NCBI GenBank assembly: GCA_040384565.1 | Contig: JAZKJC010000001.1 | Coordinates: 1,457-65,456, forward strand | Direction: 5' to 3' | Length of the DNA stretch: 64,000 nucleotides | Source of the DNA: Patescibacteria group bacterium | GTDB lineage: Bacteria; Patescibacteriota; Saccharimonadia; Saccharimonadales; JAZKJC01 | Shown here: in pieces, positions 1 through 64,000 of the stretch | Position numbering within the stretch: position 1 is the first letter of the stretch | Layout: each line of letters starts with the position of its first letter | Notes under the pieces: model-generated | Database searches by the model: none | Told to the model about the DNA's origin: nothing | What the model saw: the letters and a program-made list of their open reading frames with translations, nothing else | Translations under genes and position numbers: made by a program

Positions 1-1
1 T

Positions 2-611
2 GATTGGGATGGCAATCTAGCAAAAACCTTAGATATATGGCTTGATGCTTGCAAGGAACCACTTGAAAAGAGGGGGTTAAAACTTTCAGACGAAGAAGTT
101 GCTTCTAGCTTTGGAGCATTTGCTAAACACATAAAGCAATGGGGCTTTGACGACATTGAAGCAATTATTGATGAAGCGGATATGATAGCCAAACAGAAGC
201 TTCCAAATGTTGAATTATATCCAGAGACTCTTGAGGTACTAGAAAGCCTACAAGCAGCAGGCAAAAAGCTCGCCTTGATAACTACTTCACCACACGAAAA
301 TATCAAGCCCATGCTTGATAAATATAATATAGGTCAGTTTTTTATGACTATCGTAGGGTGATGACACCACCCATCATAAGCCACATCCAGAGCCATTAGA
401 AAAGGCTATTGAGCAATTAGGTGGTAGTAAGGAAAAGTCTGTGATGATTGGGGATTCAGATAAAGACCTTGGTGCTGCAAATAACTTTGGTATAGACTCA
501 GTTTTGTTTTATCCACCCGAGCATAAGAAGTTTTATGATATTGAGAAATTAAAAAAACTAAGACCAACATATATAGTTAGTGATCTTCGTCAGATATTAG
601 AAATTGTGTAA
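2..611 (+). pseudogene. HAD-superfamily phosphatase (phosphoglycolate-phosphatase-like); 5' end outside window; interrupted by a 1-nt frameshift
   Basis: Frame 2 reads DWDGNLAKT (motif I) ...KKLALITTSP...FFMTIVG, then TGA at 359-361. Frame 3 continues DDTTHHKPHPEP...MIGDSDKDLGAANNFG...EIV to the stop at 609-611. Removing one G from the GGG run at 356-358 restores IVGDDT. Confidence 0.7.
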
Positions 612-719
612 GCTGAACCTTTTAGGACATACACACGTTATAAACCCTGTGTTCGTCACGGCCAACAACTGGCTACAAACATTGTGCTAAAGTATTTAGA
701 GCTAATTAAGGGGAGTTTT

Positions 720-1289
720 ATGAAGAAAATTATTATTGCGGGCTTAGTTGTTTTGGTTGCGGTTGCAGGTGGGGTTATGCTGATGAATGGTGGTAAGGAT
801 AAAAATAAAACTACCAATCAAGCACCTAGTACCGCTACCAATACCAATGATACTACTACAGAGTCTCAAAAAACCGCCTGCAAACTCTTAACACTAGAAG
901 ACGCGAAAGGCTTGCTTGGGGATAATGCAGTGCTGGTAGATGGCAGTGGAGGCGCCAATGCCGCTACTACCGAAGATGTAAAACTGGATAATTGTACTTA
1001 CAGTTCGGATGGCGCAACGCTAGGCGATCTGAAACAACTCACAATTCAAGTCCAATCCGGCAACAGCGATCAAGTCCAGCGAGCCTATGAAAACTATGAA
1101 AAAGAATTTCCCGGCACATCACTATCTGAACTGGGCGATGAAGCCTACTACGCGACCGAAGCCAAGCAAGTTAACGTAATGAAGAACGGTAACTGGCTAT
1201 TAGTATTCGGCGGGTCAATAAATGCCGGTGATGATGCAAACAAAGAACTCAACCTCAAAGCCGCCAAACTGGCTTTAGAAAAGTTGTAA
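720..1289 (+). CDS. secreted or membrane-anchored protein of unknown function
   Basis: ORF 684-1289. The ATG at 720 (MKKIIIAGLVVLVAVAGG) follows AAGGGGAG. Hydrophobic N-terminus followed by a T/N-rich linker. Confidence 0.6.
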   Translation: MKKIIIAGLVVLVAVAGGVMLMNGGKDKNKTTNQAPSTATNTNDTTTESQKTACKLLTLEDAKGLLGDNAVLVDGSGGANAATTEDVKLDNCTYSSDGATLGDLKQLTIQVQSGNSDQVQRAYENYEKEFPGTSLSELGDEAYYATEAKQVNVMKNGNWLLVFGGSINAGDDANKELNLKAAKLALEKL

Positions 1290-1330
1290 CTTACCAAAAT
1301 TAATTGTTTTCATTCAGGGCGCATAGTTTA

Positions 1331-2839
1331 TTAGCCAAGGCTTTTGCGGAGGAGGGCGGTTTCGGAAATTAGTTGCTGAATTGTCTCAGTATCGTTAGTT
1401 AGTAAAATATTTGATGTTAGGTTTTTGTGGGCTTTTTCGGTTTTGCTTTGGGGGCCAAATTTTACCCCAAAGTATGTTTCTGCGGCGTGTATATCCTCTT
1501 GAACTTCTTTCCAAGCGCTATTTCTTTTAACTAAAGTATCAAGGTTATCACTATTCAAATAGCGTCCAGCCCTTTGCAGATCACGGCCAAGTTCGGCGTA
1601 GGCTTGATTGATAATGCCTGAATCGTCAGAGCTTAATTGCTTCAGGCAACGGCCAACACCAATGAATTCTGGGGGGACTCCGAGCGAATAAAAGCCTGAT
1701 GTAAAAGTTATAGCCCTAGGTAAGGGTACATTATTCATGGAACGCCCATAGGCCAACAGCCCAATGTGTTGGCGGCGTTCACGACGGCGCGGAACAGCAG
1801 AAAATATAGTGGCCAGATCTTTGATGATATTTTTGAGGGTGGTTTGATAGAAAGCAGTTGCCTGCATGCCTATAGCAATTAGCTTAACTCTGCGTTCGGC
1901 TGAAATATTTGGCGGTAAGGCTTTAGGCAAAAGCCGTTCCAAATCTTCTACAGCCGATTTAACGGATTTTAAGGGATAGTCATAGCGAAAGGCAGACTGC
2001 AAGCTAACTGTGCGCATGCCGGCGTATTCATGAACGTATTCATCTACAGTTTCCGGAGTTAGCCCACCACGAAAAGGTAAGCTGCCAACACCGGATATAG
2101 GGAAAACTGATATATTGGTTTTGTCCGCAAATTCGTAAACACGGGAAAGAGCCAATTTGTTCGCAAGCACAGTGGCTAAAAAACCGGAAACAATCGCCGG
2201 ATCTGAGCGGGCCAAAAAAGGGCGAATGTATTTGGGCTTGCTGCCAAAATGTTCGGTATGTAGCCTGACGTATTCTTGCAATAGTTCGTAAATGCCGTGT
2301 TGGCTTTCTACACTTTCTGTTAAGGGGATAATTTCCAGGTAACTATTATTGGCCGGCTTGTCCGGCGTAAATTCGCGCGATTTAAATTCAGCCAGCTTTT
2401 GGAATAGTTTTTGCATATGCATGAGCTGGTCAGCACGTTCGGTCATTGGCAATATGACTTCAAACAGTGGTCGAACAGCAAATCCCAGGTCACGGGCAAA
2501 ATCTTCGCCGCTTAAAATAACTGTCATAGCTTGCAAGAGGCTGTAACCTTTCTCTTCCCAGATATTCGGCAGCCGGAAGGTCAAAAACCTGTCTTTGCCC
2601 AAAATATTCTTTGAAAAGTAGTCATGGTGGTCGCCAAGTAACTTATCAATTACTGCCGCGTCGGCGTGTTTGCCCTCCCAGTCCCACATGTACTCTTTAA
2701 TGCCCATATCCTCAAACGCGGCCATACAATCCGTAATTTCACGGTGTGTTCCAATAAAAGGATGGTCATTTGGCGCCCAATATGGCGATCCGGCATTGTC
2801 CGGGTGCTGGGTTGCCATTGTAGCTGGGATAGTCCGCAT
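1331..2839 (-). CDS. ppcA: archaeal-type phosphoenolpyruvate carboxylase (PepcA family)
   Basis: ORF 1331-2887. MRTIPATMATQHPDNA resembles the conserved TQHPDN N-terminus of ~500-aa archaeal-type PEPC. The internal ATG at 2839 is preferred because TATAAT lies 6 nt upstream. Confidence 0.8.
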   Translation of the reverse strand: MRTIPATMATQHPDNAGSPYWAPNDHPFIGTHREITDCMAAFEDMGIKEYMWDWEGKHADAAVIDKLLGDHHDYFSKNILGKDRFLTFRLPNIWEEKGYSLLQAMTVILSGEDFARDLGFAVRPLFEVILPMTERADQLMHMQKLFQKLAEFKSREFTPDKPANNSYLEIIPLTESVESQHGIYELLQEYVRLHTEHFGSKPKYIRPFLARSDPAIVSGFLATVLANKLALSRVYEFADKTNISVFPISGVGSLPFRGGLTPETVDEYVHEYAGMRTVSLQSAFRYDYPLKSVKSAVEDLERLLPKALPPNISAERRVKLIAIGMQATAFYQTTLKNIIKDLATIFSAVPRRRERRQHIGLLAYGRSMNNVPLPRAITFTSGFYSLGVPPEFIGVGRCLKQLSSDDSGIINQAYAELGRDLQRAGRYLNSDNLDTLVKRNSAWKEVQEDIHAAETYFGVKFGPQSKTEKAHKNLTSNILLTNDTETIQQLISETALLRKSLG

Positions 2840-2951
2840 CACCACATTATAAGTTAGGACTTCCACAAACCGGCACATTTCGTCCAAAAAGGCCGAATAT
2901 TTTGCCAGTTCAATACCACATAGTACACTGCTATTAGACTTAAGGACTTAC

Positions 2952-4409
2952 TTGAAAAACACTTGGCGTTTCAGACGAACTACCGTTATAACTATTGGGC
3001 TACTAGCCTTTTTGGGTGGACTTGGTTTTGCGCGGACCAGAATCTGGCTTTCGGGCGCGGTAATAATTACGGTATGCCTGATGTTTTTGGTGACTATTTT
3101 TAAACGGAAGTTACCGGCTATTCTTGGAGTTTTGTTATTTGGCTTTGTACTTGGGTGGTGGAGGGGACAAGTCTTTTTGCAGCGTCTGGAGCCGCTGCAA
3201 CGCCTGCATGGCCAGCATATTGTAGCAACCGTCCAGGCTACAACTGATGCCGTTTATGATGACCGCCAGCAACTGTCTTTTGACGCTAATGATTTACACG
3301 TGAGCGATCCTACAGAAGAGGTATTGCCTGGTGTGATACAAATCGCTGGGCTGGGTCTATCCGCCGTGTATAAGGGTGATATTGTGAGAATAGAGGGGAA
3401 AGTTTACGCTTCACGCGGCAGCCGGATCCTGAGGATGAGTTTTGCGGAGATGGAAATACTGGGTCGTACTGATTCACCGATTGACAGTATTCGCCGCGAG
3501 TTTGCGGCCGGTATGCAGACAGCATTACCGGAGCCTCAGGCGTCCTTTGGACTGGGTCTGCTCATAGGGCAGCGTAACACTCTGCCTGATGACGTAACCG
3601 CGCAGTTATCGGCAGTTGGACTGACACATATCATTGCCGTATCCGGCTATAACCTGACCATTATTATGCGGGCAGTACGGCGTAAGCTCAAAAACCGGTC
3701 TAAATATCAGATTACTGTTTTGTCATTGGTGCTGATGGGATTATTTTTGTTAATGACGGGATTTAGTGCCAGCATAGTCCGGGCAGCAATAGTAAGCGGC
3801 CTGAGCCTGTTAGCCTGGTACTATGGCCGGACATTTCGTCCGTTGCTTCTGCTGGCATTAGCGGCAGTCGTGACGGCTGGCTGGAATCCGTTGTATATAT
3901 GGAGTGATATTGGATGGTATCTGTCATTCCTGGCCTTTTTTGGCGTTTTGATTGTGGCGCCGCTAATACACAAAAGATTGTTTGGAGACAAGGAAGTAAA
4001 AGTCCTGACGGGCACCCTAACAGAAACGTTATGCGCGCTACTAATGACAGTGCCACTGGTCCTGTATATTTTTAATCAAGTATCTTTGGTTGCCGTTCTT
4101 TCCAACTTGCTGATAGTGCCGCTTGTGCCGTTTGCCATGTTGTTCGCGTTGCTGGCGGGGTTGGGTGGCATGCTGTTGCCCATACTGGGAGGCATCATAG
4201 CATTGCCGGCCAGAATCTTACTAACCTATATGCTTGATCTGGTGCAAATTATCTCACGAATCCCTAATGCTTTGGTTGAGCGCGAACTTTCTTTGCTTAG
4301 CATGTTATTTTTGTATTTATGCGTGAGTCTTTTTGTGATAGTTTTATGGCGCCAAGTAGTCAAGAAACATGTTACAATAACAGATGTAAAAGCGGAGAAT
4401 GAAGCGTGA
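2952..4409 (+). CDS. comEC: ComEC/Rec2-family DNA internalization channel (no C-terminal metallo-beta-lactamase domain)
   Basis: 485-aa polytopic membrane ORF with the core motif LSAVGLTHIIAVSGYNLTIIM. TTG start according to the ORF track. Confidence 0.8.
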   Translation: MKNTWRFRRTTVITIGLLAFLGGLGFARTRIWLSGAVIITVCLMFLVTIFKRKLPAILGVLLFGFVLGWWRGQVFLQRLEPLQRLHGQHIVATVQATTDAVYDDRQQLSFDANDLHVSDPTEEVLPGVIQIAGLGLSAVYKGDIVRIEGKVYASRGSRILRMSFAEMEILGRTDSPIDSIRREFAAGMQTALPEPQASFGLGLLIGQRNTLPDDVTAQLSAVGLTHIIAVSGYNLTIIMRAVRRKLKNRSKYQITVLSLVLMGLFLLMTGFSASIVRAAIVSGLSLLAWYYGRTFRPLLLLALAAVVTAGWNPLYIWSDIGWYLSFLAFFGVLIVAPLIHKRLFGDKEVKVLTGTLTETLCALLMTVPLVLYIFNQVSLVAVLSNLLIVPLVPFAMLFALLAGLGGMLLPILGGIIALPARILLTYMLDLVQIISRIPNALVERELSLLSMLFLYLCVSLFVIVLWRQVVKKHVTITDVKAENEA

Positions 4410-5137
4410 GCGGTCACAGTAAATGGTCAACTATCAAGCGGCAAAAGGGCGCCAAAGACGCGGCTCGTGGCGCTGTATTTACGCGTTTGGGTAACGCTAT
4501 AGCCCTGGCCGCTCGCGGAGGTGACGACCCTGGCATGAACTTTACGCTTAGGTTGTCGATAGAAAAAGCCAAGGCAGCCAATATGCCAATGGCTAATATC
4601 CAACGCTCTATTGACCGGGGTAGCGGCAAACTGGGTGGTGCTCAGATTCAGGAGGTCATGTACGAGGGCTATGGGCCCGGCGGAGTGGCAATTCTGGTAG
4701 AGTGCGCCACGGACAACATCAACCGGACTTATCCGGAAGTAAAATTAGCTTTTAGCAAGCACGGGGGCAATGTTGCCGAAAAGGGCGCCGTAGCGTTTCA
4801 GTTTGATCGCAAGGGCAGCATACGGGTGAAAGGTGGGGGTGATGATTTGCTGCTGGCCGCTCTGGACGCCGGTGCTGATGATGTGCAAGAAGAAAGCCAG
4901 GAATCAATTATATACACAGACGCAAAACAACTGGCTACGGTGAGCGATGGCTTAAAAGCAGCTGGCATTGAAGTCATAGAAGCCGAGATCACCTATGTTC
5001 CTAATAACACTGTAGAAGTAAAAGATGCCGAAACCGCCGGTAAAATCATGCGCCTAATGGATGCCCTAGAAGACCAAGCCGACGTAACCACCACCCACGT
5101 AAACTTCGACATCTCCGAAGAACTGCTGGCAAGCTAA
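4406..5137 (+). CDS. yebC: YebC/PmpR-family transcriptional regulator
   Basis: N-terminus MSGHSKWSTIKRQKGAKDAARG is the family signature. 243 aa. Overlaps the comEC stop by 4 nt. Confidence 0.9.
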   Translation: MSGHSKWSTIKRQKGAKDAARGAVFTRLGNAIALAARGGDDPGMNFTLRLSIEKAKAANMPMANIQRSIDRGSGKLGGAQIQEVMYEGYGPGGVAILVECATDNINRTYPEVKLAFSKHGGNVAEKGAVAFQFDRKGSIRVKGGGDDLLLAALDAGADDVQEESQESIIYTDAKQLATVSDGLKAAGIEVIEAEITYVPNNTVEVKDAETAGKIMRLMDALEDQADVTTTHVNFDISEELLAS

Positions 5138-5937
5138 TGTACTATCAAGCAGAATTAGATTTCGCAAAAAATCTTGCGGAAAATGCTGGGAAAATTATGA
5201 ACCGTTATTTTTTGAGTCAGGATATGGGTACGACCTGGAAAAAGGACAATACTCCTATCACTGTTGCAGATACTATGATAAATGATTTAGTGATCTCCGA
5301 GGTTAAGAAGCATTTCCCCAAACACGGCGTATTAGGTGAGGAATCTAGCTATAAGCCGGAGCGTCCTATGATTTGGGTGGTAGACCCGATTGACGGTACC
5401 ATGCCTTTCAGCGCCGGCATCCCTGTATGTACTTTCTCCTTAGCTTTAGTAGACAGGGCGACAGGCCAGTCAGTAATTGGTGTAGTTTTTGACCCATTTC
5501 TTAAGCATCTCTATACATCAGTCATAAATACTGGCGCATTCCTAAATGATAAGCAAATTAAGACCTCAAAAATAACAACCCTTAAGAGTGCTTATCTGTC
5601 TGTAATTGGTGGTAGTGAAGATGATATTTTTAAGCCAGGGAAGTGCCTTGATTTAATGCGGGACACAGGAGCTCAATATTTGTCTATGATGTCTAGCGTA
5701 TATTCGGCAAGCAAAGTCGCAACAGGTGATCTAGCGGGCGGAGTCTTTGGCTACGGATCGCCCTGGGATTCGGCAGCAGTTTCATTACTAGTACAAGAAG
5801 CAGGTGGTAAAGTTACTGACTTAGAGGGAAAACCAAGACGTTACGATGAATGGGGTAACGGTTGTGTGTTTGCCGCAAATGACGTTATTCTTAGCAAGTT
5901 GTTGGATATTATAAGTAAATCATCGTCAAAGAGTTAG
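5137..5937 (+). CDS. inositol monophosphatase family protein
   Basis: Motifs GEES and WVVDPIDGTMPF. 266 aa. Confidence 0.8.
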   Translation: MYYQAELDFAKNLAENAGKIMNRYFLSQDMGTTWKKDNTPITVADTMINDLVISEVKKHFPKHGVLGEESSYKPERPMIWVVDPIDGTMPFSAGIPVCTFSLALVDRATGQSVIGVVFDPFLKHLYTSVINTGAFLNDKQIKTSKITTLKSAYLSVIGGSEDDIFKPGKCLDLMRDTGAQYLSMMSSVYSASKVATGDLAGGVFGYGSPWDSAAVSLLVQEAGGKVTDLEGKPRRYDEWGNGCVFAANDVILSKLLDIISKSSSKS

Positions 5938-5944
5938 GCAAAAG

Positions 5945-6418
5945 ATGCGTATTATAGGTATTGATCCGGGGACGGGGATCCTGGGATTTGGAATTATTGA
6001 AGTAAATGTCAGAGGCAAGGCATTGCTAGTAGATGGCGGTGTTATAAGAACCCCTGTTAAGGAAGACGATGCCGTACGGCTATTGACTATATACGAAGAA
6101 CTAACAGATATTATCGTGAATACCAAACCTCAGGTTATGTCAGTAGAAAAACTTTTTTTTGCCCAGAACGTAACTACCGCTATGACGGTAGCTCAGGCCC
6201 GGGGCATTGTATTGCTCACAGCCATGCAAGCTGGCTTGGAGATTCATGAGTACACGCCATTGCAGATCAAACAAGCCCTGACAGGCTACGGCCGTGCCGA
6301 CAAAAAACAGATGCAGGAAATGGTCCGCGTAATCCTGGGTCTAAAAGAAATCCCCAAACCAGACGACTGTGCCGACGCTTTGGCCGCCGCCCTCTGCTGC
6401 GCCCAAAGTGTGAGATAA
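5945..6418 (+). CDS. ruvC: crossover junction endodeoxyribonuclease RuvC
   Basis: MRIIGIDPGTGILGFG N-terminus. 157 aa. Lies beside ruvA/ruvB. Confidence 0.9.
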   Translation: MRIIGIDPGTGILGFGIIEVNVRGKALLVDGGVIRTPVKEDDAVRLLTIYEELTDIIVNTKPQVMSVEKLFFAQNVTTAMTVAQARGIVLLTAMQAGLEIHEYTPLQIKQALTGYGRADKKQMQEMVRVILGLKEIPKPDDCADALAAALCCAQSVR

Positions 6419-6433
6419 TGCCCCCACTAAACA

Positions 6434-6458
6434 GTTTCCAAGGAGCCTCCTTGGAAAC
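6434..6458. repeat. REP-like perfect palindrome, left copy (GTTTCCAAGGAG-C-CTCCTTGGAAAC)
   Basis: 12+1+12 nt palindrome read directly from the sequence. An identical copy lies at 7100-7124. Confidence 0.9.
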
Positions 6459-7072
6459 TAGTAGTCTGCTAGCTCATTTTTTATTTCATCTATAATTTTT
6501 TTTTGATCAATCCAGTCAGCTACAAACTTCTCATATTCTTTTACAGAGCTAAATAGTTCCAAAATTCTTTCGGGCTGAATCCAGTTAGCTTGCTTTTGAT
6601 CAAGATAATAAGGCAGGCTTGAATATTTCCATTTTTGGTATTGCTGAGGATTTAAATGTATATAGCGTGAAATATGTTGTAAATAGTCATCGCGAGTTAT
6701 CATTGATGCTTTGAATCTATCTTGAAATAAGGGACCGGTGCGCTTGTATTTTTTATTAAAGTAAGCTGTATATGATGTGCCAACTCTACGTAGTAACTGT
6801 GTCATTGCATCTGGCTCGAGCTGGTATATGAGCAAGTGATAGTGATTGGGCATTAGACAAAACGAAAGAAGCTCAACGCTATTATGCAGCCACTCATATT
6901 CTCTGCCCCTGTTATCGAGGGTTGGTTTATCATCAAGGTATCGTTTCAAAAGATTTAAGAAAACAGCATAATCTGAATCGTCAAGGAATACCCTCCGCTT
7001 ATTGACCCCTCGGTTATATAGATGGTAATAAGCTTCGGGTAAGTAAATTTTTTCAAGATTACGACTGGGCAC
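6458..7072 (-). CDS. IS200-like Y1 (HUH) transposase, REP-associated tyrosine transposase (RAYT)-like
   Basis: HUH motif MPNHYHLLIY, C-terminal RYIHLNP with Tyr, 204 aa. Flanked by identical palindromes. Confidence 0.75.
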   Translation of the reverse strand: MPSRNLEKIYLPEAYYHLYNRGVNKRRVFLDDSDYAVFLNLLKRYLDDKPTLDNRGREYEWLHNSVELLSFCLMPNHYHLLIYQLEPDAMTQLLRRVGTSYTAYFNKKYKRTGPLFQDRFKASMITRDDYLQHISRYIHLNPQQYQKWKYSSLPYYLDQKQANWIQPERILELFSSVKEYEKFVADWIDQKKIIDEIKNELADY

Positions 7073-7099
7073 TCATAGATTCTATAACATAAAAACTTA

Positions 7100-7124
7100 G
7101 TTTCCAAGGAGCCTCCTTGGAAAC
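7100..7124. repeat. REP-like perfect palindrome, right copy
   Basis: Identical 25-nt palindrome (26 nt including the preceding A) to 6434-6458. Confidence 0.9.
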
Positions 7125-7149
7125 GAGAAGATAATGAGATAATGAGGGG

Positions 7150-7731
7150 ATGATTGCGACATTAAGTGGTGTGGTTGCCGAAAAGCTGGATGTGGTTTTA
7201 GTTTTAGACGTTCAAGGCGTGGGTTATGGTTTGCTGGTTACTAACGAAGACTTTAGTGCACTCATGGTCGGGGACCATGCCAAAGTTTACGTGCATGAAC
7301 ACATTAGGGAGATCAGTCATGACTTATATGGTTTTTGCCGGTTGGACAGTATGAGATTGTTCGAGCAGTTGCTGGATGTTAACGGCGTAGGGCCAAAGAT
7401 GGCACTAAAAATTCTTGGTGTCGGTAGTGCAGATGCGGTTCGCACTGCGATTGCTGCAGGCGACACCAAGTTTATCCAGGCAGCCAGTGGAGTGGGTAAA
7501 AAGGTTGCTGAACGAATAGTGGTGGACCTGAAAGACAAAGTTGGGCTGGTAAGTAATGAAGGTGCGACTGATTTTTTACAAGGCCCGGCCTTGCAGGACG
7601 AAGCAGTACAGGCTTTAGTGGCGCTTGGTTTTACACCGCAAGACGCAACCTTGGCGCTGCAAAATATTGACGCAAAACTTTCTTCAGAAGAACGTATTAA
7701 AAAAGCATTGAAGTACCAGGGGAAACACTAA
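7150..7731 (+). CDS. ruvA: Holliday junction branch migration complex subunit RuvA
   Basis: 193 aa. HhH region LLDVNGVGPKMALKIL. Directly abuts ruvB. Confidence 0.9.
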   Translation: MIATLSGVVAEKLDVVLVLDVQGVGYGLLVTNEDFSALMVGDHAKVYVHEHIREISHDLYGFCRLDSMRLFEQLLDVNGVGPKMALKILGVGSADAVRTAIAAGDTKFIQAASGVGKKVAERIVVDLKDKVGLVSNEGATDFLQGPALQDEAVQALVALGFTPQDATLALQNIDAKLSSEERIKKALKYQGKH

Positions 7732-8760
7732 ATGGCAGTTGAACGGATTGTACAAGGCATAGTCCCGGATGATGACCAGCAGGAACAAGAACTGGAAGTT
7801 ACACTGCGGCCACAAGATTTTGCCAGCTATATTGGCCAGGAGCGGCTCAAAGCCAACTTGATTTTAGCTATTACGGCGGCCAAAAAACGTGGTGAACCGG
7901 TGGACCATGTTTTGCTGTATGGACCACCAGGGCTGGGTAAAACCACCACAGCTAGCGTTATAGCACACGAGATGGGCGCTAATATACGTATTACCAGCGG
8001 ACCAGCCATTGAGCGGGCAGGAGATCTGGCAAGTCTGCTCACGAATCTGCAGGACGGCGACATCTTGTTTATTGACGAGATCCACCGCTTGCACCGCACA
8101 GTAGAAGAAGTACTATATAGCGCGATGGAAGATTTTAAGCTGGACATTATGCTTGGCAAAGGCCCAAGCGCGCGTAGCTTAAGACTTGATCTGCCAAAGT
8201 TCACGCTTATTGGCGCAACAACGCGTACGGGCGCTTTAGCCGCGCCGTTACGTGATCGCTTTGGCTTACAGCACCGGCTGGAATTTTACAGTCGTAGCGA
8301 AATAGCCCAAATTATCCTACGGGCAGCCAGCATACTAAAAGTCAAAATAAGTACTGATGCCGCTGAACACTTGGCGGAACGAGCTCGACTAACTCCGCGT
8401 ATAGCCAACCGTTTGCTCAATAGAGTAAGGGATTACGCAGATGTTAATGGCGACGGTATTATTGACGCTAATATAGCACAAAGTGCTCTAGGGCTCTTAG
8501 AGATTGACGAGCTAGGGCTTGATCCGGCAGACCGGCGAGTGCTTGAGGCAATCATTGATAATTATAACGGCGGGCCGGTTGGACTTGACACCATTGCCGC
8601 ATTAACTGGGGATGAGCGTACAACTATAGAAGATTTCTACGAGCCATATATGATGCAGATAGGACTTTTGGAGCGCACGCCGCGTGGCCGCAAAGTGACT
8701 CCAAAAGCCTACAAGCATTTGGGCAAAAAGAACTCAGTAAATCAATCAACATTACTGTAG
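7732..8760 (+). CDS. ruvB: Holliday junction DNA helicase RuvB
   Basis: Walker [10 protein letters not shown], Walker [11 protein letters not shown], 342 aa. Confidence 0.95.
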
Positions 8761-8769
8761 AATATACTT

Positions 8770-9351
8770 ATGAATCCGGAAAATCTCTCCAACAATGCCA
8801 AGCGGTTTTTCCCAATGATTGAATTTGACCGGGGTGAAGAATTGGTATGGGAAATCCGCAAACACCCTTTTGGGCTCTTTGTAATTTATCTGATTGGCAG
8901 TATAGTCACGCTATCTCTAGTTGGGCTGCTTATTCTTGGGCCTATGAGCTATACCTCTGATTTCTTTGGGCTTGGCATAGATCTTGGCAGCCTGAAGCCA
9001 ATTCTGATATTGGTTGGGTTTTTGCTTTCGGCGTTATCACTTGGCGCTACGCTCATCGGAGCCTATCTGTATACAAGTGACGTGGTGCTTGTCACTTCAG
9101 AAAAAATTGCTCAGTTCTTGCATCAAACAATTTTTAACCGTAAGATTTCCCAATTAAGCATAGGTGATGTCCAGGACGTTACGGTTACTCAAAAAGGCAT
9201 ATTTGCCCGGATATTTAATTATGGAACACTTGTCATTGAGACTGCCGGAGAACAACAAAACTATACGTTTAACTATACGCCAAGGCCTTATGAGGCGGCG
9301 AAAGCAATTGTAGGGTCACACGAAAAGGATGTAGACAAACATGGTAATTAG
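8770..9351 (+). CDS. membrane protein with bacterial PH (bPH_2/YdbT-like) domain
   Basis: Two TM helices followed by ISQLSIGDVQDVTVTQKGIFARIFNYGTLVIETAGE, typical of bPH_2 domains. Confidence 0.6.
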   Translation: MNPENLSNNAKRFFPMIEFDRGEELVWEIRKHPFGLFVIYLIGSIVTLSLVGLLILGPMSYTSDFFGLGIDLGSLKPILILVGFLLSALSLGATLIGAYLYTSDVVLVTSEKIAQFLHQTIFNRKISQLSIGDVQDVTVTQKGIFARIFNYGTLVIETAGEQQNYTFNYTPRPYEAAKAIVGSHEKDVDKHGN

Positions 9352-9651
9352 CTATTCATTAAATGGATTGTTTCGGGCTTGATCGAAGAGAGATTGGACT
9401 TGGATATTTTGGCTTTCTAATTGCTCGACCTTTTCCAGAACGGCATTATCAAGCTTTGGCCTTTGAACTGTCTGGAGTTTCTCTTGGACAGCTTCTTCAG
9501 TAGGTTCGGTATGGCTAAATTGATTAATCCTAAATACAAAGAACCCAAAGATCATTAGCAAAGCTATAAAATATCCAAAAACGATGTATTTTCTGAGTAG
9601 CTTTAGCTCTGGCTTCAATTTAGACGGGAGATTTTTTAATTCAATCTTCAT
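9352..9651 (-). CDS. small membrane protein, last gene of the pil cluster (function unknown)
   Basis: 99 aa with one TM helix. Its start overlaps the stop of the pilO-like gene by 4 nt. Confidence 0.5.
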   Translation of the reverse strand: MKIELKNLPSKLKPELKLLRKYIVFGYFIALLMIFGFFVFRINQFSHTEPTEEAVQEKLQTVQRPKLDNAVLEKVEQLESQNIQVQSLFDQARNNPFNE

Positions 9652-10283
9652 GGTTTTATAAATACCGTAACTGTTAATGTAAAATTTAGACTAGTACGAT
9701 CCAGCGGATTGGGCTGAATGGCAATCTGAGAAACTTGAGCGGTACGACGGTTTTGTTCCAGCCGGTGCAGGAAATCAACTAGGCGTGCATATGATGTGGG
9801 GGTGGTTGTATCTGATACGACTATTATATCAAGCTGAAACAGATCCTTTATGCCATCTACTGGTTTGACTTGGGTAACTGACGGAGTGGCTGGAGCGGCG
9901 GGGGCAGCTGATCCATCGGTAGGCGTTTCTACTTTTGGTTTTGCTTGTCCTAGCGTTGAAGCTGGAAAGGAAATACTGGTGAGCTTTACGCCAGCTTGAT
10001 CCGCTAAACTAACAATTTCGCGCGTTGCCCGTGCCTGATCTTTTTCTTGGGGCACAACTTGTTTGGCTACTGCTTCTAGGTCGCTATACTTTTCTAGGTC
10101 TTTTTTAGCCTGTATCAGCGAGGTTTGCTGTGCGTCGATGACTTGATTCTCTACCTTGAGTTCAATAAGTTTTTTCGACTGCTTTTTTAAAAATGAGTCC
10201 CCCAGTACTATCGATGAAATCGTTAATAGACTTAAGACTCCAATCAAGCCCACCATACCCATGAAAAACTTTTTATTCTTCAT
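9648..10283 (-). CDS. pilO: type IV pilus assembly protein PilO-like
   Basis: N-terminal TM helix plus a coiled coil. Position is directly after pilN. 211 aa. Confidence 0.6.
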   Translation of the reverse strand: MKNKKFFMGMVGLIGVLSLLTISSIVLGDSFLKKQSKKLIELKVENQVIDAQQTSLIQAKKDLEKYSDLEAVAKQVVPQEKDQARATREIVSLADQAGVKLTSISFPASTLGQAKPKVETPTDGSAAPAAPATPSVTQVKPVDGIKDLFQLDIIVVSDTTTPTSYARLVDFLHRLEQNRRTAQVSQIAIQPNPLDRTSLNFTLTVTVFIKP

Positions 10284-10894
10284 TGCTTTACACCTGCAGG
10301 AGGATTAATAAAACTAAATGAGTTGTTTTTTGCAAACAGCGCTCTTAGCTGGACATTGCATGGATATTTGTTTGCCAAGGCTGTAGCACCCGGCTTTGGG
10401 GCAGTACATTGGATATTTATAATATCAGCCTTTTCGAAGATTTTATTATTTGGATCTTGTAAATTAAGTTGTACCTGCGTAGCTGTTTGGTAGTCGGTGG
10501 CAGCTGTCCGTAAATCTATACCGCCCTGAACCTTATTTATACTGAGCTCTGTTAGCACCGAACCGCTCGGCAGCGCACTGCCAATTTGGGATAGCAACTT
10601 AGAAAATAGTATTTCCCGCTGCAGGACTTGGGTTACAAGCTTGAGACTAGTCGTCAAGTTCTGTACTCGCTTCTGAGTTTCTTCTAAGTTTTGTGTTTTA
10701 AAGGTTTCGCGGCCTTGTTCGGCTTGAGTAGTAAATGAGTTAATTGATTGCTGCAAATACAGATGCCCCGCCCCAACAATTCCAACAATTCCAACAATTC
10801 CAATTATCAACGCAATTGCCCATTGCCTAAGCCGTGTATTACGTCTAGCATACATAATATTTTCTCTAGTTTCTGGAGGTAGTAGATTGATCAT
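10280..10894 (-). CDS. pilN: type IV pilus assembly protein PilN
   Basis: MINLLPPE N-terminal motif, single TM helix, position after pilM. Confidence 0.75.
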   Translation of the reverse strand: MINLLPPETRENIMYARRNTRLRQWAIALIIGIVGIVGIVGAGHLYLQQSINSFTTQAEQGRETFKTQNLEETQKRVQNLTTSLKLVTQVLQREILFSKLLSQIGSALPSGSVLTELSINKVQGGIDLRTAATDYQTATQVQLNLQDPNNKIFEKADIINIQCTAPKPGATALANKYPCNVQLRALFAKNNSFSFINPPAGVKQ

Positions 10895-11054
10895 GGGTTT
10901 CTCCTACGCAAATTTCGAAAGACTAATTGAGGAGTAGGGCAGTGGTTTTGTTGTGACGAAATGTAGCCAAAGCTACGCTGAGGAACAAAAAACCAGTGGC
11001 TTGCCCTCAAGTAGTGCTGCAGATTGTGAAAGAGGGATGCATGTTCAGTGATCA

Positions 11055-12119
11055 TTAGGCAAAAACTTCCTTAGGATTTACCAATGCTAATCCAGATACG
11101 GTTACATACATGGATTTTTCGATGGTGTTAGGTGGCTGTAGTCCATCAAAATCAACATGTTGCCATGGGTCGCACATCCGTACTGGCAAACGTAGTAAGT
11201 TTGTCATGTGTTCCGATAAACCAGGCATATTAGCCCCTCCACCCATAGTCACCACCTGTCCAATTTTGCGCTGAGTGCCTGAGCGTTCTTCATAATAACG
11301 GATCATGCGGCGAATTTCTTTGAGCATTTGATCCAGGATAGGCGCAAGGCCTTGAGTAATCTCTTTTTGTTTTTTGCTCATGCCTAAACCATACTTGGTT
11401 TTAATAATATGGGCTTCTTCGCGAGTAACACCCAAGCTTGTGGCAATGGCACTAGTAAAACTGTCGCCACCTCCAGGTACTGTGCCAGTCACAATCAAGG
11501 CTTTATCGTAGATAGTAATATCAGACGATAGTGATCCCAGATCAATCAGTACCGTCGGCACGTCGCTTTGTTCTGCTTGTACAAATAAACGGCTAGCTGC
11601 GCCGATGCTTGTTTCAACGGCCACTACTTCCAGTCCAAGCAAACTAGTTAACTGAATATACGAATCGATAATTTTTTTAGGAACGGCTACTGCCAATATT
11701 TCTTGTTCTTTTTCCATGGTATTTATGATGTTGTAGTCAACGTAAAGTTCTTCTATCGGTACGGGCACGTACTGTTCTGTTTCCAAGCGGATGGCCTCGG
11801 CTAAATCGGTGGTCCCAAGGTTGGGCAGTGTAACTGTACGAGTAAATGTCCTAGCAGCCGGGACAGCAAGCGCTACACGGCGGGTGGTTATATTACCAAT
11901 CATATGTTTATCAAAAAGTTCAACAGTGACTTTAGCGATTGCTTCTGGATCAACAATTATACCGTCTTTAATGGCAGCCGGATCAAAACCGGTAACACCA
12001 TAGCCGCTCACGACATGGTGTTTATTATGTATATCAACCTGCATGACTTTCAGGCTCGAGAAGCCAATGTCGAGTCCAAAAACCGGTTTATCCTGGTAAA
12101 AAACGCTAGTATTATTCAT
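11055..12119 (-). CDS. pilM: type IV pilus assembly ATPase-fold protein PilM
   Basis: 354 aa, actin-like. GLDIGFSSLKV near the N-terminus and GGGANMPGL near the C-terminus. Confidence 0.85.
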   Translation of the reverse strand: MNNTSVFYQDKPVFGLDIGFSSLKVMQVDIHNKHHVVSGYGVTGFDPAAIKDGIIVDPEAIAKVTVELFDKHMIGNITTRRVALAVPAARTFTRTVTLPNLGTTDLAEAIRLETEQYVPVPIEELYVDYNIINTMEKEQEILAVAVPKKIIDSYIQLTSLLGLEVVAVETSIGAASRLFVQAEQSDVPTVLIDLGSLSSDITIYDKALIVTGTVPGGGDSFTSAIATSLGVTREEAHIIKTKYGLGMSKKQKEITQGLAPILDQMLKEIRRMIRYYEERSGTQRKIGQVVTMGGGANMPGLSEHMTNLLRLPVRMCDPWQHVDFDGLQPPNTIEKSMYVTVSGLALVNPKEVFA

Positions 12120-12190
12120 TTATTATGCTTGCCCACAAAGCAAAAGAGCTTACGCTAACTATATCATACCTACCCCTATTGTAGGTATGA

Positions 12191-13627
12191 TTATAAACGC
12201 TGATAACGCGCCGCCCGCCAGGCTAGGTCAATAGGGATTGAACCAATCGGAAAACCAGTATCAAGTCCCAGGTCAAATGGTGTACCTGAGTTTGTTGAAA
12301 TGTACAGATTTTTACCGGATAAGCCCCCCAGTGCCGGAGTAACGCCAAATTTTGTTTTATCAAGACATAAGCCATTTTGAGCTAAAAGATATATAGCCGG
12401 TGCTTGGGTAGTTGCGTTGTTACCTAAATAGATTGAGCCACCTAAGGGGCAGTCAGCTGCTTTTGACGCAGGATCAGCTCCATATGTAATAAAAACCATT
12501 GGTCCGCTTCCAGGTGCGGTTAGAATACCATCAAAATTAATAGAACCTTCAATGAAAACATATTTTATGCCAGCCGCACCAGTATCGGGATTATAGAATG
12601 TCGGTGAGCACGCATTGGCCGCACACATATTGGCTCGCAAATGCACATGATCCCTAATATTGTATTGCCCACTGCCAAGTGCGAGATCGCCAGAAGTACC
12701 GCAAGAACTATTAATGCCATTGCCGCTATCCGGATAATGGGTTTTTTTGGTATTGCCTGTGCTTGGTATGTCGCGAGGAAAAGACCCGGTTGTCCAGTCA
12801 TTGCAGCCGCCAGCGGAATTTTGGTATGAGTTGTCCATAAAATATGAAAAGGGTATATAAGTGGATTGAATTTTACCGATATTGGTTTGGTTGGGCAGTA
12901 CGTCAAAATCTGCGTTAGAGGTGTTGCCTGGGGGGTTAATACAGTTATTGTAGGCCATCATTAGTTTGGTTTTGGTTTGTCCAGGGTTGGTGAATGTGGT
13001 TGGCTTTATTAAGTTTCCTGTGCCGCCAATGGAACAGTTGCTAGCACTGGTATTCTTGCCGGCAGCAGTTATATTCTCAGCAATTAGGTTCGTAACATTT
13101 TTGTTCATGGCTATATAACCGTTTAGGTATATATCCTTTGCTTTCAAGTCCTTGACACTGCTTGCTGTTTCAATGATATTACGGCTTAGCATTGAGCTGG
13201 TAGTGCTTGTAGAGCTGCGTTCTGCTACAACTTTTATGGTTCGGACAAATTGTGCCGTCGGTGCATTGGCGGGCACGTAAACTTTGCCAACGGCTGTTAT
13301 GACCTTTTGTTTATTGTCGACTCCGGGTACAACCTCCATGGTGTATGTAGACTTATATTGTGCGCTTACTAGAACAGTAACAGGGGTTGACTCACCCGCG
13401 TAGAGATCATTGCCCGCATTTAGTTGGGCTATTGCGGCATCAGCGCCTGACTCTGCCGCATATTGGGATTGCAGTAAAAATATCCGGCTTCGTGCCCGTG
13501 TGAGATTGGCATTTGCTAAAACAATCAGACTGGTAATAATAACAGACAAGAACAAGGTAATAATGAGAATAGAAACAATAACAGAACCCTGCTCATTCTT
13601 TTTGCTGCGATGCAAACGTATCTTCAT
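12191..13627 (-). CDS. PilX-like large pilus-associated protein (PilX_N-type N-terminus)
   Basis: N-terminus GSVIVSILIITLFLSVIITSLIVLANANLTRARSRIFLLQSQYAAESGADAAI, followed by a 400-aa G/N/T-rich region. Confidence 0.6.
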   Translation of the reverse strand: MKIRLHRSKKNEQGSVIVSILIITLFLSVIITSLIVLANANLTRARSRIFLLQSQYAAESGADAAIAQLNAGNDLYAGESTPVTVLVSAQYKSTYTMEVVPGVDNKQKVITAVGKVYVPANAPTAQFVRTIKVVAERSSTSTTSSMLSRNIIETASSVKDLKAKDIYLNGYIAMNKNVTNLIAENITAAGKNTSASNCSIGGTGNLIKPTTFTNPGQTKTKLMMAYNNCINPPGNTSNADFDVLPNQTNIGKIQSTYIPFSYFMDNSYQNSAGGCNDWTTGSFPRDIPSTGNTKKTHYPDSGNGINSSCGTSGDLALGSGQYNIRDHVHLRANMCAANACSPTFYNPDTGAAGIKYVFIEGSINFDGILTAPGSGPMVFITYGADPASKAADCPLGGSIYLGNNATTQAPAIYLLAQNGLCLDKTKFGVTPALGGLSGKNLYISTNSGTPFDLGLDTGFPIGSIPIDLAWRAARYQRL

Positions 13628-13629
13628 AA

Positions 13630-14433
13630 TTACTTATTCCTTAAGGCTACGCGTATGATTGTAGTATTAAATGTTGCGTTTGCGGTTTGAAGAAGCGGCT
13701 TTTTGGTAAGGTTAAGCTTGAACTCAACTACTTCAGCGACAGGAAAGTCTGGCCCGGTGTACATGTTGGTGTCGGTATCGTAACTTGAAGTATAGTCAAT
13801 TAAATTGCCGGTTTTGGAGAAATAACGCATTTCTAATGAACTGATATCACTTGCTACGGTACGGTCAGCGGGACAGGCCGTGGTAGCTATGGCCGGCGGA
13901 CAACTGGTTTTTAGGCGGTTTCCAGGGGCTGACGGATTAGCCAGGCTACGGGACATAAGACTTTTTGTAGAGCCATCCATATAAAGTATGAATTCATCCT
14001 CATATGGCTGGATACCACTTAGGATAACTGCTCCACTGGTATTAATACTGGGACGCTTAAAATATGCAACGGAGGTGCTAGTTCCTGACGATCCCATAGG
14101 AATAACGCCGGGTATAGCATGGATTGGCAGCCAATAATAAGCTGGGGAAATAGCTGGGTCAGGATTTGAACTATTAGTGTCCTCAATACTGTTCTGAATT
14201 ATCAGGCCGCTGGCGGGGTTCAGATTTTCACGCAGAAAATCCCCTGCATTTAAACGGGTAGTCAGCGTATCAAGATCTGACTCAAGCAGCAGTCCGTAAC
14301 GCCAGTAACTAACCATGAAAAATAGCAGTAAACCAGAAAATAGACTACTCACAAAAAGCACAACCATAATTTCCGGGAGAGTAAAGCCCGTCTGGTCGTT
14401 TTCCCTCAATTGACATTTTTGGCGTATTTTCAT
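13630..14433 (-). CDS. prepilin-type N-terminal cleavage/methylation domain protein (minor pilin)
   Basis: QTGFTLPEIMVVLFVSSLFSGLL (G/FTLxE signature). Confidence 0.75.
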   Translation of the reverse strand: MKIRQKCQLRENDQTGFTLPEIMVVLFVSSLFSGLLLFFMVSYWRYGLLLESDLDTLTTRLNAGDFLRENLNPASGLIIQNSIEDTNSSNPDPAISPAYYWLPIHAIPGVIPMGSSGTSTSVAYFKRPSINTSGAVILSGIQPYEDEFILYMDGSTKSLMSRSLANPSAPGNRLKTSCPPAIATTACPADRTVASDISSLEMRYFSKTGNLIDYTSSYDTDTNMYTGPDFPVAEVVEFKLNLTKKPLLQTANATFNTTIIRVALRNK

Positions 14434-14885
14434 TGCTGTCCGATCCCGCCTCTTGTTATGAGCATTCGTAGTTCAAGCTTGTTCGAAGGGTTGTTTAAAA
14501 AACCAACATCAATCTTGATAACCTTGGAATCTGGAATGGTTTTGAGCGGATCAGCGGCAGGCAGAGCACTGGTGTTGGTTACAGTAAGATTAGGGGTGTA
14601 AGTAATGGTGCCACCACCACCGCCCTCAGCCTGGAATATATTATTTGGGAAACAGTTGGTTGCACCTGAGACTGAATCATATTCCAGCGCACGGTCAATT
14701 TCCGGGCAGGCACTCAGTACGGCATACATTTCGTTTAGCTGCTTAGATATAGTGTATGACCGACGAATAGCGTCATAGCCCTGGGAAAGTCCAACTACAA
14801 TTATAGGAAATATGGCACAAGCTAAAACCATCTCAACTATGGTGAACCCGCCCTGGCTATACTTTAGTTTGCTCTTTATCCTCAT
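14430..14885 (-). CDS. prepilin-type N-terminal cleavage/methylation domain protein (minor pilin)
   Basis: QGGFTIVEMVLACAIFPIIVVGL signature. 151 aa. Confidence 0.75.
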   Translation of the reverse strand: MRIKSKLKYSQGGFTIVEMVLACAIFPIIVVGLSQGYDAIRRSYTISKQLNEMYAVLSACPEIDRALEYDSVSGATNCFPNNIFQAEGGGGGTITYTPNLTVTNTSALPAADPLKTIPDSKVIKIDVGFLNNPSNKLELRMLITRGGIGQQ

Positions 14886-14896
14886 AATATACGCCG

Positions 14897-16108
14897 TTAA
14901 TTGCCAATGTTTTTACTTAAGGAAGCTATGGGGCCCATAACGCTGGCCGCAATAACGCCTACCATGCTACCAAGCACCACAATCATTAGCGGCTCTATAA
15001 GTGCACTTAGACCATCTATCATAGTCTCAACCTCTTCTTCATAGAAATCGGCTACTTTGACAAGAATGGTATCAATTTGCCCGGTTTCTTCACCAATTGC
15101 CAGCATTTGCGGCACGATTGGCGGGAAATGCTTACTGCCCTGGAGAGGTTCGCTGAGCTGTTTACCGTTTTTTACTGCTTTGGACGCCTCTTTTAACTCT
15201 GCCTCAATTACCTTATTGCCGATGGCTCCGCCGGTAACTTCAAGCGAATCAAGCACACTAACGCCTGCCGACATCAGTGCTGCAAATGTACGTGCAAACC
15301 GGGCGATAGCAATTTTAGTAACAAGGCCTTTTATTATTGGCAACCGAAGCAACAGGGAGTGAAATTTGTATTTTCCACCAGGAGTTTTAATGTAGCGTCT
15401 CAGTAAATACACTCCCCCAAAGCCGACAACCGCAAGAATTAGAAAATTATCTTGCATAAAACCGCTCATGCTAAGCATTGCTCTGGTGTAAACGGGCAGC
15501 TCAGCGTCCGGACCGCCAATATCAATCAAAATTTTACCAATCTTGGGTATTACCAGGATCATGATTCCGAAAAAGGCCACAATAGTAATTCCAAAAATAA
15601 CCATTGGATACATCATGGCGCTTTTAATTTTTTTGCGCATGCTGGCTTCTTGCTCTACCTGGGCTGCCAGCCGTTTCAGTATTTCGTCTAGTATTCCGCC
15701 AGCCTCACCAGCCTTGACCATATTTATGTAGATTTCTGAAAAGACGTTTGGATATTTCGCGAACGCGTCGCCAAGTGCCATACCGCCCTCGATGTCTTTT
15801 GTGACACCGCCCACAACCTCTTTAAAATATTTGCTTTCAGTCTGGCTCTGCATGGTAGAAAGGGAGCGGGTTAGCGGAACGCCCGCGGAAATCATGGTAG
15901 ACAACTGACGGGTAAATATAACTAACTCTTTGAGTCTAACTTTTTTGCCATGTTTTTTCTTTCCGGTTGTGGCGCCGGCTAGCTTAATAACAACTGGTCT
16001 GAGACCCTGTTTATTGAGTGTTACAACTAAGCTATTGCGATCTGTTGCCTCGGCTTCGCCTTGGACGGTTTTGCCTTCATTGGTGGTAGCTGTATATGAA
16101 AACCTCAT
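14897..16108 (-). CDS. pilC: type IV pilus platform protein PilC (GspF family)
   Basis: 403 aa with two T2SSF repeats and three TM segments. Lies beside pilB. Confidence 0.9.
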   Translation of the reverse strand: MRFSYTATTNEGKTVQGEAEATDRNSLVVTLNKQGLRPVVIKLAGATTGKKKHGKKVRLKELVIFTRQLSTMISAGVPLTRSLSTMQSQTESKYFKEVVGGVTKDIEGGMALGDAFAKYPNVFSEIYINMVKAGEAGGILDEILKRLAAQVEQEASMRKKIKSAMMYPMVIFGITIVAFFGIMILVIPKIGKILIDIGGPDAELPVYTRAMLSMSGFMQDNFLILAVVGFGGVYLLRRYIKTPGGKYKFHSLLLRLPIIKGLVTKIAIARFARTFAALMSAGVSVLDSLEVTGGAIGNKVIEAELKEASKAVKNGKQLSEPLQGSKHFPPIVPQMLAIGEETGQIDTILVKVADFYEEEVETMIDGLSALIEPLMIVVLGSMVGVIAASVMGPIASLSKNIGN

Positions 16109-16127
16109 CTTTGGCCTCCGGCCAAAG
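16109..16127 (-). promoter_or_regulatory. hairpin enclosing the pilC Shine-Dalgarno sequence
   Basis: The minus-strand RNA reads CUUUGGCC-GGA-GGCCAAAG and is immediately followed by AUG. GGAGG sits in the loop and 3' arm. Confidence 0.55.
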
Positions 16128-16128
16128 C

Positions 16129-16218
16129 GTAGACAGTAGACAGTAAACAGCCAACAGCCAAAAACATCGAAAAATAATCCAATGGCCTTTGAGCTGTAAA
16201 CTGTAAACTGTAAACTGT
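16129..16218. repeat. inverted arrays of heptad repeats (ACAG x4 with 7-nt period, 36-nt spacer, CTGT x4 with 7-nt period)
   Basis: ACAG at 16133, 16140, 16147 and 16154. CTGT at 16194, 16201, 16208 and 16215, including CTGTAAA x3. Confidence 0.85.
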
Positions 16219-16234
16219 TGACTCATTTTCCATG

Positions 16235-18046
16235 TTATTTCTCACTCGTTACGCGCAGAATTTCTTCTACGGTTGTTTGCCCGCGGAGGGCTTTAATAAA
16301 TCCATCAACTTGCATTGTAATCATACCGTCTTTTATGGCTTGGTTCTGGATATCATCGCTCGTGCTATTGCCTACGATCAGCTTTTGAAGGGTGACAGAG
16401 TTACCAAGTACTTCATAAATTCCCATTCGACCTTTATAGCCGCTGTGTCCGCAGGTTTCACAACCCTCATCGTGAGCTTTGTATAGACGGTTTATCTTGG
16501 TATCGGTTGTTGACAGCTCGGAAGTGTTAACATCGCTCTTACCGGCGTTTGCTTTACCAATGCCTCCGTCTAGAGCTTGCTGTTCAAGCTGGTGAACTCG
16601 CTTCATAACGGCGCTGTTATCGGTACCGTAAATTTCTGCCAGCTGTTTAAGGGTTGGAGCATCTGGCGTCATAACTTCGCGGCAATCAACGCAAAGGCGG
16701 CGAACCAGTCGCTGCCCCACCACGGCACGTACCGTACTGGCTATCAGAAAAGGCTCAATGCCCATATCCAAAAGCCGTGGAAGCGTAGTGGAGGAGTTGT
16801 TGGTGTGTAGCGTGGCGAAAACTAAATGTCCAGTCAAGGCAGCCTGTACCGCGATATCAGCAGTTTCACTGTCACGAATCTCGCCAACCATTATTACGTT
16901 TGGGTCCTGGCGCATGAGCGCTCGCAAACCACTGGCAAAAGTCATGCCTGCTTTTGGGTTGAGCTGTACCTGATTTGCGCCCGGGATGCGGTATTCTACC
17001 GGATCCTCTACGGTAGATATATTGATACTCGGTTTATTTAGCAAACTTAAAATACTGAAGAGGCTGGTTGATTTTCCTGATCCTGTAGGGCCGGTTACCA
17101 GGACCATGCCATGAGGCTGCAAGATAGCTTTATTAATTGTATCCAGGCTTATTCCCCAGTAGCCAAGCTCTTCCAGCGTGGCTGCTTTGGAAGATTCGTT
17201 CAGGATACGCATTACTACTTTTTCGCCTTCGGTGATGGGTAGAGTAGAAACACGCAAAGCGTACATGCCACCACCAAGTTCAATTTTGAAGCGGCCATCT
17301 TGCGGAGCACGCTTTTCGTCAATTTTTAAGTTAGAAAGGATCTTAATACGGGATACCAAAGCTCCGTGAACTTTTTTGGGAAGCTTGTTAGCCTCGCGCA
17401 AGATACCGTCTATTCGGTAGCGCACACTTATATAGTTTTCGCGCGGTTCAATATGTACATCACTGGCGCCAGAACGGATCGCGTATTCGATTAACAAATT
17501 AACAGTTTGAGCTACAGGAGAATCCTCTGCTAGATCCTCCTCGTCTATTTCTTCCTCTTCATCATCAGTTGACTCGTCTGGAGAAATAACTTTGGTCAGC
17601 TCATTACCAATATTGCCACGGTATTGATCCAGGGCAGCTTGAATATTACTGCTAGTTGCTACCGAGACCTTGATCTGACCACCAAGCTGTTTTTGCAAAA
17701 AACTAACTGCCTGGATGTCATCGGGATCATCCATCGCCAGTAAGTTACTACCGTTTTCTTCGACGCCAAAAAGCACTACGTTGTATTGTCTGGCAATACG
17801 CTCTGGCACAAGCCTAAGAACTTCATGCTTAATTTCTTTGGCGTTGAGTTCTACGAAAGGTAGGTCAATTTCGGCGGCGTATAGCTTGGTCAGGTCCTTT
17901 TCAGTAACGATACTATTTTGGATAACCAGGTCTTGCAATGGCTTTTTTTGAGCCTCTTTTTGGTCGCGCAAATCTTTCAGTTGATCGGCAGTAATCTTGC
18001 CTACCCCTGTTAAAAGTTTTTCTACCAGCGCGTCGGATATACGCAT
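16235..18046 (-). CDS. pilB: type IV pilus assembly ATPase PilB (GspE family, MshEN-type N-terminal domain)
   Basis: Walker A GPTGSGKST, Asp/His boxes, C-terminal CxxC...CxxC zinc motif, 603 aa. Confidence 0.9.
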   Translation of the reverse strand: MRISDALVEKLLTGVGKITADQLKDLRDQKEAQKKPLQDLVIQNSIVTEKDLTKLYAAEIDLPFVELNAKEIKHEVLRLVPERIARQYNVVLFGVEENGSNLLAMDDPDDIQAVSFLQKQLGGQIKVSVATSSNIQAALDQYRGNIGNELTKVISPDESTDDEEEEIDEEDLAEDSPVAQTVNLLIEYAIRSGASDVHIEPRENYISVRYRIDGILREANKLPKKVHGALVSRIKILSNLKIDEKRAPQDGRFKIELGGGMYALRVSTLPITEGEKVVMRILNESSKAATLEELGYWGISLDTINKAILQPHGMVLVTGPTGSGKSTSLFSILSLLNKPSINISTVEDPVEYRIPGANQVQLNPKAGMTFASGLRALMRQDPNVIMVGEIRDSETADIAVQAALTGHLVFATLHTNNSSTTLPRLLDMGIEPFLIASTVRAVVGQRLVRRLCVDCREVMTPDAPTLKQLAEIYGTDNSAVMKRVHQLEQQALDGGIGKANAGKSDVNTSELSTTDTKINRLYKAHDEGCETCGHSGYKGRMGIYEVLGNSVTLQKLIVGNSTSDDIQNQAIKDGMITMQVDGFIKALRGQTTVEEILRVTSEK

Positions 18047-18170
18047 TGATACACATTATAAAGTAACCCGCTTAAGCTTGATAGTATGGCTTTCATAAAA
18101 CCGCACTATTTTACAAAACCACTTTGCTATACTAATTGCGACAGGGTGGTCTAATCAGGAGGGTAATACT

Positions 18171-19205
18171 ATGGCGGCAGGCAAGGATAAAAAAGACAAC
18201 CAAACATCCAGTAGTGAAGAAACGGGCAAGTCCAAGGCGCTCGGTTTGGCACTAGAATCTATCGAAAAACAGTTTGGTAAGGGCTCTATCATGAAGCTTG
18301 GCGAGGCCTACAAAACCGCGGTCGAGACAACATCAACGGGTTCGGTAAGCCTTGATTTAGCACTTGGCGGAGGTATTCCTAAAGGCCGTGTCATAGAAGT
18401 GTATGGTCCGGAAAGTTCAGGCAAAACCACACTAACTCTTCATGCGATTGCGGAAGTCCAAAGGCTAGGAGGCACAGCCGCGTTTATTGACGCTGAGCAT
18501 GCCTTAGATCCGGCTTATGCGCAGCGGATTGGGGTAGATACCGGTAACTTATTGCTGAGCCAGCCGGATAACGGTGAACAGGCGTTGGAAATTGTTGAGA
18601 CATTGGTACGCAGTAACGCAGTGGATCTCATCGTTGTTGACTCAGTGGCGGCATTGGTTCCAAGAGCTGAGATAGAGGGTGATATGGGCGATAGTCACAT
18701 GGGCTTGCAAGCAAGGCTTATGAGCCAGGCGTTGCGCAAGCTAACGGGTATAATAAGTCGCTCCAAGGCTACCGTTATTTTTATCAATCAAATTCGTATG
18801 AAGATTGGCGTTATGTTTGGTAACCCGGAAACAACTACTGGCGGTAATGCGCTCAAGTTCTACGCCAGCGTGCGCATGGACATCCGCCGGATTGCTCAAA
18901 TTAAACAGGGCGAAGAAATTATTGGCAACCGAACCCGGGTAAAGGTGGTCAAAAATAAGATTGCTCCACCTTTCCGCCAAGCCGAGTTTGACATCATGTA
19001 CAACCAGGGTATTTCACGCTCTGGTGATGTTCTGGATCTGGCAGTAGAGCGCGACATAGTTGAGAAATCAGGTGCCTGGTTTGCCTACAAAGGCGAAAAA
19101 ATCTCCCAGGGCCGCGAAGCTGCCAAAAAATACCTAGAAGAAAACCCCAAAATCTTAGAAGAAATTGCCCAAAAAGTAACCGCGGCAGCCCTTAAGGAGG
19201 AATAA
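18171..19205 (+). CDS. recA: recombinase RecA
   Basis: [10 protein letters not shown] Walker [10 protein letters not shown], 344 aa. Confidence 0.97.
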
Positions 19206-19207
19206 TA

Positions 19208-19477
19208 ATGGCAAAAAAAGGAGAAAATATTGTAAGCGGAGACTCATCTGAGCCGGATGATGGTATCGAAACAGCAGGTGATGGTGTAGGGGAGCAGGGA
19301 GATGATTTAGGGGTTACAGCTTTTACGAAAGGCGGCAGTAGATGGGTAAATGTTCGTCATGTTAGCGCAAACACTGCCGATGAACTTGGCTTGCATGCAA
19401 TTGGTGATTCTGGGATTCCAGTAGAAGTTAAACCTGGCGAAGAGCCGCCAGATGATATTATCTCAAGGCCATGCTAA
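19208..19477 (+). CDS. small acidic protein of unknown function
   Basis: 89-aa ORF starting 3 nt after the recA stop. D/E/G-rich. Confidence 0.45.
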   Translation: MAKKGENIVSGDSSEPDDGIETAGDGVGEQGDDLGVTAFTKGGSRWVNVRHVSANTADELGLHAIGDSGIPVEVKPGEEPPDDIISRPC

Positions 19478-19490
19478 GACTTACAGAAAA

Positions 19491-19832
19491 ATGAAACGGA
19501 ATTTACGAATTTTACTGATTTGCGTTGTCATCGGAGCGATTCTAGGTATTGGACAAATGTTGATCAGTTTCAACAAGCAAACTGGCGAAACAAGTTATTA
19601 CGCTGACCTGTGTCAGTCGACAGAAGGTTGTTGTCCAGGTGAGCGTGAAATTACTGCAGATGGGTCTGTTTGTCCGAGGAAACAAGCAGTCAGAGGGTTT
19701 CCGATAATGGTGAATCCCAGCCAGAATCAAAATCTGCTGCTCCTAAATGTTGCAATTTGGGTTATTGTTATTCCGGCACTTGGTTTAACTATGGTTCGTC
19801 TCAGGTCAAAATTTCCTAAAAAAGCCAAGTGA
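19491..19832 (+). CDS. membrane protein of unknown function
   Basis: Within ORF 19452-19832. MKRNLRILLICVVIGAILGI is TM-like and a second TM helix lies near the C-terminus. Confidence 0.5.
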   Translation: MKRNLRILLICVVIGAILGIGQMLISFNKQTGETSYYADLCQSTEGCCPGEREITADGSVCPRKQAVRGFPIMVNPSQNQNLLLLNVAIWVIVIPALGLTMVRLRSKFPKKAK

Positions 19833-20410
19833 TGAAACGAGCGGTAATTCTACATTGTTTTCAGGGGACTTCCGCTTCACATTGGTACCCCTGGCTTAAG
19901 CAGCAGCTGGAAAATTATGGTTACGAAGTTTGGGCACCGGATATGCCGCATAATCACCAACCAAATGCAAGGGAAACTACAGATTTTCTACTGGCGAATA
20001 AAGAATGGGATTTTAATGATAACTTGCTGATTGGCCATTCCTGGGGAGCGGTCCAAGCCATGCATTTGCTCCAAAACTTGCCCCATACTCAGCAGGTTAA
20101 AACGGCAGTGCTCGTCAGTGCGTTTACAAGTGAGCTTCCTGATAAGTTTGAATGGTCGCACCCCTTAGCGGGACTTTTTAATGAACCATTTGACTATGGC
20201 GTGATCAAATCTAAAGCTCGTAAACTATTATTTATCCACGGCGATAATGATTCAGTCTGCGATCCCAAACGAGCTGAATGGCTGGCTCAACAGGTAGGAG
20301 GAGAATATACAGAGGTACCCGGCGGTAAACATTTTAGTACGTCAGGTGACCCAAGTTATTCAGAATTTCCCGCACTAATAAAAATACTTAAAGACAGAGA
20401 CTTATTATGA
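19829..20410 (+). CDS. alpha/beta serine hydrolase, YdeN/RBBP9-like family
   Basis: VILHCFQGTSASHWYPWL N-terminus, GHSWG nucleophile elbow, HGDNDSVC. Confidence 0.7.
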   Translation: MMKRAVILHCFQGTSASHWYPWLKQQLENYGYEVWAPDMPHNHQPNARETTDFLLANKEWDFNDNLLIGHSWGAVQAMHLLQNLPHTQQVKTAVLVSAFTSELPDKFEWSHPLAGLFNEPFDYGVIKSKARKLLFIHGDNDSVCDPKRAEWLAQQVGGEYTEVPGGKHFSTSGDPSYSEFPALIKILKDRDLL

Positions 20411-21012
20411 GCACAAAGTATATTCTCCATGGGGGTGCTATCCGGGCGTCGCAAGATAAAGGCAAAGCCTATTTTGAAGAAATTGTTAAGAATTTAGGCG
20501 ATAACCCCCGTCTATTACTTTGTTTCTTTGCGCAACCCGAAGAAGAGTGGGGGGCAAAATATCAGGAATGGAAAGAACGTATAACAGCAGCTCTTGCAAG
20601 TATAAAGCCTCAATTTGAAATGGCTGATAGAATAACTTATCGCCAACAAGCCGAGCGAAATGACGTACTGTTTATATTCGGTGGAGACGATGATTTATTG
20701 TTGGATGTTGCCAAAAAAACCGAGGGTTTTATAGCTTCTCTGGCTAATCTAAGGGTTGTAACCGGGTCTTCGGCAGGAGCGATACTGCTTTCAGATTATT
20801 CCTGGTGTTGTGACTTGCGTAAGGTTACTAGAGGTCTAGGCATTGTGCCTGCTAATGTTCTTGTGCACTTTGGTAGTTCTTCTTACGGCAGCGATGATCC
20901 TCGTGGGCCAATAGACTGGGAAAAAGTCGAGCAAGAACTTAAGAATGCAGTAAGTAACAAATACTCTATTATGCGGCTCCATGAAGGCCAATTTGAGATT
21001 ATAGAACAGTGA
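20407..21012 (+). CDS. peptidase S51 / type-1 glutamine-amidotransferase-like protein
   Basis: FIFGGDDDLL and VTGSSAGAILLS resemble the dipeptidase E family. Confidence 0.55.
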   Translation: MSTKYILHGGAIRASQDKGKAYFEEIVKNLGDNPRLLLCFFAQPEEEWGAKYQEWKERITAALASIKPQFEMADRITYRQQAERNDVLFIFGGDDDLLLDVAKKTEGFIASLANLRVVTGSSAGAILLSDYSWCCDLRKVTRGLGIVPANVLVHFGSSSYGSDDPRGPIDWEKVEQELKNAVSNKYSIMRLHEGQFEIIEQ

Positions 21013-21614
21013 AAATTACAGATATAAAACAGCAGGTTAAACGTGCGGATAGGTACTCTATATTTATTGATGGAAAATATGTGTTTTCATTTTCTGAAAA
21101 TGAGCTTTTGAATACCGGCCTGCGGATTGGGCAGGAATATACGGAGACGGAGCTTGACGAGCTAAAGAATAAAGCAGTGGTGGATAAAGCCTATGACCGT
21201 TCTCTGAATCTTATTATGCGCCGTTCCAGAAGTGAGTGGGAGCTGCGCGATTACTTAAAAAGAAAAGAATATGAAACAGAGATAATTGATAAAATACTTA
21301 ACAAGTTAAGTGAAAGGGGACATGTAAATGACGAGGACTTTGCCTGTCGTTGGGTAGAAAACCGCCGGCTCCTTAAAGCAACCAGTAAGCGACGGCTCAT
21401 GCAAGAACTGCGGCAAAAACGTGTCAGCGATGACATTATTCAGGCGGTTCTGGAGGCTGACGAAACGGACGAACAATCAGTCCTGCTTGAACTGATTGTA
21501 AGAAAGCGCAAACAAACCAAATATCAAGACGACCTAAAACTTACGCAGTACCTAGTGCGCCAAGGCTACAGTTACAACGACGTCAAAGAAGTCATGGCAA
21601 CACTTAGAGATTAG
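21009..21614 (+). CDS. recX: recombination regulator RecX
   Basis: Repeated three-helix modules (ELRDYLKRKEY..IIDKILNKLSERGHVNDEDFACRWVENRR). 201 aa. Confidence 0.8.
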   Translation: MKITDIKQQVKRADRYSIFIDGKYVFSFSENELLNTGLRIGQEYTETELDELKNKAVVDKAYDRSLNLIMRRSRSEWELRDYLKRKEYETEIIDKILNKLSERGHVNDEDFACRWVENRRLLKATSKRRLMQELRQKRVSDDIIQAVLEADETDEQSVLLELIVRKRKQTKYQDDLKLTQYLVRQGYSYNDVKEVMATLRD

Positions 21615-21624
21615 AAGCGAGTTC

Positions 21625-22152
21625 TTAAGAAATAACTGCGGATGGTGCCGGAGCTGTACTTTTAACGCCCTTTAGAGGATCCAGGACAACAATTTTACGA
21701 TCAGTAATCTCAGTAATTTGGCTGCGGTCAATACTTAAATTGCCGCCAGCAAAACTTTTTAATAAACCTTGCCCAACGTATATTTTCTGAACGTAAAAAG
21801 CGGTGTCATCAACCGCGTAATCATTCACTTTACCAAGTTTTTGTTTGTTAACTGTTACAACAGGCTTACCAATCAATTGGAAATCTAGCTTTAATACTGA
21901 TTCCAGACGAACCAACTCCTCGGGCTCCACCAGCACTTCATGGTCATTAATCACAAAGCCCTGCTCTACGCGGTCCCGTATATCTTGGGTTAGCAAGATG
22001 AGCTGTTTTTTGTCAAAACGGTCGTCGCAGTAGAAGCCTTCAATTTTCAAATTATTAGGATTGATAATTGGTATCATGGCAGTAGCTACTTGCCCGCCCG
22101 TACGAAGAGATAATACGGTCTGATTGATGAGTGTAGCGCTTAATCGAAGCAT
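21625..22152 (-). CDS. PRC-barrel-like domain protein
   Basis: Two repeats of a small beta-barrel-like module (VLSLRTGGQVATA..., GKPVVTVNKQKLGKVNDYAVD). Weak call. Confidence 0.45.
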   Translation of the reverse strand: MLRLSATLINQTVLSLRTGGQVATAMIPIINPNNLKIEGFYCDDRFDKKQLILLTQDIRDRVEQGFVINDHEVLVEPEELVRLESVLKLDFQLIGKPVVTVNKQKLGKVNDYAVDDTAFYVQKIYVGQGLLKSFAGGNLSIDRSQITEITDRKIVVLDPLKGVKSTAPAPSAVIS

Positions 22153-22195
22153 ATCTTCAAGTATACCTGAGGCCTATCTAAAAGCTACACATCCT

Positions 22196-22321
22196 TCTGA
22201 CCCACAGTCACTTTTTCGCTCTCAGGGGCGCTTCACGCAGTGTAAATTTGCTTGATGCCAAATTTACTCTGGTTGCACTCAGCAATAACCCCTTCGATCA
22301 AAAAAGTGACTGTGGGTCAGA
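22196..22321. repeat. 126-nt element bounded by perfect 21-bp inverted repeats (MITE-like or structured RNA)
   Basis: TCTGACCCACAGTCACTTTTT at 22196-22216 has its exact reverse complement at 22301-22321. An inner 9-bp hairpin is GTAAATTTG-N8-CAAATTTAC. Confidence 0.8.
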
Positions 22322-22404
22322 CATATCCTTATAGCGCATAATATTTGCGATTCCTGTGGAAAAGTGTTTGCTATAGTATTGTGGCAGTGTACACTCATGG
22401 AGTA

Positions 22405-23901
22405 ATGAAGCGTCTGTCTTATCTTTCCCTGCTGTTACTACTAACTTCCACCCTGCCACTTACAAATGTCGCGGCTGTCTTTGCCGATACGCCAAGCCTG
22501 ATAATTACTGAAGTCAAAGTTCGCAATGACACGGCTGGACTTGATGAATTTATCGAACTTTATAATCCGGGTCTTGAGTCCGTTTCCCTGAGCGAATACT
22601 TAATTGGTTACATAAATACGCCAACTCCAACACCGGATCAACAGTTTACAGAAGCCGTTATTGCAGCCGGGCTGTTGCCAGCAGGAGAAAGTTTTGTTTT
22701 GGCCAAAAACGAGCTTGATTTAGACTTACAAGGGTCCAAAAAATCACCCTTTAGCAGTCTGTCAGATAGTGGTGGCACATTAATAATTAAAGACAATAAC
22801 GCTAACGTGATAGACAAATTTGCCTGGAGTAGCACTGAGAGTGTGGCCTTGCCCCCAATAGTTCATCAATGCACAAATTCCAATGTTAGCTGCAATCTGA
22901 ACAGAACACAAAGCTTTAGCCGCTCCAAGGATCTAGAAGAAAATTATGAGCTAGACTTTCCTAGCTGGCAGTTAGGAGAGCCAACTCCAGAAAGTGCCAC
23001 TCTGTTGCCACTGCCAGTTCCTGACCCAGAACCCGAGCCGGAACCTGAACCGGAACCCACACCAGACCCAACACCCGATCCCACCGAAGCCCCGCCAGAA
23101 ACTTTACCTATTGAAACACAGCCTCCAGAGCCAGATACTGACACTACGCCAGATGTACCTACTAATCTATTACCACTACAGATCACGGAACTTTTACCAA
23201 ACCCTGCCCCGCCCGCCAGCGACAGTAAAGATGAATTCATTGAGCTTTATAATCCTAACGATCAGGCACTGAACTTAGTCGGCTACAAGTTGCAGTCCGG
23301 CAGTACTTTTAGCTATAGCCATACATTTGGCGCAACTAGCCTCGCGGCTCATGAATACAGGGCTTTTATGGTCACAGAAACAGGGAATATATTATCCAAT
23401 AGCGGTGGCCAAGTTCGTTTGCTTGATCCGGATGGTGTGGTGGTTGCCCAGACCAATGCGTATGATGATGCCAATGATGGGGACGCTTGGGCTATGGTGA
23501 GTGGGGCGTGGCAGTGGACCACTACGTCTACGCCACATGCTGTCAACGCGTTAACCCTGCCGATCCTCAAAGTTGCAGCGACAAAAGCGCCGGCCCAGAA
23601 GAAAACAACTGCTAAAGCTGCAAGTACCAAAAAAGCGGCAACGCCCAAGGCTTCCACAGCAAAAGCTAAAGTCGCGTCCACCAAAACCACAAAGCCAAAG
23701 ACTACTGCCGAGCGGCAAGCTTATGAAGAGCCGGAAGCTGGCCCACAGTCTATTCACCCGGGCATACTTGCCGGCGTAGGCGTTATCACGCTAGTATATG
23801 CAGCATATGAGTACAGGCAGGACGCTATCAATCGATTGCACCAGTTCAGACGCTACCGAAGCCTTCGGCGAGAAGCTAGGGCAGCGTCTGCGGGGCGGTG
23901 A
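22405..23901 (+). CDS. surface protein with two lamin-tail domains, a PE/PT linker, a K/A-rich basic region and a C-terminal TM anchor
   Basis: Signal peptide MKRLSYLSLLLLLTS. LTD motifs ITEVKV...DEFIELYNPG and ITELLPNP...DEFIELYNPND. C-terminal anchor GILAGVGVITLVYAAY. Confidence 0.75.
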   Translation: MKRLSYLSLLLLLTSTLPLTNVAAVFADTPSLIITEVKVRNDTAGLDEFIELYNPGLESVSLSEYLIGYINTPTPTPDQQFTEAVIAAGLLPAGESFVLAKNELDLDLQGSKKSPFSSLSDSGGTLIIKDNNANVIDKFAWSSTESVALPPIVHQCTNSNVSCNLNRTQSFSRSKDLEENYELDFPSWQLGEPTPESATLLPLPVPDPEPEPEPEPEPTPDPTPDPTEAPPETLPIETQPPEPDTDTTPDVPTNLLPLQITELLPNPAPPASDSKDEFIELYNPNDQALNLVGYKLQSGSTFSYSHTFGATSLAAHEYRAFMVTETGNILSNSGGQVRLLDPDGVVVAQTNAYDDANDGDAWAMVSGAWQWTTTSTPHAVNALTLPILKVAATKAPAQKKTTAKAASTKKAATPKASTAKAKVASTKTTKPKTTAERQAYEEPEAGPQSIHPGILAGVGVITLVYAAYEYRQDAINRLHQFRRYRSLRREARAASAGR

Positions 23902-24271
23902 AGTCATAGAATTAGTCAGCGATCTTGGCGGCGGTAAAACCACACTGGTTCGTGGCATATCCCGCGGCGCAGGCAGCAGTGATGTTGTGGGCAGTCCAAC
24001 GTTTATGATTAGTAAAGTTTATAAAACTCAAAAGTTTTATATCCATCACTTTGATTTTTATCGTTTGAATGAAGCCGGTGTTATGGAATATGAACTGCAA
24101 AATGTCTTAAATGACCCAAAAGCTATAGTTATTATTGAGTGGGGCGAAGTTGTAGCCCATGTTCTACCCGCTAATCGCCTTACAATTAATATACGTAAAA
24201 CAAGTGACGAAACTAGGCAATTAAGCTGTGCCTATCCATCGGAGCTAGCATATTTGGTAAGTGCGGCATGA
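23798..24271 (+). CDS. tsaE: tRNA t6A biosynthesis ATPase TsaE
   Basis: SDLGGGKTTLVRGI P-loop, HHFDFYRL and IIEWGE motifs. The start overlaps the upstream gene by about 100 nt, so the true start is uncertain. Confidence 0.8.
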   Translation: MQHMSTGRTLSIDCTSSDATEAFGEKLGQRLRGGEVIELVSDLGGGKTTLVRGISRGAGSSDVVGSPTFMISKVYKTQKFYIHHFDFYRLNEAGVMEYELQNVLNDPKAIVIIEWGEVVAHVLPANRLTINIRKTSDETRQLSCAYPSELAYLVSAA

Positions 24272-24660
24272 TTATACTGAGCATTAGGACAGATAAGCCT
24301 GAAGCGGAAATTGGTTTGTTCGACGATCATAAAAAGCTTGCTTACCATACATGGCAAGCCCATCGTGAACTAGCGGAAACACTTCACATACAAATTGCAA
24401 AAAATTTGCAATCTGCAAGTAAAGACTGGGCTGATATAGAAGGAATAATTGCTTATAAAGGGCCGGGTAGTTTTACGGGACTTAGAATTGGCTTGTCTGT
24501 AGCTAACGCCCTGGCCTACTCGTTTGACTGCCCGATTGTCGCTACAACTGGTGACGAGTGGATTAAACAAGGTATAACGGCGCTTAAAGACGGTGAATCA
24601 AACCAAATTGCCCTGCCGGAATACGGGTCGGCTGTGAATATCACAAAACCAAAAAAATGA
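24268..24660 (+). CDS. tsaB: tRNA t6A biosynthesis protein TsaB, short form (N-terminal domain only)
   Basis: KGPGSFTGLRIGLSVANALA motif. Only 130 aa. Confidence 0.7.
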   Translation: MIILSIRTDKPEAEIGLFDDHKKLAYHTWQAHRELAETLHIQIAKNLQSASKDWADIEGIIAYKGPGSFTGLRIGLSVANALAYSFDCPIVATTGDEWIKQGITALKDGESNQIALPEYGSAVNITKPKK

Positions 24661-24661
24661 C

Positions 24662-25066
24662 TTATTCCAGGCTCTTGACGACAATTTCCGTTACACCCAG
24701 TTCAAGCATGGTCTGGTCGTTGGTGTAGAACACCGTTGCTCCATGCTCAATAGCAGCAGCCAAATGTATGGCGTCATAGCCTTTTAGCTGCCTGCCGTAC
24801 TTGGCTGTTAGCTCAACGGCTCGTTCGACAATTGCTAACGTTACGGGTACAAACTTGGTGTTTTCAAAGTGTTGCAGTATGTCGCGCATTTTTCGTGCTA
24901 CGGCCTTGCCTTGCAGCGCCGCGCCAGTCAGCACTTCCTGCTTGATCAGTACGGATAATGCGGCAGTCTCTTGCTCGCCGGATGATACTATACGGCGCGA
25001 CTGTCCGGACCACTTTGTGTCGGATTCAAACGCGTAAATTAAAACGTTGGCATCGTAGGATATCAT
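24662..25066 (-). CDS. vapC: PIN-domain toxin VapC
   Basis: 134 aa. N-terminal YDANVLIYA with Asp and C-terminal YDAIHLAAA...TND acidic residues. Overlaps the upstream antitoxin gene by 4 nt. Confidence 0.75.
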   Translation of the reverse strand: MISYDANVLIYAFESDTKWSGQSRRIVSSGEQETAALSVLIKQEVLTGAALQGKAVARKMRDILQHFENTKFVPVTLAIVERAVELTAKYGRQLKGYDAIHLAAAIEHGATVFYTNDQTMLELGVTEIVVKSLE

Positions 25067-25335
25067 TGGCCAAGCAACTTATCGCGGTGGCGCTGATTAT
25101 CGTTCCGCATTTCGCGAACAAATTCGGCGGCATCTTTGCCACCGGTTATGCCACGTCCCATGGTACCAAAGTATTTTTCTATCGGTAGTTTGGCACTTAC
25201 CTGTAGCTTGTTGTCCTCAGATGCCTGGACAGTCACCGGGGAACCAGGACGAACCCGTAGCTGTTCCCGAAGCTTTTTTGGCAGTGTAATCTGTCCCTGG
25301 GATGATATTTTTATAACATATTGCGTAGAACTCAT
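25063..25335 (-). CDS. vapB: AbrB/SpoVT-fold antitoxin VapB
   Basis: ISSQGQITLPKKLREQLRVRPGSPVTV swapped-hairpin motif. The ATG at 25335 is preferred over 25353. Confidence 0.7.
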   Translation of the reverse strand: MSSTQYVIKISSQGQITLPKKLREQLRVRPGSPVTVQASEDNKLQVSAKLPIEKYFGTMGRGITGGKDAAEFVREMRNDNQRHRDKLLGQ

Positions 25336-25552
25336 ATACACAGGATAGCACATCCGTAGTTAAAAGTAAAAAGTAAAGAGATAAGTTTTAATTTTAATCT
25401 AGGATTCAAGCTGATTTGCATAAAACCCCGTAAATAGTTGTGGAATAGTCAACATATAGTTTATTAAGTACTTGACAAACCATAAGGGGCATATATAGTT
25501 AGTTTTGTCATATAAATTTACAACAAAAAATAAGTAAAAAAAGGAAATAAAA

Positions 25553-27211
25553 ATGAAAATCAAACGCATAGGTTCTTTTTGCTCAACACTATTTCTGAGT
25601 TTATCGTCACTGTTGATAATTTCAGTACCAAAAGCTTTGGCCGCAACGGTAACCTGGGATGGCGAAGGAGTAGACAATAGCTTTAGTACTGCCGCAAACT
25701 GGTCTGGTGATGTAGTGCCCAGCAGTGGTGACGTCATTGTATTTCCTACTAGTGTTGACTCGGATGCGACAGATGGTGACGACAGAGATCTAAATAATGA
25801 CATTAGTGTCCCATTTGCTGGTATACAAGTAACCGGAACTTATCCAATGGGTGATTACGATTATTACACAATAACTGGTAATGCCTTGTCCGTATCAGGA
25901 AATATTTCTGGTAATGGCGGGACTGATCCCTACCAGTCGTTGCGTCTTGAAGTTGCTTTGACCGCCACAAGTGCCATCACCATTTTTGCGGTGAGTTCAA
26001 CAAGCTCACTGAGCATTGGTGCAAATAACGTAACGACAAGTGGTGCATACTTTGGCGGCAGCGTAACGGGGAGTGGTAATTTGATCCTGGAGAATGCGCC
26101 TGATGGTGCCGGTGGTGGCTGTCCACCAACTGCTTTACCATCTCCATTTGCTGGCGATAGCTCAGGTTTTAGCGGATCTCTTACAATTCAAAACAACGGC
26201 ATCTTGACAATAACAAAACAATCAAATGATATTGCCCGTTCTGCAAGTGCTATAACCAAAGAGAGTACAGGTGATCTTAACTTTATATTAGATAATGGTC
26301 AAGATATGACCTTTGCAAAGCCAATTACCTTAAAAGGCTCAGAAGTATTTGTTTCGCAACTGCGTACAAATGATTGCGTGCAAACGGCAGTAAAAACAAT
26401 AACCATAAGCAGCAATGTCACACTTACAGCGGATACAACGTTTAACTTAATCAGCGCAAATCTTAAATTTACCGGCACTGTAACCGGTAAGGAGTTTGTA
26501 AAATTAGCCTCAAGCTCCAGCGGTACAATCACCTTACCTGATAATTCAGTACTTACTCCGGAACCAAAGACAACTGAATATAAGGACAGTAGTCCGTCAA
26601 CAGCTATTACGGTAGCAAACAATGAAACTGCTATTGTGACAGGAACATATAGCAACGTATTTGTGGGCGCGGGTGGTACGTTGAAGGGTACAGGTACAGT
26701 GGGGGTAGTCACACTATACGGTAAGCTAGCGCCGGGATTAAGCCCCGGATGTCTAAACACTGGTAATCTGGTTTTCCAAAACGGTTCAAGCTACGAGTTT
26801 GAGGTTGGCGGTACAACTGTTTGTACAGAGTATGACCAGACCAAAGTAACCGGTACGGTAACGCTTGGCAATGGAACACTCAGCACGCTCCTAGTCAATA
26901 ACTTCAAACCAGTGGCTAACCAGAGCTACATGATCATTGAAAACGATGGTACAGATGCAGTGACGGGTACGTTTAATGGGCTGGCTGAGGGTGCAACCTT
27001 TACGGTCAGTGGCTATGTTCTGAAAGTTAGTTATGTTGGGGGAACAGGCAATGATGTTGTTCTGACCGTCCAGTCAGTTCCGGCGGTACCAGATACTGGG
27101 TTCCAATTGCTTACTAGCAATCCAATAGCTGCGCTGATAGCATCAACCTCAATGGCAGGATGTATCTTACTCATTGCCCGCAAGTACGCCAAAGTAACAG
27201 TACGTAAATAA
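25553..27211 (+). CDS. secreted beta-helix repeat protein (autotransporter-associated beta-strand repeat type) with a C-terminal sortase-type sorting signal
   Basis: Signal peptide, then TVTWDGEGVDNSFSTAANWSGDVVPSSGDVIVF. C-terminus VPAVPDTG plus a hydrophobic stretch plus RKYAKVTVRK. Confidence 0.7.
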   Translation: MKIKRIGSFCSTLFLSLSSLLIISVPKALAATVTWDGEGVDNSFSTAANWSGDVVPSSGDVIVFPTSVDSDATDGDDRDLNNDISVPFAGIQVTGTYPMGDYDYYTITGNALSVSGNISGNGGTDPYQSLRLEVALTATSAITIFAVSSTSSLSIGANNVTTSGAYFGGSVTGSGNLILENAPDGAGGGCPPTALPSPFAGDSSGFSGSLTIQNNGILTITKQSNDIARSASAITKESTGDLNFILDNGQDMTFAKPITLKGSEVFVSQLRTNDCVQTAVKTITISSNVTLTADTTFNLISANLKFTGTVTGKEFVKLASSSSGTITLPDNSVLTPEPKTTEYKDSSPSTAITVANNETAIVTGTYSNVFVGAGGTLKGTGTVGVVTLYGKLAPGLSPGCLNTGNLVFQNGSSYEFEVGGTTVCTEYDQTKVTGTVTLGNGTLSTLLVNNFKPVANQSYMIIENDGTDAVTGTFNGLAEGATFTVSGYVLKVSYVGGTGNDVVLTVQSVPAVPDTGFQLLTSNPIAALIASTSMAGCILLIARKYAKVTVRK

Positions 27212-27236
27212 CAAAACTAAAAACAAAAAGCAGTAT

Positions 27237-28187
27237 ATGGAAAGAAAGTCGCGTATAAGCCTGGACAATCCAGCATTTCGGGGACGCCTAAGAATCCCCC
27301 GGGATGCTGTTAGGCATACCAGCACTCCAGTTCAAACTGCAAAAGCAAGTACAGCCACATATGCTCGCCAACCTATTGCTTCGCAACAAACCATTGGACC
27401 GGCAAAAGTTACACAGACCGTAACAGCGCCTGTGCTATCGTATCCAAGATTACCAAGACAGTCGCGTACCAGCGTCCTGAATCGACAGCTGCTGCCCGCA
27501 AAAGTATCCCATAAAAAGTCTAGATGGCGTTCTCATATGCCCAAAGTTTTGACTTCCATGGCAGTAATGCTTTTTATAGGTGGTATTTTAATTTTTGTTA
27601 GCAGCATAAGAACTGACCAGACTGTTAAAGCCCAAGTCAAACAGCTGAGTAGTCAGGCTGAAAATAGTGAAGATGGCGTGACAGATGCAGTCCCGTCAGA
27701 GGATGATCCACCCGCTAACGTCGGTGCTTACAGCGTTGCTAAAGATTTGCCAAGACTATTAACAATTGAAAAAATTGGCCTCAGTGCTCGAGTTCGACGT
27801 GTCGGAATAGGGCCTAATAACACCATGAAAGCTCCAGCCAGTATTTTTGACGCGGGATGGTATGAGGGTGGCGCTAAACCCGGAGAAAACGGCACGGTTG
27901 TTTTGGATGGGCATGTATCCGGGCCAACTAAGCGCGGAGTGTTCTATGGATTGAAAACTCTGCAGGCCGGCGATAAAATTAAGTTAGAACGAGGTGACGG
28001 AGAAATATTTAGCTACACGGTAGTCGAGCTTGAAACAATTGACGAAGACAAAGTCGACATGTCAAAAGTTCTGACTTCTAGTGTAGCCGGAAAGCCAGGG
28101 CTCAACCTTATTACTTGCAGTGGTAAGTTTAATGCTGCTACAAACCAGTACGCTCAGCGCACAGTCGCATATAGCGTTCAGGATTAG
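27237..28187 (+). CDS. sortase (class F-like) with a long N-terminal linker and TM anchor
   Basis: Catalytic motifs VLDGHV, LNLITCSG and RTVAYS. A TM helix at MAVMLFIGGILIFV. Confidence 0.8.
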   Translation: MERKSRISLDNPAFRGRLRIPRDAVRHTSTPVQTAKASTATYARQPIASQQTIGPAKVTQTVTAPVLSYPRLPRQSRTSVLNRQLLPAKVSHKKSRWRSHMPKVLTSMAVMLFIGGILIFVSSIRTDQTVKAQVKQLSSQAENSEDGVTDAVPSEDDPPANVGAYSVAKDLPRLLTIEKIGLSARVRRVGIGPNNTMKAPASIFDAGWYEGGAKPGENGTVVLDGHVSGPTKRGVFYGLKTLQAGDKIKLERGDGEIFSYTVVELETIDEDKVDMSKVLTSSVAGKPGLNLITCSGKFNAATNQYAQRTVAYSVQD

Positions 28188-28368
28188 CAACAGGAGTACT
28201 AATTATTGTCATAAAAGTTTATTTGGCGTATATTTATAGCAGGATTACCGCTATTACAGAGCAGTCCGTATTATTTAAACAAGTTCGATTTTCAGATTAA
28301 TCCTGTGAGCTAATGAAGTGATAGTGAATGCTGGCAGGGTTGGTCTGCAACGATAGGAAGGAAGTGAC

Positions 28369-29883
28369 ATGGATCCATTGACCATTGTGCTGGCACTTGC
28401 TGGTATTGCTCTTGGTTTTGGCGCGAACACGGCCGTAGCTAAGAAAAAACTGGGGAGTGCCGAGGAAGATGCCAAAAAAGAACTAGCCAAAGCCAAAAAA
28501 GAGGCCGGTAAGCTTATAGATGAAGCCCGCGAAGAAGCTTTGCGTGCCGCCGAAGAATCGCGTAAAGATGAACAAACCCGCCGCAAAGAAACTAAAGATA
28601 TTGAACAGCGGTTGTTGTCCAGAGAAGAATCGTTAGATAAAAAACTGGATGATATTGACAAACGCACTGAGCATCTTCGCAAAGGCGAGGATGAGGTAGA
28701 AGCGCTTAAAAACGAAATCCGAGATATTCGTGGCCGGCAACAGGAAAAGCTGGAAAAGATCGCCAAGCTTAGCAAGTCCGATGCCGCCGAAAAACTCATG
28801 CAGATGACGGAAAAAGACATCCGCGATGACTTAAAAGGACTAGTTAATAAATTACAAAATGAAGCAAAAGAATTAGCCGAAGAAAAAGCCGGAGCGGTTA
28901 TCGTGGGTGCTATGGAGCGCATGGCAAGTGAAGTTACGGCTGAACGTACTATTACTTCTGTCAAACTGGAAGACGAGGAAATGAAAGGCCGGATTATCGG
29001 CAAAGAAGGCCGCAATATTCAGGCCTTGCAGCGTGCGACTGGCGTAGACATTATGGTTGATGACACACCAGGGTATATTGTACTTAGTAGCTTTGACCCC
29101 GTCAGACGTGAAGTTGCCAGACAGGCTTTAGAGATGCTGCTTAAAGACGGACGGGTACATCCTGGCAGAATTGAAGAAATTGTTGAAAAGGCTCAAAAGA
29201 ATGTTCAGAAAGAAGTAGTACATGCCGGTGAAGACGCTGCCCGTGAAGTCGGGGTTATCGGAATTCCTAAAGAAGTTTTACAATTGCTTGGTGAGCTTAA
29301 GTACCGCACCAGCTACGGCCAAAATGTACTAAAACATAGCACCGAAATGGCCCATATTGCCGGTATCATTGCCGAAGAAGTTGGTGCCAATGTCAAAACT
29401 ACTAAATATGCCGCCCTAGTACATGATCTTGGCAAAGCACTTACTCATAAAGTGGAGGGTAAACACCACCACATCAGTGGCGAAGTGCTGCGCAAATACG
29501 GTGCGCCTGAAGAAGTTGCTTTGGCTGCCGAACAACATCATGATGACGTGGAGGCTACCAGCACGGAAGCACTGATTGTCCGCGTCGTAGACGCTATAAG
29601 CGCTTCACGTCCTGGTGCACGCAATATTAGTGCCGAAAACTTTGCTGAGCGCATGAAAGATCTGGAAAATATTGCCAACAGCTTTGACGGTATAGAAAAA
29701 TCCTATGCAATTAGCGCTGGCCGTGAAGTCCGTGTATTTGTCCGCCCTGGTCAGATTGATGATCTGAGCGCCATTAAGCTGGCTCGCGATATAGCCAACA
29801 AAATCGAGTCAACCATGCAGTACCCAGGAACCATTAAGGTTAATGTTATCCGCGAAACCAGAGCCATAGAATTCGCCAAATAG
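28369..29883 (+). CDS. rny: ribonuclease Y
   Basis: N-terminal TM helix, long E/K coiled coil, KH domain (GRIIGKEGRNIQAL), HD domain (HSTEMAHIAG...HDLGK). Confidence 0.95.
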   Translation: MDPLTIVLALAGIALGFGANTAVAKKKLGSAEEDAKKELAKAKKEAGKLIDEAREEALRAAEESRKDEQTRRKETKDIEQRLLSREESLDKKLDDIDKRTEHLRKGEDEVEALKNEIRDIRGRQQEKLEKIAKLSKSDAAEKLMQMTEKDIRDDLKGLVNKLQNEAKELAEEKAGAVIVGAMERMASEVTAERTITSVKLEDEEMKGRIIGKEGRNIQALQRATGVDIMVDDTPGYIVLSSFDPVRREVARQALEMLLKDGRVHPGRIEEIVEKAQKNVQKEVVHAGEDAAREVGVIGIPKEVLQLLGELKYRTSYGQNVLKHSTEMAHIAGIIAEEVGANVKTTKYAALVHDLGKALTHKVEGKHHHISGEVLRKYGAPEEVALAAEQHHDDVEATSTEALIVRVVDAISASRPGARNISAENFAERMKDLENIANSFDGIEKSYAISAGREVRVFVRPGQIDDLSAIKLARDIANKIESTMQYPGTIKVNVIRETRAIEFAK

Positions 29884-29899
29884 TCTAGAATAGAAGCAT

Positions 29900-30433
29900 A
29901 TGATAACAATTGTATTTGAACCCCACAGTACGACTTTTGACAACGAGAATAATGTTGCTTCTGGCTGGTTTGACGATCGTTTATCACCAGCCGGCGCCGA
30001 ACAAGCCAAAGAAATGGGCAGACGATATGCAGACAACCCGTTTGACGCGATCTTTTGCTCGGACTTGAAGCGGGCCTACCAAACAGCCACTATAGCTTTT
30101 GATTTTAATCCAAGGCTGATATTTTCTGATTGGCGGCTACGCGAATGTGATTACGGGCAGTACACACAAGCCTCTAAACAAGAAGTGAATGGATTAAGAT
30201 CTCAACATATTAGTGAGCCTTTTATAGACGGTGAAAGCTACAACCAGGTTGTGGATCGTGTAGCTAGCTTCCTTGCTGATTTAAAAAAGCGCTGGGATGG
30301 CAAGCGCGTGCTAATAATTGGGCATCGTGGGACTCATTACGGCTTAGATTTTCTAATCAATAATAAACCACTGGAACAGTCTTTAGCAGAAACTTTCACC
30401 TGGCAGCCAGGTTGGCAGTACACACTTCAATAA
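29900..30433 (+). CDS. histidine phosphatase family protein
   Basis: N-terminal EPHSTTFDNE...ASGW and a later GHRGTH. 177 aa. Confidence 0.7.
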   Translation: MITIVFEPHSTTFDNENNVASGWFDDRLSPAGAEQAKEMGRRYADNPFDAIFCSDLKRAYQTATIAFDFNPRLIFSDWRLRECDYGQYTQASKQEVNGLRSQHISEPFIDGESYNQVVDRVASFLADLKKRWDGKRVLIIGHRGTHYGLDFLINNKPLEQSLAETFTWQPGWQYTLQ

Positions 30434-30437
30434 AATT

Positions 30438-30629
30438 ATGGAGCCAAAAAACGAAGACCCTAACCGCTTAAGATTTCCAGAATTTTTTTTACTATCGGCA
30501 TTAGTTTTGGTGGTTATCGGGATTATTGTATTCTTATTTTTCCAGGTGATAGCCGGAATTATTATCGGTTTGTTGGGTGTAATTTTTGGCTTAGGCGCTA
30601 AAGTTGCTAACGACAACAAACTAAAGTAA
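30438..30629 (+). CDS. small membrane protein
   Basis: 63 aa with two hydrophobic helices. Tightly packed between its neighbours. Confidence 0.45.
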   Translation: MEPKNEDPNRLRFPEFFLLSALVLVVIGIIVFLFFQVIAGIIIGLLGVIFGLGAKVANDNKLK

Positions 30630-30631
30630 CC

Positions 30632-31435
30632 ATGAATATCCTTTACATAGGTGACATAATGGGTGAACCTGGTGTCAAAGTAGTGCAACAGGTTTTACCG
30701 GACCTTAAAGCCAAACACAATATAGATCTGGTTATTGCGCAGGCAGAGAATGTTACCGAAGGCAAAGGGCTATCTAAGGCGGACTTCGTAAGGCTTAGAA
30801 ACATAGGCATAGATTTTTGTACAGGAGGCAATTGGTCTGGACACCGCAGTGAAATACATGACTATTTAAGCGATCCTCAGCAGCCAGTAATTCGCCCTGC
30901 GAATTACCCCATAGGAACGCCAGGGAAAGGCTGGAAATATATTCAAACAAAACAAGGCCCGGTGTTAGTTATTAGTTTGCTTGGTCAAATCGTAGGCAAA
31001 GACTCAGCCAACCTTATGGATAATCCGCTCCATGTAGTTGATCAAATTTTAGAAGAAAATAAGCTAATTGACCGTGTCGCTACAATTGTAAATTTCCATG
31101 GTGATTACAGCAGCGAAAAAAGAGTGATTGGTTACTATCTGGACGGACGTGTCACGGCAGTACTAGGCGATCACTGGCATGTTCCCACGGCCGACGCCAT
31201 GGTTCTGCCAAAAGGGACTGCTCATATTACGGATGTGGGCATGTGCGGAAGCCTGCACAGCAGCCTGGGCGTAAAGCTGGACATAATAATTTCACGATGG
31301 AAAGATAGCAAAAAAAGCAAAAACGAACTGGAATTTAATGGCCCGCTCCAGTTCAACGCAGTTATAGTAGAAGTTAATTCGCAAACCAATCTTGCCAGCA
31401 AAATTGAACAAATAAACAAGATTAAACACCTATAG
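30632..31435 (+). CDS. ymdB: YmdB-family metallophosphoesterase (TIGR00282-like)
   Basis: MNILYIGDIMGEPG, AQAENVTEGKG and NFHGDYSSEK motifs. Located downstream of rny, as in Firmicutes. Confidence 0.85.
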   Translation: MNILYIGDIMGEPGVKVVQQVLPDLKAKHNIDLVIAQAENVTEGKGLSKADFVRLRNIGIDFCTGGNWSGHRSEIHDYLSDPQQPVIRPANYPIGTPGKGWKYIQTKQGPVLVISLLGQIVGKDSANLMDNPLHVVDQILEENKLIDRVATIVNFHGDYSSEKRVIGYYLDGRVTAVLGDHWHVPTADAMVLPKGTAHITDVGMCGSLHSSLGVKLDIIISRWKDSKKSKNELEFNGPLQFNAVIVEVNSQTNLASKIEQINKIKHL

Positions 31436-31445
31436 AAGACGTACT

Positions 31446-31631
31446 TTATATCTCTTTCTTGCCAGAGAATCCTATTGAGGCAATGATAACGGTCACAAAC
31501 ATATCAATGATTACAATTTTTATGCCTGGTAGGCCTTCGCTTAGAGCCATTAATATGGCGCTTCCGAGCCAAATCGTCGCTATTACGCCGGCTGTATAGG
31601 GGTACTTAATAAATAGTATAAATTCTTTCAT
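31446..31631 (-). CDS. small membrane protein
   Basis: 61 aa with two TM helices. Overlaps the stop of the upstream kinase gene by 4 nt. Confidence 0.45.
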   Translation of the reverse strand: MKEFILFIKYPYTAGVIATIWLGSAILMALSEGLPGIKIVIIDMFVTVIIASIGFSGKKEI

Positions 31632-33217
31632 GCTTTAACCTCTTCCTCTACTTTTATATCCTCAATAATCGCGCCGTTCCCTGGGCTTTCTGCTGCCGGT
31701 TGAGGACGGGCTTTCCTTAGTTTAATACGTCTGGTAAGTTGCATAAATAGGGCAGGGTCACGTTCCGCGACGCGCTCCAGCCAATTGCTGACTGTCTGCA
31801 AAGCATGTGACACACTCATGCCGTCATCTTGAGTGTGCTGAAGCTCCGGGTATTTGGCACTAACATTATTCACCACTTGTTCAAACACCTTAGGCAATAC
31901 AACTCCGCGCCGTCCGAGTGATTCCACGAGAGTTATGTAGGTTGTTGCTGCCCGCAAAATTTCACTGGATTCAAGTTTAATCACTAATCCAAACCGATTA
32001 TCTTTATTGACCATCTGGTTGACGAGTTGCAGTACGCGTCCATCGGCCAGTAAAGGATCAATATCCCTTACGCCAGTTAGTTGGCTAAATGTTTCTTGGG
32101 CAACCTTTCCTACCTCACCGGTAAAGTTATTTCCCTCCGCAGTTGTTGACGGCGAAAAACTGCTAAGGCGTTTCAGAGCGCGGTAAAGGTCACTTACAAA
32201 AAACCGCATAAACTGCTCGAACAAGTTGCTAATATTACGTCCATCACCAAAAAGTCGATGCCATTCCTGAAGTAAACCAAAAAACGCCGCTTTATTGACA
32301 GGTGACGCAGCACTTATGCCAAAGTCTATGATCCCAACTTTATTATCTTTCATGAGCCTAATATTTCCGGGGTGTGGATCCCCCTGTATACGCCGTAAAT
32401 CAAAAGCCCCCATAAGTGACTCATAACCAAGCGTAATCAGCTGAGTATCAAGGTCAGATCCTAATTGTTCGGCAACGTATTCCTTAGGATCAACGCCCTG
32501 CTCGTGCAGTTTGACTATTGACGCGACTGATATACCGTCTACGTATTCCTGTACGATAATATTCTTGGTACACAGTTCTGTAAATGTCTCTGGAATTATA
32601 AATGTGGAGTGATTTTTATAGGCGGCGTGTAGCTCGGCTGCAAATTCAGCCTCTGCGATATAATCGGTCTCCCTGAGCGTAGAAATTTGAAATTCTTTGA
32701 CGGCTTCATTTAGGTTCATGTCTACATTGCCTTTATGCATTTTACGCAAAAACTTCTTAGAAAACATACTAAGCAGCCTTAGGTCGTAACGTAATAGATC
32801 TCGAACCATTGGGCGGAGCACTTTAATAATAATCTGCTGGCCGGTGGCAAGCTGTCCGTAGTAAACTTGGCCAAAACTGCCGGCAGCAAAAGGTTGAGGT
32901 TGTATGTTGGCGATTTGGGTTAATTTATCCGCGGGGATCTCTGTTTGGAGAATTTTTACAATATCCAATGGCTCGCTGTGCAAATTTTCAAAAATATTTA
33001 GCTTATCTGGGCTGCTCCAGTGCTTCAGAGCCTGGCTTCTGAGCAAAACTCCTTGCAGGAATTTGACATAAACACCTCCAAAACGCACAAATTCATCACA
33101 AACTAAGGTGTAGACTTCGGCTTTTTTACCACGACGATGCAGATACAGTGAACGGGTTAGCAATTTTGCTATACGAGCGGTGCGGTTGCGCTTAATAGCG
33201 GCTATCTGCTTAGACAT
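31628..33217 (-). CDS. ABC1/UbiB-family atypical protein kinase, paralog 1
   Basis: FAAGSFGQVYYG, IIKVLRP, GDPHPGNIRL and IIDFGI motifs. 529 aa. Confidence 0.85.
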   Translation of the reverse strand: MSKQIAAIKRNRTARIAKLLTRSLYLHRRGKKAEVYTLVCDEFVRFGGVYVKFLQGVLLRSQALKHWSSPDKLNIFENLHSEPLDIVKILQTEIPADKLTQIANIQPQPFAAGSFGQVYYGQLATGQQIIIKVLRPMVRDLLRYDLRLLSMFSKKFLRKMHKGNVDMNLNEAVKEFQISTLRETDYIAEAEFAAELHAAYKNHSTFIIPETFTELCTKNIIVQEYVDGISVASIVKLHEQGVDPKEYVAEQLGSDLDTQLITLGYESLMGAFDLRRIQGDPHPGNIRLMKDNKVGIIDFGISAASPVNKAAFFGLLQEWHRLFGDGRNISNLFEQFMRFFVSDLYRALKRLSSFSPSTTAEGNNFTGEVGKVAQETFSQLTGVRDIDPLLADGRVLQLVNQMVNKDNRFGLVIKLESSEILRAATTYITLVESLGRRGVVLPKVFEQVVNNVSAKYPELQHTQDDGMSVSHALQTVSNWLERVAERDPALFMQLTRRIKLRKARPQPAAESPGNGAIIEDIKVEEEVKA

Positions 33218-33242
33218 GCTGAAGCTCCAGCCTAAAGGCTAT

Positions 33243-33351
33243 TGATGAGTGATGAGTGATGAGTGATGAGAAAAAGCCAAAAATATTAGAATTGCAATGC
33301 TTAGTAATGTATTCGTTTCCTATCTCAGATCTCATAACTCACCATCACTCA
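33243..33351. repeat. inverted arrays of heptad repeats (TGATGAG x4, about 50-nt AT-rich spacer, NNNCTCA x3-4)
   Basis: TGAG at 33246, 33253, 33260 and 33267. CTCA at 33324, 33331, 33338 and 33348. Confidence 0.8.
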
Positions 33352-33360
33352 TGTCTCTTT

Positions 33361-33519
33361 TTATTTCTTGGCAAAACCAATTAAAAAGAGAGCAAGGGTA
33401 CAAACTATGACCGCAAGATAGAGCTGAAAAATTTCGTGGCTATTACGCCGTGTGAGTGCCATCAATATGACTGCAATCCAGACAAGCAGTATAGTTGCGA
33501 ACATAGAGGCGTACTTCAT
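33361..33519 (-). CDS. possible 52-aa membrane peptide (below the ORF-track cutoff)
   Basis: My translation is MKYASMFATILLVWIAVILMALTRRNSHEIFQLYLAVIVCTLALFLIGFAKK, with two hydrophobic helices. No clear SD. Confidence 0.35.
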   Translation of the reverse strand: MKYASMFATILLVWIAVILMALTRRNSHEIFQLYLAVIVCTLALFLIGFAKK

Positions 33520-33591
33520 ATAGCAATTATATCATAAATAACTACAGTTAACCATGTAACACATGGTATATACCGTGCTACAATACTGTAT

Positions 33592-34059
33592 ATGCATTTG
33601 GATACGCTTCGCACAATTGGAATTAGTATTTGGTGGTCAGAAGGTACAAAATCCCGCAGAGACATAAGGTGGAGGAACGCTCGCTCCTATCCAGTCGAAG
33701 TTACCAACACAAACCCTCAGATCATTAAAGTATTTTTGCTTTTTTTAAGGCTCATTCTTAAGATTCCTGAAAATAAGTTAATGCTACAATTACAGATTCA
33801 CGAGGGAGATGATCAAGATAAATTAGAAAAATACTGGTCACGCATAACGCAAATACCTAAGACTAGATTCAACAAGACAATTGTGAGACCTGTGGGGAAA
33901 AAGATTGGCAAAAGCTTAGGAACTTGTAAAGTTCGCTTTGCCGATAAAGCTACCTACCTGAAGTTAGATTCGATGCTTCTAAATGAGCTTGCTAGGATTA
34001 CGGTTTTACAACACGGGATATTATTAACTAGTAACAGGGGTATTGATCTGCTAGAATAG
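33592..34059 (+). CDS. hypothetical protein (possibly LAGLIDADG-like single-motif fold; very tentative)
   Basis: 155-aa ORF. IGISIWWSEGTKS followed by VEVTNTNPQIIKVFLLFLR loosely resembles homing-endonuclease blocks. TGcTACAAT lies 7 nt before the ATG. Confidence 0.5.
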   Translation: MHLDTLRTIGISIWWSEGTKSRRDIRWRNARSYPVEVTNTNPQIIKVFLLFLRLILKIPENKLMLQLQIHEGDDQDKLEKYWSRITQIPKTRFNKTIVRPVGKKIGKSLGTCKVRFADKATYLKLDSMLLNELARITVLQHGILLTSNRGIDLLE

Positions 34060-34069
34060 GCAAATGTCA

Positions 34070-34146
34070 CGGGGTGTGGCGCAGTCTGGTAGCGCGGGCG
34101 GTTTGGGACCGTCAGGTCGAAGGTTCGAATCCTTTCACCCCGACCA
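34070..34146 (+). tRNA. tRNA-Pro (anticodon TGG), CCA encoded
   Basis: Manual cloverleaf: CGGGGTG/CACCCCG acceptor, GCGC D-stem, GGCGG/CCGTC anticodon stem, loop TTTGGGA, T-loop TTCGAAT. Confidence 0.9.
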
Positions 34147-34291
34147 AATAAAACGTCCATCTAAGTGATGGGCTTTTTATTTGGCATGGCTGAAAGAATT
34201 CGAACCGGTAGGCTTAAATAGCCTGATGGCTGTTTAAGTTTTCCTTGCTTGGCCATTTCTGGAGGCTTTAGCCGAAGAAATGCAGATGTGG

Positions 34292-34312
34292 CGAGTCCTT
34301 TCACCCCGACCA
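34292..34312 (+). repeat. duplicated 3' end of tRNA-Pro (20/21 nt identical to 34126-34146)
   Basis: CGAGTCCTTTCACCCCGACCA versus CGAATCCTTTCACCCCGACCA in the tRNA. Confidence 0.85.
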
Positions 34313-34321
34313 TGTAAAGTG

Positions 34322-34347
34322 CCCGGTCTATTTGACCGGGCTTTTTA
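34322..34347. terminator. bidirectional rho-independent-type hairpin
   Basis: CCCGGTC-TATTT-GACCGGG followed by CTTTTTA on the plus strand. Overlaps the stop region of the convergent minus-strand ORF. Confidence 0.6.
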
Positions 34348-34594
34348 TACGGAGTTGCCCAGAACGGATAACACCATAAAATTTATATAGCAAAATACAT
34401 ATTTCGATAGTTGTAATGACCAATACCACCAAAATAAGTAAAGAGCCCACCACAGAATAATTAGAGGGTGCTTCGTCGGATGCGCATTGTTGATACACGG
34501 TTGGGCAGTCCATGTCTCCTAGGTACATCAGGTAAAATGATAAACCACCAAATAATAAAAGACTTAACAGCATAAGAAGATGCTTCTTCTTCAT
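34328..34594 (-). CDS. small membrane protein
   Basis: 88 aa with two TM helices. Confidence 0.5.
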   Translation of the reverse strand: MKKKHLLMLLSLLLFGGLSFYLMYLGDMDCPTVYQQCASDEAPSNYSVVGSLLILVVLVITTIEICILLYKFYGVIRSGQLRIKSPVK

Positions 34595-34639
34595 ATAATT
34601 ATTATACTCTGTGATCAGCTCATAGGGAGTTGTGAGTTG

Positions 34640-36190
34640 TTATTTGGAGTCAAGTTTGACGGTGCCGGTGAGGCCGTTTATGTGGGTGGTTATTTGGCGG
34701 TACAGTTCGTAATCGTTATTACCTATGCGTTCTAGCCATTCATATAGGGTTTCTATGGCTTCACTTAGGGCAAGGGTGGTCTCTGGCTCGTATTCCAGCT
34801 CCGGCATATTTGTACGGGCATAGGCTATAACCCGCTCATAAACTTCAGGTACAATTGAGCGGTATCCTAGGACAGTTATTAAGCTGTTGTATGTTACGAG
34901 TGAGCGGAGCAGGGGGCCGTCTTTGATCTTGGCGACTATGCCAAAGCGGTTATCGGCGTTAATTACCCTGACTACAGAGTTACTTCCGGCGCCTTTGCCC
35001 TCGCGCATATCACTGATGCTTTTTTTAAGTTCCTGGTCACTGACCTTTTGGCGAAAGTAATTATTTCCAAGCTGAGCAATATAGTCGTCTAGTTTTATTG
35101 GTTTTCCAAGCCGTTTGCTGGCGTATTCAGATATAACTCGCATGCTTTCGTATAACCGCTCAGAGTAAAAGCGGATGTATGACACAAACACAGCTCCCGG
35201 GTCTGGCTCCTCGGCGTACTCCACCCGCCACCATTCTTTGACCATCAGGTAGTAAGCACGCGATGACACGGAGGGACGCGCCCGGATTCCATAATCCAAT
35301 AGCCCCACTTTATTATCAGGCAACAATCTAATATTTCCCGGGTGAGGATCGCCGTGCAGTGGCCGGCCCAGCAGGGTACTGACATAAAGTTCAGTGCCCA
35401 GATCCGAAAGTTGTTTATGCAAATCTGAGCCGGTAGTTTCACGTACGATTGCCGCATAGGCTTCTGCCGTTTTTTCTATATTTGGATTGCGGAGTATCTG
35501 AGCTATTGAAACGCCGCCAATGTACTCCTGGGTGATAATATTTGGAGAACATAGCTCAGTGTAGGTTTTGGGTACAACTATTGTGGGGCTGTTTTTGTGG
35601 ATTTCATAGAACTCTAAGGCAAATTTTACCTCGGCTTTATAGTCTACCTCATTCATGGTCGATGCCACAAACTCGCTTGTTAAGGCTTTGAGGTTGAGGT
35701 TGAAGCTACTCATGCTGCTACCCAATAGACGGGCGACAAATTTAAGCAGTTTCAAGTCTTTTTGAAGTGCGCCGCGGGCTTCCGGACGCAGTACTTTGAT
35801 TACAACTTGTTCGCCCCCTATGAGCTTTGCCAGGTAAACTTGCCCAAAGCTACCAGCTGCGAAAGGCGTCGGGTTAATGCTGTGAATCTTAGATACTATA
35901 TCTTTAGGAAAGGTACCTAGCAGCAGTCTTTTGACATCTAATGGCTCTGGTTCCACGTCTTCATAGACGTCAAAGCGTTTATCATTTTTCCACTGCCGCA
36001 TAGCAGGCAGTTGAAGCAAAACTCCTTGCAGAAACTTTACGTAGACGCCGCCTAGGCGCATAAAACCATCGGCCACCTCTGTCATCATGGCTGTCTCGTC
36101 GCCTTTCATCTTGTGTCTGCCGGCACGCGTCAACAACTTAACGATAAAACGTCTTCTAGCTGTGATGGTTGGTGTTTTTGCAGTAGCCAC
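34640..36190 (-). CDS. ABC1/UbiB-family atypical protein kinase, paralog 2
   Basis: RLGGVYVKFLQGVLL, FAAGSFGQVYLA, VIKVLRP, GDPHPGNIRL and LLDYGI motifs. The GTG at 36190 aligns with the start of paralog 1. The ORF-track start at 36352 is probably too long. Confidence 0.8.
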   Translation of the reverse strand: MATAKTPTITARRRFIVKLLTRAGRHKMKGDETAMMTEVADGFMRLGGVYVKFLQGVLLQLPAMRQWKNDKRFDVYEDVEPEPLDVKRLLLGTFPKDIVSKIHSINPTPFAAGSFGQVYLAKLIGGEQVVIKVLRPEARGALQKDLKLLKFVARLLGSSMSSFNLNLKALTSEFVASTMNEVDYKAEVKFALEFYEIHKNSPTIVVPKTYTELCSPNIITQEYIGGVSIAQILRNPNIEKTAEAYAAIVRETTGSDLHKQLSDLGTELYVSTLLGRPLHGDPHPGNIRLLPDNKVGLLDYGIRARPSVSSRAYYLMVKEWWRVEYAEEPDPGAVFVSYIRFYSERLYESMRVISEYASKRLGKPIKLDDYIAQLGNNYFRQKVSDQELKKSISDMREGKGAGSNSVVRVINADNRFGIVAKIKDGPLLRSLVTYNSLITVLGYRSIVPEVYERVIAYARTNMPELEYEPETTLALSEAIETLYEWLERIGNNDYELYRQITTHINGLTGTVKLDSK

Positions 36191-36266
36191 AACTATATTA
36201 TACCTCTGTTGGCCAGAGAGAGAAATTAAAGACTTATCTAACAACCATTTGATACAATACTTGCAT

Positions 36267-36914
36267 ATGAATTCGGGATTATTGTTAAGCGCTCTTTGTG
36301 GCGGGCTGCTAGTCTTAGCGGCTGAATATTTACGCAGGCAAAAAAAGATCAATAACGAGACTACCAGAAAGATTATCCATATTGCCCATGCGCTAACGGT
36401 GGCGACGTGGCCATTTTTTACAAGCTATGGATTTATTATTGCTGCTGAAGCAATTTTCATTGCTGTCGTGATACTGGCACGCCAGTGGGGCATTTTGCAG
36501 GCTTTAAGAAATGTTAAAAGAAAATCATGGGGGGAAGTATTTTTTGGTCTGGCAGTCATAGCTTTGGCGCTAATAAAACCGGGACCAGAAATATTTTTAG
36601 CTGCTGTGCTGCACCTGGGGCTGGCTGATGGAATGGCTACAATTGTTGGCCAGCGTGTAAAGTCAAAAGCTTATTTTGTATTTGGCCAACGCAAAACTGT
36701 GGCGGGCACGGCGGCTTTTGCCTTAACATCAATAACTATAATTGCTTCACTGGCCATATTTAGTGAGCTGGCTTTTACGACCAATTCATATTTATTGAGT
36801 TTACTGGTTTTCCCCATAGTGACTGCTTTGGCAGAAAACACATCACCGTATGGAAGCGACAATTTAAGCGTCCCGTTATTAGTACTGGGAATATTTACGA
36901 TTTTAGGGCTCTAA
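36267..36914 (+). CDS. polyprenol/dolichol kinase-like (CTP-transferase-1 family) membrane protein
   Basis: TRKIIHIAH, LGLADGMATIVGQR and GTAAFALTS motifs. Polytopic. The ATG at 36267 avoids overlap with the divergent kinase gene. Confidence 0.55.
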   Translation: MNSGLLLSALCGGLLVLAAEYLRRQKKINNETTRKIIHIAHALTVATWPFFTSYGFIIAAEAIFIAVVILARQWGILQALRNVKRKSWGEVFFGLAVIALALIKPGPEIFLAAVLHLGLADGMATIVGQRVKSKAYFVFGQRKTVAGTAAFALTSITIIASLAIFSELAFTTNSYLLSLLVFPIVTALAENTSPYGSDNLSVPLLVLGIFTILGL

Positions 36915-38754
36915 TTTTACGTTTACGGAAGCTACCGTGAGCTCTAAGAGCGTTGAATATAACAACTACATCTACGAGTTCTTGAATAGCGGCACCATGA
37001 ATTGGCTTAAAGCGTCCCGTAGAAAACACTACCATCAATCCCAAGCTCATAATAATGCCTCCCAATATACTCTGTTTAGCTATAAAGAACGTACGCTTAG
37101 CAATTACTGCGCCGGTGGCTACTTTGCTAATATCGTCCTGCATAATCACTATGTCAGCAGATTCACTAGCCGCGGTTGATCCGCGTGCTCCCAATGCAAT
37201 TCCAACGTCAGCCGCAGTCAAAACAGGCGCATCATTAACGCCGTCCCCAATAAATGCGACTGGCCTGTTCATAGCGCTTTCCAGTGCTCTGATTTTGTCG
37301 CCGGGCAGACAATCGGCTATGACTTTTTCTATGCCGAGTTGTTTAGCGACTTTATTAGCAGCAGCCAGATTATCTCCGGTTACCATCAGAGTATGTCGAA
37401 TGCCCAGGCCTTTTAGCTGCTTGAGCATGTCTTTGCTCTCTGGGCGAATTTCGTCTACAAAGGTGATAACTCCTGCCAGCTGCCCATTTACGGATATATA
37501 AGAAGCAGTTTGATTAGATGACTCTTGCTTAACGGAAGCGGGTATTTTAACTTGGGACTCTTGTAAATAAGATAATCTGCCAACTAGAACAGTCTTGCCT
37601 TGAATGCGTCCGCTCAGTCCCTGTCCAGAAGTTTCATTAACATGCTTAGCTCCGTTTAGTTTGGATTTATGCTTTTTGGCTTCTTCTACAATTGCCTGTC
37701 CTAGAATATGATTAGAGCTTTGCTCCAGCTCCGCGGCGTAAACCAGAACATCCTGTTTGCTAAATCCATTGTAGGATTGAATGACATCAACGGAAGGACT
37801 ACCTTTGGTAAGGGTGCCGGTTTTATCAAATGCTACGGTTTGTACAAGCGCTAGACGTTCCAGCGCGCCACCTGTTTTGACTATGATACCGTGTTTTGCG
37901 GCTCTGCTCATGCCACTAATTAACGCGATTGGTGCGCCAAGCAACAACGGGCATGGCGTGGCTACGACAATAACTTCCAAAAACCTGATAGCGTCACCAG
38001 TTACTGCCCAAACAGATCCGGCAATCAAATAAGCAAGAATGGTAAAAGGGATGCTATAACGGTCCGCTAACCTTATAAATGGCGCTTGTGATGAAGCGGC
38101 TGTTTTAATAAGCTTGATAATTTGCTCGTACTGGCTGTCGGCAGCTGAGTGCAAGGCTCTTACAGTAACGGCACTTTCCATGTTTACCGTCCCACTTAAT
38201 ACCTGATCACCGACTTGCTTAGTAATTGGTAAGCTCTCGCCGGTGAGATCTGATTCGTCAAAAGATGATACGCCATCTATAATTTCACCATCAACTGCTA
38301 CTACTTCGCCAGGTTTTACGACTACTTTGTCACCAACTGTTATTTCACTAACTTTGACTTCAATTATCTTGGTACCCTTAAGCAAATGGGCTTTTTTTGG
38401 TTTGCGGGCAAGTAAGCTACTCAGTTCTTTTTTGGCGCGGTGCTCCGCGTAATCTTCCAGTGCCTCACCACCAGTCAGCATAAGCACAATGACCATGCCA
38501 GCCCAATACTCGCCTAAAATAACAGATGTAATAATAGCCGTAGCCGCCAGGATATCGACACCGTATTTACCGCTACGCAAGTCTTCTATCATGCCCCAAA
38601 GCAAAGGTATTACGTTGATGGTTGCACTAAGGCCAAGCACCCAGTGCGCAGCTGTATCATGCCCGGTTAAATCAAGTATCAAGCCAGCAACTATGCTTAT
38701 TAATACAAAACCGAACTGCCTGTAGTGTTTAAAAAAATTTATGATTTTTTTCAA
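36895..38754 (-). CDS. P1B-type heavy-metal-translocating P-type ATPase without an N-terminal metal-binding domain
   Basis: AFDKTGTLT, TGDN and GDGVNDAP motifs. The TM metal motif is ATPCPL (TPCP). TTG start. 619 aa. Confidence 0.85.
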   Translation of the reverse strand: MKKIINFFKHYRQFGFVLISIVAGLILDLTGHDTAAHWVLGLSATINVIPLLWGMIEDLRSGKYGVDILAATAIITSVILGEYWAGMVIVLMLTGGEALEDYAEHRAKKELSSLLARKPKKAHLLKGTKIIEVKVSEITVGDKVVVKPGEVVAVDGEIIDGVSSFDESDLTGESLPITKQVGDQVLSGTVNMESAVTVRALHSAADSQYEQIIKLIKTAASSQAPFIRLADRYSIPFTILAYLIAGSVWAVTGDAIRFLEVIVVATPCPLLLGAPIALISGMSRAAKHGIIVKTGGALERLALVQTVAFDKTGTLTKGSPSVDVIQSYNGFSKQDVLVYAAELEQSSNHILGQAIVEEAKKHKSKLNGAKHVNETSGQGLSGRIQGKTVLVGRLSYLQESQVKIPASVKQESSNQTASYISVNGQLAGVITFVDEIRPESKDMLKQLKGLGIRHTLMVTGDNLAAANKVAKQLGIEKVIADCLPGDKIRALESAMNRPVAFIGDGVNDAPVLTAADVGIALGARGSTAASESADIVIMQDDISKVATGAVIAKRTFFIAKQSILGGIIMSLGLMVVFSTGRFKPIHGAAIQELVDVVVIFNALRAHGSFRKRKIRALKS

Positions 38755-39024
38755 TGGGTTAACCTCGTTTTATGCAAACAGTATACTAGACTTCTTCGGA
38801 AATAACTCTCCAGCCAAAAAACGCCCTTTTTGCCCCAAAACTTCCAAAAATTTTTGACCGTATCCAGATACGCTAAAAAATTTGTTGAAACTTTTGGAAC
38901 AAAAATCATCGTTTTTTCATCTGGGTTCTTATTTCCGAAGAAATCTACTGGATTTACGCAAAATCACCCGTTTTCAGGATTGCCAATTAATCTGCAGGCG
39001 GATAAGCTTGCTCCGAAATTTACG

Positions 39025-39624
39025 TTACTCATTAGCGAATGGTTTAGTCTTTAATGAAACAATTGTAATGGCAATAATCCACACATGAAACCCAATGGCT
39101 GGCAAAGCTTCTCCTAATGGCGCAACGCCCTCTGTAAAAGTAAACAAGCCTATGCCGACAATAAATGTTAGTTGCTCCAACCTAAGTAGCCTTTTATACA
39201 AAACAAAATGGGAACTGTTTTTTTGAGCGTAAGCAAACGCGTTGATAAGTAGTGGGAGAGAAAAAGCTAGGGTAAAGGCGGCGATGGTGTGTACTAGCTT
39301 ATAGTTGCTGGCTTTGCCAAAAGGCGTAACGGCGGCAATTATTTGCCCAGCTTGCCCGATGAGAAAATACAGCAGAAATCTGTTTTTAAGTTTGTAGGTA
39401 TGTCTCACATAAAAAGCAAAGTGTATAAACAAAAATGCGCTTAGTAGCAACGAAAAACTAAATAGTTGTGAGGTCAAAGGATCAACACCAAGGTAGCTAA
39501 TTGGACGTGAATCAACCAACCCCAGACCGGCGCGTCGCATAGCAGTTGTTATTCCTGCCCATAGAACAATTACTCCAATAACTCCGCTGCAGCACTGGAA
39601 TACTACAGATGCCTTTTTAAGCAT
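39025..39624 (-). CDS. polytopic membrane protein of unknown function
   Basis: 199 aa with about 6 hydrophobic helices. Confidence 0.55.
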   Translation of the reverse strand: MLKKASVVFQCCSGVIGVIVLWAGITTAMRRAGLGLVDSRPISYLGVDPLTSQLFSFSLLLSAFLFIHFAFYVRHTYKLKNRFLLYFLIGQAGQIIAAVTPFGKASNYKLVHTIAAFTLAFSLPLLINAFAYAQKNSSHFVLYKRLLRLEQLTFIVGIGLFTFTEGVAPLGEALPAIGFHVWIIAITIVSLKTKPFANE

Positions 39625-39635
39625 TTATATTTTGT

Positions 39636-40397
39636 CTATCTCGTCAGTGGAATATTAAATACGCTGCTTCCACCCAGATACTGAGGCATCTTGCCGTCCC
39701 ACTTGTCGATAGCATATTTCTGGAGTAGTTCGGGGCTTAAGCTTGTCTTTTGGGCATTCTGTGCCTGTGCATCCAGATTAGCCCTCTCAAGATTAAAGTT
39801 AGCCCGCTCTGCTTCCTGCGCCGCCACTTGCTTGGCTTCAATAGCGTTTGTAAATTCGGGGCTGAAACTAAAGTCGGTAATAGAAAGATCCTGTACCACA
39901 ATCCCATAGCGTTCCAGCCGTTTCACCAGCTCATTAAATGCGTCGGCTTTAACAGCTGGACGGTCAGTGATTAGCTGCGTAGCATCAAACTTTGCCGTAG
40001 CGCCTTTAAATACTTCCTGAACTGCTGGGTCAATCAACTTTTCTTTGTAGAACACGCCTACAGTTCTGTGAATCTCGCTTACCTTTCCAGCCTCAAGCCG
40101 ATAGTTAATAACCAAGGTGGACCTGACATCTTGAAGATCTTTTGAAGCAGCTGCGGCTTGAGTTTCTTCCTTTAAGACTTTAATGTCATAGCCATTAGCC
40201 TTGTCTACTGGATTTTTAAAGTGAAAGCCCTCTCCTAATTCCTGCCCGGTCACTTTTCCAAACCGTGTCATGACAGCAATTTTACCCGTCCCAATCGTAG
40301 CCGTAGACGCAAAAAACAGCCAGATCAAAAGAATTAATAATGCAACCCCAATCACCACCTTTTTTACCAACTTGTCAGATATTGTACCTGGATTCAT
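39636..40397 (-). CDS. SPFH/band-7 (prohibitin/HflC-like) membrane protein
   Basis: N-terminal TM helix, then IAVMTRFGKVTGQELGEGFHFKNP and a C-terminal A/Q-rich coiled coil. Confidence 0.8.
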   Translation of the reverse strand: MNPGTISDKLVKKVVIGVALLILLIWLFFASTATIGTGKIAVMTRFGKVTGQELGEGFHFKNPVDKANGYDIKVLKEETQAAAASKDLQDVRSTLVINYRLEAGKVSEIHRTVGVFYKEKLIDPAVQEVFKGATAKFDATQLITDRPAVKADAFNELVKRLERYGIVVQDLSITDFSFSPEFTNAIEAKQVAAQEAERANFNLERANLDAQAQNAQKTSLSPELLQKYAIDKWDGKMPQYLGGSSVFNIPLTR

Positions 40398-40485
40398 AGT
40401 TCCTCACTTTCTGAAATCTACTATAAACCACTTTGATCGAAGTGAGAATTAATTCAAGGCTTTATCGAATACTTTTTGCTACTAA

Positions 40486-40746
40486 CTAATAGCATTGCTT
40501 GAAGCAGATTGCAAAAAACATGGCAATAAATCTAATCATACCAACCAAACCTACTATCAACAGCCCAGCAGTAAATAAAAACTTACGAGAGGTACTTTGA
40601 TGGCTTAATTTTTCTCGCGGTTTCCAGATGGAGCATATTCCATAAATGAATACAGCCAAAAGTGTAATTCCCAAAAACATAAATATTTCATCAAGATATT
40701 TATACAAGTCCATAAGGTCATCGTACCACATTAAATTAAAAGGCAT
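40486..40746 (-). CDS. small membrane protein
   Basis: 86 aa with two TM helices. Confidence 0.45.
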   Translation of the reverse strand: MPFNLMWYDDLMDLYKYLDEIFMFLGITLLAVFIYGICSIWKPREKLSHQSTSRKFLFTAGLLIVGLVGMIRFIAMFFAICFKQCY

Positions 40747-40820
40747 TTAATAATGCCTTTGGTCATATATCTAGTAGGTCGAACGACTGGGATAGCATAT
40801 CCGCTTTTTACTATAAAACT

Positions 40821-40895
40821 TGGGGTGTCCGAAGGGAATCGAACCCTCGTGATCACCTCCACAAGGTGACGTTCTACCATTGAACTACGGACACC
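40821..40895 (-). tRNA. tRNA-His (anticodon GTG) with encoded G-1 and CCA
   Basis: Minus strand: G-GTGTCCG...TCACC-TTGTGGA-GGTGA...GAGGG-TTCGATT-CCCTT-CGGACAC-C-CCA. Confidence 0.9.
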
Positions 40896-40970
40896 AAATT
40901 ATTTCGCTTCGTTTTGACCAACTGTCTATCGGCCAAAGCTTTGCAACAGCGGAAGCTACGTCCGCCTTAG

Positions 40971-40987
40971 AACAGGGGTGATTATAC
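40971..40987 (-). promoter_or_regulatory. putative tRNA-His promoter: TATAAT followed by a GC-rich discriminator
   Basis: Minus strand GTATAATCACCCCTGTT. 16/17 nt identical to the box upstream of tRNA-Gly/Arg. Confidence 0.55.
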
Positions 40988-41037
40988 GTGTTCCAAATCT
41001 TTTTTACCAGAGCTCTTTGCAATGATTAAAAGCAGAG

Positions 41038-41460
41038 CTAAATCAAGAGCTCTATTTCTTTTAAATGGAGCACAAAAAACTCTGTCTCTTCTTTCCGGCT
41101 CAAAATGTCCGGGACCTCAGAGAGATTTACCCATTCGGCAGATAGAACATCGTCCGCTACTGGGCTTAACTTTTCTTGCCTAGTAGTACACAAAAACATA
41201 TGAATGTGTTTAGTGACAGATGGAGTATGAGAATTCTCGGCGGTGTAACCAGGTCGAATCAGGACGCCGAGCTCCTTGTGTATTTCAAATTCAGTAAGAC
41301 CGCTCTCTTCAGTTATTTCTCGTCGTGCTGTATCAATAGGTTGTTCGCCAGCTTTCTGGGATCCCTTTGGAAAAGTTATGGATCCAATCTCATTAGTAAC
41401 GACTAAAATTTTACCCAAAGAACTAATGACAATTCCGCCCGCAGAGTTAGTACGCTTCAT
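41038..41460 (-). CDS. NUDIX hydrolase
   Basis: Nudix box GSQKAGEQPIDTARREITEESGL. 140 aa. Confidence 0.85.
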   Translation of the reverse strand: MKRTNSAGGIVISSLGKILVVTNEIGSITFPKGSQKAGEQPIDTARREITEESGLTEFEIHKELGVLIRPGYTAENSHTPSVTKHIHMFLCTTRQEKLSPVADDVLSAEWVNLSEVPDILSRKEETEFFVLHLKEIELLI

Positions 41461-41488
41461 AAGTGAGTGTTTATCTATTGATTGTACG

Positions 41489-41565
41489 TGGTACCCCGGA
41501 CAGGATTCGAACCTGTGACCTTAGGCTTAGAAGTCCTCTGCTCTGTCCAGCTGAGCTACCGGGGC
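41489..41565 (-). tRNA. tRNA-Arg (anticodon TCT), CCA encoded
   Basis: Minus strand GCCCCGG...loop CTTCTAA...ACAGG-TTCGAAT-CCTGT-CCGGGGT-A-CCA. The anticodon stem has only 3 Watson-Crick pairs (GAGGA/GCCTA), so the call is slightly uncertain. Confidence 0.75.
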
Positions 41566-41566
41566 T

Positions 41567-41641
41567 TGGTGCGGGATACCAGAGTCGAACTGGTCTCCGT
41601 AGTTTGGAAAACTACTATATTAGCCGATATACGAATCCCGC
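41567..41641 (-). tRNA. tRNA-Gly (anticodon TCC), CCA encoded
   Basis: Minus strand GCGGGAT...GTAGT-TTTCCAA-ACTAC...ACCAG-TTCGACT-CTGGT-ATCCCGC-A-CCA. Separated from tRNA-Arg by 1 nt. Confidence 0.9.
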
Positions 41642-41702
41642 TTATTATCTGAGCTTGTCGAAGGAGTGCGCTTAAGCTTTCACGGGTATACCCGCTTAAC
41701 TT

Positions 41703-41723
41703 AACAGGGGCGATTATACCACA
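41703..41723 (-). promoter_or_regulatory. putative promoter of the tRNA-Gly/tRNA-Arg operon (extended -10)
   Basis: Minus strand TGTGGTATAATCGCCCCTGTT. Confidence 0.6.
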
Positions 41724-41861
41724 CCTGCCACAGCGATAGAGATTAGTAATAGGATGCAGCTAAAAGGGAAAAAAGCAGCCCGAGAGTTCGGGTTTCCCGA
41801 ACCCCGGCGCGATGAGAAAAACCGTAGGCCTGCCTGCCGGTAGGCAGGTTTGTCTCATGGT

Positions 41862-43388
41862 TTACAGCTCGTGCATAACACTGATTTGGGCGCCAAGGCT
41901 GTTGAGGCGTTCGGCAAAATCTTCGTAGCCGCGATTGATTGAATAGACATTTCTAAGGGTTGACACGCCAGGTGCCGCCAGCATTCCTAGTAGCAGCAAA
42001 ATGGCCGGGCGCAGAGCAGGCGGGCAGACAATATCAGCCGCGCTAAATTTAGTTGGGCCGTCAATGTAAGCGCGGTGCGGATCGGCCAAAGTTACGTTTG
42101 CGTTGAGTTTGCGCAGCTCCGTGTAGTAAAGCGCCCGTTCTTCATAAACCCAGTCATGTATTAGCGTACGGCCCTTGCAAGCAGCAGCAATGACTACAAA
42201 TAGCGGCAAATTATCAATGTTTAAGCCAGGATATGGGCGGGCATATATTTTTTCTTCAAGGGCGGTGAGCTTGCCGTCATGTTTATGAACCGTTATGTCC
42301 GACAAATTGGTATAGCCATTCTCCGCCTTATAGTAAGGGGTTACATCAGTTGTGAGCCCCATCTTTTTAAGTTTCAACAGCTCTAGCTCAAGGAATTCAA
42401 TTGGTGCGCGGGTGATAGTTATCTTGGAGTTTGTGGTTACCGCCGCAGCGATAAATGTCATGGCTTCAATAGGGTCTTCACTTGGACTATAAGTAACATT
42501 TTTCTTAATCTCTTTCACCCCGCGAACCCGCAGCGTGCTTGTGCCTATACCTTCGATCTTTACACCAAGCTTTTTAAGGAAATAGCAAAGGTCTTGCACC
42601 ATGTAATTGGCGCTGGCCATTTTGATAACAATTTCTTCCTCGAATTTGCTGACTGCCATGAGCACGTTTTCTGTCGTAGTATCACCGGATTCATATAAAA
42701 CAATTTGCGGGGCGGCGTGTTTATTGACTTTTACGTCATAGAATCCACTTTTGGCTACAATATCTACGCCCAGCTCCTCTAGCGCGAACAAGTGAGGCTG
42801 GACGGTTCGGCTACCAAGCTTGCAGCCACCCGCATAAGGAATCTTGAACTCCTTGAAAAGATGCATAAGTGGGCCTAGCAACATTAGTACGCTGCGAGTT
42901 TTACGGGCGGCGTTGCCATCCATTTTGTCGAGTTGGAGCGTAGCTGGTGGCTTTATCTCCAGATCATTTCCAGGTAACCAACGAATATGTACGCCAATGC
43001 TAATGAGCACCTCAACTAACCGGTTTACTTCTTCTATTCGTGGCATGTGCTTAAGTTTAGTTGTGCCTTTATTGAGCAGGGAAGCCATTAATAAACACAC
43101 TGCGGCGTTTTTAGAAGTTTTTGTTTCTATAGTGCCTTTCAGCTCATGCCCGCCCTCTACTTTAAGGTTAACCGCCCCACCACTTATGCTAATCAACGGC
43201 TTTTTTAATACATCGCTAATACGGCCAAGTGTTTCAAGGCTAAGGTTTTGGTGTCCATGTTCGATTCGGTTTACGGCACTCTGGCTTGTACCAAGCTTGC
43301 GGGCAAAGGCTGCTTGGGTAAGGCCTCTCTCTTGTCTTATCTGGTAAATTAAATGGCCAATTTTCTCGTTTGTTGTTTGCATTATCAT
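41862..43388 (-). CDS. murA: XRE-type HTH domain fused to UDP-N-acetylglucosamine 1-carboxyvinyltransferase
   Basis: N-terminus IRQERGLTQAAFARKLGTSQSAVNRIEHGHQNLSLETL, followed by a full MurA (KNAAVCLLMASLL, active-site loop YAGGCKLGSRTVQPH). Candidate starts are 43403 (GTG), 43388 and 43382. Confidence 0.85.
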   Translation of the reverse strand: MIMQTTNEKIGHLIYQIRQERGLTQAAFARKLGTSQSAVNRIEHGHQNLSLETLGRISDVLKKPLISISGGAVNLKVEGGHELKGTIETKTSKNAAVCLLMASLLNKGTTKLKHMPRIEEVNRLVEVLISIGVHIRWLPGNDLEIKPPATLQLDKMDGNAARKTRSVLMLLGPLMHLFKEFKIPYAGGCKLGSRTVQPHLFALEELGVDIVAKSGFYDVKVNKHAAPQIVLYESGDTTTENVLMAVSKFEEEIVIKMASANYMVQDLCYFLKKLGVKIEGIGTSTLRVRGVKEIKKNVTYSPSEDPIEAMTFIAAAVTTNSKITITRAPIEFLELELLKLKKMGLTTDVTPYYKAENGYTNLSDITVHKHDGKLTALEEKIYARPYPGLNIDNLPLFVVIAAACKGRTLIHDWVYEERALYYTELRKLNANVTLADPHRAYIDGPTKFSAADIVCPPALRPAILLLLGMLAAPGVSTLRNVYSINRGYEDFAERLNSLGAQISVMHEL

Positions 43389-43427
43389 AATAGTATATCT
43401 CACAGGGTATAATAATCAAATCAACAT

Positions 43428-43450
43428 ATTCCAAGGCCGGGCCTTGGAAT
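43428..43450. repeat. REP-related palindrome ATTCCAAGGCC-G-GGCCTTGGAAT
   Basis: Perfect 11+1+11 palindrome that shares TTCCAAGG...CCTTGGAA with the RAYT-flanking palindromes. Confidence 0.8.
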
Positions 43451-43547
43451 ACTTGGCGCAATTTATTTAAATGGGATAGAATACATGGATGATTTAGCGA
43501 AATACTTGTTTACAGAACTTTATTAACAAGTATTTTAGGAGTTTATT

Positions 43548-44813
43548 ATGAACGATACAGAAATTGAAGAATTGATAGCATCAGAAGTACGGCGCCAAAG
43601 CGAGGGGCTAGAAATGATCCCAAGTGAAAACCATACATCGGCGGATGTGCTAGCGGCATTAGGATCCCGCCTAACTGATAAGTATTCAGAAGGCTATCCG
43701 GGCATGCGCTATTACGGCGGTTGTGAGTTTGTGGATAAGGTAGAAAACGTAGCGCGTGATCGAGCTAAAGCATTATTTGGCGTAGATCACGTCAATGTGC
43801 AGGGATATTCTGGCTCGCCAGCTAACCAGGCCATATATTTTGCGCTAGTTGATCCTGGAGATACCGTAATGGGACTTCATTTATACTACGGTGGTCATAT
43901 GACACATGGGCTAAAAGTTAACTTTTCAGGAGTTTATTACAATTCTGTTCAGTATCATACTGGCAAAGACGGTTACCTTGATTACACGGAAATGGAAAAA
44001 ATGGTCAAAGCCGAAAAGCCAAAATTACTAATGGTTGGAGCGACAGCATATCCTAGGATTTTTGATTGGCAACGTTTGCGTGCGATTGCTGATTTATGCG
44101 GGGCGTGGCTGGTAGCCGATATTTCACATATATCCGGCTTGATTGTAGCTGGGGCACATCCCTCCCCGGTAGGCATTGCTGATGTAGTTATGACTACTAC
44201 ACATAAAACACTGCGTGGTCCACGCGGTGCATTGATAATGTGTAATGGTAATCTTTCTAATCCACTCAAAAAGCCGGAAAGAACAAAAGAAAACCTACCA
44301 TCTCTAATAGACCGGGCTATAATACCGGGCTTGCAGGGTGGTCCACACAATCACCAAACTGCGGCTATTGCAGTGGCACTTAAGGAGGCTTCTACGCCTG
44401 AGTTTAAGACTTATGGTCAACAGATCGTCAAAAACGCCAAGAAGCTTGCCGAGGGGCTATTATCAAAAGACTATAATTTAGTAACCGGCGGGACCGATAA
44501 TCACTTGATATTAATCGATCTGACTAATAAAGATATCAGCGGCAAGGAAGCCGAGAACGCGTTGAGCCTGGCAGGCATTACGGCAAATAAAAATACGGTA
44601 CCGTTTGATCCAAGGTCTCCATTTGACCCATCTGGCCTAAGGCTGGGCACTCCAGCATTAACCACGCGTGGAATGAAAGAAGCAGAGATGGAGCAAATTG
44701 CTAAATGGATTGACCAAGCAGTGAGCAATCGTACTAATGAAAGCTTGTTAGGTAAGATACACATGGAAATCACTGAGTTTACTAAACAGTACCCTCTTCC
44801 TAGAAATACTTAA
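43548..44813 (+). CDS. glyA: serine hydroxymethyltransferase
   Basis: LEMIPSENHTS, TTTHKTLRGPRG (PLP lysine), 421 aa. Confidence 0.97.
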   Translation: MNDTEIEELIASEVRRQSEGLEMIPSENHTSADVLAALGSRLTDKYSEGYPGMRYYGGCEFVDKVENVARDRAKALFGVDHVNVQGYSGSPANQAIYFALVDPGDTVMGLHLYYGGHMTHGLKVNFSGVYYNSVQYHTGKDGYLDYTEMEKMVKAEKPKLLMVGATAYPRIFDWQRLRAIADLCGAWLVADISHISGLIVAGAHPSPVGIADVVMTTTHKTLRGPRGALIMCNGNLSNPLKKPERTKENLPSLIDRAIIPGLQGGPHNHQTAAIAVALKEASTPEFKTYGQQIVKNAKKLAEGLLSKDYNLVTGGTDNHLILIDLTNKDISGKEAENALSLAGITANKNTVPFDPRSPFDPSGLRLGTPALTTRGMKEAEMEQIAKWIDQAVSNRTNESLLGKIHMEITEFTKQYPLPRNT

Positions 44814-44888
44814 CACGTTAAGTATAGCAACTATCTTAAGCTAATCCATAGCGCTCAGATTCAAATAATACTTAACGTGTTAAGTATT
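44805..44888. repeat. 21-bp inverted repeat pair (each arm itself near-palindromic) in the glyA/murB convergent gap
   Basis: AATACTTAACACGTTAAGTAT at 44805-44825 has its exact reverse complement at 44868-44888. The first arm overlaps the glyA stop codon. Confidence 0.8.
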
Positions 44889-44940
44889 ATGCATACGCAA
44901 AGACTTTAATCCATCAAGTACTTTATTTTACGAAAGTCCT

Positions 44941-45969
44941 TTAAGGTAGTAGTTCGGGCTCCTGCTCAAGGGTTATATCAAACTTTGCTTGAACTGCTTC
45001 AACAATTTTCTGCTTATATGCCAAGAGATCAGCTGTTCTTTTAGCATGTTCATTCACTAACACGAGCGGTTGTTTTGGCCATGTTCCCATACCTGTTTGT
45101 TCGTCATGATTGTCTTTGAATCCTGTTTGTTCCAGCAGCCAGGCAGCAGAAACTTTCACCTGATTGTTATCCAGGTGCCAGTATTTGATCTCAGGGTAAT
45201 CACCTAACAACAAGAAAAAACGGTCATTGTCTATGATGGGGTTTGAAAAAAACGAACCGTTATTAGCCACCACGGCTGGATCGGGCAACTTTGCCATGCG
45301 AATTGCTAATACTGCTGCGCGGATATCACTAACTGTAGGTTGGGAAATGCCATGGTCGTTAAAATATCCCTGCACAGAATCATAATATGGCGGATTGGGC
45401 TTATTTTTGGTCAGTAACATTGTGATTGCAGTAATTAAAAACTTTCTCTTATCGTTAGTTTTGAAACGACTGGTACGATAGCCGAACTCACAATCAGAAG
45501 CCGGCATGGTCATAAACTTGTCCTCACTAATGTCATAGGCTTCTAAGGTTACAAGCGTATCACTTAACTCTCTTCCATACGCGCCAACATTTTGGACTGG
45601 CGTAGCGCCAGTGGTTCCAGGGATAAGCGAAAGCTCAGCTATGCCATTAAATCCCATCTCAACGCTTCGTTCAACAACGCTATCCCAATTTTCTCCGCTA
45701 CCGGCGGTCAGATACAATGTATTTTCGTCAGGATTATAGGTTTCAAAACGTAATAGTCGATTGACAATAACTAATCCCGGAAAGCCTTCGTCGCGCCAAA
45801 CTATATTAGTGCCCTCACCAACAACTATAATTGGCAGCTGCCGTTGCTTTGCCCAGGCTACTAGTTCTGGCACTTCACTGTGCTCGTTAACCTCACTTAA
45901 ATAGGCAGCAGTACCCCCTAAGCGCATTGAGCTATAGGCCTGTAATGTAACATTATCTTGGATGTACAT
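44941..45969 (-). CDS. murB: UDP-N-acetylenolpyruvoylglucosamine reductase
   Basis: SSMRLGGTAAYL, GEGTNIV (FAD-binding region), C-terminal MurB domain, 342 aa. Confidence 0.9.
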   Translation of the reverse strand: MYIQDNVTLQAYSSMRLGGTAAYLSEVNEHSEVPELVAWAKQRQLPIIVVGEGTNIVWRDEGFPGLVIVNRLLRFETYNPDENTLYLTAGSGENWDSVVERSVEMGFNGIAELSLIPGTTGATPVQNVGAYGRELSDTLVTLEAYDISEDKFMTMPASDCEFGYRTSRFKTNDKRKFLITAITMLLTKNKPNPPYYDSVQGYFNDHGISQPTVSDIRAAVLAIRMAKLPDPAVVANNGSFFSNPIIDNDRFFLLLGDYPEIKYWHLDNNQVKVSAAWLLEQTGFKDNHDEQTGMGTWPKQPLVLVNEHAKRTADLLAYKQKIVEAVQAKFDITLEQEPELLP

Positions 45970-46073
45970 ACCGTCATTATATAGTAGTCTCTTTTATAAA
46001 TATTCTTGGGTCACTTAATGGGCTAGAATTTTTACTTGTCTAAGGGCGTATCGGGGCGTAACATGTGTAGTAC

Positions 46074-46631
46074 ATGAGTAAACGAAGTACAAACTATCCA
46101 TTCCAGCCTCTCGGCAAGCAGCTTAAACAGCTTCGCGTTAAGCGCCAGGAAAGCTTAGCTGAAGTATCAGGTGCGGTGGAAATTGAGCCGGAGGCACTCG
46201 GTGCTATGGAAGACGGAGTTCAGCGTCCCAGCGAAGACATTTTATTTTTGCTTATAAACCACTTTGCAGCTAAAGATGAAGTAGCCAACAAATTATGGGA
46301 ACTAGCAGGCTATAGGCAAGATGCTCAGCCAGAAGAACATGACACAAGTGGCAATAAAAAGCATACTCAGCACAATGTAGTTGCCATGCCTGGTGATCTA
46401 AGAATAGTTTATACAGACATGGTACATGTTATGGTCAACGATTTTGGACTTGTCATGAATTTCATGCAAACTGCCGGGCTAGGTGGTCACCCATTGGCTA
46501 TTGCCAGGGTAGGCATGAGCCGTGAACATGCCCAGAGTGTCCTGGACATACTCCAAAAAACCCTCGCTATGCATCCAAAAACACTACCAGAGGGTAAAAC
46601 TCCTCCTAAGACCCCAGAGTCTAGCAAATAA
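46074..46631 (+). CDS. XRE-type HTH protein with a DUF3467-like C-terminal domain
   Basis: LGKQLKQLRVKRQESLAEVSGAV HTH. C-terminus IVYTDMVHVMVNDFGLVMNFMQ...ARVGMSREHAQSVLDIL. Confidence 0.55.
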   Translation: MSKRSTNYPFQPLGKQLKQLRVKRQESLAEVSGAVEIEPEALGAMEDGVQRPSEDILFLLINHFAAKDEVANKLWELAGYRQDAQPEEHDTSGNKKHTQHNVVAMPGDLRIVYTDMVHVMVNDFGLVMNFMQTAGLGGHPLAIARVGMSREHAQSVLDILQKTLAMHPKTLPEGKTPPKTPESSK

Positions 46632-46634
46632 GAC

Positions 46635-47621
46635 TCATTTAGCTACAGCTTTAGAAGAATTCAAAGGTTTTGAAAGTTTTGACGTTGCCACTTCTTGAGC
46701 ATCGCGGGCAATCAGGTATATAGCACCTGCAAGTATAAGCGCGCCCACGATTTGGGTAAGTGTTAAACTTTGTTCTAAAAATGCGTAACCGACAAAAACC
46801 GCTGAAAGCGGCCAGGCAAGTTCTAGCATCTCAGAGCGTGAAGCCGGAATTCGTTTTAACCCAAAATAATATATGGCCATTGCGACCAAGCCGGCCGAAA
46901 ACGTGATGGCTACGATATATTTAAGCTGCGTGCCCGTAAGTGCAGTCAACGAGCCAGTACTGCCAGACAAAACTACAAACATCAATGCGAAGATAGGTGT
47001 AATACCAAAACGTGCCGCTGTAATATGCAGCGATGATGTGTCTTTGAGGGCATATTTAGAAAAAGCCGTAGATGTGCCCCAGCAAGCAGCCGCGCCAAGC
47101 GCAAACAAAGCCGCCACAAGCGTGCCATTACCTGTTGAAAAATTAACCGTAAATCCTGGGAAAGATACAATATAAGCGCCCACCATTGCTACGGCTGCTA
47201 AGCCAAAGAACTTTTTAGTAAGTGGTTCGTGGAGTAATAGACCAGCCGTAATAACTGCGAAGATTGGATTGAGCAGCTGCAACAAAACGACAACAGAGAA
47301 AGGAATATACTGGATTTTCCCCAGAGCTGCGGTATATAGAATCGTTCCAAGCGCACCAGACAGGAAAGAAACTCCTGTGATTGCCACCCATTGTTTACGG
47401 GTCAGTTTTTTAAAGGCTTTTAAAGATGAAAGTATGATTGGAGTGATTAGTGCCAACCCAAAAATGTGCTCCCAAAACACCACGACAGATGGCGGTAGGC
47501 TATATAAATTACGCCTAAGGACTCCGTCCAGACTCCATAACAATGCTGCTATGATTACAGCCCCGGAGCCATATTTAATATACTTCAAAACGATTTCCCC
47601 TTTCTGTTGCGTTAGCAACAT
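46635..47621 (-). CDS. DMT-superfamily (EamA-like) transporter
   Basis: 328 aa, 10 predicted TM helices, two EamA-like halves. Confidence 0.8.
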   Translation of the reverse strand: MLLTQQKGEIVLKYIKYGSGAVIIAALLWSLDGVLRRNLYSLPPSVVVFWEHIFGLALITPIILSSLKAFKKLTRKQWVAITGVSFLSGALGTILYTAALGKIQYIPFSVVVLLQLLNPIFAVITAGLLLHEPLTKKFFGLAAVAMVGAYIVSFPGFTVNFSTGNGTLVAALFALGAAACWGTSTAFSKYALKDTSSLHITAARFGITPIFALMFVVLSGSTGSLTALTGTQLKYIVAITFSAGLVAMAIYYFGLKRIPASRSEMLELAWPLSAVFVGYAFLEQSLTLTQIVGALILAGAIYLIARDAQEVATSKLSKPLNSSKAVAK

Positions 47622-47773
47622 CCGCCGTTAAAGCGAATCCCGACTATACGGTCGGCCCATGAGTCTCACATGGTCATCCACTGCCAAAGGGCAATGGTCG
47701 ACGGCTATACGTCCGATTGGCGAATTTCACGCCACCCAAGGAATTAATTTGTGAATGCATTTATAGTACCACA
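47622..47773 (-). promoter_or_regulatory. putative promoter (TGgTACTAT) plus a roughly 135-nt structured 5' leader of the DMT transporter gene
   Basis: The minus-strand RNA contains hairpins UGGCG-UGAAAU-CGCCA, GACG-UAUAGC-CGUC, CCAUUGCC-CUUU-GGCAGUGG, CCAUG-UGAGACU-CAUGG and CCGAC-CGUAUA-GUCGG. Confidence 0.45.
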
Positions 47774-47813
47774 ACCAAAAACATTTCATTAGAATCGGTT
47801 GAATAAAATTTAA

Positions 47814-48407
47814 CTATCTGGGTGAGGCGTTGTACGCACTGGTGCTTTTGCTGCGATCATTAAAATAATCCTTATAGTAATTACTAAGTTCTGGACTTAT
47901 TGATCCAAGCTCTGATCCAATAAAAGAATGAGATTCATTGAAGTAGTCTTCAGGAGGATAATCTTTTAATTTCTTGATAATATTTGCTGCTTGCGGTTTG
48001 TCTAGTTCGGCTTTTAATAATGGTTGCAGCATTTCCTTTTGGGCCGGTTTTAGGCGGCTAAAAGCTACATGCAGCATTTCATGGGCAGCCGTGACGGTAC
48101 TCTGGTTGTATTCTTCGTTATTAATATATTGGAGTATGTAAATATTCCTACCCTCAGCACAACCAAGTTTTTCAATATCACAGTAGCTGTCCAGATCTTG
48201 TTGTCCCACCAACTGTGGCGAAAAACGAAAAAACAACTGCTTTCCCTTATTGCTCATCCCTGCATCATCGGCTAGTTTTGAGATTTCTTGGGGTGGTGAA
48301 TATTGCTGTGAATGCCACCAATCGCCTATTAAACGAGCATTCCTAACTGCGAAAAAGCCAGTCATCAATACTAACAATAAAATGAAGAGGTCAATCTTCC
48401 GGCGCAT
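47814..48407 (-). CDS. membrane-anchored protein with an HExxH (HEMLH) metallopeptidase-like motif
   Basis: N-terminal TM helix. TVTAAHEMLHVAF. 197 aa. Confidence 0.5.
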   Translation of the reverse strand: MRRKIDLFILLLVLMTGFFAVRNARLIGDWWHSQQYSPPQEISKLADDAGMSNKGKQLFFRFSPQLVGQQDLDSYCDIEKLGCAEGRNIYILQYINNEEYNQSTVTAAHEMLHVAFSRLKPAQKEMLQPLLKAELDKPQAANIIKKLKDYPPEDYFNESHSFIGSELGSISPELSNYYKDYFNDRSKSTSAYNASPR

Positions 48408-48421
48408 ACGCTCAACAGGCC

Positions 48422-49042
48422 CTAATAGGCTTGGATATTCTTTAGTAAATCCGCGGTGTCATTTAGCTCAGGACATGCTTTCTCAAGATAAATAAATAGT
48501 TCTTTTCCATTATTTAGACGAACGGTATGTTTCAACTCGTTTTGCGTGTTATCTGGAGGAAACTTATTGCTTACAAGCTTAACCCCTCTTGAGCAGGCTT
48601 GAAGCTTCGGCACGGCTTCAAATAAATGTTCAACGTCTCTTACCATATACAGGGTGTGAGTACCTCTAACGGGGTATGTGCTTATGCTTAGCTCTGCCTG
48701 TGAGTTTGTCACATCACTATTATCTATTAAATATGTTAAGGGCAAAGCTATATCGGGATTGGGCAAATATAGCCTGCTTTCAGGAAAATAGACATCACCT
48801 GTACGAGGCTCTACCGGCGCGTCTTTTTTTAGCCCTCTTACAGCCAACAATGTCAGTTCTCTTACATTCACAAGTCCTGCCTGATTTGCTACATCATCAT
48901 AGTAGTGGACTTTTGGTATTACATAGTAGAAACTTCCAAAAATAATCAAACCTGCTGCAGTAACAAATACGGCTATCTTCTTTTTGTCCCAACTTTTGTT
49001 TTTCTTTAATGGTTTTTTCATATTAATCCTTAACTTATACAT
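48422..49042 (-). CDS. membrane-anchored protein of unknown function
   Basis: 206 aa, basic N-terminus plus one TM helix. Confidence 0.5.
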   Translation of the reverse strand: MYKLRINMKKPLKKNKSWDKKKIAVFVTAAGLIIFGSFYYVIPKVHYYDDVANQAGLVNVRELTLLAVRGLKKDAPVEPRTGDVYFPESRLYLPNPDIALPLTYLIDNSDVTNSQAELSISTYPVRGTHTLYMVRDVEHLFEAVPKLQACSRGVKLVSNKFPPDNTQNELKHTVRLNNGKELFIYLEKACPELNDTADLLKNIQAY

Positions 49043-49124
49043 TGGATTATACCGAAATTATCAAAAAAGAATATAAACACAATCGTAATGATACGGCACT
49101 CTCGTCAAAACAATAATCGAGCAT

Positions 49125-49490
49125 CTAAAGTTCAACTCCCGGAGTTAAGAGCAGAAGAGCTACCAGTAAATATAAATAAAAGAAAAGCAGAGTAGTAAAA
49201 GTTATCAGTATTTTGAAGCGAAATGATTTCCTGCTATTTATTATGGCCCAAATGGTAATAAAAAATGGGATAAAAACAGCAAAAATGATAGCAGGAGTAA
49301 ACAATTGATCTAAATATACCAACCCGAACTGCTTTTTGGAATGGCCACTCAATATTGGGTAAAAATTTTCTACTAAGGATCCAACTACGAGACTGACTGC
49401 TGCACATGTTGCAATTTGAGTACGTTGCTCCACTCCATAACGCAAGGCTGTAAATGCCACTATTGCTGCAAACAGAGAAACTAACCACAT
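49125..49490 (-). CDS. membrane protein of unknown function
   Basis: 121 aa with 4 hydrophobic helices. Confidence 0.5.
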   Translation of the reverse strand: MWLVSLFAAIVAFTALRYGVEQRTQIATCAAVSLVVGSLVENFYPILSGHSKKQFGLVYLDQLFTPAIIFAVFIPFFITIWAIINSRKSFRFKILITFTTLLFFYLYLLVALLLLTPGVEL

Positions 49491-49561
49491 GTATAAGATT
49501 ATACTTCAAAATGCTTATTCCTGTGTGGCTCGGTACGAGGTTAGGACAAAATTCAACCATG

Positions 49562-49590
49562 TTGACGCTATGACGTCATAGCGTTATAAT
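49562..49590 (+). promoter_or_regulatory. relBE-1 promoter with embedded operator palindrome
   Basis: TTGACG (49562-49567), 17-nt spacer, TATAAT (49585-49590). A 16-bp perfect palindrome GCTATGACGTCATAGC lies at 49567-49582. The ATG is 7 nt after the -10. Confidence 0.7.
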
Positions 49591-49597
49591 GTAGAAT

Positions 49598-49837
49598 ATG
49601 AGCACTCTAAGTGAAAAGACTACAATATATCTCGATCCTACTGTTAAGAAGTTTCTACAGCATAAAGCCATTGCTGAGGGTCGTTCACTCTCTGATGTAA
49701 TCAATGAACAGTTCGCGGATATGCTAGAAGATCTTAGCGACATAAAAGAAATAGAAAAACGGCGTGGTGAGCAAACGATACCGTTTGAAAAAGTTCTCAA
49801 AGATCTGGGCTTAACTTATGACCAGCTACGAAGTTGA
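49598..49837 (+). CDS. relB: RHH-type antitoxin (RelB/CopG-like)
   Basis: 79 aa. KTTIYLDPTVKKFLQHKAIAEGRSLSDVI ribbon-helix-helix. Overlaps the toxin gene. Confidence 0.7.
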   Translation: MSTLSEKTTIYLDPTVKKFLQHKAIAEGRSLSDVINEQFADMLEDLSDIKEIEKRRGEQTIPFEKVLKDLGLTYDQLRS

Positions 49838-50078
49838 ATTTGTTAAAAGTGCCCAAAAAGAGCTAAACAAGCTACCCCAACAACTTAGCCTACGAATAGC
49901 TAAAGCGATATACAAATTGAGTGCAGATCCAAGGAAAGGTAACGTACGACCTATGGTTGGGACAAAAAGCTGGCGGCTTCGCGTTGGCGACTATCGAGTC
50001 GTTTACGACATTCTAGATAACAAACTGATTATCCTAGTAATCCGTGTTCGACATCGCAAAGAAGCGTATAGAGATTAA
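49818..50078 (+). CDS. relE: RelE/ParE-family toxin
   Basis: 86 aa. YEVEFVKSAQKELNKLP...WRLRVGDYRVVYDI...LVIRVRHRKEAY. Confidence 0.8.
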   Translation: MTSYEVEFVKSAQKELNKLPQQLSLRIAKAIYKLSADPRKGNVRPMVGTKSWRLRVGDYRVVYDILDNKLIILVIRVRHRKEAYRD

Positions 50079-50185
50079 TATCGAAAACATAGATTAGAAA
50101 TAACCTCTGTGTTACATAGAATTGGTGCAGCAACATTGCTGAGGTCAGAACGACGCTACAGTCTGTTCTAGTCAAACGCTCTTAC

Positions 50186-50410
50186 TTATATGCCGAAAAT
50201 CATAATACCAATCATTGCAATGAGTATGTAGACCCCAAAAGCTATAAGTGCAGAAGCAACGACTGCTGATATGATTGAAGACAAATGTTTATCGGACAAA
50301 TTTCTATTTTTATTAACCCAAAGTGCTAGAGAGCCAATAAATGCAGTCCCAAAAACTATCCAAAATAAAAGTATATTGCCCGCTTCATCGTGCACCAAGT
50401 AATCAATCAC
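50186..50410 (-). CDS. small membrane protein
   Basis: 74 aa with two TM helices. Confidence 0.45.
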   Translation of the reverse strand: MIDYLVHDEAGNILLFWIVFGTAFIGSLALWVNKNRNLSDKHLSSIISAVVASALIAFGVYILIAMIGIMIFGI

Positions 50411-50455
50411 ACTTTCATCATAGCACAGGGTTATTAGTAGTTTATTTCTAAAATA

Positions 50456-50702
50456 TGGTGCACCCGGTAGGATTCGAACCTACGACCTTTGGTACCGGAA
50501 ACCAACGCCCCGCCTGTCTGGCCAATTAACAATATGATGGTGGGACCGGCAGGACTTGAACCTGCGACCTTCAGTTTCGGAAACTGACGTTCTATCCAAC
50601 TGAACTACGATCCCTTGTTTGGGTATAGCACCACATTTAGAGTCAATGCCTCATTTTGAAGGACAGACGGGCGGACAGGTCTATCCACTGAGCTACGGGT
50701 GC
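50456..50702 (-). tRNA. interrupted (split) tRNA-Arg (anticodon CCG): 5' part 50702-50680, 3' part 50508-50456, 171-nt insert in the D-stem
   Basis: GCACCCGTAGCTCAGTGGATAGA plus GCGTTGGTTTCCGGTACCAAAGGTCGTAGGTTCGAATCCTACCGGGTGCACCA joins into a flawless 76-nt cloverleaf. Neither part folds as a tRNA alone. Confidence 0.6.
50538..50614 (-). tRNA. tRNA-Arg (anticodon CCG), CCA encoded, nested inside the insert of the split tRNA
   Basis: Minus strand GGGATCG-TA-GTTC-AGTTGGATA-GAAC-G-TCAGT-TTCCGAA-ACTGA-AGGTC-GCAGG-TTCAAGT-CCTGC-CGGTCCC-A-CCA. Confidence 0.9.
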
Positions 50703-50916
50703 GTATGTTTGAGCATAACATAGAAGTTACATTACTATTCTGTATGATTAATAGACCTCTCCCACCACCCAGCCTGTTGGCGAGAGCGGATTCCAGGAGT
50801 GAGCTAGTTCTTTTTTGGTTCAAATAGTAGCCAAAGCTACTTTTTGAGACATAAAAATGCTGGATTATCCTGTAATATGGTGTCGGTAAGGATGAGTGGC
50901 GTGAGAGGTCTAAAGT

Positions 50917-51345
50917 ATGGCTGAACCAAAAACTGAAGAACGTGACGGCAAAATTATACATTTTTCTGTAGGGGCGCTTATTGTCAGGGACAATAAAATC
51001 CTGCTGATGGACAGAAAGAAACCTCCATTTGGTTTTGCGGGGCCTGCCGGGCATATTGATGAAAATGAAGATGTTGTGACAGCACTAAAGCGCGAGGTCA
51101 GGGAAGAAACAGGGCTGACTATCAAAAAATACCAGCTGGCAGACGAAGAATTTATCCCCTGGAATACCTGTAGCCGGGGAATAGAAGGCCACTATATTTA
51201 TGTTTACCGCTGCGAAACTGAAGGCCAAATCCGAAGCAATAGCAGCGAAATGAAAAGTCTAAAGTGGTATGATTTATCGGAGCTAGACAAGCTAAAGCTA
51301 GAGCCAGTCTGGGATTATTGGCTGAGGAAACTAAAGGTTATATGA
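50917..51345 (+). CDS. NUDIX hydrolase
   Basis: Nudix box GPAGHIDENEDVVTALKREVREETGL. 142 aa. Confidence 0.85.
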   Translation: MAEPKTEERDGKIIHFSVGALIVRDNKILLMDRKKPPFGFAGPAGHIDENEDVVTALKREVREETGLTIKKYQLADEEFIPWNTCSRGIEGHYIYVYRCETEGQIRSNSSEMKSLKWYDLSELDKLKLEPVWDYWLRKLKVI

Positions 51346-51788
51346 CAAAAAAATCCGTTATAGCTATCTGTGCCAGCGCTGATTTTTATCGCCAGGTGGT
51401 AGACATTGACACTAAACTTTCTGAGCTTGGGTTTAAAGTAATTATTCCAGCGACTGCCAGTAAGATGAAAGAAACTGGAGATTTTGCGGTAAGCCACTAC
51501 AAAACCTGGTTCGCGCAGCCGGGGGATTATCACAAAAAAGCTGCTCTCATGCGTGAGCATTTTGAAGAAATAGCTAATGCCGACGCCATATTAGTAGTCA
51601 ATAACGAAAAACATGGTAAGCCCAACTATATTGGCGGCAATGTACTCATGGAAATGGGTTTGGCTTTCTACCTAAAAAAGAAAATTTTTATTCTAAATGA
51701 TATTCCCGAAGATTCACCCTTTGAAGAAGAAATCCGGGGCTTTGAACCAATAGTCTTAAAAGGCGCATTAGAAAAAATAATAGTATAG
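51342..51788 (+). CDS. nucleoside 2-deoxyribosyltransferase-like (NDT/DNPH1 superfamily) protein
   Basis: IAICASADFY...ADAILVVN...YIGGNVLMEMGLAFYLKKKIFIL fits the NDT-fold pattern with a conserved Glu. ATGA overlap with the Nudix gene. Confidence 0.55.
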   Translation: MTKKSVIAICASADFYRQVVDIDTKLSELGFKVIIPATASKMKETGDFAVSHYKTWFAQPGDYHKKAALMREHFEEIANADAILVVNNEKHGKPNYIGGNVLMEMGLAFYLKKKIFILNDIPEDSPFEEEIRGFEPIVLKGALEKIIV

Positions 51789-51831
51789 TTCTTGTTTGCA
51801 ATGAGAGCATATTTGTGTTATTATACGCTAT

Positions 51832-52503
51832 ATGAGATTTTATACTGGTGAATATTCGAATTCTGTGCCGGGTTGGGGCAATGCAGGATGGAGTAGCCAC
51901 GGAACTTGGGGGCCAAAATCAGTACCTTTAAAAGAGACTATTCTGAGACCACAGCCTGAACGTACCACTCCGGCGGCTGAGTTTGAGCAAAAAAGGGTAC
52001 TTACAGCTCGTGCTGTTGAAACAGCGATGGCTAAAATTGCTGAATTATATGCTGAGCAAGACATGATTATGCCAAATTTTGGAATTTTGATCATTGAGGC
52101 AGATAAACTTTTGGCATTATCTGTGAACACAGGTTGGGAAAAAAGACATTTCGTTGAGCCCTCGGCTACCTATACGGGCTGTTTTGGACCAACTTACATG
52201 GAAGATAATCAAGCAGAAGAACTAATCCATCAAGCTTTGATACAGTCTCGAGCTCCTGCATTAAATTCGGCTGGCAATCCGAAAATAATTGAACCAGGAG
52301 CTCATTTCGGCTCGTATAGAATGGAACAAATGGATTGGGAAAATATGCGGGACGGCGCAGTATTAGACAGCAGAAATAATACTGTTTACTCCGTATCTGG
52401 CGGTGAGGATGTAGCCAATCTGTATGTGGCAACAACTATTGCTGGGTATATAGCTATTGGAAAAGCATATGCTCAAGGTGTTATTGAGAGTACGTTAACC
52501 TAA
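51832..52503 (+). CDS. hypothetical protein
   Basis: 223-aa ORF with no motif that I recognise. Confidence 0.5.
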   Translation: MRFYTGEYSNSVPGWGNAGWSSHGTWGPKSVPLKETILRPQPERTTPAAEFEQKRVLTARAVETAMAKIAELYAEQDMIMPNFGILIIEADKLLALSVNTGWEKRHFVEPSATYTGCFGPTYMEDNQAEELIHQALIQSRAPALNSAGNPKIIEPGAHFGSYRMEQMDWENMRDGAVLDSRNNTVYSVSGGEDVANLYVATTIAGYIAIGKAYAQGVIESTLT

Positions 52504-52530
52504 AACTTCGAAAATCCGAAAGTTTTCTCC

Positions 52531-52607
52531 TGGTGCCCGCGGAGGGATTCGAACCCCCGACTTTCGCGTCCGAAGCGCGACGCTCTAATCCACTGAGCTA
52601 CGCGAGC
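52531..52607 (-). tRNA. tRNA-Arg (anticodon TCG), CCA encoded
   Basis: Minus strand GCTCGCG-TA-GCTC-AGTGGATTA-GAGC-G-TCGCG-CTTCGGA-CGCGA-AAGTC-GGGGG-TTCGAAT-CCCTC-CGCGGGC-A-CCA. Confidence 0.9.
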
Positions 52608-52655
52608 AGGTAAATACCCTACAAGTTTAACAGTTTATATGTAGAATATGTATCT

Positions 52656-53939
52656 ATGGTAGAGATCGAAACAATTGATGAAGCCAATGAAGTGCTGGCA
52701 AGTTATGTGCCACTGGCTAAGGATTTGCTTGGCAAGGATATTACGCTTGAGCGCATGTGGCCACTCATGGAGCGCTTAGGGAACCCTCAGAACAGTTTGA
52801 AAGTTGTGCATTTGGCGGGTACATCTGGCAAATCATCAACTGCGTATTATGTGGCGAGTTTGCTGCAACAGGCTGGGCAAAAGGTTGGGCTAACAATTTC
52901 GCCTCATATGGATTCAGTGGCTGAGCGTATCCAGATTGATTTGCATCCACTTGGGGAAAAGCAGTTTTGCCGTGCTTTAAGTGAGTTTCTGGGACTAACC
53001 CAAGGCTTTGAACCTCGACCAAGCTACTTTGAGCTTATGATTGGCTTTGTACTCTGGTTTTTTGCCAAAAATAAAGTGGATTACGCCGTAGTAGAAACAG
53101 GCTTAGGCGGTTTGCATGATGCCACAAATGTCACTAATCTGCCTAACAAAGTGTGTATTATTACCGACATAGGTTTTGACCACATGCATGTGCTGGGTAA
53201 TACCATTAGTGAGATTGCTGCCCAAAAAGCTGGGATTATACACCCAGGAAATCAGGTATTTATGTTTAGCCAGAGCAACGAAATTAATAACGTTATTGGT
53301 AGTTACGCCAGCCAACAAAACGCCCCACTTACTATCAAGCAAGAGCAACTTGCGCGCAAAGAATTAGAAAGCCCCCCCTTGCTTCAACAACTTCCTTTAT
53401 ATCAACAGCGTAACTGGCTACTGGCATATAAAGCCTTTAATTTTATTACCAATCGTGACGGATTGCCTGGACTTAGCCAGCAAGAGCTTGCCAGCAGCAT
53501 AGCAACTAAAGTGCCTGGACGCATGGAAATAGCAAATATCAATGGCAGTACCATCATTATGGATGGCGCGCACAACGCTCCCAAAATGGAAGCGTTTATT
53601 AAGAGTTTTCAGGCTAAGTTTCCTGGCCAAAAAGCAGCTATACTTTTAAGTTTGAAGCAGGGCAAAGAATTCCAGGAAGTCTTACCGCTACTTCGGCCAA
53701 TTGCCGCGCATCTAATACTCACCACATTTAGCTCCAGCCAAGATTTACCCACTGGTCCGATTGAACCTGAGATTTTGGCCAAGACTGCTGAAAAAGCAGG
53801 TATACCTAATATAAATATTGAGCCTGACCAGAAACTCGCCTATCAACAACTAATGGACACGCCTGAAGATATTAAAATAATAACCGGATCATTCTACCTG
53901 CTCAGCCAGATTCGTCGCATCGCATTTAGCGCATATTGA
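52656..53939 (+). CDS. folC: folylpolyglutamate synthase/dihydrofolate synthase (Mur ligase family)
   Basis: VVHLAGTSGKSST P-loop, VVETGLGG, DGAHN, 427 aa. Confidence 0.85.
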   Translation: MVEIETIDEANEVLASYVPLAKDLLGKDITLERMWPLMERLGNPQNSLKVVHLAGTSGKSSTAYYVASLLQQAGQKVGLTISPHMDSVAERIQIDLHPLGEKQFCRALSEFLGLTQGFEPRPSYFELMIGFVLWFFAKNKVDYAVVETGLGGLHDATNVTNLPNKVCIITDIGFDHMHVLGNTISEIAAQKAGIIHPGNQVFMFSQSNEINNVIGSYASQQNAPLTIKQEQLARKELESPPLLQQLPLYQQRNWLLAYKAFNFITNRDGLPGLSQQELASSIATKVPGRMEIANINGSTIIMDGAHNAPKMEAFIKSFQAKFPGQKAAILLSLKQGKEFQEVLPLLRPIAAHLILTTFSSSQDLPTGPIEPEILAKTAEKAGIPNINIEPDQKLAYQQLMDTPEDIKIITGSFYLLSQIRRIAFSAY

Positions 53940-53992
53940 GCTGAGGGACAAATATAACCAAGTTATAGCTGATTTCTTGAACAAAGTTTAAA

Positions 53993-54508
53993 TTATTGCC
54001 GAAAACTTGCCGATGCGGCCGCATATAGTTCAGCATGAAAATCAGCCGGCGGATTAATAAGATCAACGTCTTTCTGATTTTCGGGATTATAATTTGGAAA
54101 TCCAAGTGCTCCAAAAACTGCCCCATCTGATATAACGAAGTGAGTTATTCCAGGTGGGATTAATTCTATATCACCTTTTTTCATAGGAATTTCTTCTAAA
54201 CCCCTTGCAAGCACAGCTTCACCTTCTAGAAGGATGACCGAATCCCACTCATCATCATCGTGATAGTGGGCGGTGCTGACTGGTGTTGCACGGGCATCAA
54301 CAATCGCAAGATCACCGATAAACTCATCAGATGGCTCGACCAGGTAAATATCTCCATCAGGCGTAACTTCATCCGGGTCTCTTTGAAGTACACTGGCAAG
54401 ATCCAGTTCAGCCAACCTAGCTGCAGCTGCGTTTACGGCAGCTTCTGCTAGGATTCGATCATTAGAAGTGGCTTCTGGTTTGGGAGCTCGGTGGTGAAAA
54501 GCGGGCAT
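53993..54508 (-). CDS. cupin-domain protein
   Basis: HYHDDDEWDSVILLEGEA and GDIELIPPGITHFV match the two cupin motifs. Confidence 0.55.
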   Translation of the reverse strand: MPAFHHRAPKPEATSNDRILAEAAVNAAAARLAELDLASVLQRDPDEVTPDGDIYLVEPSDEFIGDLAIVDARATPVSTAHYHDDDEWDSVILLEGEAVLARGLEEIPMKKGDIELIPPGITHFVISDGAVFGALGFPNYNPENQKDVDLINPPADFHAELYAAASASFRQ

Positions 54509-54597
54509 GTGAGTATATTACCATACAAACTGATTTATTGGGCAATTATACCCTCAGACCATAATGAAACAGCCTGTCAGTAAGCTATACTTAAACG

Positions 54598-54753
54598 ATG
54601 GATAAGAAACTTCCGAAACCAAAGAAAAAAGATCGTGATTGGCAAGCCAAAATAGCTAGAAACATAGAAAATGAGAAAGTGCGACTTGACGATCCTTTGG
54701 GTAAGGAACAATTCAAGAAAGTCATCAGTAAAATTTCTAAAAAGAATAGTTAA
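54598..54753 (+). CDS. possible 51-aa basic protein (below the ORF-track cutoff)
   Basis: My translation is MDKKLPKPKKKDRDWQAKIARNIENEKVRLDDPLGKEQFKKVISKISKKNS. Confidence 0.35.
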   Translation: MDKKLPKPKKKDRDWQAKIARNIENEKVRLDDPLGKEQFKKVISKISKKNS

Positions 54754-54795
54754 CCAGATTCTTAGTCTTGGTTTTTAAACTGATATAATCGTGCC

Positions 54796-55317
54796 ATGGC
54801 TAAGACCAAACAAAAGCAAAAAAGTCAAAAAAAGTTTGTGCTTAATCGTACTGCGTTAATAGCTGGTTCAGTATTGCTTATCTTGGCATTATCGCTAGCT
54901 GTCTATATAGGCCGACATTCCAAAACCTCAGTTACAAACGAGCAATCTGCACCTACTAACATTAAAGAGAGTACGAACACAAGTCTGACAAATCCTGCCG
55001 TAGCAGAAGCAAAAGCTAAGGCTGATGAGTATTTTGAAGCTGCAAGCAATTGTGATTTAGAAAGAGCAAACTCACTTCGACTCTTGCCAAAGAACATTAC
55101 CCTGAGCAAGGAAGAATGTCAGAAAGAGTGCCCCGGTGGGTTAACATACAAGTACCTGAAACCTGTTTCATACAACAGTTCAGAGTCTGGCGGCGTGACC
55201 ACAGAGTTTGCAGCATTTGATTACGTCTTTGGATGTGGTGATAAAACGTATCCAACGCTTATGCAGATGGTTCGTTCCTCAGACGATAAGAGTTGGCTTG
55301 TGTTTAATAGTTTCTGA
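54796..55317 (+). CDS. membrane-anchored or secreted protein of unknown function
   Basis: Basic N-terminus plus a TM helix (TALIAGSVLLILALSLAVYI). Four Cys residues. Confidence 0.5.
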   Translation: MAKTKQKQKSQKKFVLNRTALIAGSVLLILALSLAVYIGRHSKTSVTNEQSAPTNIKESTNTSLTNPAVAEAKAKADEYFEAASNCDLERANSLRLLPKNITLSKEECQKECPGGLTYKYLKPVSYNSSESGGVTTEFAAFDYVFGCGDKTYPTLMQMVRSSDDKSWLVFNSF

Positions 55318-55329
55318 TAAGATAGAGTC

Positions 55330-56049
55330 ATGAAAAATCAAGAAGGATTTAGTGCAGTAGCTGTTGTTTTAGCATTGATTCTTCTGAGTGCAGTTGGTTT
55401 CGCAGGATGGCGCATTTATAAAACGACTGCTCAGAATCAGCGAGAAACACCTACAAATAATCAACGCACTTCAGCTTACGTATTTGAACCTGTAAAGCTT
55501 GATACAAGTAAGTGGTTAGGTTACGAACCATTTCAAGGCTTTACCCTCAAATACCCTAGTGATTGGAACGTTAAAGACACCGGAGAGTTTGACACAACCC
55601 AGATGCGTACATCTGGGCTAATATCTGATACAAGCACAGTCTCCGTGACCTCAAAAGCCACATATTTTTTCTCTAAAGATCTTGAAATCACTGCGGATGA
55701 GAATGGATATAGACAAGCGAAAGAAACCGGAGAAGTTAGTAAAGGCTCTAGGATTAGTTTAAATATTAGGTCACGTGGTGCAGACAAGACTGATCCAAGT
55801 GCTGAAAAAACCTGTTCAGCATATCCACATCAACAAACTGAGATTTTGAATTTTAACACCTACAAAGTTTGCCAAGTCCAAATTGCTAACGATAATAAAA
55901 CAGAAGTTTACGGCTATGATCTAATAACTGGCACCAGTAAAGTGTCATATTATCTAGCAATTAGCTTTAACCCTAAATCGACATCTGAGGAAAAGAATTA
56001 TTTTGTCTCAGTTGCTCGTGAGGTTGTTGCCAGTTATAAACTATACTAA
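55330..56049 (+). CDS. membrane-anchored or secreted protein; the N-terminus is weakly prepilin-like
   Basis: MKNQEGFSAVAVVLALILLSAVGF resembles a G/F prepilin site but lacks the Glu at +5. Confidence 0.5.
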   Translation: MKNQEGFSAVAVVLALILLSAVGFAGWRIYKTTAQNQRETPTNNQRTSAYVFEPVKLDTSKWLGYEPFQGFTLKYPSDWNVKDTGEFDTTQMRTSGLISDTSTVSVTSKATYFFSKDLEITADENGYRQAKETGEVSKGSRISLNIRSRGADKTDPSAEKTCSAYPHQQTEILNFNTYKVCQVQIANDNKTEVYGYDLITGTSKVSYYLAISFNPKSTSEEKNYFVSVAREVVASYKLY

Positions 56050-56076
56050 CTAGCCAACTCCCAACCGGTAAGCCGT

Positions 56077-56928
56077 TTACGGAGTTACGAATAGGGATTT
56101 AAGTGTCTCTTTAATCGGATCGTCATACGGATCAACCTTGAGCCATAGCTTTTCAGTAGGTTTGGTGGCTGCCACAAACTGTTCGCAGGTAGTGGTAGCA
56201 CACACGACCTCATAGACGCCGTATTCGTCTAGCATGCGCTTCATGTGGCGGTTGAGTTTCTTCTGTGTTCTGTCGGTTTCGCAAATAGCTAAAACGGCTG
56301 GAAAGTCAGTATCTTCTAACCAATCCCCGCTCTCGCTGAACTTTAGGTAATTGCTAGCTTTACGAATACTCACAAAAAATGGCTTGGTGCTGTCCCATAT
56401 GTCCAGGAAATAACCATGTGGTTGCTCTTGGCCACTTACAGGCAATGTCAGGTACAAATCAGGCGTCCAGGTTGGGTAGTTGTTGTACTGCACCATGTAA
56501 CTCTTGGTATAGACGCTGAGCTTATCTCCATATAGGGATTTCAGCTGTAGAATCGTTTCAGTAACTTTTAAACAATGATCTAAGAAATCCTGGGATACTC
56601 GCTTGTTCTTGTAAAGTGACCGAATAGCCCATGCATTGGTAGATTTTGGTTTCAATTCCTCGAGTTTGCGAGCACCTTTTGGTGTTAGGTAGTACTCGGC
56701 CGGTCGGGCTGGTAGCTTGTAAGACTTATCGTAGCGTTTACTAATGAAGCCTTGTTCTTCAAGTATTCTCATCTTGGTATAGATAACGTTAAGACTGTCT
56801 CTACGTAAATAGCTACCGACTTGCTGACAGGTACTGAACCGAACGTTGTATAGCCAATTCAGCACGCTTACTTGCTCAGTATTCAATGGTCTACGGTACT
56901 TAACTGTTGCTTTACTTATAGTTTGCAT
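56077..56928 (-). CDS. replication-relaxation (Replic_Relax)-like protein
   Basis: N-terminal winged-helix-like LNTEQVSVLNWLYNVRFSTCQQVGSYL...MRILEEQGFISKRY is typical of the family. 283 aa. Confidence 0.5.
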   Translation of the reverse strand: MQTISKATVKYRRPLNTEQVSVLNWLYNVRFSTCQQVGSYLRRDSLNVIYTKMRILEEQGFISKRYDKSYKLPARPAEYYLTPKGARKLEELKPKSTNAWAIRSLYKNKRVSQDFLDHCLKVTETILQLKSLYGDKLSVYTKSYMVQYNNYPTWTPDLYLTLPVSGQEQPHGYFLDIWDSTKPFFVSIRKASNYLKFSESGDWLEDTDFPAVLAICETDRTQKKLNRHMKRMLDEYGVYEVVCATTTCEQFVAATKPTEKLWLKVDPYDDPIKETLKSLFVTP

Positions 56929-57122
56929 AGACTAAAACCTAAACACATATCTAATCTATCTACATTCCAAACATAACACCAAACTCACCACTAACCATGT
57001 GCACTATGCTGATTCAAATCTTCTTCTCTATATTTATATAGAAAAAGGAGAGGAAGAGAAAAGAAGAAAATATAGAGGTAGTATAGATGAGATAGATAGG
57101 ATTACGGTGGAATAGCCTGCAA

Positions 57123-57971
57123 TTAGGACGAAAGTAGTCGTTTGAGCACTAGGTTGAACATAGGTATGTCATTTTTACGATTGCTGTAGCGGAAAGCATA
57201 TTCATTTGCATAGTGTTGCAAGTAGGCAGGATCACAGTGCCGGTAGACACCGTACATGCCTCGCTTAAACTGGCTCCAGAAGTTTTCAACATTCTGGGTG
57301 TGTACTCTGCCAACTACAAACTTCTTCAGGCTATGATTAATGGTCTCGTGCTGGTAGCCTCTGCGTCCAAGCATTCTATATGCACCATGCTCGTCACTAT
57401 AGATGGTGGCTGCTTGGCCAATATTCTTTTGGATTTCCGGAATCAGAATGCGTACACCAGAGCTTTTAACGTGCTTAATCCTAGCCCTGCCGCCACGTTC
57501 AACCATACCAAAAATTACTTGGCTGTTGTGGGGCTTTGCGGTGCTCCGTCTTTGTGGATTGGGATGCATGTAGGCTTCGTCTACTTCAACGTCATTATTG
57601 AGTAATTCATTGTCGTCTCCCATCATGAGACGAACTTGTTTGAAGATCCGCCAAGCAGTTTTGTAGGTGACGCCACTGATACGTTGGAATTGCAGAGCAG
57701 ACATGCCGGAACGGGTATTTGTCATGAAGAAGATAGCTAAGAACCAAGTTCGTAAGTCAGTCGTAGATTTATGAAATGGGGTGTTTGCTAATGGGTAGAT
57801 CTGAGCGCCACACTGGCATTGGTAGGCTGGTCGGTTTGGTAGCTTATGAAAGCCATCTATGAGGCCACAGGTCATACAGGGCTTGGCGCTGTAGTGCATT
57901 TGCCATAAGTAGTCTAAACAGTGGTCACTGGTGGGAAACTGTTCGTTAAACTGCGTCATGGTGAACTTCAT
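57123..57971 (-). mobile_element. IS1595-family (ISXO2-like) DDE transposase gene; IS ends not identified
   Basis: N-terminal zinc ribbon (CMTCG...CQCG), VEVDEAYM, IYSDEHGAY, HTQNVENFWSQFKRGMYGVY. 282 aa. Confidence 0.8.
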
Positions 57972-58104
57972 ATCTACAGTCTACACCGATGTTATTATGG
58001 TGTCAAGGGATAATTGCCATTTATTGCAAGGGTTTTGCAAAAAACTCTGGTATATATTTAGCAATAGGTTTATAACTATTGATGTAAAGTAACTTCAAAG
58101 AAAA

Positions 58105-58338
58105 ATGGTTTTTTCGATAGAAACAGTTACAGCAGTAGGGACCCATCTTGAATGGTGGATACAATTTCAAGAGAGGTTGGGCAATAATGAAGTGGCTGAT
58201 GCTGCAAGAGAATTTCTAGCTTCTTTAGGGGCGCTAAGTATTGTGGCGTCTGAGTCAGAAACTATACCTAGAGCAGTGCAGGAAGCAGGAGTGCTTACAT
58301 TTAGTACTGCGGAACATCCCACACTGTCAGCGGCCTGA
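58105..58338 (+). CDS. hypothetical small protein
   Basis: 77-aa ORF with no recognisable motif. An antisense ORF of similar size overlaps it. Confidence 0.3.
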   Translation: MVFSIETVTAVGTHLEWWIQFQERLGNNEVADAAREFLASLGALSIVASESETIPRAVQEAGVLTFSTAEHPTLSAA

Positions 58339-58566
58339 AAACTACTGCAACGGCAATTCATCGCTCAGTTCTAATAATCTGCCAGTTTTTGATTTAGAAA
58401 GAAACGGTGTATACCCGCTGTTACATTCAATCGACCCGTAACATGGGGGGGACCAAAGAGGCCAGTCTAATGGTATCCCACAACTACATGTATAGTAAGC
58501 CGAATAGCAAGTTGATAACGGAAACAATATTTTACACCGCTTTTCCCAGAGCAGATCAGTTGAAAC

Positions 58567-59382
58567 TCATCTGATGCGGTAACCTTTACGCATTAGCCAA
58601 AAAAAGGCTCTTTCCGGAAGGAGTTTGCGCAAGCTTAATAGCAGAGGAGCAGGTGAACCAACAACATAACGTAGCTTTGTGCTGTTGTCGTTAGCAGCCT
58701 TTAAAATAGTCTTGGCTACAAGCTCTGGTGCTTCACCTGTGGCACCAGAACTTTTTGATGTTGATTCGACTTGGCTTATAAAAGCATTATAGCCAAGGCT
58801 TTGGGGAGGCTTAACGTTAGTGCCACTTTTGCCGTAAAATTCCGTTTTAATTACGCCCGGCTCGATTATTTTGATGCGGATTCCAAATTGTTCCAACTCA
58901 TATTGTAACGATTCAGAAAAACCTTCAACCGCCCATTTGCTGGCGTGGTATGCGCTGTATAAAGGAAAAGTCAGACGCCCACCCATAGAAGCCACTTGTA
59001 TAATTGTCCCGTGTTTTGCTGGGCGCATAACTTTGATTGCCTCACGAGTTACGCTCATGAGCCCAAATACATTAGTATCAAACTGCTGGCGAATTTGTTG
59101 CTCGCTCGTCGCTTCAAATACACCATCCAGGGCATAGCCAGCATTGTTTGCCACTACGTCTATCGCCTTAAAATCTCGCATAACGGCTGTAAACGAACTC
59201 TCAATACTTTTTTTATTTGTAACGTCCAATTTATAGACCTTAACGTTTGGCCATTTACTGAACACATTCGGATCACCACTCCTTGATGTTGCGGCTACTT
59301 GCCAGCCTGCCTGGGCAAATGCTTCTACTGTAGCCTTGCCTATACCGCCGGAAGACCCTGTAACTAGAACTGTTTTTGCCAT
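58567..59382 (-). CDS. SDR-family oxidoreductase
   Basis: MAKTVLVTGSSGGIGKAT (TGxxxGxG), NNAG, YHASK (YxxxK). The internal ATG at 59382 is preferred over 59499. Confidence 0.85.
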   Translation of the reverse strand: MAKTVLVTGSSGGIGKATVEAFAQAGWQVAATSRSGDPNVFSKWPNVKVYKLDVTNKKSIESSFTAVMRDFKAIDVVANNAGYALDGVFEATSEQQIRQQFDTNVFGLMSVTREAIKVMRPAKHGTIIQVASMGGRLTFPLYSAYHASKWAVEGFSESLQYELEQFGIRIKIIEPGVIKTEFYGKSGTNVKPPQSLGYNAFISQVESTSKSSGATGEAPELVAKTILKAANDNSTKLRYVVGSPAPLLLSLRKLLPERAFFWLMRKGYRIR

Positions 59383-59468
59383 TGCTTCACTATAACAGAA
59401 CAACTTAGGAGACATTCCGAAATAAGTAGAGCTGTCCAAAAGTGCTGTTTTTTGGATGTCTCCTAAAG

Positions 59469-60833
59469 CTACGTCACAAGTACTTGTGATAGCAGCCACA
59501 GCGTCATGATAGTGTAGCCTAACATTAGAATTACCATTGGATACTGGCTTCTGTTAACATCTCGTTCGGTTTTAAATGTACGCAAGGCTATAACATGCGC
59601 AAACCAAACTCCAACTACATGCGCCAGCACAACAAAGCTTATTTCAATAAACCATACGGTTTTAGCCCCAAGCAGAAGAGGAGTTTTAGCTAGTGAGGTT
59701 GTTCCAAACAAGTTCCACCCCCATCCGAACGGATCGGATAAAACAGCCAACATGGCAGGGAGGCTTGTTATAAAAAGAGAGAAATTGTGTGCCAGCGTAT
59801 ATCCAAACGCAATCGGCAAAAGTGACCACGCAAAACGCCGAGCAAGTATTTGCCAGCTATAAGTACTGCCAGTTAGCTTTTGCATTATTCTTATTGCAAT
59901 CACAAAGCTGATCAAAAACGGCAATGGCGCAATTATGATTCCAGCGGTATTTGCCAATGTCATACCAGTGTTGCTGTTTATTCCTATAACTCTTAATATA
60001 TTTGACCATAGCACTGTTTCGCGGACACTATCAAAGCTGGCACCGGCAAGTAGCACGCTTGCAAGTAGCAAAGTTGCCTTAGAAGCCGGCTTATTAGCTA
60101 CTTTTCGCGCGGGCTTGGCTATAATAAGTGTTTTGGCATCTTTGCCAATGTTGATATAAGCCAGCTTGCCAACAGTATTAAACAAGGCAGCAAACACCTC
60201 ACCTTTGCTCAGCCAGTCTTTGTAAACGGTTGCAAGATAAGGATTTAGTAGGCTATAGACTAGCAACACTCCACCGACGTACATAGGCACATACGAAACG
60301 CCAGATATTAATTCCCACCAAAACAACAACAGCAATAATGTGGCGGGCAGCCACCATGGAATAGTTTTGATTGGGCCTTTTGGACCAGCCTTTAATTTTA
60401 ATAAATTGCTTATGGTTTTAAACGGGCTAATATATTGCCAGCTATTGCCAACCAGGATGCTAAGTAGCGAAAAGCCAATCAGAAAAAACACCCAGAAATA
60501 GACTGGCCCAAAGTTTGTGGATACTTGCTGTTCACCAAATATTCCAGCAGTGACTATTAGCAGTAAAAGCCCTAAAGTCAGAGCCTTTAAGGTAAGTAGA
60601 GCCTTGGGTAGCCAAGCGGCATTTATACGCCGCTCAACGTTTTTAAGGTCGCCTCGTTTGTTTAGAAACAGGGCAAACAAAAAGAATGAAACTGCAACTG
60701 CTATAGCTGAGCCTAACAAGTAATACTGGATAGGCACCGGCAGGGCATAATATTCGCCAATACCATGGGCATATGCGTGACCGCTCATCATAAACCAAAC
60801 TCCGCTAGTAATAGCTAGCAAATATCTTTTCAC
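59469..60833 (-). CDS. polytopic membrane protein of unknown function with a signal peptide
   Basis: 454 aa with about 11 TM helices. N-terminus ...SGHAYAHG. Overlaps the upstream cupredoxin-like gene by 1 nt. Confidence 0.6.
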   Translation of the reverse strand: MKRYLLAITSGVWFMMSGHAYAHGIGEYYALPVPIQYYLLGSAIAVAVSFFLFALFLNKRGDLKNVERRINAAWLPKALLTLKALTLGLLLLIVTAGIFGEQQVSTNFGPVYFWVFFLIGFSLLSILVGNSWQYISPFKTISNLLKLKAGPKGPIKTIPWWLPATLLLLLFWWELISGVSYVPMYVGGVLLVYSLLNPYLATVYKDWLSKGEVFAALFNTVGKLAYINIGKDAKTLIIAKPARKVANKPASKATLLLASVLLAGASFDSVRETVLWSNILRVIGINSNTGMTLANTAGIIIAPLPFLISFVIAIRIMQKLTGSTYSWQILARRFAWSLLPIAFGYTLAHNFSLFITSLPAMLAVLSDPFGWGWNLFGTTSLAKTPLLLGAKTVWFIEISFVVLAHVVGVWFAHVIALRTFKTERDVNRSQYPMVILMLGYTIMTLWLLSQVLVT

Positions 60834-61228
60834 TAAGGATAAACCTCAAATATAGCCAGTTGTTGTTCGGCTGTTTCTGTCTCTAGCTCAAAACGGCCTG
60901 TTTTGTCTGCCGTAAACTCTAAAGTAGCTACTTTACCAGCCTCTAGATCCGTAAGGATGTCGTAACCATGCAAATGGGCTTGGTCATTTACTTGACTGGT
61001 AAGTTTGACTATAACTTTTCGGTATTGCTTAACACGAATAGTTTTAATTTCTGTACTTGGTACTGCAATATCAACTTCTATAGTTTCCACAGAGCCGTTT
61101 GTGCTTGCAGGTGAGGCTGAGTCGCTGGTAGGTTTACTGTCCGATCTGCTGATGCTGATGAAAGCAAAATAGCCAATTGCTAATACTACGGCACCGGCCA
61201 GAACTAATATAATAGATTGTTTTTTCAT
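60833..61228 (-). CDS. membrane-anchored cupredoxin-like domain protein (tentative)
   Basis: N-terminal TM helix. IKTIRVKQYRKVIVKLTSQVNDQAHLHGYD...ATLEFTADKTGRFELE resembles single-domain cupredoxin-like proteins. Confidence 0.45.
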   Translation of the reverse strand: MKKQSIILVLAGAVVLAIGYFAFISISRSDSKPTSDSASPASTNGSVETIEVDIAVPSTEIKTIRVKQYRKVIVKLTSQVNDQAHLHGYDILTDLEAGKVATLEFTADKTGRFELETETAEQQLAIFEVYP

Positions 61229-61308
61229 GATTTCCTTATTGTTCCGTGCGAATTATAACAAAAAGATGCTATCGCGATTACTATTCGGGTAAATCGATTA
61301 CCTCTAAG

Positions 61309-61686
61309 TTACCATTCACCAGAAACGCAAAGGATATTTCTTTCGCTGTCATTGAACCAAGCAACCTTGTTCGCACCGAACTTATAAATACCATTTCCTA
61401 GATCACTATATCCGGGCATGTTGTATCGGTCGAACTTAACCCCATTGGCTAGTAGTTCAGCCGTTGTTTTATCAAAATCCACCACAGTAAACCAGGCCAC
61501 TGTGTGATCGCTATTAGTCCTTGGCCGAAGATATAAAGCCACGGCTTTTTTGGAACCTGCCTCCATTCTGATACCGTTAGGAAATGGTTTGCCACGTTTA
61601 AGACCGAGTACGTTTGCGTAGAAATTAGTTGCACGGTTCAAGTTATCTACAGGAATTGTAGCCATTACCATTCCTTTGCCAAACAT
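61309..61686 (-). CDS. VOC (glyoxalase/bleomycin-resistance) family protein
   Basis: IPVDNLNRATNFYANVLGLK N-terminal beta-alpha-beta-beta-beta module. 125 aa. Confidence 0.7.
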   Translation of the reverse strand: MFGKGMVMATIPVDNLNRATNFYANVLGLKRGKPFPNGIRMEAGSKKAVALYLRPRTNSDHTVAWFTVVDFDKTTAELLANGVKFDRYNMPGYSDLGNGIYKFGANKVAWFNDSERNILCVSGEW

Positions 61687-61890
61687 AGTACCCTCCTCAC
61701 AGCTTTCCAGCTTAAGCGTAGCATAAATGGCTTATGTTCGCCATTGATGTCTTTCAAGATGGAAAAACTTCGATTGAAAAATAACAGGCTATATACAAAC
61801 TTCACCTCATTTGTAAAATTAATCATTAGGCGTGGTTATAGCGTTTATTATTGGAGGGCCATGTTGTCGCTATCACAGCTAAAATTATGG

Positions 61891-61919
61891 TTGACGTCTA
61901 GACGTTAAAGCGCTAAACT
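61891..61919 (+). promoter_or_regulatory. relBE-2 promoter with embedded operator palindrome
   Basis: TTGACG (61891-61896), 17-nt spacer, TAAACT (61914-61919). Palindrome ACGTCTAGACGT at 61894-61905. The ATG is 7 nt after the -10. Confidence 0.6.
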
Positions 61920-61926
61920 GTTTATT

Positions 61927-62160
61927 ATGAGTATAAATGATTCAAAAACCACATTATATTTAAGTCCGAGTGTCCGCAGAGCACTAAAGAAGAGGGTTGT
62001 AGATACTAATCAGACTATGTCCGAATATGTAGATCGCGCAGTTGCTTATGCCATAGCCGAAGACCTTGAAGATATCGAGGCTCTCGAAGAACGCCGAAAT
62101 GAACCAACGGAATCATTGGATGATTTCTTAAAGGCTATTAAAGCTGATGGCCTTATATAA
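61927..62160 (+). CDS. relB: RHH-type antitoxin (RelB/CopG-like), paralog 2
   Basis: KTTLYLSPSVRRALKKRVVDTNQTMSEYV parallels the 49598 protein. 77 aa. Confidence 0.7.
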   Translation: MSINDSKTTLYLSPSVRRALKKRVVDTNQTMSEYVDRAVAYAIAEDLEDIEALEERRNEPTESLDDFLKAIKADGLI

Positions 62161-62410
62161 AGTAGAGATTACTAAAAAAGTACGTAAAAAAGATCTACCA
62201 GCAATACCGCCCAAAGATGTTAGCCGAATTGTTGAAAGAATAAAGAAACTAGCTGACAATCTTTACCCTGCAGATTCCACAAGGTTTAAAGGACGATTAG
62301 AATATAGGATCAGACAGGGTGATTACAGAATTCTGTATTTAGTAGAAGAAGAAATTATAACTGTTTTCGTAATAAAAGTTGGTCATAGAAAGACAAAGAA
62401 GACTACTTAA
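62147..62410 (+). CDS. relE: RelE/ParE-family toxin, paralog 2
   Basis: YKVEITKKVRKKDLPAIP...YRIRQGDYRILYLV...VIKVGHRK. 87 aa. Confidence 0.8.
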   Translation: MALYKVEITKKVRKKDLPAIPPKDVSRIVERIKKLADNLYPADSTRFKGRLEYRIRQGDYRILYLVEEEIITVFVIKVGHRKTKKTT

Positions 62411-62449
62411 TGTCGACTGTTACCTAACGCCTCTATTTTTACTCGTCTT

Positions 62450-62737
62450 TTACCGGCTACTGCCCACCAACTTTAATTCTTTCCCAAGTATGCTTGCCAC
62501 GCGGTTAACCGTACTAACAGTGGGGTTTGCCTCTCCACTTTCAAGGCGCGCAACTACTGTTTGACTGACCCCGGCTTTTTCAGCCAGCTGTTGTTGGGTG
62601 AGTTTATGATCAATCCGGGCTTGTATAAGACTGCCTGCTAATTTGAACTCTGGTTCGAGGGCCTCATAGGCTTTCTTGAAGGACGGGTCTTTGAAAGCTT
62701 CTTTTTTGTACTCTTTCCAAGTGTTGACTGTTTTCAT
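62450..62737 (-). CDS. XRE-family HTH protein (HigA-like antitoxin or orphan regulator)
   Basis: LTQQQLAEKAGVSQTVVARLESGEANPTVSTVNRVA. 95 aa. No toxin-like ORF immediately upstream. Confidence 0.75.
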   Translation of the reverse strand: MKTVNTWKEYKKEAFKDPSFKKAYEALEPEFKLAGSLIQARIDHKLTQQQLAEKAGVSQTVVARLESGEANPTVSTVNRVASILGKELKLVGSSR

Positions 62738-62779
62738 AATGGCTTACTCCTACGTAAAGCTATGAATTATTACCTTTGA

Positions 62780-62815
62780 ATTATAACTTATATGTACTAA
62801 TTATGTCAATGACAT
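62780..62815 (-). promoter_or_regulatory. promoter and operator of the XRE gene
   Basis: Minus strand TTGACA (62809-62804), 18-nt spacer, TATAAT (62785-62780). Palindrome ATGTCA-N-TGACAT at 62803-62815 overlaps the -35. Confidence 0.6.
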
Positions 62816-62828
62816 TATTACAAATATG

Positions 62829-63182
62829 CTATAATTTCTCAACTTCAGCTTTACGCTTATGGGCAATATCTATTTCTCGCTTCGGTGTCGTTTGCCGCTT
62901 TTTTACAAAGCCATGCAGCAACCGCATCTCTCGCACTATAGCCCGGACTGAGAACGCCATGATACCGAGTCCAAGCAGCACCGACATCCAAACCGGTGCT
63001 GGGTAGCCTGTCAGGTAATGTCGAATCGTTTCCGGTTTAACGACCCACCAGAGACCGACTCCGAAAGAAGCCACCGAGACCAGAACCACGAGTGCAGCGC
63101 GGCCTTTTGATTCGATCGTTCGATCCATTGTGATTCCCATCATACCAAAGACCCGCCACATCTCAAAGTTGCAGGATCTCAA
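62829..63182 (-). CDS. membrane protein of unknown function
   Basis: 117 aa with two TM helices. Confidence 0.45.
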   Translation of the reverse strand: MRSCNFEMWRVFGMMGITMDRTIESKGRAALVVLVSVASFGVGLWWVVKPETIRHYLTGYPAPVWMSVLLGLGIMAFSVRAIVREMRLLHGFVKKRQTTPKREIDIAHKRKAEVEKL

Positions 63183-63412
63183 TCAAACCTACCACCATCT
63201 ACGAATCGCGTCCTTGAATCGATCCCGTCCATGGTACAAGTAGAGAATGCCTCCGGTCGCACCACCTGCAACGGTGAATACTCCCGAGCAGATAGGTGCT
63301 CCTGGGCCACAAACAAGCCCGTCCTTACAAAATTTTTCGAGTTGCGACCAGTAGTATTGAGTAAGTCCAATATCCATGAATTTTTTCTTGTCAGCCTTAC
63401 TCTTGAATACAA
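63179..63412 (-). CDS. hypothetical small protein
   Basis: 77-aa ORF overlapping the downstream gene by 4 nt. Alternative-frame ORFs of similar size exist. Confidence 0.35.
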   Translation of the reverse strand: MYSRVRLTRKNSWILDLLNTTGRNSKNFVRTGLFVAQEHLSAREYSPLQVVRPEAFSTCTMDGIDSRTRFVDGGRFD

Positions 63413-63427
63413 TATTTAAGCCAAAAC

Positions 63428-63489
63428 ACTATATTGCTAGACAATATAGTGTAACCCCACAGTCCAAAGGACTGTGGGGTATTATTAGT
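63428..63489 (-). terminator. tandem strong hairpins downstream of tRNA-Lys
   Basis: CACTATATTG-CTAGA-CAATATAGTG (63428-63452) and CCCCACAGTCC-AAA-GGACTGTGGGG (63465-63489). On the minus strand the second hairpin to be transcribed is followed by TTTTGG. Confidence 0.6.
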
Positions 63490-63637
63490 GCAGCTACAAC
63501 TTCAAGCTTCTTCCCAAATAATCCCAGTAACTCCGTGTAGCCCGAGCTTGTCGAAGGTGGCAAAGCGTATATGGATTGTAGTAGTGTCCGCGATGTCATC
63601 TAGCAGCCCACGGCTAAGTCGTTTAGCATAAGTGTAG

Positions 63638-63714
63638 TGGAGGGCCAGGAGGGACTCGAACCCTCGACATTCTGCTTAAGAGGCAGACGCTCTAACCGGC
63701 TGAGCTACTGGCCC
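63638..63714 (-). tRNA. tRNA-Lys (anticodon CTT), CCA encoded
   Basis: Minus strand GGGCCAG-TA-GCTC-AGCCGGTTA-GAGC-G-TCTGC-CTCTTAA-GCAGA-ATGTC-GAGGG-TTCGAGT-CCCTC-CTGGCCC-T-CCA. Confidence 0.9.
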
Positions 63715-64000
63715 GGCTTCCCTGCGGGAGGCCGGGCTGGCCCCTTATCCACATAGGGTATTCTTAGTCTTTTGTGTAACTGCTTTCTAATGCTGCCACT
63801 CAATTTAACTTGTTGTTCACGAAGTCTTGCGTTATGCAAACCTTCGTATGCCTCATAGTATACCAATCGTAACGGTCTTCGGTAACTTGTTGCAGTTACT
63901 TTACCTTTTGCATGCTCTTCTACGCGTCTTTTCAAATTAGTTGTTGAGCCGTAATAGTATTCGCTATCTTTAGCGGATAGAAGCATGTAGAAGTAATACA
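63705..64000 (-). CDS. GIY-YIG nuclease-domain protein (N-terminus beyond the window end)
   Basis: The frame stays open to the window edge: ..YYFYMLLSAKDSEYYYGSTTNLKRRVEEH...LVYYEAY...REQQVK. The 3' end overlaps tRNA-Lys by 10 nt. Confidence 0.7.
   Translation of the reverse strand, partial: YYFYMLLSAKDSEYYYGSTTNLKRRVEEHAKGKVTATSYRRPLRLVYYEAYEGLHNARLREQQVKLSGSIRKQLHKRLRIPYVDKGPARPPAGKPGQ

Follow-up and report, generated by a model that had tools for sequence, protein, structure and literature searches.

The locus between ruvC and ruvA raises the question of what kind of unit is formed by a gene for a Y1 HUH endonuclease and the two identical palindromes on either side of it, and how this unit came to separate ruvA and ruvB from ruvC. 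The window, i.e. the whole 64-kb stretch of DNA analysed here (64,000 nucleotides), contains the following relevant features:

5945..6418, plus strand: ruvC, the left neighbour (Pfam RuvC, 163.9 bits; open reading frame list)
6411..6420: TGAGATAATG, left-hand copy of a 10-nt direct repeat at the borders of the inserted unit (read from the sequence)
6434-6458: distal palindrome of 25 nt, GTTTCCAAGGAG-C-CTCCTTGGAAAC (12+1+12; window sequence and repeat search)
6458..7072, minus strand: Y1 HUH endonuclease gene, 204 aa, GTG start (open reading frame list and Pfam Y1_Tnp)
7079..7084, minus strand: -10-like box TAGAAT, 6 nt ahead of the Y1 start codon (consensus scan)
7100-7124: proximal palindrome, the identical 25 nt (window sequence and repeat search)
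7135..7144: right copy of TGAGATAATG (read from the sequence)
7150-7731, plus strand: ruvA (Pfam RuvA_N/HHH_5/RuvA_C)
7579-7593: short core of a second palindrome type, CAAGGCC-C-GGCCTTG, in frame within the sequence for the linker between the RuvA domains, where it encodes LQGPALQ
7732-8760, plus strand: ruvB (Pfam RuvB_N/AAA_lid_4/RuvB_C)
43427-43451: orphan palindrome of the second type, TATTCCAAGGCC-G-GGCCTTGGAATA, in the intergenic region that separates a divergent pair, a murA-like gene and an ORF that we take to be glyA-like

The anatomy agreed with the preliminary description, which had placed two identical 25-nt palindromes (12+1+12) and a 204-aa minus-strand Y1 frame with HUH and tyrosine signatures between the ruvC stop (6418) and the ruvA start (7150); the frame is intact and its Pfam Y1_Tnp match lies above the cutoff. 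The full sequence of both palindrome copies is GTTTCCAAGGAGCCTCCTTGGAAAC, and the distal one reads as 13+1+13 if positions 6433-6459 are counted. Together, they form a direct repeat that is exact over 26 nt and 94% identical over 32 nt (6433-6464 / 7099-7130). A palindrome match was obtained in 0 of 100 dinucleotide-preserving shuffles, and folding of each copy as single-stranded DNA yielded -11 to -12 kcal/mol (z = -5 to -6). ruvC and the Y1 gene converge on the distal copy, which shares 1 nt with the Y1 stop codon; in the window sequence, no T-run follows this hairpin on either strand. The proximal copy received a terminator-like score on the minus strand in a consensus scan. An Rfam search of positions 6300-7300 returned nothing meaningful. 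The end of ruvC including its stop codon (AGA TAA) falls within the left copy of the 10-nt repeat TGAGATAATG, which looks like a target duplication.

The Y1 protein matches Pfam Y1_Tnp (PF01797) with 36.9 bits against a cutoff of 23 and contains CLMPNHYHLLIY as well as SRYIHLNP. Residues H77, H79, Y137, N141, and P142 are invariant in 26 homologues (59–74% identity), and the invariance of the HUH histidines and the catalytic tyrosine across the family argues that catalysis has been retained. As sequence searches of the PDB with the single protein and with a 26-sequence profile were only marginal (E ~0.4, ISDra2 TnpA), a fold search was needed. Using the AF2 model (pLDDT 89), Foldseek matched 4er8, 2xo6, and 2vjv, all with E ≤ 3e-5. 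The top match in the PDB was 4er8, the E. coli TnpAREP with a REP hairpin (E = 1.9e-7, TMt 0.67), which outranked the IS200/IS605 TnpA structures. The tyrosine motif is Y---NP, the signature of class-2 TnpAREP/RAYT proteins, and not the Y---Q of IS200, and no tnpB-like gene adjoined the Y1 gene in any genomic context inspected. Thus, an ordinary IS200/IS605 TnpA with a TnpB partner, which the preliminary description had named as the alternative to a RAYT, did not emerge. The RAYT assignment itself holds with regard to motifs and fold; however, the score in the NCBIfam model NF047646 REP_Tyr_transpos (47.4 bits) stays below the equivalog cutoff of 80. This score, like the absence of the canonical GT[AG]G guide tetranucleotide at the hairpin foot, where an A-Y-purine-rich consensus flanks the palindromes instead, speaks against a REPtron-like reading of the unit.

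The motif set NHYH, FQ (LFQDRF), YIHLNP, and SS (S151-S152) agrees with subclass 2.1, and the closest non-CPR homologues (~30% identity) are of that type. Subclass 2.1 of Quentin et al. 2018 corresponds to RAYT group 1 of Bertels et al. 2017 and to the TIRYT/TIRtrons of Di Nocera et al. 2013. The motifs NH[YF]H, FQ, Y[IV]HLNP, and SS are those listed for subclass 2.1 in Table 1 of Quentin et al. 2018 (PMC6006769), where no REPs were found near subclass 2.1 genes. A further likeness to TIRtrons lies in flanking repeats that occur at a fixed distance from the gene and form only moderately abundant families. In contrast to TIRtrons, the repeats described here are self-complementary hairpins and not GGGGWSAS-type terminal inverted repeats, none of which was seen when positions 6419-6433 and 7125-7149 of the window were inspected. 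Our branch resembling subclass 2.1 has cognate, dispersed hairpins, contrary to the lack of REP-like sequences reported in published surveys. The closest non-CPR homologues combine Y1_Tnp with a weak C-terminal Bac_DnaA_C/HTH domain. This distal HTH-like domain is missing in the Saccharibacteria protein, which gave no Pfam match to Bac_DnaA_C, HTH_23, or HTH_28; an alignment with a Legionella homologue shows that the CPR proteins stop before it. The protein also differs from REPtron enzymes in having 15 additional residues inserted between helix 1 and strand 2. No match was found in PHROGs, and plasmid and phage collections held only relatives of ≤35% identity, indicating that the family is not common cargo of mobile replicons. 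Taken together, the sequence features identify the protein as a predicted class-2 TnpAY1 that is RAYT-like rather than IS200-like and nearest to subclass 2.1.

The link between palindrome and enzyme was examined in 82 Y1 genes from metagenomes, retrieved by protein similarity, counting perfect palindromes with a stem of at least 9 located at most 120 nt from the gene. Such palindromes occurred near 44 of the 82 genes and on both sides of 22, corresponding to 0.40 per Y1 flank compared to a background of 0.021 (~19-fold enrichment). On inspection, the left and right copies agree in their core in about 20 of these 22 loci; from locus to locus, the cores differ. Two Y1 paralogues within one genome (PFEG01) have different palindromes (L016 versus L123), and paralogues within a genome are only 59–63% identical. 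The second palindrome type of the window stands on either side of a Y1 paralogue of 63% identity in L042 and is also a flanking repeat of further Y1 genes in L086 and L116. In CAYXCB01, the palindrome type of the ruv unit flanks a 68%-identical Y1 in a different context, and REPIN-like inverted doublets are present in related loci. This pattern indicates that the palindrome type follows the Y1 lineage. If the palindromes were ordinary intrinsic terminators, or chance duplications with no specific link to the ORF, a distal copy between convergent genes and a terminator-like proximal copy would be expected readily enough. The comparative data already contradict this explanation, which we regard as highly improbable: the 21-nt core is identical despite Y1 identities of 64–74%, perfect palindromes are enriched 19-fold beside Y1 genes, and lineage-specific palindromes stand on both sides of the gene. 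The shuffles and the missing T-run of the distal hairpin point the same way.

The arrangement ruvC–Y1–ruvA with palindromes on both sides occurs in seven diverged Saccharibacteria lineages; it is not the unusual one-off for which it had been taken, but an old and widespread feature of Saccharibacteria. Loci with this layout retain the flanking palindromes: the same core lies on both sides of the Y1 gene in L001, L002, L016, L023, L026, and L036, and in L121 a doubly compensated variant, TTCCAAGACC-N-GGTCTTGGAA, takes its place on both sides. The same core recurs in loci whose Y1 proteins share 64–74% identity with that of the window, and the closest syntenic Y1 pair reaches 73% identity. Nearest-pair groupings of Y1 agree with those of RuvC and RuvA. 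The claim that the unit splits ruvC from ruvA is borne out by four close relatives with an empty site, in which the two genes are only 7–18 nt apart; these show that the unit is an insertion into ruvCAB. The empty sites hold a single copy of ...GAGATAAT..., followed 6–7 nt on by the ruvA ATG, and that of L128 contains a tandem duplicate, GTGTGAGATAA. On the host tree, occupied and empty ruv loci are interspersed and the window clusters with L125 and L128, both empty (100% bootstrap), indicating that simple vertical descent is insufficient to explain the Y1 unit at this locus. Identities are mosaic, RuvC and YebC of the window being closest to L001 and RuvA and RuvB to the empty L125 and L128.

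Close relatives that differ in the occupancy of one and the same site would also be expected if palindrome, Y1 gene, and palindrome formed an autonomous IS200-like insertion sequence that inserts site-specifically at the ruvC end and is precisely excised, with patchiness reflecting repeated gain and loss. The L128 duplicate could then be an excision footprint, and the same palindrome type around the 68%-identical Y1 in CAYXCB01 would fit as well. However, homologous recombination between occupied and empty alleles, as suggested by the mosaic RuvC/YebC and RuvA/RuvB identities, could produce the same patchiness. IS200/IS605 elements (IS608, ISDra2) resemble the unit in fold, presumably in catalytic chemistry, and in subterminal hairpins at both ends of a ~0.7-kb unit, but not in the tyrosine motif or the missing tnpB. 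Multiple identical copies are characteristic of them, whereas near-identical copies were not seen here, paralogues within a genome and even the closest syntenic pair being as diverged as stated above. Palindromes mostly occur alone, at a distance from Y1 genes, and the synteny with host genes is long-term. Y1 transposition makes no target duplications. We therefore consider an autonomous insertion sequence unlikely. The 10-nt duplication, being unlike a product of HUH Y1 transposition, is likewise at odds with a REPtron-like reading.

Beyond the two copies bracketing the Y1 gene, the exact palindrome does not occur in the 64-kb window, and no Y1 gene is located near the orphan at 43427-43451. 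The exact 21-nt core was not confined to this unit when 185,579 species genomes were scanned: 32 stretches were found, 30 of which originate from Saccharibacteria/Saccharimonadales MAGs or unclassified bacterial MAGs. Related MAGs contain 2–6 exact cores each, most without a Y1 gene in a stretch of up to 8 kb, so that the further copies implied by the REP reading of the preliminary description do exist, mostly far from Y1. As the orphan loci came from an exact-pattern search, their 100% identity is partly an artefact of selection. The two matches in Yanofskybacteria (L034, L040) fall in the part of a gene for a UvrD-like protein that codes for helicase motif III (FRFQGASLEN) and were set aside as coding coincidence, consistent with the ~0.5 chance matches estimated for the whole scan. 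In-frame copies occupy orthologous positions in PrmC, Dus, ComF, and UvrC of different species, and TlyA is also among the genes with an in-frame orphan; copies were counted as intragenic only if Pfam domains lay on both sides, ORF starts being over-extended by the crude caller used. At the PrmC site, the palindrome type varies by lineage, and one copy is a perfect L121-type palindrome, which suggests a DNA-level constraint or targeted replacement within coding sequence. Rickettsia palindromic elements (RPEs) and intragenic REPs are similar in that in-frame palindromes in housekeeping genes lie in tolerated loops and are conserved between species of a reduced-genome lineage. In contrast to RPEs of 100–150 nt, the Saccharibacteria palindromes comprise 21–25 nt, and a candidate enzyme can be identified.

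The proximal palindrome is placed as a promoter element would be. Its arms read TTGGAA outward in both directions (7107-7102 on the minus strand, 7117-7122 on the plus strand). On the Y1 side, an equivalent TAnAAT occurs at the place of the TAGAAT box in the seven syntenic loci. On the other side, GATAAT (7138-7143), part of the right TGAGATAATG copy, follows TTGGAA at a spacing of 15 nt and precedes the ruvA ATG by 6 nt; it is invariant at that position in 7 of 7 occupied loci, though it no longer encodes the ruvC end there, and represents a putative -10 box for ruvA. The complete layout, ATG(Y1)-6–8 nt-TAnAAT-15–17 nt-TTGGAA[palindrome]TTGGAA-15 nt-GATAAT-5–7 nt-ATG(ruvA), is found in 7 of 7 loci. 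Given the fixed spacing between the palindrome and a conserved -10-like box on either side, the TTGGAA arms may supply the -35 boxes of divergent Y1 and ruvA promoters. The earlier suggestion that the hairpins act as bidirectional terminators or insulators thus needs revision for the proximal copy, which, with its spacing conserved in seven loci, looks more like a shared promoter element. Among the orphan copies, matching spacing to a -10-like box and a start codon is seen in only a few. A LexA/SOS box upstream of ruvA was also considered and rejected: the same sequence occurs at the Y1 3' end and inside unrelated genes, and the palindrome type changes with the Y1 lineage.

The strictly conserved geometry at the seven loci could also mean that the palindromes are host regulatory DNA (promoter -35, operator, or terminator) and that Y1 is a domesticated DNA-binding regulator of its neighbours including ruvAB. 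Some orphans do lie 15–17 nt from -10-like boxes and start codons (L027, L039), the second palindrome type occupies another divergent intergenic region, and conservation at orthologous positions suggests selection at the host level. Yet many copies lie within coding sequence, where a promoter or operator makes little sense, and the palindrome type tracks the Y1 lineage and not the regulated gene. A role restricted to DNA binding also sits poorly with invariant HUH histidines and catalytic tyrosine and with REPIN-like doublets in related loci, and we regard it as doubtful. The perfect symmetry resembles that of a dimer site: a palindrome whose perfect arms enclose a single central nucleotide would suit binding of a dimer to double-stranded DNA as well as it would a REPtron hairpin.

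Based on these results, we consider it likely that the locus is a REPtron-like unit, in which the gene for a RAYT-type HUH/tyrosine single-stranded DNA endonuclease lies between two copies of the palindrome recognised by its own product. REPtrons (E. coli yafM/TnpAREP, 4er8; Pseudomonas and Stenotrophomonas RAYTs) share with it the Y1 HUH fold, which gave the best structural match, the class-2 Y---NP motif, cognate palindromes that bracket the gene with a separate type for each paralogue, and REPIN-like inverted doublets in related loci; to judge from related MAGs, few and divergent gene copies and dispersed solo palindromes, some intragenic, may be further common features. They differ in having the GT[AG]G tag, whereas the Saccharibacteria palindromes have perfect 10–13-bp arms and a 1-nt centre, and in their hosts, which here are Patescibacteria with genomes of ~1 Mb. 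Classical REPs occur in hundreds of copies per genome; the low copy number of 2–6 cores per MAG speaks against a REPtron-like reading.

By analogy to E. coli TnpAREP and to IS608/ISDra2 TnpA, the palindrome in single-stranded DNA, e.g. on the lagging-strand template, would fold into an 11-bp hairpin with a 3-nt loop, to which the Y1 enzyme would bind and beside which it would cut and rejoin DNA through its HUH metal site and Tyr137. In the course of evolution, palindrome copies would have spread to intergenic and in-frame intragenic sites and been kept uniform, each Y1 lineage having its own variant. In an ancestor, the unit probably entered the 3' end of ruvC; it has since accompanied the ruv genes in several lineages of Saccharibacteria and is missing from close relatives. 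The proximal TTGGAA arms and the -10 boxes 15–17 nt away would form divergent promoters driving Y1 and the orphaned ruvAB, with both transcripts essentially leaderless, and the distal palindrome would form a hairpin between the convergent ruvC and Y1 ends. The insertion that splits ruvCAB thus appears to supply the promoter that keeps ruvAB expressed, an example of exaptation.

A literature search, incomplete in coverage, found nothing linking REP, RAYT, or TnpAREP with Saccharibacteria, CPR, or Patescibacteria. The units therefore apparently represent a widespread, previously undescribed REPtron/TIRtron-like system of Saccharibacteria, extending REP/RAYT-type systems to Patescibacteria. For the questions of what RAYTs do in the cell and how REPs spread, this system is tractable: given very few copies, short perfect hairpins, and tiny genomes, every copy can be traced across species. 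More tentatively, the Y1/palindrome pair may be a host-integrated system under selection in these ultra-small genomes rather than a passive relic. It would keep a small, fixed set of palindromes uniform, including those in essential genes (PrmC, Dus, UvrC, and ComF), and replace them in concert when specificity shifts, and the palindromes would be portable bidirectional promoter or structural elements coupling Y1 with ruvAB expression. If this is true, there would for the first time be evidence that a RAYT-family enzyme has a defined role in the cell and a site-preserving 'rewriting' activity.

The short second-type core at 7579-7593 within ruvA has a chance expectation of 0.02. In the closest relatives, the peptide LQGPALQ is encoded without a palindrome, and the core may be a decayed copy or a coincidence.

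The RAYT-like gene (Y1) and the two 25-nt palindromes reported around it were recovered with the same sequence and coordinates, and the unit fills the gap between ruvC and ruvA.

Elements of the Y1 unit and its neighbours in the window
6434-6458: distal copy of the type-1 palindrome, GTTTCCAAGGAG-C-CTCCTTGGAAAC, 25 nt
7100-7124: proximal copy of the same palindrome, 25 nt
6458..7072, minus strand: intact Y1 ORF, 204 aa, between the two palindrome copies
6418: end of ruvC
7150: start of ruvA, followed by ruvB

The Y1 stop codon shares one base with the distal palindrome. The two copies match without a mismatch over 26 nt and at 94% identity across 32 nt, and shuffles of the window gave zero matches to the 25-nt palindrome. 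Folded as ssDNA, each copy forms an 11-12-bp hairpin of about -11 to -12 kcal/mol (z = -5 to -6). The outward flanks of 39 type-1 copies read, on both sides, A, then a pyrimidine, then a G-rich and C-poor stretch; by this composition, the element may extend beyond the core as an imperfect palindrome (C-run ... core ... G-run).

The RAYT-like identity proposed for Y1 was borne out by profile, motifs and fold. The protein scored 36.9 bits with Pfam Y1_Tnp (cutoff 23) and 47.4 bits with the NCBIfam model for REP-associated tyrosine transposases, which is under the equivalog cutoff of 80. It carries CLMPNHYHLL, LFQDRF, RYIHLNP and W-x-x-SS; the signatures of class 2, subclass 2.1 are NH[YF]H, FQ, Y[IV]HLNP and SS (Quentin et al. 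2018, Table 1, PMC6006769), and Y---Q is the motif of IS200 transposases (Quentin et al. 2018, PMC6006769). Across 26 homologues (59-74% identity), no substitution occurs at H77, H79, Y137, N141 or P142. The top fold match of the AlphaFold model (pLDDT 89) was 4er8 (E = 1.9e-7), the E. coli TnpAREP bound to a REP hairpin, which outranked the ISDra2, IS608 and IS200 transposases. We concluded that Y1 is RAYT-like and, as judged from its sequence, nearest to subclass 2.1/TIRYT. More than 4000 proteins of a 90%-clustered collection matched Y1 at E <= 0.001; the best 120 of these measure about 204 aa (range 186-251) with identities of 59-100%, their named sources being Saccharibacteria, Saccharimonadales or 'Patescibacteria group'. 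Among the cluster representatives of a 50%-identity library, 234 matched at E <= 1e-30 and 21,216 at E <= 0.001. The family is large and conserved. Its nearest non-CPR relatives have about 30% identity; of two that were checked, the Legionella protein (L131) resembles subclass 2.1 in carrying a weak C-terminal DnaA-C/HTH domain in addition to Y1_Tnp, and the Pseudomonas protein matched Y1_Tnp only. The Saccharibacteria proteins have a 15-residue insert and lack the distal DnaA-C/HTH domain.

To the preliminary description, the unit was an unusual minimal arrangement. This view did not hold, as ruvC, antisense Y1 and ruvA with a palindrome on either side recur in several relatives (L001, L002, L016, L026, L036 and L121); L003-L005 and L023 are near-identical to L002 and have the same layout. 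Y1 of the syntenic relatives is 62-73% identical to that of the window. The 21-nt core TTCCAAGGAG-N-CTCCTTGGAA is identical in six of the lineages with this layout, and L121 has TTCCAAGACC-N-GGTCTTGGAA on both sides of Y1, with three changes per arm, all of them compensated. The nearest Y1 pairs are window-L001, L002-L036 and L016-L026, the same as those given by RuvC and RuvA. L125-L128, close relatives with RuvC 82-86% identical to that of the window, have a gap of just 7-18 nt between ruvC and ruvA, and no Y1 gene or palindrome was found at these four sites. Here the ruvC end reads ...GAGATAAT..., with the ruvA ATG 6-7 nt further on. The window has two copies of TGAGATAATG, one at the ruvC stop (6411-6420) and one immediately upstream of ruvA (7135-7144), which bound the unit in a manner resembling a 10-nt target duplication. 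The unit is an insertion with a patchy distribution. The empty site of L128 also has a tandem duplication, GTGTGAGATAA GTGTGAGATAA, at the ruvC-ruvA junction (about 2964-2992), which could be a footprint of unit loss or an independent duplication.

Occupied and empty loci are interspersed on the host tree, since the window joins the empty-site L125 and L128 in the RuvC+RuvA tree with 100% bootstrap. Across window positions 4406-8760, L001 is closest for RuvC (93%) and YebC (82%), and the empty-site L125 and L128 are closest for RuvA (80-82%) and RuvB (88-89%). These mosaic identities suggest that recombination took place at the Y1 unit or close to it. One old gain followed by losses, or an exchange of occupied for empty alleles and vice versa, is favoured by how deeply Y1 has diverged, by the congruent pairings and by the lack of near-identical copies; repeated site-specific insertion is the less favoured scenario for the patchiness.

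The interval between Y1 and ruvA has a divergent layout in all seven syntenic lineages. On the Y1 side, the start codon is followed by 6-8 nt, TAnAAT, 15-17 nt and TTGGAA, which lies in a palindrome arm; this box pair was also picked independently by a consensus scan. On the ruvA side, TTGGAA of the other arm is followed by 15 nt, GATAAT, 5-7 nt and the ruvA ATG. GATAAT is invariant although it is not the coding ruvC end in occupied loci, and its equivalent has drifted at present ruvC ends, which argues for a non-coding constraint, e.g. a -10 box. The palindrome arms would then provide shared -35 boxes of a bidirectional promoter, from which nearly leaderless Y1 and ruvA transcripts are predicted. 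The window Y1 starts with GTG (7070-7072, minus strand), and all 25 aligned homologues have an ATG Met; the GTG may reduce expression, or translation if the transcript is leaderless.

A further 80 metagenomic loci with 82 Y1 genes were retrieved by protein similarity alone (35-65% identity) and searched for perfect palindromes (stem >=9, loop <=6, <=120 nt from Y1). Such palindromes occurred near 44 of the 82 genes, on both sides in 22, at a rate of 0.40 per Y1 flank versus 0.021 expected from the remainder of the same loci. By inspection, about 20 of these 22 loci have one and the same core in both flanking copies, and the cores vary between loci around a shared theme, (C/T)A(A/G)GG...CC(T/C)T(G/A). 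Several loci (L043, L054, L066, L067, L073, L099, L101, L105, L109 and L115) contain inverted doublets of an asymmetric unit which, by inspection, are like REPINs. Genome PFEG01 has two Y1 paralogues of 63% identity that differ in their palindromes: TTCCAAGGAG-N- type at the ruv locus and TTTACAGGGTG-N-CACCCTGTAAA at the copy beside parAB. This pattern strongly indicates that the palindromes are cognate to their Y1 genes. A third palindrome of the window, of a second type, is a perfect 12+1+12 element (43427-43451; CCAAGGCC-G-GGCCTTGG, also written TATTCCAAGGCC-G-GGCCTTGGAATA) in the divergent intergenic region between a murA-like gene and a putative glyA-like ORF. This type flanks Y1 paralogues in L042 (63% identical), L086 and L116; no cognate Y1 gene was found within the 64-kb window. 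Its core, CAAGGCC-C-GGCCTTG, is also read in frame, as LQGPALQ, in the linker between the RuvA domains (7579-7593). RuvA of L125 and L128 has nearly the same peptide without a palindrome, and the linker core may have decayed from a full copy or be coincidental. L090 has three CCTACAAGGCCAGGCCTTGAAGG copies (137-151, 349-363 and 653-667), two of them inside Y1 itself, similar to the REP insertions described within tnpAREP genes of subclass 2.4.

An exact-pattern scan for the type-1 core in one genome per species found it in 32 stretches. Of these, 30 come from MAGs of Saccharibacteria, Saccharimonadales or unclassified bacteria, each MAG having 2-6 sites. The two from Yanofskybacteria fall in sequence that codes for a helicase motif and are probably a coincidence. 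For most sites, the fetched stretch (up to 8 kb) contained no Y1 gene. Many solo copies are intergenic; several others, with Pfam domains on either side, were counted as in-frame intragenic.

Genes with an in-frame type-1 core
PrmC: L009, L038
Dus: L017, L030, L035
ComF-like phosphoribosyltransferase: L020, L032
UvrC: L025, L033
TlyA/FtsJ: L015

These cores are translated as SKEAPWK, except in UvrC (FQG[GA]SLE), and occupy the same position in orthologues of merely 46-58% identity from different species. The segment is missing from more distant orthologues (ComF of L006, UvrC of L118). As the loci were found with the exact pattern, the perfect identity of the cores is partly ascertainment; for this reason, the survey was extended to 120 PrmC orthologues selected on protein similarity. 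Immediately N-terminal to the GTGSG motif, some of these have no additional residues and others have SKEAPWK, SKVQPWN, SKVEPWK, SKTRSWK or SRVRPWK, which back-translate to different palindrome types. The PrmC gene of L129 contains a perfect palindrome of L121 type (1841-1863; TTTCCAAGACC-A-GGTCTTGGAAA), and that of L130 a one-mismatch variant at the same site. Thus, the palindrome type switches at a fixed site, with different compensated palindromes per lineage, which points to a constraint on palindromy itself. The switching is compatible with two readings: older copies were replaced by the type now active, or a single permissive target was used repeatedly. Copies in coding regions have known precedents in intragenic REPs and in the in-frame palindromic elements of Rickettsia.

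By analogy, Y1 and its palindromes would work like a REPtron (RAYT plus REP). However, the GTAG tag is missing, palindrome copy number is low and the protein falls under the NCBIfam RAYT cutoff. Unlike subclass 2.1/TIRYT, the system lacks the distal HTH domain and, by inspection of its flanks in the window, the GGGGWSAS terminal inverted repeats; no REP-like sequences are reported for subclass 2.1 in published surveys. Our literature search found no paper tying REP or RAYT to Patescibacteria.

Elsewhere in the window, a palindromic motif, AATACTTAAC-NN-GTTAAGT, occurs three times (21292-21311, 44804-44823 and 44866-44885); the last two copies are spaced by 62 nt and lie downstream of the glyA-like ORF (43548-44813). 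The motif may serve as an operator or terminator. The murA-like ORF (41862-43403, minus strand) appears to have an N-terminal XRE-type helix-turn-helix segment, LTQAAFARKLGTSQSAVNRIEHG. Two tRNA-Arg(CCG) genes lie side by side (50460-50528 and 50538-50614, minus strand), the first just 69 nt long.

Follow-up and report, generated by a model that had tools for sequence, protein, structure and literature searches.

The tRNA introns of Patescibacteria are all group I introns located in the anticodon loop, the positions known for tRNA group I introns range from 33/34 to 36/37, and six group II introns in tRNA genes have been recorded across bacteria, one of them in the D-loop (Nakagawa et al., 2026; PMC13011429). 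The initial annotation of the DNA studied here held that bacterial tRNA introns are group I introns of the anticodon loop, which is essentially right, although rare group II introns also exist (PMC13011429). The rRNA genes of the CPR contain many short, ORF-less insertions that are not introns and are probably intervening sequences of the RNase III type (PMC11270868). In archaea, tRNA genes are disrupted by the integration of mobile elements, with heterogeneity in the population (Sugahara et al., 2012; PMC3293823).

Here we describe a locus from a MAG of an uncultured patescibacterium (CPR) in which a tRNA-Arg(CCG) gene is split in its D-stem by a short insert that holds a second, complete tRNA-Arg(CCG). 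It lies in a window of 64 kb, by which we mean the whole stretch of DNA analysed. A literature search found no report of a bacterial tRNA whose D-stem is interrupted by a segment holding a second tRNA, in agreement with the earlier statement that a D-stem interruption with a nested tRNA had not been described.

Anatomy of the locus

The features of the locus, in window coordinates, are the following:

50680..50702, minus strand: 5' fragment of the outer tRNA, nt 1-23 (acceptor 5' strand, D-stem 5' strand, D-loop and first 2 nt of the D-stem 3' strand)
50456..50508, minus strand: 3' fragment of the outer tRNA, nt 24-76 (last 2 nt of the D-stem, anticodon arm with G37, variable loop, T arm, acceptor 3' strand and CCA)
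50509..50679, minus strand: insert of 171 bp that separates nt 23 from nt 24 of the outer tRNA, without any target-site duplication
50661..50675, minus strand: 5' arm of the terminal repeat (the 'clamp'), beginning 4 nt inside the insert, with 13/15 positions pairing with 50509-50523
50509..50523, minus strand: 3' arm of the terminal repeat, ending on the last base of the insert
50538..50614, minus strand: inner tRNA-Arg(CCG), 77 nt, complete, with CCA encoded and A37 in the anticodon loop (ARAGORN; 71.9 bits with the Rfam tRNA model)
50615..50635, minus strand: extended -10-like box TGcTATACC and CAAACA leader of the inner tRNA, directly upstream of it
50706..50720, minus strand: extended -10-like box TGtTATGCT and CAAACA leader of the outer tRNA, upstream of its 5' fragment

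Both outer halves were re-read from the window and have the coordinates and sequences given for them in the initial annotation. On the minus strand, the 23 nt of 50702-50680 (GCACCCGTAGCTCAGTGGATAGA) and the 53 nt of 50508-50456 (GCGTTGGTTTCCGGTACCAAAGGTCGTAGGTTCGAATCCTACCGGGTGCACCA) join into exactly 76 nt, none being lost and none repeated at the insertion site, and an allele without the insert would read CCAACGC followed directly by TCTATCCACTGAGC across the join. The canonical cloverleaf that had been proposed for the joined halves is accepted by ARAGORN as a tRNA-Arg(CCG), with 7/7 acceptor pairs, a D-stem of 4 bp, anticodon and T stems of 5 bp each and an encoded CCA. The 5' fragment is the sole match within 3 mismatches in the window, where 0 are expected by chance, and it is almost identical to the corresponding part of the genes for tRNA-Arg(CCG) in Saccharibacteria. 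The claim that neither half folds alone is not borne out by annotation tools for the 3' half, on which ARAGORN places a poor 69-nt 'tRNA-Arg' (50460-50528) and Rfam a partial tRNA match of 30.6 bits. Standard annotation therefore finds two tRNA-Arg(CCG) genes here, one of which is the spurious 69-nt call. By our own reading of the sequences, the outer and the inner tRNA both carry the arginine identity elements A20, C35 and A73. The nested arrangement is real, unusual and beyond chance.

The second complete tRNA-Arg(CCG) described inside the insert was recovered with both ARAGORN and the Rfam tRNA model. It is slightly closer to genes from outside the CPR (85-86% identity) than to those of Saccharibacteria (83%). 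The possibility that it is a copy of another arginine tRNA in the window was rejected after comparison. What the insert contains besides the tRNA occurs nowhere else in the 64-kb window and in none of the fetched loci.

A -10-like box upstream of the inner tRNA had been placed at 50621-50635; the box (TGTGGTGCTATAC) is present, but its real span is 50635-50623. An extended -10-like box with leader, TGYTATRCYCAAACA, precedes both tRNAs and ends 1-3 nt before the tRNA start. The inner and outer upstream stretches match at 12/15 positions at equal distance from their tRNAs, for which a post-hoc binomial estimate at this anchored position gives approximately 2e-4; treated as a free local alignment the likeness is not significant, being reached by 300/2000 shuffles. 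A strict sigma-70 scan called no promoter on the minus strand at the locus, the inner box included. The inner tRNA is presumably expressed. Since CGG accounts for 13% of the arginine codons in the genes of the window, the cell must have a tRNA that reads it, which the inner gene provides; a tRNA-Arg(UCG) gene lies 2 kb from the locus.

The ends of the insert (CCGCCCGTCTG ... CAGACAGGCGG) form an imperfect inverted repeat. Positions 5-19 of the insert pair with positions 157-171 (50675-50661 with 50523-50509) through 12 Watson-Crick pairs and 1 G-U pair, with 2 mismatches, and at the DNA level 12/15 positions of the repeat are identical. The predicted duplex of -22.1 kcal/mol is matched by 5/5000 random 171-nt segments of the window and by 16/5000 composition-matched shuffles of the termini, so that the complementarity of the termini, which had been reported with the same pair counts, is confirmed and lies far above chance by duplex energy. 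The termini contain 74-80% G+C versus 14-37% in the non-tRNA interior of the insert.

Origin of the insert

We regard it as probable that a small cassette with inverted repeats at its ends was inserted recently and precisely, breaking the resident gene and supplying a self-promoted replacement for it. Insertional inactivation with functional replacement had been listed first among the possible explanations, and it is the one favoured by the exactness of the insertion, the completeness of the inner gene with its own box, the native character of the outer gene and the end of an independent contig at the junction (see below).

The native character of the outer gene comes from a comparison with relatives. 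A degenerate 42-nt pattern that fits both tRNAs was scanned against GTDB genomes and JGI metagenomes, giving 17 and 10 loci, respectively, and each of these 27 loci holds an intact, uninterrupted gene. They are mostly of the outer type and come chiefly from Saccharibacteria, which indicates that the outer gene is the ordinary CPR tRNA-Arg(CCG) with G37; the inner anticodon arm is found in 0/27. The inner sequence type is likewise absent from the scans of GTDB genomes, JGI metagenomes and IMG/VR, and the paired termini of the insert have no match in IMG/VR. Exact and degenerate scans with the outer 3' half, the inner tRNA and the termini returned only intact outer-like genes of other lineages, and phage and plasmid collections gave generic tRNA similarity only, the best phage match being a tRNA-Arg(CCT).

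The neighbouring genes are bacterial and encode MurB, a Mur ligase, an EamA transporter, a serine hydroxymethyltransferase (SHMT) and a NUDIX protein. The NUDIX protein is 100% identical to one from a MAG labelled 'Patescibacteria group bacterium', and among its named relatives the closest is a protein of Candidatus Moranbacteria with 56% identity. In a search for orthologous loci through this gene, the closest homologues had at most 58% identity and their loci were non-syntenic and without a tRNA.

Several observations were made in passing around the locus. A probable ParDE toxin-antitoxin pair (49598-50078, plus strand), in which a 79-aa ORF overlaps the gene of a ParE-family toxin, lies immediately downstream of the split tRNA; toxin-antitoxin pairs often mark islands beside tRNA genes. 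Upstream of the EamA-family transporter gene (46635-47621, minus strand) there is a full-length match to the FMN riboswitch (RF00050; 47623-47744, minus strand) with 60.3 bits and an E value of 3.6e-11, just below the gathering score of 66.2, which suggests that the transporter may be riboflavin-regulated and RibN-like. Further away, tRNA-Gly(TCC) and tRNA-Arg(TCT) (41489-41641, minus strand) stand one base apart, so that they must be co-transcribed and precisely cut apart.

Other tRNA-Arg(CCG) genes have odd copies at their sides. In the Saccharibacteria MAG contig CAZMXN010000021.1 (L011; approximately 351-100, minus strand), the intact gene is immediately preceded by a decayed copy resembling tRNA-Arg(CCG), in whose T-loop sits a hairpin-rich segment of approximately 170 nt with GCAA loops; this segment matches no Rfam family. 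Two JGI contigs (L035, positions 2916-3010, and, with an identical sequence, L034) carry a 3' fragment of this tRNA approximately 100 nt downstream of an intact tRNA-Arg(CCG) of the Saccharibacteria type, and this fragment, whose T-loop is broken by approximately 65 nt, looks like an integration scar. The Saccharimonadia MAG contig JALQUD010000085.1 (L014) has a 21-nt exact copy of the tRNA-Arg(CCG) 5' end (2203-2223) that stops in the D-loop, 112 nt upstream of the intact gene (2315-2391), and the spacer holds an inverted D-arm-like stretch, CCAGCTCTATCC. On the minus strand of the JGI contig Ga0316209_1000875 (L038), the last 26 nt of a tRNA-Arg(CCG) together with approximately 100 nt downstream form a tandem direct repeat that resembles the attL/attR pair of an integrated or excised element. 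The partial or insert-bearing copies beside the intact gene in L011, L014 and L034/L035 are suggestive, as sequence comparisons, of the tRNA-Arg(CCG) gene being a rearrangement hot spot in the phylum, that is, in the CPR.

How the insert arrived was approached through its ends and its surroundings. The seamless junctions argue against a classical DDE transposon. They are as an element of the IS200/IS605 type would give, but the ends of the insert fold no better than shuffles on either strand, and this absence of subterminal hairpins argues against an element of that type. No direct repeat of the tRNA 3' end occurs in the window within 3 mismatches and no integrase was found among the 30 ORFs scanned near the locus; likewise, no transposase, integrase or homing endonuclease linked to the cassette was found. 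A mobile-element patch lies 6 kb off and consists of an IS1595/ISXO2-family DDE transposase (57123-57971, minus strand) and a Replic_Relax domain protein (56077-56928, minus strand). The IS1595 element was considered as the parent of the cassette and rejected because the ends are unrelated, the surroundings of the element being unlike the termini of the insert. A weak inverted likeness between 50751-50766 and the 5' junction is left out of the argument, since by our own estimate approximately 0.4 such matches are expected by chance. The earlier suggestion of a tRNA-carrying mobile cassette is thus possible and unproven: the inverted termini are significant, but there is no target duplication, the window holds no second copy and the ends of IS1595 are unrelated to them.

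These observations bear also on a one-off, non-mobile origin, in which a fragment from a related lineage would have been captured at a double-strand break, or an interrupted allele imported by homologous recombination. The tRNA-Arg(CCG) gene on the fragment would have lain within a natural inverted repeat, and dedicated mobility machinery would have played no part. Such an origin would agree with the single copy, the lack of a target duplication and of a linked transposase, the resemblance of the inner promoter and leader to those of the host, and an abrupt SNP boundary that a second strain shows upstream of the locus. On the other hand, the blunt and loss-free capture, precisely at one position between two bases, of a fragment that happens to end in inverted repeats would be an unlikely accident, and the scans of GTDB and JGI revealed no donor locus. 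We consider a one-off event unlikely.

Fate of the outer gene at the RNA level

The absence of decay in the outer halves raises a different reading, in which the outer gene works although interrupted. The insert would be an intervening sequence or intron, and the terminal helix would unite the outer halves into a two-piece or ligated tRNA. Either RNase P together with 3' processing would remove the inner tRNA or RNase III would cleave the helix, and any ligation would be carried out by an unknown activity. Intact halves and a significant terminal helix are equally expected of a functional interrupted gene as of an inactivated one.

The whole precursor of 247 nt was folded thermodynamically. 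In its ensemble the outer acceptor stem has a pairing probability of approximately 1, in line with a functional interrupted gene, while the outer D-stem has a probability of approximately 0. The prediction pairs the outer D-loop (GUGGAUA) with the beginning of the insert (UGUCCGC) as a hairpin of 7 bp (50688-50671, minus strand). This hairpin competes with the D-stem and with the clamp register, and the terminal helix takes a shifted register of 9 bp. The structure of minimum free energy is 25 kcal/mol more stable than the nested double cloverleaf. Since cloverleaves are frequently not the most stable structure, the fold is only a weak argument against function. Of the earlier proposal that the helix clamps the outer halves together, the significance of the helix stands; the predicted fold does not favour the D-stem plus clamp and shifts the register of the helix.

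Signals of known splicing systems were also sought. Rfam searches, at the gathering score on the window and at E<=10 on 50350-50850, detected no group I or group II intron and no small ribozyme family. The insertion site, between nt 23 and 24, falls within the D-stem, and the exon before it ends in A, whereas group I introns of tRNA genes follow a U. Archaeal splice sites sit in two bulges of approximately 3 nt with a 4-bp helix between them; such a bulge-helix-bulge, with 4/4 central pairs, was found in 0/100 geometries, which covered bulges of 2-4 nt in both topologies and at both junctions, and a Pfam scan of 30 ORFs of the window detected no splicing endonuclease (EndA) or ligase. The third option of the initial annotation, a spliced or two-piece tRNA, thus finds no support, considering that a ribozyme match and a bulge-helix-bulge are absent and that the fold does not favour the D-stem plus clamp.

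Taken together, a functional interrupted gene agrees with the significance and GC-richness of the terminal helix, with the undecayed halves and with the presence of many short (<200 bp), ORF-less, non-intron insertions in CPR rRNA genes (PMC11270868). An alternative D-stem that uses the last two G of the insert would, judging from the sequence, shift the insertion to the D-loop. Against it stand, besides the lack of intron, self-cleaving ribozyme and bulge-helix-bulge signals and the predicted fold, several points on tRNA maturation and on the locus itself. Cuts by RNase P and RNase Z would be expected to leave the outer halves with tails of 65 nt and 29 nt, and without exon ends that could be ligated. 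From the established structure of tRNA, an extra helix in the D-stem would upset the core of the molecule. The outer tRNA is dispensable given a second one that shares its anticodon, and the locus appears polymorphic and not conserved. We judge a working interrupted gene decidedly unlikely and take the outer gene to be most probably inactive.

A specific form of this idea would be a new kind of bacterial tRNA intervening element, inserted in the D-arm, with the embedded tRNA as a processing handle and the GC-rich helix holding the halves, such that this single locus would provide two species of tRNA-Arg(CCG), of which one would be two-piece or spliced. This we hold to be very unlikely. In a weaker version, the insert may belong to a class of selfish cassettes whose insertion is made harmless by carrying a replacement for the broken gene. 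If the outer gene still worked, it would be the first case in bacteria of a tRNA with a ribozyme-free interruption away from the anticodon loop, and a bacterial counterpart of the archaeal split tRNAs. The Patescibacteria are the phylum with the biology most like that of the DPANN archaea.

Strain variation, mode of insertion and comparison with known systems

One Logan contig, SRR26324625_52608, of 8720 nt, matches 46125-50508 of the window with 100% identity and stops exactly at 50508, the base of the outer 3' half that adjoins the insert. De Bruijn contigs end where two successors exist, and the end at 50508 is explained directly by a coexisting allele that lacks the insert or has another sequence at that place. 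That a contig should end at exactly this base by chance is unlikely, which suggests that the insertion is polymorphic in the natural population. Two caveats apply to this argument: the end of another contig (L002), at 50902, coincides with no variant, and a diverged copy of the insert would also break a contig at the first difference.

A second strain (L001; GCA_040384025.1, contig JAWVHG010063538.1) has SNPs at 50868, 50867 and 50857 and its contig ends at 50839. These 3 SNPs fall within 12 bp, approximately 190-200 bp upstream of the insert, and the strain is otherwise identical over approximately 2.5-2.6 kb. The cluster looks like a recombination boundary, possibly the edge of a divergent tract that extends over the tRNA locus. 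No independent contig spanning either junction was found; on the downstream side one contig comes near the insert, on the upstream side two. The uninterrupted allele itself was not observed; a protein search and exact look-ups that used spurious ORFs over the locus gave no match. We infer from the contig end that such an allele coexists with the interrupted one.

The same data could be turned towards an assembly artefact, in which the MAG contig would have taken a wrong path through entangled strain variants in the assembly graph, and no genome would contain the nested arrangement. Neither junction is crossed by an independent contig, the only independent contig at the junction stops exactly at 50508, and several strains coexist in the samples. 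Nevertheless, the assembler needs real k-mers over both junctions, a wrong path that left the gene after nt 23 and re-entered it at nt 24 without loss or gain is very hard to envisage, and the inner tRNA and the outer 3' part, with approximately 75% identity over 53 nt, have no long exact words in common. An artefact is therefore highly improbable.

Returning to the recent insertion with replacement, the event can be pictured as follows. A cassette of 171 bp with GC-rich, imperfect inverted repeats would have entered between nt 23 and 24, in the 3' strand of the D-stem, bringing a complete tRNA-Arg(CCG) with its own extended -10-like box. The resident gene would have been left as two undecayed fragments that most likely yield no working tRNA, and the decoding of CGG would have passed to the inner tRNA, aided by tRNA-Arg(UCG). 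The inner tRNA would be freed by RNase P and 3' processing, either out of a transcript of its own or out of one that starts at the outer promoter and reads through. The event would be recent and is probably still polymorphic in the natural population. Possible routes of entry include the homologous import of an interrupted allele, a seamless element (HUH-type or homing-like) and the capture of a fragment at a break.

If the locus is a fresh knockout with a spare, it would represent a natural 'self-compensating' insertion, whose damage is offset by a full replacement gene, in contrast to splicing, as in introns and inteins, and to the partial restoration of the target by integrases. An insertional knockout of this sort would add tRNA genes to the stable-RNA genes of Patescibacteria that bear odd short insertions.

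Among the systems already described, the bacterial tRNA group I introns, which include those of Patescibacteria, share with this locus a precise insertion into a tRNA gene with no target duplication. They differ from it in lying in the anticodon loop and having a ribozyme core, whereas the present insert is in the D-stem, measures 171 nt, gives no Rfam signal and follows an exon that ends in A. The non-canonical introns and split tRNAs of archaea such as Nanoarchaeum equitans and Caldivirga maquilingensis also break the gene outside the anticodon loop and have GC-rich complements adjoining the halves; here, however, the host is a bacterium, the bulge-helix-bulge is absent and a complete tRNA is nested.

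The rRNA intervening sequences, which are removed by RNase III and left unligated, are likewise short ORF-less insertions in a stable-RNA gene, with helix-forming termini, as predicted here, and a sporadic distribution at strain level, as seems to be the case here. Those sequences extend the tip of a helix, whereas in this case one strand of a 4-bp tRNA stem is broken and the insert holds a gene. With MITEs the insert has in common its small size, the lack of coding capacity for a transposase and, though imperfect here (12/15), the terminal inverted repeats. It differs from them in lacking a target-site duplication, in a repeat that is offset by 4 nt at one end and in carrying a tRNA gene as cargo; moreover, the window contains just one copy, and an autonomous element to match it was not found.

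In comparison with the integration of integrase-borne and other mobile elements into tRNA genes, the insert brings a whole gene and not a partial copy such as the piece of tRNA in an integrase attP, comprises only 171 bp and interrupts the D-stem, where those elements use the anticodon loop, the T-loop or the 3' end; the direct repeats of tRNA sequence and the integrase of integrase-mediated events are also absent here. In both cases, a tRNA gene is the target, its function is kept, or here would be kept, by the incoming tRNA sequence, the old fragments stay in place and the population is, or in the present case appears to be, heterogeneous.
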